Source: a virus
Taxonomy: Monodnaviria > Loebvirae > Hofneiviricota > Faserviricetes > Tubulavirales > Inoviridae
Direction: 5' to 3' (one strand)
Virus record (IMG/VR): IMGVR_UViG_2537561933_000001
Location: 1 to 8,130 of that record
DNA: 8,130 nucleotides
Part shown: positions 1 through 8,130 of the stretch, piece after piece
Layout of the letters: every line of letters begins with the position of its first letter
Numbering within the stretch: the stretch's first letter is position 1
Notes under the pieces: model-generated
Seen by the model: only the letters and a program-made list of their open reading frames with translations
Told to the model about the DNA's origin: nothing
Database searches by the model: none
Made by a program: the position numbers and the translations under genes

Positions 1-1455
1 TTATTGATTCGACTCATATGCACTCCATTCATCGCATACATGGGAAAAGGTTGATTTCAGGGCTTCGTTATCAATCACAATTCGCTGAAGATTGGCCGTA
101 TTAGCCTGCTGAGATAGAAATCTTTTAGCGTAAAGATCAGGCATATGGCTATTGTGACTCCAACCGCCAAGTAGCCGTAATTCATCCTTGGCTTCATCCA
201 TCAATCCAACGATAGAAAAGTCTATGGCTGCCAAGTGTGAGTTGGCCTTAATTTTTTGAAGTTTATCACGATAAATACGTTGAAGTGTTAAATAAGCCCA
301 AGTATGCCGCGTTATATGAGGCGAGATGCTTTCAATGGCATCATAATATTCATCTTTTTTATATTCAGGATACTGCACACTCATAATGTCATCAATACGG
401 GTAAAGATATCATAGACTGCATGGTATGACAGTGGCGGATGTAGTCTTTGGGTGGAAGTGAACAGAAAACTATGGGAGGCTTGAGGGCGGATTTTATGGA
501 TATATATATTTAGAAAATGAAAGTCCAGTTTATCTAATGCCAGCACCCGGTTTGCATAAACATTTTTTAATGAAGGCAATCTTTTTCGTTGATCCGAAAC
601 GTCGTCATCTACTGTGGTCACAATCAGGCTGAACTGATCCCCTCGGAGATTTGGTTTGATCGAATGACACTCCAAAAGCAGTAATTCACTGACACGCAAT
701 CCGTAATTTAAAAGCAATCTGCAAATCAGAAAATTACGTAGCTGGATTTCACCAGCGGGGAAGGGATTGAGTGGGTTTTTCTTTGAAATTGAACCGGGTG
801 TAATGATTTGGTAAAAAGCCATGACCATCTCAGCAGTCAGACTTCGAAAGCGTTTATGGGTCGTGCCATTGTTCATCTGACGAGAATGGGTAAGAGTACG
901 GAATTCTGCCTTATGTATCGATAAACGTCCCGTTAACTGCGTGGCAAGTCGTGTAAGCTCTTTAGGCGTGCCATCTATATATCTCGGCGAGATATACGTG
1001 TTAATCAAATATCTGATAAAACGAATAACCGAATGTACATGCCTGATATTTGTACAACGTTGAGGCGTGGTCTGCGTAGTAGACCTTATGGTTAACGCTG
1101 GTACATATAAATGCGTATTTTCCAGATAATGAAAAAAGGCTGTAAGTTCATCAATGGCAATCAATGGATTGTGGTTCGAGGAATAGAAACTGAAGCAAAA
1201 AGTCACACCATGTTTCTGGTGCCAGAATTCATAGAAAAACTTGAGCGCTTGAAGTGAAGCGGATTGCGTGGCTGATGAACGCAAAGCAAGATGGTCGATA
1301 AGATATATTAACGGATATAAAAGCGGCTGGCGCGTGTGAGTATCCATCAGTGCCCATAAACGCTGCCGTTGGTTGATATTGAGTTGTGTAAGTATGAACA
1401 CGCGGCACTTAACCTTATCAATGGTGTGGATATGAACAAAGTAACCGACAAACAT
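1..1455 (-). CDS. Tyrosine site-specific recombinase / integrase-family protein (about 484 aa from ATG at 1453-1455; ORF track extends to a TTG at 1465-1467)
   Basis: Complete minus-strand ORF with stop at 1-3 (TAA). Translation contains the tyrosine-recombinase catalytic signature in correct order: box I Arg in 'YGLRVSELLLLE', 'HITRHTW' (HxxRH-like box II), and 'LGGWSHNSHMPDLYAK' (LG[HW]...Y catalytic Tyr region). ATG at 1453-1455 is preceded by AGGA (GCAGGACGTT-ATG). Start codon choice is uncertain. Long N-terminal region (about 250 aa) precedes the catalytic domain. Confidence 0.75.
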   Translation of the reverse strand: MFVGYFVHIHTIDKVKCRVFILTQLNINQRQRLWALMDTHTRQPLLYPLIYLIDHLALRSSATQSASLQALKFFYEFWHQKHGVTFCFSFYSSNHNPLIAIDELTAFFHYLENTHLYVPALTIRSTTQTTPQRCTNIRHVHSVIRFIRYLINTYISPRYIDGTPKELTRLATQLTGRLSIHKAEFRTLTHSRQMNNGTTHKRFRSLTAEMVMAFYQIITPGSISKKNPLNPFPAGEIQLRNFLICRLLLNYGLRVSELLLLECHSIKPNLRGDQFSLIVTTVDDDVSDQRKRLPSLKNVYANRVLALDKLDFHFLNIYIHKIRPQASHSFLFTSTQRLHPPLSYHAVYDIFTRIDDIMSVQYPEYKKDEYYDAIESISPHITRHTWAYLTLQRIYRDKLQKIKANSHLAAIDFSIVGLMDEAKDELRLLGGWSHNSHMPDLYAKRFLSQQANTANLQRIVIDNEALKSTFSHVCDEWSAYESNQ

Positions 1456-1546
1456 AACGTCCTGCAAGAAGAAGATAGAGGGGTAGGTAAGTGTATGATT
1501 AATCGTATCCTGTGGCCGGTTATGAACTAAATGACCGACGGACTAA

Positions 1547-1574
1547 ATTTAACATAATATACATTATGCGCACC
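1547..1574 (-). other. dif: 28-bp XerC/XerD recombination site dif (chromosome dimer resolution site), here the prophage/chromosome junction
   Basis: Plus strand 1547-1574 reads ATTTAACATAATATACATTATGCGCACC, the exact reverse complement of the canonical E. coli dif sequence GGTGCGCATAA-TGTATA-TTATGTTAAAT (XerC arm, 6-bp centre, XerD arm) as I recall it; 28/28 match. Lies 38 bp beyond the stop of the 77-aa cargo gene and about 90 bp upstream of the recombinase start. Confidence 0.85.
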
Positions 1575-1612
1575 AATGGTAAGGATGGCGGGAACTGGCG
1601 TTACCGGTGCCG

Positions 1613-1846
1613 TCATTGGTCACAGACCGTAATCCACTGGCCCAGGACGTCTTTCAGGCAATGTTGGCATAAATCCAGTTTTAAGCGATTACTGTCACCA
1701 AAAATTGAACCGTATCCAGCTAAGTGATTAACAGACAGAAACTCATTGAACTCAATGTCATCTACCACCGTCTTCGCATGGCGACCACAGCGATCGCAGG
1801 TCTTCGCACATAACATTACAGTATCGCTGGATGTGAAAAATTGCAT
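1613..1846 (-). CDS. Small zinc-ribbon protein (77 aa, two CxxC pairs), function unknown; prophage cargo next to dif
   Basis: ORF with ATG at 1844-1846 preceded by strong RBS (GAGGAGATAAA-ATG). Stop TGA at 1613-1615. Protein has CDRC (C17/C20) and CQHC (C60/C63) plus C13 and C75, consistent with a Zn-ribbon. No confident family assignment from memory. Confidence 0.6.
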   Translation of the reverse strand: MQFFTSSDTVMLCAKTCDRCGRHAKTVVDDIEFNEFLSVNHLAGYGSIFGDSNRLKLDLCQHCLKDVLGQWITVCDQ

Positions 1847-1919
1847 TTTATCTCCTCGTAATGCTGCCGCGCCGAATCAGCAATAACGCTAAAAAAACAG
1901 AATTGTTCGGCTTGGCCAA

Positions 1920-1960
1920 CCCCTGACACTAACAAAAGCAAGTTTTGTCATTGTCCGGGG
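1920..1960. promoter_or_regulatory. Imperfect 18-bp inverted repeat (15/18) around a 5-bp centre; candidate operator or structured RNA element between the two cargo genes
   Basis: CCCCTGACACTAACAAAA-gcaag-TTTTGTCATTGTCCGGGG; arms at 1920-1937 and 1943-1960, centre 1938-1942. Located in the 117-bp gap between the 102-aa gene stop (1964) and the 77-aa gene start (1846). No convincing sigma70 -35/-10 pair found nearby. Confidence 0.35.
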
Positions 1961-1963
1961 TTA

Positions 1964-2272
1964 TCATATAAACCAATAGACCGTCCTTACGCCATTCTGG
2001 TTATCAATAACATAGCCGCATTGTTTCCTTAAAAATTCTTCTGCTAAATCAATGGCTTTTACAGAAATCTCATAAGAAGGAAGTAAAGTGTATCCTTTCC
2101 CTTCACTGGCAGCTGCTTTGATCGCATCCAGAGTATTATCAATCAGTAACAGAGCAAGTGATGCTTCATTTACCTGAGCCGAAGAACTTCTGGCTGCAAG
2201 TGTCATTGTTTTTGCTTCTTCCGCTGTAATCGTTCGTTCTGCCAGAGCAGATAAAATCCCATAAGAATCCAT
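1964..2272 (-). CDS. Hypothetical protein (102 aa), Ala/Leu/Glu-rich, function unknown; prophage cargo downstream of gIV
   Basis: ORF with ATG at 2270-2272 preceded by GGGG (TTGGGGTAACTA-ATG); stop TGA 1964-1966. Same strand as phage genes and sits between gIV and dif. No recognisable motif. Confidence 0.5.
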   Translation of the reverse strand: MDSYGILSALAERTITAEEAKTMTLAARSSSAQVNEASLALLLIDNTLDAIKAAASEGKGYTLLPSYEISVKAIDLAEEFLRKQCGYVIDNQNGVRTVYWFI

Positions 2273-2297
2273 TAGTTACCCCAATCAATAATGTCCA

Positions 2298-2346
2298 TTT
2301 GATGGATAGCGAGCAGGGCTCACGCACCTACCCGCTATCCATCAAA
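2298..2346. repeat. Perfect 14-bp inverted repeat with 21-nt spacer overlapping the gIV stop codon (potential hairpin: packaging-signal-like or termination element)
   Basis: Left arm 2298-2311 TTTGATGGATAGCG; right arm 2333-2346 CGCTATCCATCAAA (exact reverse complement). gIV stop TGA is at 2342-2344 inside the right arm. No U-tract follows on the minus strand, so it is not a canonical intrinsic terminator. Confidence 0.7.
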
Positions 2347-3607
2347 GTGGACGAATGATATGTGCTGTAAGCAAAATATACATAATACGCTGTTCATTGC
2401 TGTCTGCCTTGCTACTGAAAATCCAGCCTATAAGAGGAATTTTACTTATAACTGGAACTGAACGCTCGGCATTGCTGAACGATGAATCGATAAGCCCTCC
2501 CAATAACAACGTCTGACCATCCTTAATCTGGACTGTCGTCTGAATCTGGCGCTGATTAGTAATAATATCGGATGCCTGATCATCATTGCTGATTGAATCA
2601 GCGCGAGTGTCGATAGTCAGAACTAGTTGCCCGTTACCCATGACAACAGGCGTTACCTTGAGAGAAACGCCAACATCATGACGCTCGATAGTCTGAAACG
2701 GATTATTTACCCCGGCAGATTCGCCCGTTACCTTTCCGGTGATAAACGGCACATTCTTACCTACGGAAATGTAACCAGTCTGACCAGACTGAGTAAGAAT
2801 ACGCGGCGTTGAAATCACCTTAGAGCGTGAATTACTCTGGACAGCACGCAGAGACAGCGCCAACACGTTACCATCAAAAATACCAAAAGACCCGCCCGCC
2901 GTAGAAAGAGCGCTACCCAGTGCAGAAGTATTAAAGCCCCCCGCAACCTTATGACCGGATGCAGACCCTGCCGCAAACGATAAATCAACGCCATCAGACA
3001 AGCTGGTTTCAAACATCAGCGACTGAATGAGAACCTGATCGCGGGCAACATCCACAGAATTGATAAAATCGGACAGAACCGGCAGCAGCTCGTCAGGCGC
3101 AGAAACAATCAGCGAGTTATTGCCTGGATAATCCACGACATTACCACCACCATTAGAATCAAGATAAATTTTAATCAGTTGCTGAACATCGGACGATCTA
3201 ACTTTTGTCAGCTTAAAATTTCTGACCGTAAGCGCCACAGGTACTGGCTGGTAAGATGGCTCAGAAGGAAAAGTATCATAAGACTGGTTATCAGAATCAT
3301 CGGAATCCGAAACCATCTGTGAAGGTAATTTAGACGGCAAAGAGACTACCGCAGGATTGCCAGAAAGCATGACAAAACCGTTAGCATTCAGAACAGACTT
3401 AAAGAAATCATCAATATTTGTTGGATTAACATCAGCATTAAATACGGTTACGTTTCCTTTAATATCAGGATTAACAATAACAGGCTTGCCAGTTTTTGAA
3501 GAATACCACTGAACAAATGAGCGAACAGATGAATTATTTAAATTAACAGTTTCAGCAGAAACGCAGAATGAACAGGCAAATAAAAAAGCAACAATAACAG
3601 AGCGCAT
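2342..3607 (-). CDS. IV: Filamentous-phage pIV outer-membrane secretin (virion export channel)
   Basis: Translation aligns along its length with M13 pIV as I recall it (e.g. GGSFGIF.G.VL.LS.RA...NS.SK..S.PRILT.SGQ.G.ISVG.NVPFITG.VTGESA.VNNPFQTIER; C-terminal SKIPLIG..FSS..DSNE). Start placed at ATG 3605-3607 (M32 of the track ORF), which gives a signal peptide MRSVIVAFLFACSFCVSA and is preceded by AGGAG. The track ORF start at 3700 would overlap gI. Confidence 0.95.
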   Translation of the reverse strand: MRSVIVAFLFACSFCVSAETVNLNNSSVRSFVQWYSSKTGKPVIVNPDIKGNVTVFNADVNPTNIDDFFKSVLNANGFVMLSGNPAVVSLPSKLPSQMVSDSDDSDNQSYDTFPSEPSYQPVPVALTVRNFKLTKVRSSDVQQLIKIYLDSNGGGNVVDYPGNNSLIVSAPDELLPVLSDFINSVDVARDQVLIQSLMFETSLSDGVDLSFAAGSASGHKVAGGFNTSALGSALSTAGGSFGIFDGNVLALSLRAVQSNSRSKVISTPRILTQSGQTGYISVGKNVPFITGKVTGESAGVNNPFQTIERHDVGVSLKVTPVVMGNGQLVLTIDTRADSISNDDQASDIITNQRQIQTTVQIKDGQTLLLGGLIDSSFSNAERSVPVISKIPLIGWIFSSKADSNEQRIMYILLTAHIIRPL

Positions 3608-3614
3608 AATAATA

Positions 3615-3989
3615 TTACTCCTGACAGGTAACAGTCTGTAAATAACGGCCTTTTCTAATAACAACACGACAGGCATCTTTAATATCAACGGAATAACCAT
3701 CTTTAATCAAATCAAAATACTGATATTTCATACCTTTTGCATCAACAAACGTAACGGAAACGTCAAAGCCAAGTTGTGAAAAAGAATTAATAGAAAGTCG
3801 GGGTAAGTCACTGGACGAATCAGGCGTTACCGCCCTCGCCTGTTCAGCATAAGCAGATTTAATAGCTGAGATTTCATCAACATTCTTTCCAGACTGGAGC
3901 CAGAAACCAAACGCAAGCCCCAGCGCCAAAAAAGAAAGCATTAATATAAGACGGTTCGATTTGCGAAAATAAATTTTAGTGAGGCGCAT
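3615..3989 (-). CDS. XI: Candidate pXI (in-frame internal start within gI, C-terminal membrane-anchored portion)
   Basis: In-frame ATG at 3987-3989 (M241 of pI) giving MRLTKIYFRKSNRLILMLSFLALGL..., positionally and sequence-wise matching the M13 pXI start (MKLTKIYLKKFSRVLCLAIGF as I recall). Expression is not demonstrable from sequence. Confidence 0.45.
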   Translation of the reverse strand: MRLTKIYFRKSNRLILMLSFLALGLAFGFWLQSGKNVDEISAIKSAYAEQARAVTPDSSSDLPRLSINSFSQLGFDVSVTFVDAKGMKYQYFDLIKDGYSVDIKDACRVVIRKGRYLQTVTCQE

Positions 3990-4709
3990 ATAATAATTAA
4001 ATCCTCTGTGAACAGAAAATTGACCGTGCGTGATAAATGGTGGCAAAAGCGAAAATGCGCCATGAGGATAATTATCTGTGAACGCTTGTTTGGTATTGTA
4101 AGCAGAATAAAGATATTTTCCTGTATATATCCATTTATCAACAGTGATTGAATTAACATTATCACCATATTTGACAATGCCAAAGTGTACCTTTGGTAAA
4201 GAAAATCTCGCCCCTGAAACCAAATTCATAATGGAGCCAACAAAAGGAATGTTTAATTTATCTGAACGGCGACAATAAACAACATGCTCAGCAAGCGCCA
4301 GACGAGCTTGCTTATCCATTATCGAAATATCCTGAATCAAAAATATAATATCCCAGCCTAATTTTCTGGCATGTAAAAACCAGTCAATAACAGGTTGTCT
4401 GTCTTTATCACCCCATGAGCGGGAATTAAACCAAGTACCACATTCATCAAGTACAAGGAGGCCATTACGGGATTCATCGTAAGATGCATTCCCAATACCA
4501 ATAGCAAGTAAATCATTTAATGAAGGCTTGTCAGGAATGCGAATAACGCGCGTTTTTTTCGCATAACGCCCAACCATAGGCATATTATGCAATTTAAGAT
4601 CAAGATTAGTGGCAACAGGACAACCCTTAGCAAGTCTTTCCTGTATTCTGGAAACACTAACAAGTGTCTTGCCTGAGCCTAATTTGCCTGTTACTACATA
4701 AACCGCCAT
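3615..4709 (-). CDS. I: Filamentous-phage pI assembly ATPase (Zot-like, Walker A)
   Basis: N-terminus MAVYVVTGKLGSGKTLVSV... with Walker A GKLGSGKT; long stretches match M13 pI as I recall it (RIPDKPS..DLLAIG.GN.SYDE..NGLLVLDECGTWFN.RSW.DK.RQP.IDWFLHARKLGWDIIFL.QD.SI.DKQAR.ALAE.VVYCRR). ATG 4707-4709 immediately follows gVI stop (TAA 4710-4712). Confidence 0.95.
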   Translation of the reverse strand: MAVYVVTGKLGSGKTLVSVSRIQERLAKGCPVATNLDLKLHNMPMVGRYAKKTRVIRIPDKPSLNDLLAIGIGNASYDESRNGLLVLDECGTWFNSRSWGDKDRQPVIDWFLHARKLGWDIIFLIQDISIMDKQARLALAEHVVYCRRSDKLNIPFVGSIMNLVSGARFSLPKVHFGIVKYGDNVNSITVDKWIYTGKYLYSAYNTKQAFTDNYPHGAFSLLPPFITHGQFSVHRGFNYYMRLTKIYFRKSNRLILMLSFLALGLAFGFWLQSGKNVDEISAIKSAYAEQARAVTPDSSSDLPRLSINSFSQLGFDVSVTFVDAKGMKYQYFDLIKDGYSVDIKDACRVVIRKGRYLQTVTCQE

Positions 4710-5051
4710 TTAAATCACCCTGTTTGCATAATCAAGAAATTTTTGTTTTAAATCGAAAACAAAAACACTGATACGAGTAACCATAATAACGTTAACACAC
4801 GCCTGAAAATGGTCAGGCAATACAGACGCCATTAAATGGGAGAAATCAGCAGGTAAACCGTTATACATGACCTCAGCAAGGTACTGCATTAAAAGCGTAA
4901 CAGTTGTTGTAATTAATGCGACCAATGCAAAGGCGATTAATCCTGTTCTGGTAGCAAGTCGAGCTAAAAAACTCGCCACATAGCCAATAAACAAAGGAAC
5001 AAGACCAATAAGAAAACGCAACAATGCAGGAATACCTAATAATAAAGGCAT
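4710..5051 (-). CDS. VI: Filamentous-phage pVI minor coat protein
   Basis: Hydrophobic 113-aa protein [14 protein letters not shown]... ending ...FVFDLKQKFLDYANRVI, matching M13 pVI (MPVLLGIP.LLRFL ... IFIFDVKQKI). ATG at 5049-5051 overlaps the gIII stop TGA (5051-5053) in TGATG (translational coupling). The track shows a GTG one codon upstream. Confidence 0.9.
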   Translation of the reverse strand: MPLLLGIPALLRFLIGLVPLFIGYVASFLARLATRTGLIAFALVALITTTVTLLMQYLAEVMYNGLPADFSHLMASVLPDHFQACVNVIMVTRISVFVFDLKQKFLDYANRVI

Positions 5052-6256
5052 CACTCACCCCCTTTGCGAAGCAATGAAGTTAAAGAAGTAAAGACATACC
5101 AGAACGTAAGGCAATAAAAAACCCATGAAAGAACATCTTTAATAGTCAGTAATTTATCGCAACCAATATCAATCTGATAAACCTCTCCGGGAAATATAAT
5201 AAAATCAGAGCAGCCGTTACCATTGGGTAAATTAGGCAGCATAGCACCTTTATTTAAAAATGCTTCCCATAAAGCACCGTGAGAATCCTTTTCAATTCCC
5301 AATTCAGAATCAGCTAAAGTAGAAGCGCCATCTAATTCAGAGTCGCCCTTTCCATAACGAGAATCACCACCTGAAGGGTCAGCAAAACGGCCAGCCCCCC
5401 GCGTAAGATTGTTAATGGAATCGTCAAGACGATTTATATTATTCCTGGTTTGTTCATCGGCATTTTTTTTATCATCTGATGAAGTGTCTTTCTCCGTTAA
5501 TTTATCATGAATATCGCTGGCTATTTTGGGTGAAGCACCTTCGATCGCAGACTGAATATCACCTTTAGAAAGACTGGAACCACTAGAGCCACCGCCAGAA
5601 CTACCGCCACCGGACTCACCACCGCCAGACTCACCACCACCATTTTGGGGGGTTGAGGGTTTATCAGAGGGGTCAGCTACAGCACCTGTAGGCTTCCATG
5701 TTGCAGCGCAAACAGTACCATCACCCTGACAAACAATGACACCAGTAGCCTCATATTCACAGCCGTTATAGTAGATATAGCGACCACCATCATATGAATC
5801 AACATTATTAAATACACCTTCTTCTGGCGGCTTCGCTTCACAAATTTCTTCTGGTGTCGGGTCAGTAGGTTTTTCATCAGGAACAGAACGCTGAATATTA
5901 CCAACAATATAAGCCGTTAAAGACCAATATTTATCCTTCTGCCCTGGTGAATCGCTGTAAGTACAATCGCCAGTAAAAACAAGACGGAATTCAGAATCAG
6001 GCCAGATACCCTCATAAGTTGGTTTAATCCGAGTAAATACACTCTGAGCACTGGATTTAGCACCCTGACAAGCGGAGGCCTGCATAGCAGCATCAATATA
6101 GTAAACCGTTATCTTAGAGCCATCCTGATTGGTTATTTGCTTACTTTCAGCATAGGCAGAACTTTGATAAGTGGATTTAGTAATGCTTTCCCATGACTCA
6201 GCATGTGAAAAAGGAGAAATGAGGACAGCGGAAAGAATTAATATTTTCCTTCTCAT
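5051..6256 (-). CDS. III: Filamentous-phage pIII adsorption/minor coat protein (401 aa precursor)
   Basis: Start placed at ATG 6254-6256 giving signal peptide [19 protein letters not shown]. The track ORF start at 6400 lies inside gVIII and is rejected. Contains an N1-like TolA-binding domain motif ([19 protein letters not shown] vs M13 NATGVVVCTGDETQCYGTW), a Gly/Ser-rich linker [20 protein letters not shown], and a C-terminal anchor domain matching M13 ([21 protein letters not shown]...WYVFTSL vs CRPFVFSAGKPYEFSIDCDKI...MYVFSTF). Confidence 0.9.
5573..5641 (-). repeat. Short tandem direct repeats encoding the Gly/Ser-rich pIII interdomain linker
   Basis: Plus strand ...GCCACCGCCAGAACTACCGCCACCGGACTCACCACCGCCAGACTCACCACCACC... 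encodes [20 protein letters not shown] on the minus strand; repeated units about 12-15 nt. Confidence 0.6.
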
Positions 6257-6266
6257 AGTAACCCGC

Positions 6267-6293
6267 TTTAATAAAGGGGCAACGAGTGCCCCT
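6267..6293 (-). terminator. Rho-independent terminator between gVIII and gIII (minus strand)
   Basis: Minus strand reads A-GGGGCA-CTCGT-TGCCCC-T followed by TTTATTAAA: 6-7 bp GC-rich stem (6276-6281 / 6287-6292), 5-nt loop, T-rich tail. Position immediately after the major coat gene matches the strong central terminator of Ff phages. Confidence 0.6.
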
Positions 6294-6302
6294 GAGTGAA
6301 AT

Positions 6303-6545
6303 TCAAACCGCTTTTGAAGAGAATTTTTTGAAAATACGAATGGCAAGCCCAGCGCCAACCACAGCAACAACAACAGGCCATACTTTACCAATGAGATCAT
6401 TTGCCTGAGTCAACAAAGCATCCATTGCCTGACCTGCATAATCAGTACCACCTGTAGCGCCTTCAGCCGCAAAAGAACTTGCAGAAATAAAAAGCGCAGT
6501 TGAAGCCAAAGCAATTTTATATTTAACAGTAGACAGAATTTTCAT
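6303..6545 (-). CDS. VIII: Filamentous-phage pVIII major coat protein (80-aa precursor)
   Basis: Signal peptide [26 protein letters not shown] then mature [54 protein letters not shown]. Very close to the IKe mature coat protein as I recall it ([53 protein letters not shown]) and to the M13 C-terminus KLFKKFTSKAS. RBS GGAG upstream of ATG 6543-6545. Confidence 0.95.
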
Positions 6546-6564
6546 AGGAATAACTCCATTAAGG

Positions 6565-6660
6565 TTACATTAATCGGTCAGAAAATGATTTAAATGAACC
6601 GACCGCATAGAAAAGGGCAAAACCAAAGGTATAAGCCCCGAAGAAATAAACGATATACAT
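6565..6660 (-). CDS. IX: pIX-like small minor coat protein (31 aa)
   Basis: ATG at 6658-6660 overlaps the gVII stop (TAATG). Hydrophobic product MYIVYFFGAYTFGFALFYAVGSFKSFSDRLM resembles M13 pIX in size, hydrophobicity and C-terminus (..FTRLM..). It is the C-terminal part of the 74-aa track ORF, whose upstream part overlaps gV and is rejected. Confidence 0.7.
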   Translation of the reverse strand: MYIVYFFGAYTFGFALFYAVGSFKSFSDRLM

Positions 6661-6746
6661 TAACGAAAGACCCCCGCAGTAATCGCGCCGAGGCCAAAAG
6701 AAATAACGATGCCAGACGCTATCAAAATTTGAATAACATCGTCCAT
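6660..6746 (-). CDS. VII: pVII-like small minor coat protein (28 aa); not in the ORF track
   Basis: Manually translated: ATG 6744-6746, 2 nt after gV stop, giving MDDVIQILIASGIVISFGLGAITAGVFR, stop TAA 6660-6662. Resembles M13 pVII (..MIQISVVLCFALGIIAGGQR). RBS-like AAAGG 6 nt upstream. Confidence 0.75.
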   Translation of the reverse strand: MDDVIQILIASGIVISFGLGAITAGVFR

Positions 6747-6748
6747 AT

Positions 6749-7066
6749 TTAACCTTTGATCTCTGCGATGCCACCATCGGAAGCAACATTATAAGTTACA
6801 CCTTCCCTACCCTCCATTGACCACGCACGGACATAGACAGGAATTTGAACTAATTTCCCAATGAAAGCATTCGCCTGGTTCATTAGACCTGCGTTAACGA
6901 GAGCCTGAGAAACTCGAATAATAATTTGATCCTGCTTTGTACCACCAAAACCATCAGGTATTTCAAGGCCAATACCAATTTCATTATAATAGCCCTGACC
7001 ATTAACTTTATTACGTTGGCGGGCTCCCAACATTTTACCCTTAACGAAAAGACCATAATTAGACAT
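6749..7066 (-). CDS. Putative ssDNA-binding protein (gV position), 105 aa
   Basis: Assignment by synteny (between gII and gVII) and size. ATG 7064-7066 preceded by AAAGGAAAG. Sequence is not obviously similar to M13/IKe pV from memory, so the function is positional inference. Confidence 0.55.
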   Translation of the reverse strand: MSNYGLFVKGKMLGARQRNKVNGQGYYNEIGIGLEIPDGFGGTKQDQIIIRVSQALVNAGLMNQANAFIGKLVQIPVYVRAWSMEGREGVTYNVASDGGIAEIKG

Positions 7067-7077
7067 ATTACTTTCCT

Positions 7078-7440
7078 TTAATGCCAGCTACTGGCGTGCG
7101 AAATACGGTTGTAATCGAAAATAAAACCTTTCTCATAAATCCATAAGGGGATTTCCGCTGGCTTGGCTTCCAGCGTTCTTATTAGCGGAACAACGTTATT
7201 AGAGTCTGGTGAATCACAATAGAAATTAATATCGATACCGAACGAAAGCAATTCTCTTCTATGGCGATAAAAAGTGTTATGAGGTAACATTTCTTTCATG
7301 TTAGCCCCTTGTTTCCAAAGTAAATAAGTTGACTGTATTTTTCTTGGCAGTTTCGTTATTTTTTCATCACTTAAAATAGCATTCTGATTCATTTCTATTC
7401 TCCCTACATATTCAGAGAATAATTGACGTGGTGTTTTCAT
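7078..7440 (-). CDS. Candidate pX (in-frame internal start within gII, C-terminal 120 aa)
   Basis: In-frame ATG at 7438-7440 (M231 of the gII product) gives a C-terminal product of similar size to Ff pX (111 aa). Only a weak RBS-like GGAA upstream. Purely by analogy with Ff gene X. Confidence 0.3.
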   Translation of the reverse strand: MKTPRQLFSEYVGRIEMNQNAILSDEKITKLPRKIQSTYLLWKQGANMKEMLPHNTFYRHRRELLSFGIDINFYCDSPDSNNVVPLIRTLEAKPAEIPLWIYEKGFIFDYNRISHASSWH

Positions 7441-8130
7441 ATTCCAGTTAGCGCCAAGCGTTAAATTTAAATCAATAAGCTCAGTTGTTCTTAATGTTAA
7501 TTCAATACGTAATTTATCTTTCGTCCAGTCCAGTAACCCGGCTCGTACAAACTCTTCGGCTATCTGGTGCCCTTTTTTACCAGAAACGTGTTCATCATAT
7601 TTTGAATAAAATTTTAGACTCCATCGACGGGAGTTTTTACCTAAATAAACTGTACCGCCTTTCCCACATGCGCGACCATGGCGTGTTTTAGCTTTAAATT
7701 CGGCGGCATAAAGCCATGATCTGACATTTTCCAGCGTAGATAATGAATACATGTAATTAATGTCAATACGTGAAATTTTATACTGACCTGCCATAACGGC
7801 TTTATAAGACGCTAAATCATGAGGAATATTCAATAAGGATAAAATCCTGGCATAGACCGTCAACATGAGCCCTTGTATATCATCCGACCCAACAACAGAA
7901 TGCCCCTGCAGAAACTTGGAAGGATTACCATCAATGTACAAATGTGTCGCTTTACCTTCGCCATTAGATCCTATCGATCGTACTTTCATCGTTGCTTCAT
8001 GCGAGCCGCGAACAGTCAGTCGCTTAACGGTTTCCCACTCAATTGCACCGTCAGCATCAACGCTGACAACACTCCCCGCCGGAAGCGGTTTGTGTGTGCA
8101 AGGGAAAATCCCGGTAAGCCAATCGATCAC
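7078..8130 (-). CDS. II: Replication initiation protein (gII-like rolling-circle initiator); begins at GTG exactly at the window edge
   Basis: 350-aa ORF at the gII position, directly upstream of gV. N-terminus MIDWL... resembles M13 pII N-terminus (MIDML...) as I recall it. Start codon GTG at 8128-8130 coincides with the window end, so an upstream extension or RBS cannot be checked. Stop TAA 7078-7080. Confidence 0.8.
   Translation of the reverse strand: MIDWLTGIFPCTHKPLPAGSVVSVDADGAIEWETVKRLTVRGSHEATMKVRSIGSNGEGKATHLYIDGNPSKFLQGHSVVGSDDIQGLMLTVYARILSLLNIPHDLASYKAVMAGQYKISRIDINYMYSLSTLENVRSWLYAAEFKAKTRHGRACGKGGTVYLGKNSRRWSLKFYSKYDEHVSGKKGHQIAEEFVRAGLLDWTKDKLRIELTLRTTELIDLNLTLGANWNMKTPRQLFSEYVGRIEMNQNAILSDEKITKLPRKIQSTYLLWKQGANMKEMLPHNTFYRHRRELLSFGIDINFYCDSPDSNNVVPLIRTLEAKPAEIPLWIYEKGFIFDYNRISHASSWH

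Follow-up and report, generated by a model that had tools for sequence, protein, structure and literature searches.

A ginA-Like Recombinase Gene beside dif Probably Belongs to a GInt-Family Genomic Island That Attaches at the XerD Arm

Introduction

Genomic islands with three integrases (GInts) carry the gene set ginABCD (Bardaji et al. 2017, PMC5385486; survey by Idola et al. 2023, PMC10214605). A second multirecombinase system, the strand-biased circularizing integrative element (SE), has the gene order intA-tfp-intB-srap, in which the second gene product is noncatalytic (PMC10214605). The published GInt targets are the ends of genes (i.e., those for an ABC transporter, ssb, and ribonucleotide reductase), the islands are flanked by imperfect direct repeats of 10 to 17 nt, and their GinC is said to be without all or part of the catalytic RHRY set.

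To our knowledge, dif is the most conserved noncoding site in bacterial chromosomes. Elements that make use of XerC and XerD are known to land there; these are the two recombinases that cleave at the borders between the arms and the central region of the site. We analyzed a window of 8,130 nt (i.e., the whole stretch of DNA under study) in which a tyrosine recombinase gene lies next to dif. This gene starts a separate mobile genomic island that is unrelated to the neighboring phage. We conclude, with a probability of roughly 0.8, that the gene represents ginA, which lies nearest to the junction in a ginABCD-type module of a GInt-family island, and that this clade of islands attaches at the XerD arm. 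Such an island points to a second route onto dif, in which an element supplies its own recombinases, docks at the outer XerD arm without damage to dif, and can stack in tandem. It can share dif-type sites with Xer-dependent phages and insertion sequences of the IS1202 type, and its existence would explain the annotated recombinase genes that adjoin dif in many Gammaproteobacteria.

Results and Discussion

Layout of the window and the ginA product

The window contains the following features.

1 to 1467, minus strand: ginA-like gene for a tyrosine recombinase, with which the island's module begins (stop codon at 3 to 1)
1 to 17, minus strand: first 17 nt of the ginB-like second recombinase gene (516 aa; ATG at 17 to 15), overlapping the 3' end of ginA
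130 to 696, minus strand: catalytic-domain residues of GinA, located by homologue alignment
694 to 696, minus strand: Arg codon
304 to 318, minus strand: His-x-x-Arg-His codons
160 to 162, minus strand: Trp codon
130 to 132, minus strand: codon of the predicted Tyr nucleophile
1402 to 1546, strand unspecified: ginA-proximal island end, including the ginA leader and conserved subterminal motifs
1487 to 1505: subterminal motif GTAAGTGTATGATTAATCG, conserved across genera
1519 to 1527: subterminal motif GTTATGAAC (reverse complement GTTCATAAC), conserved across genera, with the junction about 19 nt away
1547 to 1553: 7-bp core ATTTAAC, presumed to be where strands are exchanged (outermost 7 bp of the XerD arm)
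1547 to 1574, minus strand: chromosomal dif (28-mer GGTGCGCATAATGTATATTATGTTAAAT, 0 mismatches), intact between the island and the prophage
1547 to 1557, 1558 to 1563, and 1564 to 1574: XerD arm, central region, and XerC arm of dif, respectively
1575 to 8130, minus strand: filamentous prophage resembling the Ff phages and IKe, on the XerC-arm side of dif

The assignment of the dif arms follows the established organization of the E. coli site. A reading of the DNA from its sequence only had proposed a recombinase of about 484 aa that starts some 90 bp from dif on the strand of the phage genes. Its figures agree with our annotation: the open reading frame at 1 to 1467 and the perfect dif copy at 1547 to 1574 both lie on the minus strand, as do all the phage genes (1613 to 8130), and an ATG at 1455 gives a product of 484 aa (the length of GenBank protein P0001) that starts 91 nt from dif. 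The longest reading, from a TTG at 1467, gives 488 aa, and a GTG at 1401, which is the start in RefSeq and in most homologues, gives 466 aa and lies 145 nt from dif and the island junction. The start is likely to be either 1401 or 1455. An Rfam scan gave no match, and promoter-like and terminator-like sites were not more common than in shuffled sequence.

The R, HxxRH, and Y motifs pointed out in the same reading are borne out by an alignment of 19 homologues (37 to 87% identity), in which R254, H380-x-x-R383-H384, W432, and Y442 (numbered on the 484-aa product) show no or almost no variation. Taken alone, the match of GinA to the Pfam Phage_integrase profile scores 23 bits, which is below the gathering score of 27.1. 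An AlphaFold model of GinA, with a mean pLDDT of 79, has structural matches to Cre, XerH, and Tn1549 Int across about 410 columns, and it includes two strands (residues 20 to 28 and 31 to 38) and a long helix (residues 164 to 194). The Tn554 TnpA subgroup is distinguished by two additional beta strands at the N terminus and by a helix inserted where the core-binding domain meets the catalytic domain (PMC8138268), and the predicted structure of GinA shows both of these traits.

A four-gene module related to ginABCD

The window begins exactly at the ginA stop codon, and the remaining part of the module lies outside it. The module consists of four co-oriented, overlapping genes at the dif-adjacent end of the island (466, 516, 788, and 144 aa, with overlaps of 17, 4, and 1 nt), which encode three proteins with a tyrosine recombinase fold and a small coiled-coil protein. 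The A-B-C-D order is syntenic in every related locus that is long enough to show four genes. GinB exceeds the gathering score of Phage_integrase (40.8 bits) and shows R, RH, GH, and Y motifs. A weak NCBIfam match of GinB to GmtY of the gamma-mobile-trio (E = 0.003) was judged not significant. GinC matches Phage_integrase weakly and has a conserved HxxRH...Y pattern (R250, H506, R509, H510, and Y541 are invariant among seven GinC sequences of 33 to 67% identity), as well as a four-Cys cluster at its C terminus.

Homology to GInts was judged indirectly, against the E. coli Sakai block ECs_3512-3509, which Additional file 10 of PMC10214605 lists as a ginC-ginD synteny block. The first three proteins show distant, colinear homology to this block (GinA, E = 2e-16; GinB, E = 1e-4; GinC, hhalign probability of 97.2%, E = 3.4e-11, 412 columns), and no sequence similarity was detected between GinD and Sakai GinD. 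The island also resembles GInts in having, at one end, a four-gene overlapping operon for three tyrosine recombinase-like proteins and a small protein, together with variable cargo, a short AT-rich far end, site-specific insertion, and 10-nt imperfect direct repeats. The family assignment is imperfect, however, because GinC keeps an R...HxxRH...Y pattern, whereas the published GinC proteins are said to be without catalytic residues; the C-terminal four-Cys cluster and a GinD with no detectable similarity are further differences. Moreover, the island targets a noncoding Xer site (i.e., the outer XerD arm, both in dif and in dif-like plasmid sites) instead of a gene end, and conjugative plasmids and tandem arrays are among the places where copies of it are present. 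The att sequences published for GInts in the PMC5385486 supplement include none that looks like dif, and we found no report in the literature of GInts targeting dif.

Several other systems share part of this organization. Like the island, SE and Tn554 are multirecombinase and target specific, with cores of 6 to 7 bp and a small third or fourth protein; however, Tn554 has two recombinases, and neither SE nor Tn554 has been reported at dif. An assignment to SE was rejected on account of the Phage_integrase score and the motifs of the second gene product. The IS1202 family (the ISAjo2 and ISKpn21 group) likewise comprises non-Xer elements that are reported to target dif and pdif sites (Harmer et al. 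2023, cited in PMC11014353), but these insertion sequences are of the DDE type and lie on the XerC side, in contrast to the recombinase-driven island on the XerD side. EludIMEX-1 and EcloIMEX of Enterobacter are islands of 25 to 40 kb that are flanked by XerC/XerD-like sites and assumed to be Xer dependent; their location is between setB and yeiP and thus away from the terminus dif. We considered whether they represent the same locus as the related Enterobacter loci described below and discarded the idea, since the latter are in the tam/terminus region.

Junctions and the ATTTAAC core

The core ATTTAAC is common to both island junctions and to the empty site of E. coli K-12. With borders marked by slashes, the empty site reads ...GACATG/ATTTAACATAATATACA..., the distal junction reads ...GACATG/ATTTAAC/TTATGTTGAG..., and the ginA-side junction reads ...GGACTAA/ATTTAAC/ATAATATACA..., with an intact dif regenerated beside ginA. 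Intact ginA-side junctions were found in 137 genomes and intact distal junctions in 112. The flanking direct repeat ATTTAAC(A/T)TA is identical at 9 of 10 positions, including the 7-bp core. The distal junction shares 7 to 10 nt with the XerD arm and has neither a central region nor an XerC arm, and the distal end has a GC content of 27.5% over its first 120 nt. This layout of junctions and ends fits the published GInt anatomy (PMC5385486). The core is the presumed region of exchange, with cleavage predicted in or near ATTTAAC.

Distribution, cargo, and plasmid copies

At least 80% of the region from 1 to 1620 is present in 137 of 5,426 complete E. coli genomes (about 2.5%), and dif of K-12 lies between the yneL pseudogene and hipA, in agreement with the remark in the sequence-only reading that dif normally has no recombinase neighbor in E. 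coli. Most carriers (>100 genomes) are free of the prophage, and their match to the window ends at 1577, on the hipA side. The comparison with prophage-free relatives suggested in that reading thus places the gene beside dif there too, as part of an accessory mobile element and not as a conserved chromosomal gene. Its first suggestion, a second mobile element at dif, is supported: the gene is the terminal one of an island that has a recombination module of its own, ends that can be defined, and cargo that varies.

The cargo varies among strains AR_0085, EM20-18-50, 90-9280, and MB06231 and the plasmids, and the end motifs are conserved. Some copies carry defense-like genes (e.g., those for SAVED, nucleotidyltransferase, E1-like, and JAB proteins and for restriction enzymes) and transporter genes. 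Of the related loci, 22 were informative, and in every one of them the end of the element lies directly against the XerD arm of a dif of the host type; these loci come from Enterobacter, Citrobacter, Klebsiella, Pectobacterium, E. whittamii, Buttiauxella, Acinetobacter, Psychrobacter, Shewanella, and Vibrio. Across these loci, GinA identity falls to 30%, the outer flanks bear no relation to each other, and the XerC arm follows the host taxon; the XerD-arm target is unchanged, and the divergence of GinA is much faster. A candidate distal end in Acinetobacter (locus L019, near position 16153) was dropped, being a single motif match.

The same element (99.8 to 100% identical) adjoins three different plasmid Xer sites, which have perfect XerD arms and differ in their central regions (GATAGA, CAATGA, and CGTACA) and XerC arms. 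At these sites, copies of ISNCY/ISKpn21-type insertion sequences lie a few base pairs past the XerC arm. The plasmid carriers include conjugative plasmids and one mcr-1 plasmid; plasmid Xer sites would in this way give GInts a route onto conjugative plasmids. The distal end of the EM20-18-50 copy was absent from the plasmids searched, and a motif search revealed a variant distal end in a plasmid copy. In strain PK8276, the junction predicted for joined element ends occurs with 100% identity over 107 nt in a head-to-tail tandem, and a plasmid of Klebsiella has the distal end linked, by way of the core ATTTAAC, to what remains of the end of a different GInt. The 25-nt sequence of the joined ends had no match in a metagenome scan.

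Proposed mechanism and alternative explanations

In the reading that we prefer (i.e., a GInt-family island attaching at the XerD arm), the joined element ends would carry the core ATTTAAC, and strand exchange within this core would place the island directly outside dif. The outcome would be an intact dif beside ginA and a partial repeat of 7 to 10 nt at the AT-rich distal end. The regenerated dif could be used again, giving tandem arrays, and it would stay open to XerCD, so that Xer-dependent filamentous phages could integrate on the opposite side, as in the window. By analogy with the experimentally studied GInts of Pseudomonas, catalysis would be due to GinA and GinB, possibly together with GinC, and would involve a circular intermediate and a staggered cut of about 6 to 7 nt; all four gin genes would presumably be required. 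The precise tandem junction and the identical copies at four Xer sites lend indirect support to excision and reintegration. E. coli K-12, with its empty site, offers an easily testable model for these poorly understood three-recombinase elements.

A broader and rather doubtful extension is that the XerD arm, either by itself or with XerD bound to it, serves this GInt clade as a universal landing pad and may influence dimer resolution. The activation of XerD by FtsK needs the nucleotides immediately outside the XerD arm (PMC2673442), which the island replaces; the island could therefore affect dimer resolution. If the landing-pad idea is true, any Xer site could be colonized, from the chromosomal dif of several orders of Gammaproteobacteria to the resolution sites of large conjugative plasmids, and the island could influence the integration and excision of Xer-dependent phages stacked across dif.

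Host XerD could take part in a hybrid system, in which it sits on its arm as a targeting or architectural partner of the GInt recombinases. The XerD arm is the sole sequence common to all insertion sites, with variable flanks, central regions, and XerC arms, and the rapid divergence of GinA next to a constant target points the same way. These data fit equally well, however, with a Gin protein that recognizes the arm directly, and XerD would occupy the outer 7 bp of the arm, where the exchange region is presumed to overlap it; we consider the hybrid unlikely.

Less probable still is that the island is an IMEX, integrated at dif by host XerC and XerD, with the gin-like genes as cargo or in another role. 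The island does lie exactly at dif, like the prophage and CTXphi, GGI, and EludIMEX-1 (PMC5357621), and, like IMEX, it leaves a functional dif and accumulates in arrays; the TTATGTTGAG sequence by the core at its distal end even loosely resembles an XerD arm. An IMEX, however, has a dif-like attP, crosses over in the central region, and by definition encodes no recombinase, whereas the island encodes three. Because the distal junction retains only 7 to 10 nt of dif, with no central region or XerC arm, the crossover appears to lie in the outer XerD arm and not at the borders between the arms and the central region. The insertions beside three other central regions would be poorly tolerated by Xer-mediated exchange, and the four-gene module is strictly coinherited with the XerD-arm target.

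The sequence-only reading had also raised the possibility of a recombinase dedicated to this site. One part of this proposal holds, in that the edge of dif appears to be the attachment site of the island, and the other, an Xer-type role in dimer resolution, does not: an XerC model scored GinA at 18.8 bits against a cutoff of 335, and a profile search with an XerD model gave no match. Judged by these scores, GinA is neither an Xer-type dimer-resolution enzyme nor an Xer paralogue. XerS and XerH genes do adjoin their dif sites (PMC5357621), but a host enzyme of this kind is hardly credible for a gene that occurs as a near-complete copy in about 2.5% of E. coli genomes, leaves the K-12 site empty, scores far below the Xer cutoffs, and belongs to a mobile module with cargo.

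The neighboring filamentous prophage

The shared strand and close proximity of ginA and the phage genes would suit a recombinase encoded by, or working for, the adjacent prophage, as in the earlier proposal of a phage-associated accessory recombinase; this has next to no probability, given that plasmids and more than 100 genomes without the prophage carry ginA, that dif lies between ginA and the phage, and that ginA is absent from the phage unit of 7,974 bp present in three tandem repeats in strain KFu015. The repeated copies of the phage unit are separated by their own attP-like sites, and the prophage is an independent Xer-exploiting element of the IMEX kind. It encodes two small open reading frames, the pIV secretin, pI/Zot, pVI, pIII, pVIII, a protein that binds single-stranded DNA, and pII. 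The prophage has no close sequenced relative in the phage collection, in which its sole match is about 190 nt of the pIV gene, shared with IKe and PEar phages.

A genomic island beside dif

The features of the window that bear on the recombinase gene (ginA) are as follows:

1467 to 1, minus strand: longest ORF of ginA, 488 aa from a TTG (ORF reading)
1455, minus strand: alternative ATG start, 484 aa, the same length as the GenBank protein (P0001)
1401, minus strand: GTG start, 466 aa, used in the RefSeq annotation and in most homologues
1547-1574, minus strand: E. coli dif 28-mer, matched with 0 mismatches
1613-8130, minus strand: Ff/IKe-like filamentous prophage, with genes for a secretin, Zot/pI, pVI, pIII, pVIII, an ssDNA-binding protein, and pII among others
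1613-1846 and 1964-2272, minus strand: two small ORFs (77 and 102 aa) between dif and the secretin gene, one pair per phage copy

The sequence-only reading had described a recombinase ORF of about 484 aa near dif, on the same strand as the phage genes, and was correct in both respects. It left open whether the gene was phage associated, part of a second mobile element at dif, or a recombinase dedicated to this site. The recombinase gene belongs to a separate island, probably a GInt (genomic island with three integrases)-type element, rather than to the phage. Megablast searches found window positions 1-1620 at ≥80% coverage in 137 of 5,426 complete E. coli genomes, and most of these matches stop at 1577 (dif plus 3 nt). 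In the prophage-free strains AR_0085 and EM20-18-50, dif comes directly after the gene, and hipA after dif. The best-matching strain, KFu015, carries the prophage in tandem, with two complete 7,974-bp units and part of a third in the fetched stretch (L001, 21547-41620), and the recombinase gene lies outside the repeated unit. The internal boundaries of these units are hybrid sites (ACATAACGAGTCGTACATTATGCGCACC) with an intact XerC arm and a degenerate XerD arm, and the only perfect dif in the array is the one beside the island. Beyond the window, three further overlapping genes follow ginA on the same strand, encoding a 516-aa integrase (GinB), a 788-aa protein (GinC), and a 144-aa protein (GinD). 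With this four-gene module, two defined junctions, and an empty site in K-12, the second-element option is supported, and the gene distribution contradicts the idea of a recombinase encoded by the phage as well as that of a Xer-like enzyme of the host.

The only DNA similarity of the prophage in the phage collection was a 190-nt stretch common to IKe and PEar phages. Neither small ORF had a significant family match; the 77-aa protein contains two CxxC pairs and resembles a zinc ribbon. In KFu015, every phage unit has, in addition, a gene for a Doc-family toxin, and this gene falls outside the window.

GinA is a tyrosine recombinase

GinA is a genuine tyrosine recombinase and not a Xer protein. 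Its match to the Pfam Phage_integrase model is weak (23 bits versus a cutoff of 27.1), and its scores against the XerC and XerD models fall far below their cutoffs. The R, HxxRH, and Y motifs noted at first sight were upheld by comparison with 19 homologues (37 to 87% identity), among which R254, H380, R383, H384, W432, and Y442 show no or almost no variation. The protein was modeled with AlphaFold (mean pLDDT, 79), and matches of the model to Cre (E = 5e-6), XerH, and the Tn1549 integrase extend over about 410 columns, spanning the core-binding and catalytic domains alike. The N-terminal region, which had appeared unusually long, is accounted for in this model by two beta strands (residues 20-38), low-confidence stretches within and after the core-binding domain (116-133 and 190-201), and a long helix ahead of the catalytic domain (164-194); residues 1-17 of the 484-aa form are modeled as disordered. 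N-terminal strands and a helix of the same sort have been reported for the Tn554 TnpA subgroup (PMC8138268), which the GinA model resembles in this respect.

Island boundaries at the XerD arm

In K-12, the empty site (attB) is dif between yneL and hipA. EM20-18-50 retains both flanks: homology with K-12 on the left reaches 10 nt into dif with one mismatch, and that on the right restarts exactly at the first base of dif.

Junction sequences around the 7-bp core
attB (K-12): ...CAGACATG ATTTAAC ATAATATACA...
Distal junction (EM20-18-50): ...CAGACATG ATTTAAC TTATGTTGAG...
ginA-side junction: ...ACGGACTAA ATTTAAC ATAATATACATTATGCGCACC

These three sequences define an 18-kb island flanked by a 10-nt imperfect repeat with an identical 7-bp core. 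The core is the outermost 7 bp of what we take, from established knowledge of E. coli dif, to be the XerD arm (1547-1557; XerC arm, 1564-1574), and an intact dif is restored. In 112 genomes, the distal junction is present in intact form; the distal 120 nt of the island have a GC content of 27.5%. A variant island in MB06231 (GinA, 95% identical; different cargo) has the same core and the same adjoining 10 nt, followed by 10 unrelated nt and the same GTTCAT(A/G)A motif. This conservation around unrelated nucleotides argues that the end motifs are functional sites.

Two KOPS motifs (GGGNAGGG) in the 18-kb island (L004, 3543-21546) both point toward dif, matching the polarity of the surrounding replichore, a number too small for statistics.

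FtsK activation of XerD requires the nucleotides directly outside the XerD arm, apparently without a specific sequence (PMC2673442). Exactly these nucleotides are replaced by the island, which might therefore affect dif function.

One target across genera and plasmids

A scan of one genome per species identified 26 related loci. Seventeen of them extend far enough upstream, and in these the ginA homologue is preceded at 92 to 340 nt by a host-type dif with 0 to 7 mismatches to E. coli dif, all outside the XerD arm; the element starts directly after ...TTATGTTAAAT. In five further loci, from Psychrobacter, this end adjoins a dif 2.6 to 3.2 kb upstream, and a P4-like integrase gene intervenes; the remaining four loci were too short or fragmentary to be counted. 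The hosts comprise Enterobacter, Citrobacter, Klebsiella, Pectobacterium, E. whittamii, Buttiauxella, Acinetobacter, Psychrobacter, Shewanella, and Vibrio, and GinA identity falls as low as 30%. The outer flanks show no relationship between loci, and the XerC arm tracks the taxonomy of the host, indicating that the dif sites are host owned. The flank of one Enterobacter locus contains tam, which puts this locus in the terminus region. Every end has (A/C/G)TTCAT(A/G) about 19 nt inside the element and an AATCA...TTA motif about 20 nt deeper.

In the Psychrobacter loci (L023-L025, L027, and L028; approximately 4770-8000), the insert between the dif-abutting end and ginA holds an Xre-like gene as well as the one for the 425-aa P4-like integrase, and a second end-like motif lies just upstream of ginA; this insert may be a tandem or satellite element on the same attachment site. 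The dif beside the island has an altered central region (CATTGT) in Klebsiella grimontii (L009, 56-83) and an altered XerC arm in Buttiauxella (L029, 7829-7856), with the XerD arm intact in both. Both are probably hybrids that stem from other Xer-dependent elements located on the XerC side.

The element end (window 1-1546) was also found in 19 plasmid records (≥80% query coverage; 99.8 to 100% identity), mostly large Klebsiella plasmids, one of them an mcr-1 plasmid, and including an E. coli IncF plasmid.

Xer-type sites beside the element on plasmids
Site 1: ATTTAACATAA-GATAGA-TTATGCGTACA
Site 2: ATTTAACATAA-CAATGA-TTACACGCACC
Site 3: ATTTAACATAA-CGTACA-TTATGCGTACT

All three sites share a perfect XerD arm and differ in the central region and XerC arm, which identifies the XerD arm as the common determinant. 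Within a few base pairs beyond each XerC arm lies an ISNCY/ISKpn21-type insertion sequence (L035, 21575-23034; L036, 21575-23080; L038, 4575-6080), a group that targets dif and pdif sites according to work cited in PMC11014353. Two unrelated dif-targeting elements thus bracket one plasmid site, with the insertion sequence on the XerC side and the island on the XerD side.

Evidence for recombination at the core

A synthetic query of joined ends (50 nt of the ginA-side end, ATTTAAC, and 50 nt of the distal end) found a match of 100% identity along its full 107 nt in PK8276. This genome has a pair of islands at dif in head-to-tail order (L039, 18297-20107), the outer copy being cut by IS1 to ginA and a ginB fragment. 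Variant versions of this junction, between variant islands, occur in three further genomes, and GTTAAAT links the distal end on one Klebsiella plasmid to the end remnant of a different, Enterobacter-type GInt. The PK8276 tandem and the plasmid junction indicate that the regenerated XerD arm is reused and that sequence outside the arm is irrelevant. At the level of sequence, these junctions are evidence for precise recombination at the core.

Integration by host XerC and XerD, as in an IMEX, is unlikely, because the distal junction lacks both the central region and the XerC arm, the crossover falls outside the XerC/XerD cleavage positions, and the target sites have differing central regions. 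Arm-bound XerD could guide the Gin proteins in a hybrid mechanism. For the GInt-type island itself, we infer that the Gin proteins are the catalysts, that a circular intermediate forms, and that all four genes are needed; the same holds for the exact cut sites.

A GInt-type module

The anatomy of the island matches that published for GInts, which carry at one end a ginABCD operon (three recombinase-like genes plus a small one), together with variable cargo, an AT-rich far end, and imperfect repeats of 10 to 17 nt, and are excised by staggered cuts of roughly 6 nt (PMC5385486). GInts occur in 7.5% of Escherichia replicons and are distinguished from SEs (strand-biased circularizing integrative elements), in which the second gene is noncatalytic (PMC10214605). 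That study names E. coli Sakai ECs_3512-3509 as a GInt block, to which the four module proteins appear distantly and colinearly related (GinA, E = 2e-16; GinB, E = 1e-4; GinC, hhalign probability of 97.2% over 412 columns), GinD showing no detectable similarity to its Sakai counterpart. The A-B-C-D order is syntenic in all related loci long enough for the four genes. GinB and GinC (L004, 16104-20017) both have conserved C-terminal cysteine clusters (C662, C671, C677, and C683 in GinC). However, GinC retains an invariant R...HxxRH...Y pattern, which the published GinC description does not fit. GInts are already known and counted in Escherichia; in the open-access literature searched, we found no report linking GInts, SEs, Tn554, or RIT elements to dif.

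The module is mosaic: relative to the window element, three loci (L011, L012, and L021) encode GinA with approximately 55% identity, GinC with 88 to 92%, and GinD with 95%. The target stays constant, yet the recombinase next to the junction changes much faster, by divergence or by exchange. The cargo varies among copies and is often defense-like (L005, 10700-19000; L036, 5600-12600; L033, 24700-37100), including genes for SAVED-domain proteins, nucleotidyltransferases, ThiF/E1-like and JAB/MPN proteins, a DEAD-box helicase, and endonucleases of the restriction and HNH types. Island copies also contain a second corA and a gene for a chromate transporter.

Follow-up and report, generated by a model that had tools for sequence, protein, structure and literature searches.

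An exact dif site bordering a CUS-1/YpfPhi-type inovirus prophage in Escherichia coli, with a GInt-like island on its other flank

We consider it very probable that the 28 bp at positions 1547-1574 of the window (the whole stretch of DNA analysed here, 8,130 nucleotides) are the functional dif of an E. coli chromosome, regenerated at the end of a prophage of the CUS-1/YpfPhi family which was integrated via the host XerC/XerD, and that this prophage is an integrative element exploiting XerCD (IMEX). It would be a clean example of an IMEX in E. coli, with a dif regenerated exactly, precise hybrids at the junctions, an attP of two sites as in CTXphi, and an array of three copies. The prophage itself adds little beyond the known CUS-1 and YpfPhi, and the case indicates that reading of the raw sequence is able to spot such elements. 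More is to be gained from the opposite side of dif, where a widespread island apparently homes to the XerD arm via its own recombinases.

The dif site in the window

The exact E. coli dif, GGTGCGCATAATGTATATTATGTTAAAT, lies on the minus strand of the window at 1547-1574 with 28 of 28 positions matched and 0 mismatches, just as the initial annotation had recognised it from its reverse complement. No second dif was found in the window at up to 3 mismatches, and 200 dinucleotide shuffles of the window gave 0 dif matches. The alignment to the host dif, which had been proposed as a check, gave the same answer, since the dif of E. coli K-12 MG1655 (extract L009 6751-6778, flanked by the pseudogene yneL and by hipA) is the identical 28-mer. 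The structure GGTGCGCATAA-TGTATA-TTATGTTAAAT, that is XerC arm, centre and XerD arm as they are established for dif, is present in the window over all 28 positions. Moreover, the site occupies the terminus-region position of dif (yneL/ydeT to hipA), in agreement with the order yneL-dif-hipA in MG1655. The elements of the site are as follows.

1547-1574, minus strand: exact 28-bp dif, 28/28 match, no chance matches, equal to the MG1655 dif
1547-1557: XerD arm, ATTTAACATAA as read on the plus strand, part of dif
1558-1563: central region, TATACA as read on the plus strand, part of dif
1564-1574: XerC arm, TTATGCGCACC as read on the plus strand, part of dif
1560-1574, minus strand: the 15 nt GGTGCGCATAATGTA, phage crossover zone, from the junction alignment (four junctions of KFu015 and two of UM146)
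1547-1553, plus strand: ATTTAAC, the outer XerD arm and right direct-repeat copy of the GInt-like island (attR core), from the junctions in STEC388 and KFu015

The 15 nt GGTGCGCATAATGTA consist of the XerC arm and four central bases, are common to dif and the phage attP1, and include the XerC cleavage position. The exact dif of the window is a recombinant site, of which the XerC arm is phage-derived and the outer 7 bp are shared with the att core of the island.

Genes of the prophage

The prophage occupies the window from the dif side to its last nucleotide, and all of its genes are on the minus strand.

1575-8130, minus strand: CUS-1-type inovirus prophage, from the dif-side end to the gII start codon, about 99-99.7% identity in 47 E. 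coli genomes
1613-1846, minus strand: 77-aa ORF of unknown function (phrog_5435, 4.5e-46)
1964-2272, minus strand: 102-aa ORF of unknown function (phrog_4115, 2e-68)
2342-3607, minus strand: gIV, secretin (Pfam Secretin 5.7e-43, with N0 and Secretin_N domains)
3615-4709, minus strand: gI, Zot-like assembly ATPase (Pfam Zot 5.8e-41)
4710-5054, minus strand: gVI, minor coat protein (phrog_1944, 1.2e-43)
5051-6256, minus strand: gIII, attachment protein with variable Gly/Ser linker (Pfam G3P_pilus-bind 2e-25, Phage_Coat_A)
6303-6545, minus strand: gVIII, major coat protein (phrog_1646, 3.9e-33)
6565-6663, minus strand: gIX, minor coat protein (phrog_28333 / phrog_19107, the gIX/gVII pair)
6660-6746, minus strand: gVII, minor coat protein (phrog_28333 / phrog_19107, the gIX/gVII pair)
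6749-7066, minus strand: gV, ssDNA-binding protein (phrog_1547, 4.2e-51; 'DNA-binding protein' in RefSeq)
7078-8130, minus strand: gII, replication initiator, complete, 350 aa (Pfam Phage_CRI 4.6e-71, G2P_X_C 1.9e-29)

The core set of the Ff/IKe-like phages is complete and in order from gII to gIV, and each core gene has a Pfam or PHROG match, which agrees with the initial assignment to this kind of inovirus. The last phage gene encodes the 77-aa ORF, which ends 38 bp from the XerC arm, so the dif site is indeed directly past the phage genes. When the window was compared by megablast with a phage collection, which holds no CUS-1 or YpfPhi record, only matches of about 190 bp in gIV of IKe and Erwinia PEar were obtained, and across roughly these 190 bp the nucleotide identity to the gIV of both phages is about 80%. 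The whole prophage unit is 7974 bp long in E. coli KFu015, and its remainder, including attP, lies beyond window position 8130, where a 60-aa ORF and a gene for a Doc-like toxin (phrog_577) are added. No integrase or recombinase domain was found by Pfam, PHROG or annotation in the 13 ORFs of the 7974-bp unit (gII, gV, gVII, gIX, gVIII, gIII, gVI, gI, gIV, the 77-, 102- and 60-aa unknowns and the Doc-like toxin).

The length of gIII varies among the prophages, being 1206 nt in the window, 1281 nt in KFu015 and 1293 nt in UM146, so that the window gene is 75 bp (25 aa) shorter than that of KFu015; this variation is located in the GGGS-type linker repeats at about 5560-5650 of the window. The KOPS motif GGGNAGGG occurs once in each phage copy (as CCCTACCC, at about 6811 of the window, in gV) and twice in the island, always directed towards dif, and 0 times in the non-permissive orientation in the island and phage copies, which is compatible with FtsK-guided dif activity, the counts being too small to interpret.

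Distribution and junctions of the prophage

Of 5426 complete E. coli genomes, 47, with UM146 among them, have a match that covers 80% or more of the window with an identity of about 99-99.7% and spans 1546/7 to 8130. The whole window from 1 to 8130 is matched by KFu015 (from river water, Japan) only among the matches listed, and the remaining matches listed start at 1544-1561, that is inside dif or at most 3 bp past its outer edge. The left flank, 1-1546, is the end of a GInt-like island and not the chromosome backbone which the initial reading of a prophage boundary would suggest. Four states of the locus were found, namely empty in MG1655, with the phage only in UM146, with the island only in AR_0085, and with both in KFu015 and the window. 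An intact dif elsewhere in related strains had been named as evidence that would speak against the reading, and what these strains have is the normal dif locus, empty or occupied. The existence of the phage-only UM146 and the island-only AR_0085 shows that the phage and the island are independent of each other.

Along the KFu015 chromosome, yneL is followed by the island, dif, three phage copies and hipA-hipB. The XerC arm GGTGCGCATAA has four occurrences there with an exact period of 7974 bp (+7974, +15948, +23922), which delimit three tandem 7974-bp copies between dif and hipA, the last of which adjoins hipA-hipB. A single copy of 8386 bp is present in UM146, bounded likewise. Six junctions, four from KFu015 and two from UM146, were aligned: the site beside the two small ORFs is the exact dif, and all the other junctions read GGTGCGCATAA TGTACGACTCG TTATGTTGAAA and then phage sequence; at the hipA end, the sequence preceding the XerC arm is chromosomal. 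In this alignment, dif and the phage site are identical over GGTGCGCATAATGTA only. Thus in both KFu015 and UM146 the prophage DNA extends from an intact dif to a dif/attP hybrid, and the crossover falls where the XerC arm meets the centre. A second, probably hybrid, junction had been expected past gII. The dif-like partner site does exist in KFu015, but the first site that is reached there is a phage-phage attP junction, and the chromosomal hybrid lies three units away. In the window's own genome, GGTGCGCATAATGTACGACTCG would recur at about +7974 bp.

Two further genomes deserve mention. In E. coli EC5502 (NZ_CP092647.1), 16 separate places match, against a median of 1, and there may be a very large tandem array or dispersed phage copies in this strain. 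The ETEC O6:H16 strain M9682-C1 (L007 21575-40300) has a different dif-integrated inovirus in two tandem copies, adjoining an IS1-truncated remnant of the GInt-like island. Its gII and gV products are equal in length and annotation to those of the window phage and are different RefSeq proteins; the attP1 junction sequence on its hipA side is unchanged, and its genes for structure and morphogenesis form another module, with DUF2523, another gIII and a GspD-type secretin. This mosaic suggests modular exchange among the IMEX phages of E. coli.

The phage attachment site

The attP and the hybrid junction are located beyond the window and were taken from KFu015, which is 99.7% identical to the window. 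On the gene-sense (+) strand, attP reads CCATT GGTGCGCATAA TGTACGACTCG TTATGTTGAAA AGGCCGCTGCG-AAAATCGAATCC-CGCAGCGGCCT CTTTAGCATAA CGTCA TTGTGCGAACC. It begins with attP1, which is composed of a XerC arm equal to that of dif (GGTGCGCATAA), an 11-nt spacer beginning with TGTA and a XerD-like arm (TTATGTTGAAA). A GC-rich hairpin follows in the middle, and then attP2, an inverted dif-like site with a 5-nt centre (CTTTAGCATAA CGTCA TTGTGCGAACC). Each arm is matched at 9 or more of 11 positions. As single-stranded DNA, the (+) strand of attP folds with -30.7 kcal/mol (z = -7.7), and the fold pairs XerC-like with XerC-like and XerD-like with XerD-like arms, leaving the centre bulged. The complementary strand reaches -28.0 kcal/mol (z = -5.6), a difference of 2.7 kcal/mol; as it folds almost equally, folding alone does not select the ssDNA route. 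Furthermore, an IMG/VR phage contig with only 83-85% identity in its core genes has the 97-nt attP module at 100% identity. UM146 likewise keeps the module, and the mosaic phage of ETEC M9682-C1 keeps the attP1 part of it.

The cargo beside attP2 differs among prophages that are otherwise 99.7% identical (L001 28375-29444 versus L002 14842-16318). In KFu015 it is the gene for the Doc-like toxin, and in UM146 three other ORFs, including that of an ECs_2282-type zinc-binding protein; the identity between KFu015 and UM146 restarts exactly at attP2.

Mechanism of integration

The prophage's gene-sense strand runs on into the top strand of dif, as it must if (+) ssDNA is integrated, and therefore an exchange by XerC between the folded (+) ssDNA and dif is favoured. 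By analogy with CTXphi, the packaged (+) ssDNA would fold and bring its two inverted sites together as a dif-like duplex. XerC would then cut after GGTGCGCATAA in both dif and phage and exchange one pair of strands, the common TGTA would stabilise the strand exchange, and the junction would be resolved by replication. The expected product is the one observed: on the hipA side, the chromosomal XerC arm is followed by the phage spacer and the XerD-like arm, a non-functional hybrid, and on the other side the phage XerC arm is followed by the chromosomal TGTATA and TTATGTTAAAT, which makes an exact dif. Tandem copies, three in KFu015, would arise from repeated integration or from replication. What the sequences show is the identity of the site, the anatomy of the junctions, the lack of an integrase, the presence or absence of the phage among strains and the hairpin fold; the dependence on Xer, the ssDNA route and catalysis by XerC alone we infer.

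The only alternative with some weight, though an unlikely one, keeps the dependence on Xer and replaces the ssDNA by the double-stranded replicative form, which would be used in the manner of VGJphi and TLCphi: double-stranded attP1 would recombine with dif, XerC first, and the inverted site would be incidental, for example a terminator. For this purpose attP1 would be read as the XerC arm, a 6-bp centre TGTACG and a degenerate XerD arm ACTCGTTATGT. TGTACG and TGTATA do have the same XerC-proximal 4 nt, as in VGJphi-type sites (PMC4246890), but the XerD arm so read matches at 5 of 11 positions only, and a XerD-like arm with 9 of 11 positions lies 11 nt from the XerC arm, with an inverted site with 9/11 arms 35 nt away. 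The GC-rich hairpin between the two sites stands directly after the Doc-like gene, as a terminator would, and the strand asymmetry of folding is small; however, the arrangement observed is the attP1/attP2 layout of CTXphi, with its centres of 12 bp and 5-7 bp (PMC4246890), and the module is conserved without any change over 97 nt between phages that are 83-85% identical elsewhere. In addition, CUS-1 and YpfPhi are placed with CTX in the reviews (PMC4266046, PMC4246890).

That the adjacency is coincidental, due to homologous recombination or to an assembly artefact, with the 28-mer merely the resident dif, is very improbable. Indeed dif is present in every E. coli, with or without phage, but the homology breaks at dif with base-pair precision in dozens of independent complete genomes, and the exact 7974-bp period of the XerC arm together with the hybrid hipA junction are signatures of site-specific recombination. 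Insertion of the prophage by the tyrosine recombinases of the adjacent island instead of XerCD, for which there are two or three such genes directly across dif, has a negligible probability and was rejected on account of phage-only genomes and different crossover positions, as 0 of the 29 other phage-bearing matches listed extend left of about 1544 (no island flank; e.g. UM146), the core ATTTAAC of the island is in the outer XerD arm whereas the phage crossover is at the XerC arm/centre border, and island-only strains exist.

Comparison with known dif-integrating elements

The CUS-1 prophage of E. coli O18:K1:H7 was reportedly described by Gonzalez et al. in 2002, and UM146, whose prophage is 99.7% identical to that of the window, presumably shares its ST95 lineage with the strains of serotype O18:K1:H7. 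Both YpfPhi and CUS-1 integrate at dif, which is restored intact at the 3' end; their arrays of 2-4 copies have an imperfect dif at each internal junction, and XerC/XerD binding sites are present on the phage as an inverted pair (PMC4266046). Next to attR there are two ORFs whose function is unknown, the segment adjacent to attL varies between both phages, and for YpfPhi the XerC-dependent integration has only been proposed (PMC4266046). CUS-1phi and YpfPhi are classed as CTXphi-class IMEX (PMC4246890), and CUS-1 is named among the dif-integrating phages (PMC2731167). The window prophage resembles them in its gene order gII-gV-gVII-gIX-gVIII-gIII-gVI-gI-gIV, followed by two small ORFs beside an intact dif, as well as in the integration at dif, the imperfect dif between tandem copies, the inverted XerC/XerD pair and the variable cargo at the far end. 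The 77-aa and 102-aa ORFs are positional, not sequence, counterparts of the attR-adjacent YPO2281 (PMC4266046) and of YPO2280a of YpfPhi, respectively. The differences lie in the attL-side cargo (the Doc-like toxin in KFu015 and three ORFs in UM146, against orf1/orf1a in CUS-1 according to PMC4266046), in the three tandem copies of KFu015 and in the length of the Gly/Ser linker of gIII. The initial proposal of an IMEX of the CTXphi, CUS-1 and YpfPhi kind is supported by the lack of an integrase, the dif-linked junctions and the agreement with the descriptions of CUS-1 and YpfPhi. The identity with CUS-1 proper would be inferred from the description of CUS-1 in the review (PMC4266046). The biology of the window prophage is that of the CUS-1/YpfPhi-type IMEX, which is already known, and the Doc-like cargo and the three-copy array of KFu015 are minor variations.

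In CTXphi, the centres of attP1 and attP2 are 12 bp and 5-7 bp, and the folded (+) strand is the sole substrate (PMC4246890). The window phage is similar in being without integrase, in the inverted sites with a long (11-12 nt) and a short (5 nt) centre on a forked hairpin, in the dif homology that is confined to the XerC arm and the first central bases, in the regeneration of dif at one end and in the tandem arrays. It differs in the host and in its unrelated structural genes, and the distance between the sites is about 35 nt here versus about 90; the dependence on Xer is a putative one here. The IMEX of the VGJphi and TLCphi class and the gonococcal genetic island share with it the use of XerCD at dif and the regeneration of a dif site. 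Their attP, however, is a single double-stranded dif-like site of 28-29 bp with a 6-7-bp centre, whereas in the window phage 11 nt separate the XerC arm from a good XerD-like arm, and there is another site in inverted orientation.

The GInt-like island on the left flank

The sequence on the other side of dif belongs to an island with three recombinase-like genes, which is 26,420 bp long in KFu015.

1-1546, minus strand: right end of the GInt-like island (26,420 bp in KFu015), from the collinear homology to the Sakai gin operon
1-1401, minus strand: first island gene, a ginA-like tyrosine recombinase of 466 aa (Pfam Phage_integrase)

In KFu015 this gene is followed by those of a 516-aa integrase, a 788-aa protein and a 144-aa protein. 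The first two proteins (A and B) match Pfam Phage_integrase, A below the gathering score. The similarity of A, B and C to the gin operon of strain Sakai (ECs3512-ECs3510) is collinear but weak (9e-16, 1e-4 and 6e-8), and the fourth protein (D) has no detectable similarity to the Sakai GinD; ECs3510 and ECs3509 are ginC and ginD in the table of GInts (PMC10214605). GInts are genomic islands described by Bardaji et al. 2017, which target ssb and other genes (PMC5385486); at one end they have the ginABCD operon of three integrase-like genes and a small one, and their excision as a circle depends on all four. The island appears to resemble them in its four collinear genes at one end, two of the Phage_integrase type, a large third protein and one of about 140 aa, and is like them in its 26 kb of cargo with imperfect flanking direct repeats, the Sakai gin operon being a listed GInt. 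What sets it apart is where it sits, since both in dif and in the Xer sites of plasmids it occupies the outer XerD arm; in the literature searched, no paper that links GInts to dif, Xer or XerD was found, and the GInt paper (PMC5385486) mentions neither dif nor Xer.

The left junction, in STEC388 and KFu015, reads yneL...CATG ATTTAAC|TTATGTTGAG, and the right one GGACTAA|ATTTAAC ATAATATACA..., and here the outer XerD arm of dif doubles as the right-hand copy of the 7-bp repeat. The cargo is bounded by imperfect direct repeats, attL ATTTAACTTATGTT and attR ATTTAACATAATAT, with 7 perfect positions and 10 of 14 overall, in the range of 10-17 nt of the GInts. At the left junction the dif identity stops after ATTTAAC, short of the border between XerD arm and centre, and therefore the crossover of the island is not at the XerD cut position. 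This suggests that recombinases of the island itself act on a core within the XerD arm, with the Xer site being regenerated.

Of the 5426 complete E. coli genomes, 171 have the end of the island and 97 the left junction. The end was also found in 30 plasmid records, mainly of Klebsiella and also of Escherichia, Salmonella, Citrobacter, Enterobacter and Cronobacter, and in 11 species representatives of a GTDB genome scan. The left end had no match in the plasmid collection, so the plasmid copies have a different distal end. In 19 of 20 contexts from chromosomes and plasmids, ATTTAACATAA comes directly after the island end, then a 6-nt centre (TATACA, GATAGA, CAATGA, TCTTTA or CGTACA) and a XerC-like arm, and the XerC arms and the flanks vary by replicon. 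We give an even chance to the reading that this is a GInt-like family which inserts by its own recombinases into the outer XerD arm (ATTTAAC) of chromosomal and large-plasmid Xer sites across the Enterobacteriaceae, each time regenerating the Xer site and leaving the XerC side free for the stacking of IMEX. If this is true, dif is flanked here by two mechanistically different dif-seeking elements, and the island would represent a new target class of GInts and a new exploitation of dif without XerCD. It would make dif and the dimer-resolution sites of plasmids general landing pads for a second class of elements and explain the movement of the island between chromosomes and plasmids, and one would have to ask how dimer resolution can proceed with 26 kb of foreign DNA placed directly on the side of XerD, which FtsK activates.

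The exception among the 20 contexts is Enterobacter pasteurii A-8 (L018 5099-5160), in which ATTTAAC is followed by the non-Xer sequence TATTCTGGGTTTGAGG...; this copy may be in a secondary target with the 7-bp core only, or may have been rearranged. A contig labelled Chryseobacterium sp. 18061 (L019) has the island end beside an Enterobacteriaceae-type dif (TATACA centre, TTACGCGCACC) and is probably a contaminant or mislabelled. The island of KFu015 (L001 701-3912) contains corA and ysgD between two copies of IS1A and a Tn3-family remnant with IS4321 and IS5075 at its ends, and these IS and Tn3 insertions are secondary ones that enlarge the cargo of the island.

Follow-up and report, generated by a model that had tools for sequence, protein, structure and literature searches.

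Comparison of this filamentous prophage with its relatives indicates that the two small genes lying between the secretin gene gIV and the dif attachment site are independently swappable single-gene inserts in adjacent slots, and not a functional pair. The explanation proposed here, which as a whole is considered somewhat probable, joins two independent cargo slots beside attP to a tentative role for the product of the second gene, ORF77, as a protein-binding neutraliser. ORF102 occupies slot 1 and ORF77 slot 2, both are packaged in the 7.9-kb phage genome, and the two genes, which encode soluble, acidic proteins, have been gained and are exchanged independently of each other, with ORF77 passed on horizontally and ORF102 evolving fast within its own lineage. 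ORF102 would be a second, unrelated accessory factor. ORF77 would benefit the mobile element in the host cytoplasm, and Xer-mediated integration would need neither protein.

The window, that is, the whole stretch of 8,130 nucleotides that was analysed, covers the end nearest dif of a CUS-1/YpfΦ-type inovirus integrated in tandem. The inovirus gene set is complete on the minus strand (gII, gV, gVIII, gIII, gVI, gI/Zot and gIV), with gII (7078-8130, minus strand) truncated by the end of the window, and the genes follow the CUS-1/YpfΦ order gII-gV-gVII-gVIII-gIII-gVI-gI-gIV (PMC4266046). The last core phage gene, gIV (2342-3607, minus strand), is recognised as a secretin by its Pfam matches (Secretin, E=6.6e-43; GspD N0; Secretin_N) and by its RefSeq annotation. 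Further along the same strand lies a perfect 28-bp E. coli dif, GGTGCGCATAATGTATATTATGTTAAAT (1547-1574, minus strand; no mismatches, 0 of 200 shuffled sequences matching and 0 matches expected by chance), which is the reconstituted attachment junction that ends the prophage array; the prophage is placed as ending here because matches in other E. coli genomes start at window positions 1546-1548. Over its full length the window matches E. coli KFu015, in which copies of the prophage stand in tandem, at 100% identity, and from dif onward it matches the UM146 prophage, again at 100%. A blastn search of the phage collection gave no match. In addition, a circular Salmonella “plasmid” of 7,938 bp is evidently the phage replicative form; its genes run in the order gIV, ORF102, ORF77, attP, Fic/Doc-family gene (opposite strand), 60-aa gene, gII.

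As in CUS-1 and YpfΦ, the two ORFs follow the secretin gene and adjoin the reconstituted dif (attR) of a tandemly repeated, dif-integrated inovirus. In YpfΦ, YPO2280a and YPO2281 directly adjoin attR and have no predictable function, and in CUS-1 of E. coli K1 their homologues lie inside a 7.1-kb segment that is 99% identical to YpfΦ (PMC4266046). The match of ORF102 and ORF77 to these already described accessory ORFs rests on their position, on a CUS-1-type prophage in E. coli that is 100% identical, and on the 99% nucleotide identity between CUS-1 and YpfΦ given in that review. A literature search found no later paper that assigns a function to the CUS-1/YpfΦ accessory ORFs, and the published knock-outs concern core genes only (PMC4266046).

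ORF102 (102 aa; 1964-2272) and ORF77 (77 aa; 1613-1846) are both encoded on the minus strand, which is the phage strand, between gIV and dif, as the initial annotation had described. The features ascribed to them there are also found: ORF102 is rich in Ala, Leu and Glu (14.7, 11.8 and 7.8%), and ORF77 has two CxxC pairs (C17/C20 and C60/C63) and a strong ribosome-binding site, with the Shine-Dalgarno sequence GAGGAG (1852-1857, minus strand) read 5 nt before its ATG. The window holds 62 ORFs of at least 30 aa, and ORFs as long as these two also arise by chance; the case for real genes therefore rests on dN/dS, measured against divergent homologues at which dS is saturated (ORF77, 0.05-0.08; ORF102, 0.14), and on strong full-length matches in the PHROG collection to phrog_5435 (ORF77, E=4.5e-46) and phrog_4115, both of which are families of unknown function. 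Both ORFs are thus genuine genes under purifying selection, and the coding signal on which the initial annotation had staked its reading is present. ORF102 would be an acidic (pI 4.7), cytoplasmic alpha/beta protein and ORF77 an acidic (pI 5.4) protein; by inspection, neither has a signal peptide or a transmembrane segment. Pfam, NCBIfam and PADLOC returned no significant match for either protein, PDB sequence-profile searches returned nothing for either, and a consensus scan for promoters and terminators found nothing assignable to either gene. Rfam yielded only far sub-threshold matches to miRNA models on the hairpins described below, and a known RNA family does not account for the region. 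A role in known anti-phage defence, one of the candidates named at the outset, loses ground here, as the single PADLOC match, to Cas8b, is at chance level (E=0.023).

The architecture of the region was derived from 46 relatives collected via gIV, in each of which the content 3' of gIV was scored, and from five close relatives aligned from the end of gIV to dif. The layout consists of hp1, slot 1 (ORF102), hp2/hp3, slot 2 (ORF77) and attP, and its blocks are kept whatever the cargo. The hairpin hp1 (2303-2341, minus strand) lies directly 3' of the gIV stop at the upstream edge of slot 1, has a DNA fold z of -4.3 and is kept in all five aligned relatives. The two-hairpin cis-element hp2/hp3 (1866-1963, minus strand; DNA fold z = -3.9), made up of hp2 (1917-1963, minus strand) and hp3 (1866-1916, minus strand), parts slot 1 from slot 2. 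It is retained in relatives that lack ORF102 and/or ORF77, as well as in a UPφ-like backbone, and among its 26 predicted pairs 7 carry compensatory double changes (RNAalifold, 11 distinct sequences); its candidate roles are those of packaging signal, minus-strand origin and terminator-like element. Slot 2 is followed by an attP-proximal spacer of about 40 nt from the ORF77 stop to dif (1575-1612, minus strand), which in the alignment of relatives is conserved with or without ORF77, and whose equivalent at the tandem-copy junction runs into two inverted dif-like sites.

Between these constant blocks, the content varies among phages with near-identical core genes. At gIV identities of 93-100%, slot 1 holds ORF102, an allele of it termed ORF103, an unrelated 82-aa ORF, or nothing, and slot 2 is filled by ORF77, by a 67-aa ORF or by some 400 nt of non-coding DNA, or is almost empty, such that near-identical backbones carry ORF102 together with ORF77, an ORF102 allele alone, unrelated ORFs, or no insert at all. 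This is the behaviour expected of cargo (“moron”) genes, and the earlier proposal of accessory cargo in a classic position is borne out by it, as well as by the presence of ctxAB at this position in CTXφ (PMC4266046). The proposal of a two-gene module fares less well, as the genes sit in separate slots split by a conserved structured element and each is found alone; both have homologues among relatives, but across the 46 gIV relatives the pair is not kept together. Because ORF77 homologues occur without ORF102 and the contents of the slots vary independently, the two genes are independent single-gene cassettes. Most of the other small ORFs that occupy the slots in related phages appear spurious; some are no more than reading frames that continue across dif.

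The same comparisons bear on two further readings. Were ORF102 and ORF77 core functions in replication, assembly or packaging rather than cargo, their constant position in CUS-1-type genomes and their presence in the circular replicative form would be readily understood; however, backbones 93-97% identical to this one lack one or both genes, and ORF77 is also found on plasmids and in tailed phages, which leaves a core role barely credible. The two genes could also form a toxin-antitoxin-like or otherwise co-dependent module, as had been suggested initially, given that they are adjacent on one strand and that antitoxin-type domains occur on relatives of ORF77. Such a module is highly improbable, however, as each gene occurs without the other in close and in unrelated backbones, where obligate co-occurrence in an operon would be expected, and as 117 nt of conserved, structured backbone lie between the two. 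Further, no toxin domain was found in ORF102, which is maintained by itself in Salmonella phages, and the antitoxin-type domain in question, PF09722, is found only in longer relatives of ORF77 and not in ORF77 itself.

The proximity of the slots to dif raises the possibility, also voiced in the initial annotation, that ORF77 or ORF102 is an accessory factor for Xer recombination at the adjacent dif/attP, analogous to XafT. An ORF77 homologue is indeed the last gene before dif in four inovirus backbones, at a distance of 39-213 nt in three of them, and on two contigs (L116/L117) a homologue is part of a cassette with cer-like Xer sites on either side. However, most of the family, on tailed-phage contigs and Burkholderiales chromosomes, has no Xer site nearby, relatives lacking ORF77 and/or ORF102 are still integrated at dif, and a Pfam scan at E<=1 revealed no XafT-type or helix-turn-helix (HTH) domain. 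In addition, the attachment site itself may dispense with such a factor. At the tandem-copy junction, two inverted dif-like sites around a GC-rich stem form a long forked hairpin on the packaged strand (z = -7.6), which corresponds to the CTXφ-style single-stranded attP proposed for YpfΦ, and for a site of this type host XerCD suffices and a phage factor is not needed (PMC4266046). An Xer-accessory role is thus considered quite improbable, and the XafT-like activation first envisaged is not upheld.

The gene in slot 2 belongs to a far wider family than its phage. A profile search collected 1,657 proteins at E<=1, from Enterobacterales, Morganellaceae, many Betaproteobacteria and uncultured phages, and 160 family loci were located in viral and genome collections. 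Filamentous and tailed phages, plasmids and proteobacterial islands carry the family, which is widespread among phages from the environment and Betaproteobacteria from soil. ORF77 homologues that lack an accompanying ORF102 are present in a UPφ-like genome (L011; 82% identical, with a gIV just 28% identical), in a Klebsiella Rep_trans-type inovirus, where the homologue is the last gene before dif, in a third inovirus backbone, where it is long-tailed, and on small Rep3 plasmids of Proteus and Providencia as well as on large plasmids; tailed-phage contigs also carry them. Across 66 family sequences, C20, C60 and C63 never vary and conservation of C17 is 90% or more, one plasmid homologue having Ser at position 17. 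With both CxxC knuckles conserved across homologues, ORF77 is predicted to be a Cys4 zinc-ribbon protein, and the AlphaFold2 (AF2) model (pLDDT 86) places the first knuckle in a beta-hairpin and the second at a strand-to-helix junction; no structural match was found by Foldseek against BFVD (E<=0.001) or by PDB profile search. The domain is recognisable by the motif CxxC...EFxEF...GYGSxFGDG...DLCQHC. Kinship with ECs_2282 and Lar-like zinc proteins was considered and rejected (hhalign probability 2.7%); in UM146, CUS-1 itself carries the ECs_2282 zinc protein as cargo on its other arm.

Set against its relatives, ORF77 represents the minimal, domain-only form of this large uncharacterised family. 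Longer members are fused N-terminally to PF09722 (E=4e-14), DUF29 or DUF4926, one has a sub-threshold match to a CcdA-like tail (E=0.04), and the tails are otherwise variable, including a recurrent “...HGGEFP” motif. PF09722 is the toxin-binding domain of Xre/MbcA/ParS antitoxins. The gene after a long-tailed member usually begins within a few nucleotides and is most often of the SNase family (9 of 32), or else DUF2971/SRAP or Mrr_cat; among 137 family loci, the classical toxins RES, ParE, PIN and CcdB were not found beside fused or long forms, and the short, domain-only forms have heterogeneous neighbours, none of them conserved. Of 208 distinct family cores, 197 are acidic; the mean net charge is -3.7, and the charged positions that are conserved are mostly acidic (D18, E32, E35, D51 and D58).

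These properties point, tentatively, to ORF77 as a protein that binds protein and not DNA, and that may act as a small neutralising or modulating factor of an antitoxin-like or anti-defence kind. Binding to protein is suggested because of the acidic cores, the fusions to PF09722, DUF29 and DUF4926, and the coupling to SNase, DUF2971/SRAP and Mrr_cat genes; an anti-defence or host-modulating role is suggested because short forms on diverse mobile elements with no conserved neighbour are the usual pattern of such genes. On this view, the ORF77 domain of the long-tailed relatives would provide immunity to a nuclease-type effector or pair with it in the manner of an antitoxin, and where the domain stands alone, on phages and plasmids, it would act as an orphan neutraliser with anti-defence or anti-toxin activity. 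Against a neutralising role stand the want of any annotated homologue with a function, PADLOC, Pfam and NCBIfam being blank, and the fact that a classical toxin does not accompany the fused relatives and that the CcdA-like tail falls below threshold. A broader and still more speculative reading holds that the domain defines a new, widespread zinc-ribbon family of mobile elements, a portable protein-neutralising module that, when extended by a tail and joined by a partner of nuclease or toxin type, would form a new two-gene class of toxin-immunity or defence systems, and as the bare 77-aa domain would serve as an orphan antitoxin or anti-defence factor protecting the incoming element.

The main rival to the protein-binding reading is a DNA-binding or dimerisation role of the ORF77 domain. 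In canonical PF09722 antitoxins, the N-terminal domain is the DNA-binding one, and the ORF77 domain, which occupies that position in the fused relatives, could on this account be a DNA-binding or dimerisation module instead. ORF77 would then be a small DNA-binding regulator, in which the zinc ribbon takes the place of the HTH or RHH domain of an antitoxin or repressor, and would act on phage or host transcription or on the DNA of attP or hp2. The acidic core argues against a classical DNA-binding domain, and a regulator of this kind is regarded as unlikely.

The gene in slot 1 presents a different picture. Word-based and exhaustive profile searches of 1.84 billion representatives recovered homologues of ORF102 in its own small family of enterobacterial inoviruses only, with a single further match to a protein (P0135) that also matches the Pfam dynamin central region, and this match is probably spurious. 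ORF102 is thus, as far as these searches reach, an orphan restricted to this phage lineage. The divergent allele ORF103 is 60% identical to ORF102 in phages whose gI, gIV, gII and gV are 88-95% identical; this divergence is as fast as that of the receptor-binding protein gIII (51%) and far above that of the rest of the backbone, and is compatible with a role at the host interface or in conflict. The structure model of ORF102 is of moderate confidence and its fold matches are weak and mixed, with a C-terminal half that may adopt a winged-helix-like fold. Apparent gII::ORF102 fusion proteins in a 90% cluster proved to be an artefact of single linkage, for which one chimeric protein from a contig (P0019) was responsible.

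The accessory region of CUS-1 and YpfΦ represented by this locus has long been noted but is unexplained; the two are phages linked to neonatal-meningitis E. coli and third-pandemic Y. pestis, respectively. A further reading is that either protein, or both, contributes to virulence or host fitness by acting on the animal host, as ctxAB does in CTXφ. The position is equivalent to that of ctxAB, YpfΦ and CUS-1 modestly raise fitness in vivo (PMC4266046), and just 49 of the 5,426 complete E. coli genomes carry the genes, a good number of these being human isolates. However, both proteins lack an export signal or membrane segment, the ORF77 family is common in environmental phages and soil Betaproteobacteria, and the published in vivo effects have not been mapped to ORF102 or ORF77; such a role is accordingly given little credence. 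The feature itself is already in the literature, and the ORF77 family is the part worth following. The two-slot architecture narrows the experiments needed, in that ORF102 and ORF77 are to be treated separately, and for ORF77 the favoured targets are protein partners and anti-defence or antitoxin activity over an Xer function. Should ORF77 prove to be a neutralising module, some 1,650 uncharacterised proteins would gain an annotation.

In relation to known systems, the accessory ORFs of Y. pestis YpfΦ and of CUS-1 in E. coli O18:K1:H7 share the phage type, the position and the description “no predictable function” with ORF102 and ORF77, and there is no substantive difference between them. They share a niche with ctxAB in CTXφ and with the “novel genes” described in UPφ phages, namely that of variable accessory genes from gIV to attP, where Ff, IKe and I2-2 have intergenic DNA only (PMC4266046; PMC7307601). 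For UPφ, homology to YpfΦ was reported for genes II and V only, and the ORF77 homologue present in the UPφ-like genome was not remarked upon (PMC7307601). The proteins are nonetheless unrelated: ctxAB encodes an AB5 toxin that is secreted, and ORF77 and ORF102 are predicted to be small and cytoplasmic. The structured elements between the slots recall a different feature of filamentous phages. The Ff intergenic region carries the packaging signal and minus-strand origin after gIV, and hp1 and hp2/hp3 are likewise conserved, structured, non-coding, 3' of gIV and on the packaged strand; in contrast to the Ff hairpins, they are interleaved with cargo slots, and the likeness drawn here is one of position and structure. 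XafT of TLCφ is comparable as a small phage-encoded protein beside a dif-type attachment site, but ORF77 has no XafT-type or HTH domain and its family is mostly unlinked to Xer sites. A parallel may also be drawn with the type II antitoxins that carry PF09722 at the C terminus, a domain to which some members of the ORF77 family are fused at the N-terminal side, and the zinc-containing antitoxin MqsA illustrates that a Cys4 zinc domain can form part of an antitoxin.

Divergence of ORF102, the 102-aa orphan of the cargo, is rapid, as its copies in the E. coli-type and Salmonella-type phages (window 1964-2272 and L008 10001-10312, respectively) share 60% identity, compared with 88-95% for gI, gIV, gII and gV of the same phages, and only gIII (51%) diverges equally fast. 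The differences between the two types of ORF102 cluster in the N-terminal third of the protein. In the genome of E. coli EC5502 (NZ_CP092647.1), the ORF102-ORF77 region was matched 16 separate times (the median among positive genomes is 2), and frameshifted variants (P0004 and P0022) are present there, the 16 matches reflecting either an unusually large tandem array or a misassembled repeat. Homologues of ORF77, the Cys4 zinc-ribbon protein, occur in several other settings. Small enterobacterial contigs from rabbit-gut MAGs (L116 and L117) carry arrays of ~0.6-1 kb segments divided by cer-like Xer sites in direct orientation (GGTGCGCGTTATGGNACGTTATGGTAAAT), with an ORF77 homologue and a 100-aa ORF sharing one segment, and these arrays may represent a set of cassettes bounded by Xer sites. 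A recurrent operon in Burkholderiales chromosomes and metagenomes (L110-L126 and L023) consists of an ORF77-domain protein with a '...FDPxRHGGEFP' tail, sometimes lengthened to 220-330 aa, and, no more than 3 nt further on, the gene for a ~255-aa SNase-family nuclease; as a two-gene unit, this pairing is a candidate toxin-immunity or defence module. Further homologues, of ~55% identity, are found on small Rep3 plasmids (6.5-7 kb) of Proteus and Providencia (L012/L013 and L188), which also encode a SIR2-family protein and a ParE-type TA pair, the ORF77 homologue and the SIR2 gene of pZF2-7kb being divergently oriented.

On the far side of attP, outside the window, the cargo is variable as well (L001 18976-20045 versus L002 15842-17318). 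In this phage variant it is a Fic/Doc-family protein of 244 aa for which no antitoxin is obvious, whereas in CUS-1 of E. coli UM146 (L002) three ORFs stand in its place, one of which, the ECs_2282 zinc protein, has a weak, sub-threshold match to Lar (restriction alleviation). Beyond dif, window 1-1546 is occupied by a separate mobile element that extends through L001 6271-12147 and is also found in L014 6471-12231. Its first base directly follows the dif XerD arm (...TTATGTTAAAT|TTAGTCCGTCGG...), and it codes for two tyrosine recombinases that overlap (of 466/488 aa and 516 aa, respectively), a 788-aa protein and a 144-aa protein without a Pfam family. An unrelated Klebsiella inovirus has the same element next to it in the equivalent position (92.8% identity across 5.76 kb), further copies of that Klebsiella prophage being flanked by chromosome. 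The dif edge looks like the target of this element; a search for a second dif-like site within 12 kb found none. In the Salmonella loci L008 and L009, tailed-prophage lysis and tail genes begin directly past the terminal dif of the inovirus prophage (from 10951), so that a second element adjoins dif there as well.

Conserved hairpins on the packaged strand lie downstream of gIV, one (hp1) directly 3' of the gene at window 2303-2341 and a block of two (hp2/hp3), for which covariation is seen, at window 1866-1963. The latter block is found also in the UPφ-like backbone L011 and in the more distant relatives L203 and L217. Both hp1 and hp2/hp3 are candidate elements that could serve this phage group as packaging signal or minus-strand origin. 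Between tandem prophage copies, attP (L001 20046-20150) comprises the inverted dif-like sites GGTTCGCACAATGACGTTATGCTAAAG and GGTGCGCATAATGTACGACTCGTTATGTTG around a GC-rich stem, with a folding energy of -29.2 kcal/mol on the packaged strand (z = -7.6), and, in likeness to CTXφ, the attP of this phage forms a forked hairpin from these inverted sites.

Follow-up and report, generated by a model that had tools for sequence, protein, structure and literature searches.

An IKe/I2-2-like filamentous prophage, probably of the UPΦ901 type, at the chromosomal dif site of Escherichia coli

The Ff phages (genus Inovirus: M13, fd, f1), which are specific for the F pilus, do not integrate, and phages of the genus Lineavirus (I2-2, IKe, PEar) are episomal only. 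What, then, is an Ff/IKe-like set of genes doing at the dif site of a bacterial chromosome? The question is raised by a stretch of 8,130 nucleotides (the window), for which an earlier note had proposed a temperate, dif-associated relative of these phages with added cargo and a mosaic replication module. An intact filamentous phage of the IKe/I2-2 kind does sit in the window, inserted at dif in the E. coli chromosome, and positions 1547-8130 very probably represent the 3' four-fifths of a prophage of the UPΦ901 type (a "UPΦ virus", Lineavirus-like). A complete Ff-type gene set runs along the minus strand in the order gII/X, gV-position gene, gVII, gIX, gVIII, gIII, gVI, gI/XI and gIV, as in IKe and I2-2; 3' of gIV come two small ORFs of unknown function and then a perfect 28-bp dif. 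None of the 11 core reading frames in the window is interrupted, and every gene that had been claimed for the structural core is among the genes present. The extent first given to the element, 2342-8130, proved too narrow: 1547-2341, where the two ORFs, dif and cis elements lie, also belongs to the prophage, which at its other end runs beyond 8130 into cargo genes and a second att site, as in the near-identical loci L001 and L002. The window ends with the start codon of gII; L001, L002 and a near-identical circular copy (L017) are the only sequences in which we saw the second att site, the cargo and the putative (+) origin.

The virion and assembly genes are the following:

6660..6746, minus strand: gVII, minor coat protein, 28 aa (phrog_19107; 70-74% identical to Lineavirus)
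6565..6660, minus strand: gIX, minor coat protein, 31 aa (phrog_28333; 53-60% to Lineavirus gIX), its start overlapping the gVII stop by one base
6303..6545, minus strand: gVIII, major coat protein precursor (PF19199)
5051..6256, minus strand: gIII, attachment protein (PF21443 pilus-binding, residues 23-126; PF05357 TolA-binding, residues 136-177)
4710..5051, minus strand: gVI, minor coat protein (DUF5455/phrog_1944; 52-56% to Lineavirus, 35% to M13)
3615..4709, minus strand: gI, Zot-family assembly ATPase (PF05707, E 6e-41; 65-66% to Lineavirus, 54% to M13)
2342..3607, minus strand: gIV, outer-membrane secretin for virion export (PF00263, PF21305, PF03958)

The morphogenesis proteins are 50-77% identical to those of IKe, I2-2 and PEar6, whereas identity to M13 is only 35-54%. 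The supposed kinship with Ff and IKe held on the IKe side, with the Lineavirus phages I2-2, IKe and PEar nearest, and not for Ff proper. With Ff the prophage has in common the gene order and the families of gII, gVIII, gIII (TolA-binding domain and anchor), gVI, gI and gIV; in contrast, gVII, gIX and gV have no detectable similarity to their Ff counterparts and the order of the g3p domains is swapped. We found neither an Ff-type gV nor close identity to M13, fd or f1. With Lineavirus it is collinear, and it carries an IKe-type g3p, in which a pilus-binding domain is followed by the TolA-binding domain, a linker and the C-terminal anchor; over its full length gIII is 50% identical to each of IKe and I2-2. 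The secretin is 71-77% identical to those of IKe, I2-2 and PEar6, 50% to that of M13 and 27% to that of YpfΦ. To call the coat protein near-identical in pattern to that of IKe, as had been done, goes too far: pVIII shares 63% of its residues with IKe, 65% with PEar6, 55% with I2-2 and 46% with M13, and only the C-terminal FKKFSSKAV is identical. At the nucleotide level only 52-58% of the query aligns to Lineavirus, at 66-69% identity. Within gI, a GAGGA motif precedes Met241 (ATG at 3989) and a transmembrane segment follows it, and this codon is likely to be the internal in-frame start of pXI. In the RefSeq copies gVII is annotated as "tail virion protein G7P-2".

Two hairpins accompany these genes:

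2295..2350, minus strand: long hairpin overlapping the gIV stop codon (inverted repeat 2298-2317/2327-2346; ssDNA fold -21.8 kcal/mol, z = -7.15)
6270..6292, minus strand: GC-rich hairpin GGGGCA...TGCCCC followed by TTTATT, between gVIII and gIII (read from the sequence; also in the centroid fold)

The first is 87% identical over 30 nt to I2-2 2281-2310, inside the annotated morphogenetic signal of that phage (2260-2330), and by sequence and position it is a homolog of the I2-2 packaging signal. The second occupies the position of the Ff gVIII terminator and may act as one, although it was not listed by a scan for consensus terminators.

The replication module has a different character:

7078..8130, minus strand: gII, rolling-circle replication initiator (PF05144 + PF05155, E 5e-71; TIGR01629)
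6749..7066, minus strand: gV-position gene, putative ssDNA-binding protein (PF17426 "Putative_G5P", E 8e-51)

The gII protein is 87% identical to that of YpfΦ and 56% to that of I2-2, but only 24% to that of IKe (21-24% across IKe, PEar6 and M13). The gV-position protein is 93% identical to its YpfΦ counterpart and 39% to that of I2-2, and gave no match with IKe, M13 or If1; by sequence comparison it belongs to the I2-2/YpfΦ type, not to the Ff/IKe type. As the earlier note had anticipated, this module has diverged further from Ff/IKe than the morphogenesis genes, and the comparisons place the two modules in different lineages. Among the Lineavirus phages only I2-2 has the same gII and gV types, together with a 34-nt origin-like element at 94% identity, whereas IKe and PEar carry an unrelated gV type and a distant gII. 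Met247 of gII (ATG at 7392) is the likely start of the nested gene X: a GGGAG motif lies upstream, and phrog_17464, of the gene X type, matches residues 247-346. The Lineavirus phages, unlike the prophage, are also without a dif-like attP, the two genes h1/h2 and the reverse-oriented cargo.

The 3' end of the prophage bears directly on the proposed dif association:

1547..1574, minus strand: perfect E. coli dif at the prophage-host junction, GGTGCGCATAATGTATATTATGTTAAAT, 28/28 exact

No perfect dif is expected in the window by chance, and other E. coli copies of the prophage align from 1546/1547 onward. In the direction of the coding strand, dif and the phage attP have the XerC arm and the TGTA after it in common (1574-1560), and the remainder of dif, TATTATGTTAAAT, is of host origin. 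In the circular copy, a molecule of 7,938 bp from Salmonella that carries a reconstituted attP, GGTGCGCATAATGTA is followed by CGACTCG... and not by the host half, and no perfect dif is present. At the far end, outside the window, the repeat seen in L001, L002 and L003 agrees with dif over no more than its first 15 nt, and tandem copies carry the degenerate second site GGTGCGCATAATGTACGACTCGTTATGT. The junction in tandem and circular copies consists of a XerC arm, 11 nt, a XerD-like arm, a stem-loop and an inverted second dif-like site. This attP region, of which the window holds the first 15 nt, folds as ssDNA at -30.2 kcal/mol with z = -7.1 (seen in L001 and L017), and the junction is 99% identical over 96 nt to that of YpfΦ, for which a CTX-like hairpin substrate of XerCD has been proposed (PMC4266046). 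The interval bounded by the two att sites contains no gene for a recombinase.

These features resemble those of the CTXφ-type IMEX (integrative mobile elements exploiting Xer), which also lack a recombinase of their own, carry two inverted dif-like sites with a predicted fold in the (+) ssDNA, form tandem arrays, regenerate an intact dif on one side only and are flanked by dif and a hybrid site. The prophage differs from CTXφ in having no sequence relationship to it and no RstR/RstC or toxin genes that we could see, and the Xer mechanism is carried over here by analogy. On this analogy, integration likely proceeds through the action of XerCD on an attP hairpin of the CTX type. The two inverted dif-like sites would form a hairpin in the packaged (+) single strand, which host XerC/XerD would take as a partner for dif; XerC would exchange one strand pair within the common 15 nt, and replication would then fix the insertion, leaving a perfect dif at the gIV-h1-h2 end, the one that the window shows, and the degenerate site both at the gII/cargo end and wherever tandem copies join. 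Tandem copies would in turn give virions and RF by gII-driven rolling-circle replication, with extrusion through pI/pXI and pIV and no lysis. The ssDNA route with exchange by XerC only, the contribution of tandem copies to phage production and the assignment of origins are all inferred.

Integration might instead proceed from the double-stranded RF, as in the VGJφ-type IMEX, where a XerC arm with short central identity could suffice for XerC exchange on duplex DNA. The first attP site does have a perfect XerC arm and 4 nt of central-region identity to dif, and circular duplex copies exist. Against this, the XerC arm and the XerD-like arm TTATGTTGAAA are 11 nt apart in the duplex, not 6 nt, and the second, inverted dif-like site with its stem-loop, which forms a stable hairpin and is 99% conserved between UPΦ and YpfΦ, would be needless in a duplex substrate. 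We therefore regard the duplex route as unlikely and prefer the folded (+) strand.

The prophage described here is not confined to one strain. About 47 of 5,426 complete E. coli genomes carry it at ≥99% identity, often in tandem, and the window is 99.4-99.7% identical to those 47 chromosomal copies. Its proteins are 99-100% identical to those of the E. coli UM146, KFu015 and L003 copies, gIII repeat number excepted: the UM146 and KFu015 copies have other numbers of GGGES repeats than the window (with one further substitution, R2K, in KFu015), and the Gly-rich linker of the window copy is shorter, with two GGGES units. These values serve as a proxy for the UMB0901 prophage, to which UPΦ901 in the strict sense would be more than 99% identical in amino acids.

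Prophages answering to this description were reported in 2020 as UPΦ901 and the "UPΦ viruses", including their borrowed replication genes (Shapiro & Putonti, Virus Evolution 6:veaa030; PMC7307601). UPΦ901 belongs to the same host range group, integrates at dif, often in tandem, and carries genes I-X plus h1 and h2; it is ~70% identical to I2-2/IKe for the genes covered, exceeds 85% identity to YpfΦ only in gII and gV, and shows the same GGGES-repeat polymorphism in g3p. The nine genes that define the group (I, II, III, IV, V, VI, VIII, h1, h2) are all present and intact in the window. The host dif is there, with the ~15-nt dif repeat at the far end in L001, L002 and L003, and gII and gV are more than 85% identical to YpfΦ while the rest is unrelated to it or below 30%, and closest to I2-2/IKe. 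Two published UPΦ901 primers match exactly (UPphi_shortFW at 5657, IntCheck_RV at 2226-2245), and a third, UPphi_shortRV, matches at 18/20 positions (6107-6126; two mismatches). The IntCheck_FW site is absent from the window because this prophage copy adjoins an integrase island and not the usual host flank. Apart from that flank and the shorter linker, nothing substantive separates the prophage from UPΦ901. The per-gene identities, the tandem copies, the circular attP copy and dif bear out the proposal of a temperate, dif-integrated IKe/Ff relative with cargo and mosaic replication; its novelty does not stand, for its nearest kin are prophages already on record as integrating at dif and carrying the same genes. 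Every point raised in the earlier note appears in the 2020 paper, and a temperate IKe/I2-2 relative with YpfΦ-type replication is already known. The authors place the group tentatively in Lineavirus (PMC7307601).

Could the copy in the window nevertheless have been domesticated or become cryptic, a remnant no longer able to make virions? Some chromosomal copies of the prophage carry IS insertions or frameshifts, and the tandem partner and the (+) origin fall outside what the window shows. The 2020 paper, which gives prevalence figures and PCR evidence for phage DNA release, states that no new infections, plaques or new integrations were obtained with UPΦ901 in the laboratory and that a C. koseri lysogen released no phage, but also that four UPΦ lysogens shed DNase-protected phage DNA (PMC7307601). 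A free 7,938-bp circle exists, the eleven core frames are intact and the proteins are 99-100% identical to those of widespread copies, which makes a remnant improbable.

A further candidate is the classical dif prophage CUS-1/YpfΦ of ExPEC E. coli and Yersinia pestis (Gonzalez 2002; Derbise 2007; reviewed in PMC4266046), which the earlier note had named for comparison. CUS-1-like prophages are common (85 complete E. coli genomes, at 99.5-99.7% identity to YpfΦ), they occupy the same locus, likewise in tandem, and the two elements have in common gII, the gV-position protein, the attP hairpin, short non-coding elements and the general layout, in which orphan ORFs stand at both ends. As a comparator YpfΦ thus served for gII, gV, attP and the short cis elements, but not for the structural core: the coat, attachment and assembly genes are unrelated, and so are the orphan ORFs. 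A search of the YpfΦ tandem locus L005 for the prophage gVII, gIX, gVIII, gIII, gVI and gI found none of them, and the secretin is the distant one noted above. CUS-1/YpfΦ is marked by a 7.1-kb region for regulation, replication and assembly with ~99% identity in nucleotides, and the prophage shows nothing of the kind; gII-gV is 80% identical to YpfΦ in nucleotides, and beyond it only attP and two short segments align. With the structural genes unmatched in L005 and gIV at 27%, this identity was rejected as highly improbable, and the authors of PMC7307601 also separate UPΦ from CUS-1/YpfΦ.

That the sequence is a free phage, an RF or an assembly chimera has almost no likelihood, for although episomal circles exist, the known circular copy has no perfect dif, whereas the window runs unbroken from phage into the host half of dif and on into a chromosomal island that lies next to dif in ~138 complete E. 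coli genomes.

The integrated UPΦ-type prophage has three further features between gIV and dif:

1964..2272, minus strand: orf102, UPΦ-specific gene (h1/h2; phrog_4115, unknown function), holding the IntCheck_RV site
1613..1846, minus strand: orf77, UPΦ-specific gene (h1/h2; phrog_5435, unknown function)
1860..1965, minus strand: non-coding segment with two adjacent hairpins (86% nucleotide identity to YpfΦ over 106 nt)

We equated h1/h2 with orf102 and orf77 by their position in a region that is intergenic in I2-2/IKe and by the IntCheck_RV site in orf102. Both have few relatives among 5.8 billion proteins, only 10 clusters for orf102 and 14 for orf77. An AF2 model of orf102 (pLDDT 73) gave no significant fold match, and that of orf77 was poor (pLDDT 64). 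The alignment of orf77, a small protein, keeps the motifs CxxC ... GYGSxFGDG ... CQHC, and a zinc ribbon is possible. The segment at 1860-1965 folds as ssDNA with z = -3.5, and the ORFs that flank it show no similarity to their YpfΦ counterparts; we regard it as a candidate cis element, which might serve as the minus-strand origin.

Tentatively, what UPΦ and YpfΦ have in common might be a portable "replication-integration backbone" carried by two unrelated virion modules, in which case h1/h2 might have a new function in lysogeny, superinfection or modification of the host. The accessible text of the 2020 paper notes the sharing of gII and gV but not that of the cis elements (PMC7307601). The parts that we would assign to such a backbone are the attP hairpin, an origin-like hairpin found also in I2-2, gII/X, the PF17426 gV and the hairpin pair at 1860-1965. 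As a discovery the locus carries little weight; its use lies in annotation, where such windows can be labelled "UPΦ-type Lineavirus-like prophage at dif" to avoid confusion with CUS-1/YpfΦ, the occupant of dif in other E. coli. In KFu015, the most similar complete genome, the cargo beyond gII consists of h3 and a Fic/Doc toxin, not h3-h5.

The prophage is a member of the UPΦ group of dif-integrating filamentous prophages and was therefore already known (Shapiro & Putonti 2020, PMC7307601). The earlier note had read this DNA as an IKe/Ff-like structural core carried as a chromosomal prophage, and our analysis supports that reading. It had also suggested that the element would be a temperate relative of the Ff phages; since the element belongs to the published UPΦ group, its closest relatives are already described and novelty is refuted. 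What is added here is an attP of apparent CTX type shared almost identically with YpfΦ, a set of conserved non-coding elements, an episomal Salmonella record, and a clear separation of UPΦ from CUS-1 among E. coli genomes.

All the substantial ORFs of the window are on the minus strand, and the phage genes show the tight packing and overlaps of the Ff phages. The phage part is organized as follows.

7078-8130, minus: gII (PF05144 and PF05155, TIGR01629)
From Met247 of gII (ATG at 7392), minus: nested gene X, likely start (phrog_17464 match, residues 247-346)
6749-7066, minus: gV-position ORF (PF17426, 'Putative_G5P')
6660-6746, minus: gVII (PHROG minor coat family)
6565-6660, minus: gIX (PHROG minor coat family)
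6303-6545, minus: gVIII (PF19199)
6270-6292, minus: hairpin and T-run between gVIII and gIII, noted in the sequence itself
5051-6256, minus: gIII (PF21443 pilus-binding domain first, PF05357 TolA-binding domain second)
4710-5051, minus: gVI (DUF5455 / phrog_1944)
3615-4709, minus: gI (Zot; pXI start likely Met241)
2342-3607, minus: gIV (secretin)
2295-2350, minus: strong hairpin downstream of gIV (ssDNA fold z = -7.15)
1964-2272, minus: orf102, downstream of gIV
1860-1965, minus: structured 106-nt spacer between orf102 and orf77
1613-1846, minus: orf77, downstream of gIV
1547-1574, minus: perfect 28-bp E. coli dif (exact match)

A tRNA scan of the window found no tRNA, so the prophage is not of the tRNA-targeting integrase kind, and an Rfam scan of the window gave no family match. 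The promoter/terminator consensus scan was uninformative: shuffled controls yielded more promoter-like sites than the window did, and the hairpin between gVIII and gIII went undetected.

Integration at dif in E. coli was confirmed. Chromosomes of complete E. coli genomes match the window at 99.4-99.7% identity. The alignment covers 80% or more of the window in 47 of 5,426 such genomes and, with few exceptions among these, begins at 1546/1547, the dif site. In strain UM146 the prophage lies in the terminus region, between the ydeQRS/fimA side and hipBA. The far end of the near-identical copies and their tandem junctions carry GGTGCGCATAATGTACGACTCGTTATGT, which equals dif over its first 15 nt only. 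On the coding (+) strand, the att region of the circular form and of the tandem junctions reads GGTGCGCATAA-TGTACGACTCG-TTATGTTGAAA, a GC-rich stem-loop, and CTTTAGCATAA-CGTCA-TTGTGCGAACC, forming two dif-like sites in inverted orientation. As single-stranded DNA it folds into a single long hairpin (-30.2 kcal/mol, z = -7.1) that pairs the XerC-like arms together and the XerD-like arms together around an internal bulge. Its 96-nt alignment with the YpfΦ junction, a proposed CTXφ-like XerCD substrate (PMC4266046), shows 99% identity. From the inverted sites, the hairpin fold and the likeness to the YpfΦ junction we infer, on sequence grounds, that integration is of the CTX type. XerC-mediated exchange would take place inside the shared 15 nt, which would explain why the 3' prophage end, covered by the window, has the perfect dif and the opposite end has the hybrid site. 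The chief alternative mechanism, integration of the duplex form as in the VGJ type, is disfavoured by the 11-nt separation of the arms in duplex DNA and by the conservation of a second, inverted dif-like site.

The phage part contains no recombinase gene. A tyrosine-recombinase gene (466 aa; 1-1401, minus) is present to the left of dif, and we rejected it as the recombinase of the phage: it is on the host side of dif, and it adjoins dif in genomes without UPΦ and, in ETEC M9682-C1, beside a CUS-1-like phage. In E. coli KFu015 (L001, 3670-9401) this recombinase heads an operon of four genes encoding the 466-aa integrase, a second integrase of 516 aa, a protein of 788 aa that has no Pfam match and one of 144 aa, an arrangement resembling the ginABCD operon of the GInt genomic islands (PMC5385486). 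Only 145 bp separate the operon start from dif. About 138 complete E. coli genomes have the same sequence adjoining dif, some together with UPΦ, some with a CUS-1-like phage and some presumably with neither.

The earlier note had suggested seeking the circular junction, which by our prediction runs from the orf77 end through GGTGCGCATAATGTACGACTCG to the cargo. This junction was found in the circular Salmonella enterica record NZ_CP140410.1 (7,938 bp), which is 99.5% identical across the whole phage part, carries the reconstituted attP and lacks the perfect dif. Although deposited as an unnamed plasmid, NZ_CP140410.1 is a complete episomal UPΦ genome. Its cargo is a Fic/Doc-family toxin gene, and the same Doc cargo stands in for h4/h5 in E. 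coli KFu015 (L001, 16710-17444), which carries two tandem copies of the prophage with a period of 7,974 bp. The urine isolate EC5502 matches the window in 16 places, and the region inspected (NZ_CP092647.1, 4916732-4963351) holds at least 4 head-to-tail UPΦ copies in a 46-kb view, with many annotated frameshifts; either a very extended tandem array at dif or an artefact of long-read assembly may underlie this. In the UM146 RefSeq assembly (L002, about 16416-17825) many N bases occur in hipA and immediately past the degenerate att site; where bases can be read, they look like the phage's orf77 end, which suggests that tandem copies are collapsed or heterogeneous in this assembly. Another E. coli urine isolate has two UPΦ places at 99.3% in a 385-kb record labelled as a plasmid (NZ_CP141085.1, with a hit at 343726-350278); possible explanations are UPΦ integration in a large plasmid and a piece of chromosome with the wrong label.

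The structural core had been described correctly, as the protein identities demonstrate.

Identity of the structural proteins to those of the Lineavirus phages and M13 (protein; IKe / I2-2 / PEar6; M13)
pIV; 71-77%; 50%
pI; 65-66%; 54%
pVI; 52-56%; 35%
pIII; ~50%, full length; N1-like domain and anchor only
pVIII; 55-65%; 46%
pVII; 70-74%; no match
pIX; 53-60%; no match

Nucleotide alignment over about half of the query was obtained with Lineavirus phages only, at 66-69% identity. The coat protein is of the IKe type as claimed, but at 63% identity to IKe pVIII it is not near-identical, even though the C-terminal FKKFSSKAV is the same. The claim of mosaicism held: gII and the gV-position protein are closest to YpfΦ and far from IKe and M13. 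The gII protein is 87% identical to that of the Y. pestis phage YpfΦ, 56% to I2-2 and 21-24% to IKe, PEar6 and M13, while the gV-position protein is 93% identical to YpfΦ and 39% to I2-2 gV, with no detectable similarity to the gV proteins of IKe, M13 or If1. The same type of gII occurs at 87-94% in loci from Brenneria alni (L004), Klebsiella spallanzanii (L006) and Phytobacter (L008 and L009), and of gV at 86-94% in L004, L006 and L008. Lineavirus-like structural genes are absent from these loci; a perfect dif is present in L006 and L008, and L008 also has an orf77 homologue (79%). Judging from these loci, the replication module circulates on several different virion backbones.

We rejected identity with CUS-1/YpfΦ, since in a comparison of the individual genes gII and gV alone matched the tandem Y. 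pestis YpfΦ locus (L005), whose period of 8,742 bp is consistent with the published 8.7-kb YpfΦ genome. The secretin of that locus is 27% identical to gIV, and gVII, gIX, gVIII, gIII, gVI and gI have no match in it. A megablast of YpfΦ placed the true CUS-1-like prophages in a separate set of 85 complete E. coli genomes, 99.5-99.7% identical to YpfΦ.

According to the UPΦ report (PMC7307601), UPΦ901 is a urinary E. coli prophage in tandem at dif, whose nearest phages are the non-integrating Lineavirus I2-2 and IKe, with shared gene order; in gII and gV it exceeds 85% identity to YpfΦ, to which none of its remaining genes is related; variable, reverse-oriented ORFs h3-h5 lie across dif, on the other side; the number of GGGES repeats in g3p varies; the group spans >200 genomes of E. 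coli, Salmonella, Klebsiella, Citrobacter and Y. enterocolitica; and lysogens shed DNase-protected phage DNA. The traits described there are each reproduced in the window or its near-identical copies. The g3p of the window departs from its UM146 and KFu015 counterparts in the extent of the GGGES repeats, by 25-29 residues, and from the KFu015 one also by a single substitution (R2K). Published primers link the window to UPΦ901 directly by sequence: UPphi_shortFW (5657) and IntCheck_RV (2226, within orf102) match exactly, and UPphi_shortRV aligns at 6107-6126 with 2 mismatches. IntCheck_FW, the primer for the host flank, occurs in UM146 and is absent from the window, because a different island adjoins dif here.

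Several non-coding elements are candidates for cis functions. Over 30 nt, the hairpin 3' of gIV matches part of the annotated I2-2 morphogenetic signal at 87% identity. Another hairpin element, at unit positions 945-1000 of L001, lies upstream of h3 beyond the window and is conserved in YpfΦ as well; over 34 nt it is 94% identical to the intergenic region of I2-2, which makes it a candidate for the gII (+) origin. The spacer at 1860-1965 (minus) forms two hairpins (z = -3.5) and is 86% identical to the equivalent YpfΦ spacer despite unrelated flanking ORFs, suggesting a candidate cis-acting element such as a minus-strand origin.

Enterobacterial filamentous-prophage genes also occur in MAG contigs assigned to 'Candidatus Nanosynbacter' (JARKOR010000214.1) and 'Aerococcus' (JAUMZL010000036.1). 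The former has the full UPΦ gene set (99-100% protein identity) and a perfect E. coli dif, and matches in the latter are limited to gII (86%) and gV (64%); both probably reflect binning contamination, not true host range.

Searches of orf102 and orf77 against Pfam, NCBIfam and PHROGs gave nothing informative, and their weak AF2 models (pLDDT 73 and 64, respectively) had no Foldseek match in the PDB at E < 0.1. They are unrelated to the YpfΦ ORFs in the same position, and orf77 is unrelated to the zinc-binding UM146 cargo protein ECs_2282. Among 5.8 billion sequences, 10 homologue clusters were found for orf102 and 14 for orf77, all in enterobacterial contexts, and orf77 has the conserved motifs CxxC, GYGSxFGDG and CQHC.

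What the first reader, a model, noticed from the sequence alone, without database searches (positions are those of the whole stretch)
2298..2346. Perfect 14-bp inverted repeat spanning the gIV stop codon
A perfect 14/14 inverted repeat with a 21-nt spacer is unlikely by chance in a region this short. It lies exactly where Ff phages carry the packaging-signal hairpin (immediately after gIV). It lacks a U-tract, so it is not a standard intrinsic terminator. It could be a morphogenetic/packaging signal, a rho-dependent termination or RNA-processing structure, or a protein-binding site controlling the downstream cargo gene.
Basis: seen in the sequence. Interest (0 to 1): 0.45.

Follow-up and report, generated by a model that had tools for sequence, protein, structure and literature searches.

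The report
Packaging-signal hairpin of a filamentous prophage
The inverted repeat is the core of a 60-base DNA hairpin that a filamentous prophage of E. coli most likely uses to mark its single-stranded genome for packaging; it is the direct counterpart of the signal already annotated in the related phages IKe and I2-2, so it is real but ordinary.

Summary
The 14/14 inverted repeat (2298-2311 / 2333-2346) is real and is the longest perfect one in the window; no shuffle exceeded 12. It is the middle of a longer hairpin, 2293-2352, read on the minus strand, which is the coding and viral strand of a dif-integrated UPΦ-type filamentous prophage. The "21-nt spacer" is mostly paired, and the true loop is 4 nt.

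The hairpin spans the gIV stop codon exactly as the annotated "morphogenetic signals" of I2-2 and IKe do (pIV 73% and 69% identical). It shares their apex (GGGTAGG-T-GCGNNAGC-CCTGC) and the CGGGT...GGTG feature reported for the Ff and IKe signals.

Across 20 distinct relatives, 17 of 27 stem pairs show compensatory changes, and conservation is strand-specific. It has no U-tract, no dif half-sites and no dispersed copies. It is separate from the minus-strand origin in IKe and in small plasmids.

Best explanation: the packaging (morphogenetic) signal, confidence about 0.8. This is a new member of a known kind.

By-products:
- The apex is a "mini-hairpin DNA" cap (GCGNNAGC); a GCGNAGC cap also tops the f1 and If1 hairpins.
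- About 2-kb enterobacterial plasmids carry this hairpin beside phage-type minus and plus origins, so they look like natural phagemids.

The parts
2293..2352 (-). Complete hairpin, the candidate packaging (morphogenetic) signal. Read on the minus strand: GTCCA-C-TTTGATGGATAGCGGGTAGG-T-GC-GTGA-GC-CCTGCTCGCTATCCATCAAA-TGGAC. 27 pairs, 4-nt loop.
   Evidence: Folds. Covariance-model hit of 75 bits on this strand against 15.5 bits on the other. Covariation.
2298..2311 (.). On the viral strand it is the 3' (descending) limb.
2333..2346 (.). On the viral strand it is the 5' (ascending) limb and contains the gIV stop codon TGA at 2344-2342.
2318..2325 (-). Apex cap GCGTGAGC, of the GCGNNAGC 'mini-hairpin DNA' type: two G-C pairs closing a G..A loop. 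It is preceded by a bulged T at 2326.
   Evidence: Sequence. Motif definition and stability from PMC13037366. 16 of 20 relatives have a canonical cap.
2325..2334 (-). CGGGT-A-GGTG on the ascending limb, the feature reported as shared by the Ff and IKe packaging signals.
   Evidence: Sequence. The f1 counterpart CGGGT-GT-GGTG is seen. Literature statement via 10.1101/2023.12.30.573655.
2342..3607 (-). gIV (secretin, 421 aa as annotated in RefSeq). Its last three codons and stop codon lie in the hairpin's 5' limb.
   Evidence: Pfam Secretin E = 6.6e-43. Annotation. 73% identical to I2-2 pIV.
6660..6746 (-). gVII (28 aa, MDDVIQILIASGIVISFGLGAITAGVFR), presumed reader of the signal. The C-terminal 13 residues are identical to IKe pVII, including the terminal Arg.
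   Evidence: Role of the pVII C-terminal Arg from PMC10480500.
6565..6660 (-). gIX (31 aa, MYIVYFFGAYTFGFALFYAVGSFKSFSDRLM), presumed second reader. It has an acidic residue four from the C-terminus, as in f1 pIX E29.
3615..4709 (-). gI (Zot-type assembly ATPase), part of the assembly site to which the signal is delivered.
   Evidence: Pfam Zot E = 5.8e-41.
1964..2272 (-). orf102 (= UPΦ accessory gene h1), the 'cargo' gene. It starts 20 nt after the hairpin and is not part of the signal, but it defines its downstream boundary.
   Evidence: PMC7307601.
1547..1574 (-). Perfect 28-bp E. coli dif site marking the prophage end. This shows that the integration site is not the hairpin.
   Evidence: 0 mismatches, 0 expected by chance.

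Best explanation
The hairpin is the packaging (morphogenetic) signal of a UPΦ-type, dif-integrated filamentous prophage.

Proposed mechanism, by homology with Ff and IKe:
1. Rolling-circle replication releases the viral (+) strand, which is the window's minus strand.
2. The gene V protein coats the strand.
3. The 60-nt hairpin stays double-stranded and exposed. It is nucleated by an unusually stable GCGTGAGC mini-hairpin cap.
4. The C-termini of pVII and pIX recognise it at the pI/pIV assembly site.
5. This starts extrusion and fixes which end of the DNA leaves first.

Shown here: the structure, its strand specificity, its homology to the annotated IKe and I2-2 signals, compensatory evolution, and conservation of pVII/pIX.

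Inferred: that it actually directs packaging in this phage.
For: 1. Context. The window is an Ff-like gene set (gII, gV, gVII, gIX, gVIII, gIII, gVI, gI, gIV) on the minus strand, ending at a perfect dif site. It matches the UPΦ prophages described in PMC7307601.

2. Position. The hairpin spans the gIV stop codon, exactly as the features annotated 'morphogenetic signal' do in I2-2 (X14336 2260-2330, stop at 2271-2273) and IKe (X02139 6141-6196, stop at 6149-6151).

3. Sequence.
- The apex GGGTAGG-T-GCGNNAGC-CCTGC is shared with I2-2, IKe and PEar phages.
- Among 50,697 phage records, the only matches at a corresponding site are in these Lineavirus members, at the gIV end or annotated signal; the few other weak hits lie inside unrelated genes.
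- The ascending limb reads CGGGT-A-GGTG, the feature reported as common to the Ff and IKe signals. f1 reads CGGGT-GT-GGTG.

4. Structure under selection.
- In 20 distinct sequences, 17 of 27 pairs have changes on both sides. The covariation score is 0.335 against 0.158 in shuffles (0 of 500 as high), and the named register beats all slid registers.
- Every lineage folds on its own, with z from -3.7 to -9.2.
- The closest divergent relative (pIV 93% identical) differs at 5 of 60 positions: two compensatory double changes and one loop base.

5. Strand specificity. The model scores 75 bits on the viral strand and 15.5 bits on the complement. A conserved T·G wobble is present in 16 of 20 sequences.

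6. Cognate proteins. The pVII C-terminus FGLGAITAGV(F/L/I)R is conserved in all lineages examined (the window's SFGLGAITAGVFR is identical to IKe's), and pIX keeps an acidic residue four from the end in the window, all UPΦ-type relatives and I2-2, though IKe has Asn there. The corresponding residues recognise the signal in M13.

7. Modularity. In IKe and in small plasmids the hairpin is distinct from the minus-strand origin. In the plasmids it travels with phage-type minus and plus origins, the combination needed for packaging by a helper.
Against: - No packaging experiment exists for this phage, and I could not read the primary paper on the f1 and IKe signals (Russel & Model 1989 is not held). 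The functional status of the IKe element therefore rests on database annotation and a secondary citation.
- Loop substitutions reportedly do not impair the Ff signal, so the conserved cap may not be what the proteins read.
- No IKe-like minus-strand origin was detected in the prophage, so a priming role for this hairpin is not excluded.
- The same sequence exists in the gIV-h1 mRNA, where a 27-bp stem could also act.
Confidence: 0.8

Rival explanations
1. RNA-level element. The hairpin acts in the gIV-h1 transcript as a terminator, a 3'-end stabiliser or an RNase III processing site that separates or tunes expression of gIV and the downstream accessory genes.
For: - As RNA it is extremely stable (-48.3 kcal/mol, z = -8.3).
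- The IKe record labels the homologous stem-loop 'pot. transcription termination, morphogenetic signal'.
- No sigma-70-like promoter was found between the hairpin and orf102, so orf102 is probably read from the same transcript.
Against: - There is no U-tract and no terminator call at the site.
- Only about 20 nt separate the hairpin from the orf102 start codon, which leaves little untranslated RNA for Rho.
- The same hairpin occurs in IKe and I2-2 without downstream genes, and in plasmids without gIV, next to single-strand replication origins.
- The conserved GCGNNAGC cap is far more stable as DNA (about 70-76 °C) than as RNA (39 °C for the tested octamer).
- It could still be a secondary role.
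Confidence: 0.1
2. Complementary (minus)-strand origin. The hairpin is a single-strand initiation site, for example a G4-type primase site, that starts conversion of viral ssDNA to the double-stranded form.
For: - Mini-hairpin caps of the same class (GCGAAAGC, GCGTTAGC) sit at the primase-dependent complementary-strand origins of G4, St-1 and α3, and they bind SSB poorly.
- BLAST found no IKe-like minus-strand origin in the prophage.
- The hairpin is also present in small rolling-circle plasmids, which need such an origin.
Against: - IKe and the plasmids carry a separate Ff-type minus-strand origin in addition to this hairpin. IKe 6316-6455 is about 80% identical to L139 1308-1451.
- There is no similarity to microvirus origins.
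- The CTG in the descending limb is buried in the stem and is absent from apex variants such as the L147 type, L004 and L155.
- The prophage has another candidate: a two-hairpin intergenic region between h1 and h2.
Confidence: 0.07
3. Double-stranded DNA palindrome bound by a dimeric regulator or recombinase, for example to control the cargo genes or integration.
For: It is a long, near-perfect palindrome located just upstream of accessory gene h1.
Against: - Conservation is strand-specific (75 against 15.5 bits).
- The stem contains conserved G·T wobbles and an asymmetric bulge and cap, which have no meaning in duplex DNA.
- The lower-stem sequence is free to vary as long as pairing is kept.
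- The dif site used for integration lies about 720 nt away, and no dif-like half-site matches in the hairpin with up to 3 mismatches.
- The hairpin exists in non-integrating phages without cargo genes.
Confidence: 0.02
4. Chance palindrome or a dispersed repeat (REP/MITE-like).
For: None beyond its being an inverted repeat.
Against: - None of 60 shuffles reached 14 nt.
- In 5,426 E. coli genomes it occurs only at the end of this prophage's secretin gene: 49 genomes, 106 places.
- It is conserved with covariation across genera.
Confidence: 0.01

Closest known systems
Morphogenetic signal of phage I2-2 (X14336, nt 2260-2330)
   Same: - Same position, spanning the gIV stop codon.
- Same strand.
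- Same apex GGGTAGG-T-GCGNNAGC-CCTGC.
- Similar stem length.
- pIV 73% identical; gII 56% identical, of the same type.
   Different: - The lower stem sequence differs but keeps pairing.
- In I2-2 the signal is followed by the replication origins. Here it is followed by two accessory genes, a dif site and three reverse-oriented genes before the plus origin.
Packaging signal of phage IKe (X02139, nt 6141-6196/7)
   Same: - Same position and apex.
- CGGGT-A-GGTG on the ascending limb.
- pVII C-terminus identical.
   Different: - The IKe stem has more mismatches (z = -3.7 against -8.7 here).
- The IKe gII and plus origin are of the Ff type, unlike UPΦ and I2-2.
Ff (f1/M13/fd) packaging signal, hairpin A
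   Same: - A long imperfect hairpin on the viral strand just after gIV.
- CGGGT...GGTG on the ascending limb.
- Capped by a GCGNAGC mini-hairpin motif (GCGCAGC).
- Read by pVII/pIX.
   Different: - It starts about 10 nt after the stop codon rather than spanning it.
- There is no alignable similarity outside the short motifs.
- pIV is only 50% identical.
Hairpin I of the G4/St-1/α3 complementary-strand origins
   Same: An ssDNA hairpin capped by the same mini-hairpin class. St-1 and α3 use GCGTTAGC, identical to the I2-2 cap.
   Different: - It is a priming site with an accessible CTG and an 8-bp stem, in microviruses.
- It has no sequence similarity beyond the cap.
- Here a separate minus-strand origin exists in the nearest relatives.
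Folded ssDNA attP of CTXφ
   Same: A hairpin on the viral strand of a dif-integrating filamentous phage.
   Different: - The CTXφ hairpin is made of two dif-like sites.
- Here the hairpin has no dif-like sequence, and a perfect dif lies about 720 nt downstream.
Packaging signal of Xanthomonas integrative inoviruses (φLf-UK)
   Same: A cis-acting DNA hairpin required for encapsidation in integrative filamentous phages.
   Different: Those signals are 20-26 nt with 7-8-bp stems, mostly lie inside gII, are orientation-independent, and have a different consensus.

Membership tests
Ff/Lineavirus-type packaging (morphogenetic) signal | Lies on the viral (+) strand at the 3' end of gIV, at the start of the region that is intergenic in Ff, IKe and I2-2. 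| tested here: met
   The hairpin at 2352-2293 on the coding strand spans the gIV stop at 2344-2342. The geometry is the same as the annotated I2-2 and IKe features.
Ff/Lineavirus-type packaging (morphogenetic) signal | Long (about 20 bp or more) imperfect hairpin that is stable in single-stranded DNA. | tested here: met
   27 pairs, -24.5 kcal/mol with DNA parameters, z = -8.7. It is the strongest local fold in the window.
Ff/Lineavirus-type packaging (morphogenetic) signal | Sequence homology to a signal annotated or studied in a relative, including CGGGT...GGTG on the ascending limb. | tested here: met
   A 21-nt apex is shared with IKe, I2-2 and PEar, and CGGGT-A-GGTG is present. The motif statement comes from a secondary citation.
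Ff/Lineavirus-type packaging (morphogenetic) signal | Structure, rather than lower-stem sequence, is conserved among relatives (compensatory changes). | tested here: met
   17 of 27 pairs have changes on both sides. Covariation is 0.335 against 0.158 in shuffles (0 of 500). The named register is best. Window against L148: two compensatory doubles.
Ff/Lineavirus-type packaging (morphogenetic) signal | Cognate pVII, pIX and pI are present. | tested here: met
   pVII and pIX were found at 6746-6565. The pVII C-terminus is identical to IKe's. pI (Zot) is present.
Ff/Lineavirus-type packaging (morphogenetic) signal | Needed in cis, in one orientation, for efficient encapsidation, and located at the pVII/pIX end of the virion. 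| not testable with these tools
   This requires transducing-particle or virion assays. Only strand-specific conservation could be shown.
Intrinsic (rho-independent) terminator | GC-rich stem-loop immediately followed by a T/U tract. | tested here: not met
   The sequence after the stem is ATTATTGATTGGGG, and the scan gave no call at this site.
Ff-type minus-strand origin (hairpins B and C) | Homology to the IKe/Ff minus-origin hairpins (IKe 6333-6438). | tested here: not met
   The hairpin does not match that region. In IKe and in plasmid L139 the minus origin is a separate, adjacent module.
G4-type primase-dependent origin | Hairpin with a mini-hairpin cap and an accessible, conserved CTG start site; similarity to microvirus origins. 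| tested here: inconclusive
   The cap class is shared. However, the CTG is inside the stem and is lost in apex variants, and no microvirus similarity was found. Priming itself cannot be tested here.
CTXφ-type folded attP / XerCD site | dif-like XerC and XerD binding half-sites within the hairpin. | tested here: not met
   The only dif match with up to 3 mismatches in the window is at 1547-1574.
Dispersed palindromic repeat (REP/MITE) | Many copies in unrelated genomic contexts. | tested here: not met
   All 106 copies in 49 E. coli genomes lie at the end of the prophage's secretin gene.
Known RNA family (Rfam 15) | Match at or above a family's gathering score. | tested here: not met
   The only hit at the hairpin is a generic hairpin match to a microRNA precursor model, at 26 bits against a gathering score of 100 (a second sub-threshold hit, 21 against 70, lies on the neighbouring 1921-1959 hairpin).
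Mini-hairpin DNA (GCGNNAGC / GCGNAGC) | Octamer or heptamer GCG(N)NAGC positioned so that it can form two G-C pairs and a sheared G·A pair. | tested here: met
   GCGTGAGC sits at the apex (2325-2318). 16 of 20 relatives have a canonical cap, and f1 and If1 have GCGCAGC. The definition comes from PMC13037366. The stability of GCGTGAGC itself is not among the values I saw.

The most novel reading that the evidence does not exclude
The hairpin is a portable packaging module, not just a phage-internal signal.

- The same mini-hairpin-capped apex, on freely varying stems, is carried next to IKe-type minus origins and Ff/IKe-type and/or I2-2/UPΦ-type plus origins by about 2-kb 'non-mobilizable' plasmids of E. 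coli, Klebsiella and Salmonella.
- That would make these plasmids natural phagemids, or satellites, that hitch-hike in UPΦ/Lineavirus virions.
- A GCG(N)NAGC mini-hairpin cap would then be the common nucleation or recognition element of Ff-like packaging signals, one that resists coating by protein V and SSB.
Probability: 0.4. Interest if true: 0.65.

Novelty: new member of a known kind. Interest (0 to 1): 0.3.

Why it matters
For the finding itself:
- It supplies the missing cis-element annotation for UPΦ prophages, which are common in urinary and extra-intestinal E. coli and whose description (PMC7307601) does not mention a packaging signal.
- It gives a defined 60-nt target for testing virion production and for building UPΦ-based transducing vectors.

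More broadly, the comparison suggests two testable ideas:
- Ff-like packaging signals are generally capped by the extraordinarily stable GCG(N)NAGC DNA mini-hairpin.
- A class of tiny plasmids now scored as non-mobilizable may move between cells inside filamentous-phage coats.

Tried and rejected
- **dif/XerCD hairpin (CTXφ-like attP).** Rejected. The only dif match is at 1547-1574.
- **The 488-aa integrase-like ORF (1-1467) as part of the system.** Rejected. It lies beyond dif, outside the prophage.
- **REP/MITE.** Rejected.
- **Intrinsic terminator, or a promoter for orf102.** None found.
- **Rfam.** Nothing meaningful.
- **IKe-type minus-strand origin in the prophage.** Not found by blastn at E < 0.1. 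This leaves the prophage's minus origin unidentified.
- **Similarity to microvirus origins.** None.
- **MAFFT alignment A1.** It misregistered the lower stems, so I replaced it with a covariance-model alignment. That alignment leans towards the model structure, and only 72% of cells pair because indels in the lowest part remain poorly aligned.
- **Co-occurrence of the plasmids with UPΦ prophages in complete E. coli genomes.** Comparing the strain names listed, I saw no shared strain between the 28 plasmid-bearing and 49 UPΦ-bearing genomes. The expected overlap is about 0.25, so this is uninformative.
- **Divergent apex against pVII/pIX.** The L147-type lineages keep the same pVII and pIX C-termini, so there is no protein-signal co-variation to exploit.
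- **Russel & Model 1989.** Could not be read.
- **Exact-pattern hits.** About 10 of the 51 hits were chance matches in GC-rich contigs without a hairpin.

Full report
**Observation.** TTTGATGGATAGCG (2298-2311) and CGCTATCCATCAAA (2333-2346) are 14/14 complementary and 21 nt apart. It is the longest perfect inverted repeat in the window. In 60 dinucleotide-preserving shuffles the longest was 8-12 nt.

The description understates the structure. Read on the minus strand, the helix runs from 2352 to 2293: GTCCA-C-TTTGATGGATAGCGGGTAGG-T-GC-GTGA-GC-CCTGCTCGCTATCCATCAAA-TGGAC. That is 27 pairs, one unpaired C, one bulged T and a 4-nt loop. As single-stranded DNA it folds at -24.5 kcal/mol, with z = -7.5 in an 86-nt context and -8.7 for the 65-nt element. 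As RNA it folds at -48.3 kcal/mol, z = -8.3. It is the most stable local fold in the window on either strand.

**Context.** All genes are on the minus strand and form an Ff-like set: gII (cut by the window end), gV, gVII, gIX, gVIII, gIII, gVI, gI (Zot) and gIV (secretin), followed by two small ORFs.
- A perfect 28-bp E. coli dif site lies at 1547-1574, so the prophage ends there. The 488-aa ORF with a weak integrase match (1-1467) is outside it.
- In complete E. coli genomes the element sits next to hipBA, often in tandem copies about 8.6 kb apart.
- This matches the UPΦ phages described by Shapiro and Putonti: related to IKe and I2-2, dif-integrated, tandem, with two accessory genes in a region that is intergenic in IKe and I2-2. 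That paper does not mention a hairpin, a morphogenetic signal or a packaging signal (PMC7307601).

**Homology to annotated signals.** The pIV protein is 73% identical to that of I2-2, 69% to IKe, about 70% to the Erwinia PEar phages and 50% to f1.
- The I2-2 record annotates a 'morphogenetic signal' at 2260-2330, overlapping the gIV stop at 2271-2273.
- The IKe record annotates 'stem loop structure pot. transcription termination, morphogenetic signal' at 6141-6196, overlapping the stop at 6149-6151.
- The window hairpin has the same geometry. Extracting the region after the gIV stop from relatives shows a shared apex, GGGTAGG-T-GCGNNAGC-CCTGC, on lower stems that differ in sequence but pair.
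- A sensitive search of 50,697 phage records with the 70-nt element finds IKe, I2-2 and the PEar phages, each at the gIV end or annotated signal. The only other hits are a few weak matches inside unrelated genes of mycobacteriophage and Salmonella phage genomes.
- The ascending limb reads CGGGT-A-GGTG. [quoted passage not shown] I could not read the primary paper.

**Selection on structure.** I collected relatives by exact apex pattern and by pIV homology regardless of apex. I built a covariance model and aligned 20 distinct hairpins.
- Of 27 pairs, 17 show changes on both sides.
- The covariation score is 0.335 against 0.158 in shuffles (0 of 500 as high).
- The named register beats all slid registers.
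- Only 72% of cells pair, because indels in the lowest part of the stem remain poorly aligned, and the alignment is fitted to the model. As an alignment-free check, each lineage folds on its own with z from -3.7 to -9.2.
- The closest divergent relative (pIV 93% identical) differs at five of 60 positions: A·T to C·G, A·T to G·C, and one loop base.
- Conservation is strand-specific. The model scores 75 bits on the viral strand and 15.5 on the complement, and a T·G wobble is kept in 16 of 20 sequences. This argues against a double-stranded protein-binding palindrome.

**Other rivals.**
- There is no T/U tract and no terminator call at the site. No sigma-70-like promoter lies between the hairpin and orf102, and only about 20 nt separate the hairpin from that start codon.
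- The hairpin contains no dif-like sequence.
- In 5,426 E. coli genomes it occurs only at the end of this prophage's secretin gene.
- Rfam gives only sub-threshold generic hairpin hits.

**The readers of the signal.** In M13, the C-terminal Arg of pVII and an acidic residue near the C-terminus of pIX recognise the signal (PMC10480500).
- The window encodes pVII (6746-6660, ...SFGLGAITAGVFR), whose last 13 residues are identical to IKe pVII.
- It also encodes pIX (6660-6565...SDRLM), with an acidic residue four from the end.
- The pVII C-terminus is conserved in every lineage examined, including one with a divergent apex. The pIX acidic residue is kept in the UPΦ-type lineages and I2-2, but IKe has Asn at that position.

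**The cap.** The apex GCGTGAGC belongs to the GCGNNAGC/GCGNAGC class that Kimoto and Hirao call mini-hairpin DNA.
- These form two G-C pairs and a sheared G·A pair, with Tm about 70-76 °C as DNA against 39 °C for the tested RNA octamer. They bind SSB poorly (PMC13037366).
- Measured values exist for caps found in this family: GCGTAAGC 71.5, GCGTTAGC 69.5, GCGCAAGC 72.0, GCGGAAGC 71.0 and GCGAAGC 76.5 °C.
- Sixteen of 20 hairpins have a canonical cap; four have GCGTTAAGC. The post-gIV hairpins of f1, If1 and their relatives are capped by GCGCAGC.
- The review does not mention filamentous phages or packaging.
- The same class caps the primase-dependent origins of G4, St-1 and α3, which raises a priming-site rival. 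Against it: IKe and the plasmids described below have a separate Ff-type minus origin. The CTG in the descending limb is buried and is lost in apex variants. No microvirus similarity exists. The prophage has another candidate, a two-hairpin h1-h2 spacer.
- The rival is weakened, not excluded, because no IKe-like minus origin was found in the prophage.

**An unexpected by-product.** Twelve metagenomic loci with the apex hairpin have no pIV.
- They, and 60 PLSDB records, are mostly 1.5-2.4-kb plasmids of E. coli, Klebsiella and Salmonella; 4 of the 60 are hits inside large conjugative plasmids. 56 are scored non-mobilizable.
- One class encodes a gII-family Rep about 36% identical to UPΦ and I2-2 gII. 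Another class encodes a Rep_1 (pC194-family) protein.
- Both carry an IKe-like minus origin (about 80% over 145 nt) immediately next to the hairpin, plus phage-type plus origins.
- The finished plasmid pEC11-7 (2,261 bp) has, in order: the IKe-like minus origin, the hairpin, an Ff/IKe-type nick core TTTAATAGTGGACTC (also present in f1 and IKe), and an I2-2/UPΦ-type plus-origin hairpin. It also has its own Rep_1 gene.
- That is the architecture of a laboratory phagemid. It fits a packaging role for the hairpin and suggests that these plasmids hitch-hike on Lineavirus or UPΦ helpers.
- I found no description of this in the searchable literature. A co-occurrence test was uninformative.

**Verdict.** The element is best explained as the packaging signal of a UPΦ-type prophage, orthologous to the annotated IKe and I2-2 signals (confidence about 0.8). 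An accessory RNA role or a priming role is not excluded. It is a new member of a known kind, of modest interest in itself. The mini-hairpin cap and the phagemid-like plasmids are the parts worth following up.

Noticed in passing
L187 (pEC11-7, NZ_CP060944.1) 560-1100; L139 1274-1800; L140; L101 1680-2170; L102: Plasmids of about 2 kb in E. coli, Klebsiella and Salmonella carry a filamentous-phage intergenic cassette: an IKe-like minus origin, the apex hairpin, and Ff/IKe-type and/or I2-2/UPΦ-type plus origins. They also carry either a gII-family Rep or a Rep_1 gene. 56 of the 60 records are scored non-mobilizable. They look like natural phagemids or satellites.
   Followed up: partly
window 2318-2325; f1 L086, If1 L087, L163-L171 (post-gIV hairpins): Post-gIV hairpins of IKe, I2-2, UPΦ, f1, If1 and Photorhabdus relatives are all capped by a GCG(N)NAGC 'mini-hairpin DNA' motif (GCGCAGC in f1 and If1). 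The mini-hairpin review does not mention filamentous phages.
   Followed up: partly
window 1845-1963 (minus strand), = L002 15737-15856: The 118-nt spacer between accessory genes h1 and h2 folds into two adjacent hairpins on the viral strand (-22 kcal/mol) with no T tract. It is a possible minus-strand origin, since no IKe-like one was found in the prophage.
   Followed up: partly
L002 17702-17750 (outside the window, upstream of gII): I2-2-like plus-strand origin hairpin AACGTGCAGTGTAGGTAATACTGCACGTT, lying between two reverse-oriented small genes. The motif GTAATACTGCAC is shared with the small plasmids.
   Followed up: partly
window 1547-1574; L002 16126-16160; NZ_CP092647.1 (EC5502): There is a perfect dif at the prophage end, and a hybrid dif-like site (GGTGCGCATAATGTCAACGCGTTATG...) at the junction between tandem copies. 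Most genomes hold 2 copies, and one (EC5502) shows 16 places.
   Followed up: no
window 1-1467 (minus strand): A 488-aa ORF with a weak, sub-threshold Phage_integrase match lies just beyond dif, outside the prophage. Other strains have different genes at this position.
   Followed up: no
window 8031-8120 (minus strand): The second most stable viral-strand fold in the window (-22 kcal/mol) lies inside the 5' part of gII. Its significance is unknown.
   Followed up: no
window 6271-6293 (minus strand): GGGGCACTCGTTGCCCC followed by TTTAT lies right after gVIII. It resembles an intrinsic terminator, at the position where I recall (untested here) Ff phages have theirs after gene VIII.
   Followed up: no
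L003, L009, L012, L022: Genome records labelled Candidatus Nanosynbacter, SAR11, Actinomadura and Paenibacillus contain sequences identical or near-identical to UPΦ, f1 or If1-like phage. These are probably contamination or mis-binning (L009 matches f1 exactly over the region compared).
   Followed up: no
L013-L021, L172-L184 (Halomonas/Vreelandella-type relatives, pIV 40-44% identical): These more distant inoviruses have no strong hairpin directly after gIV, so their packaging signal, if any, must lie elsewhere.
   Followed up: no
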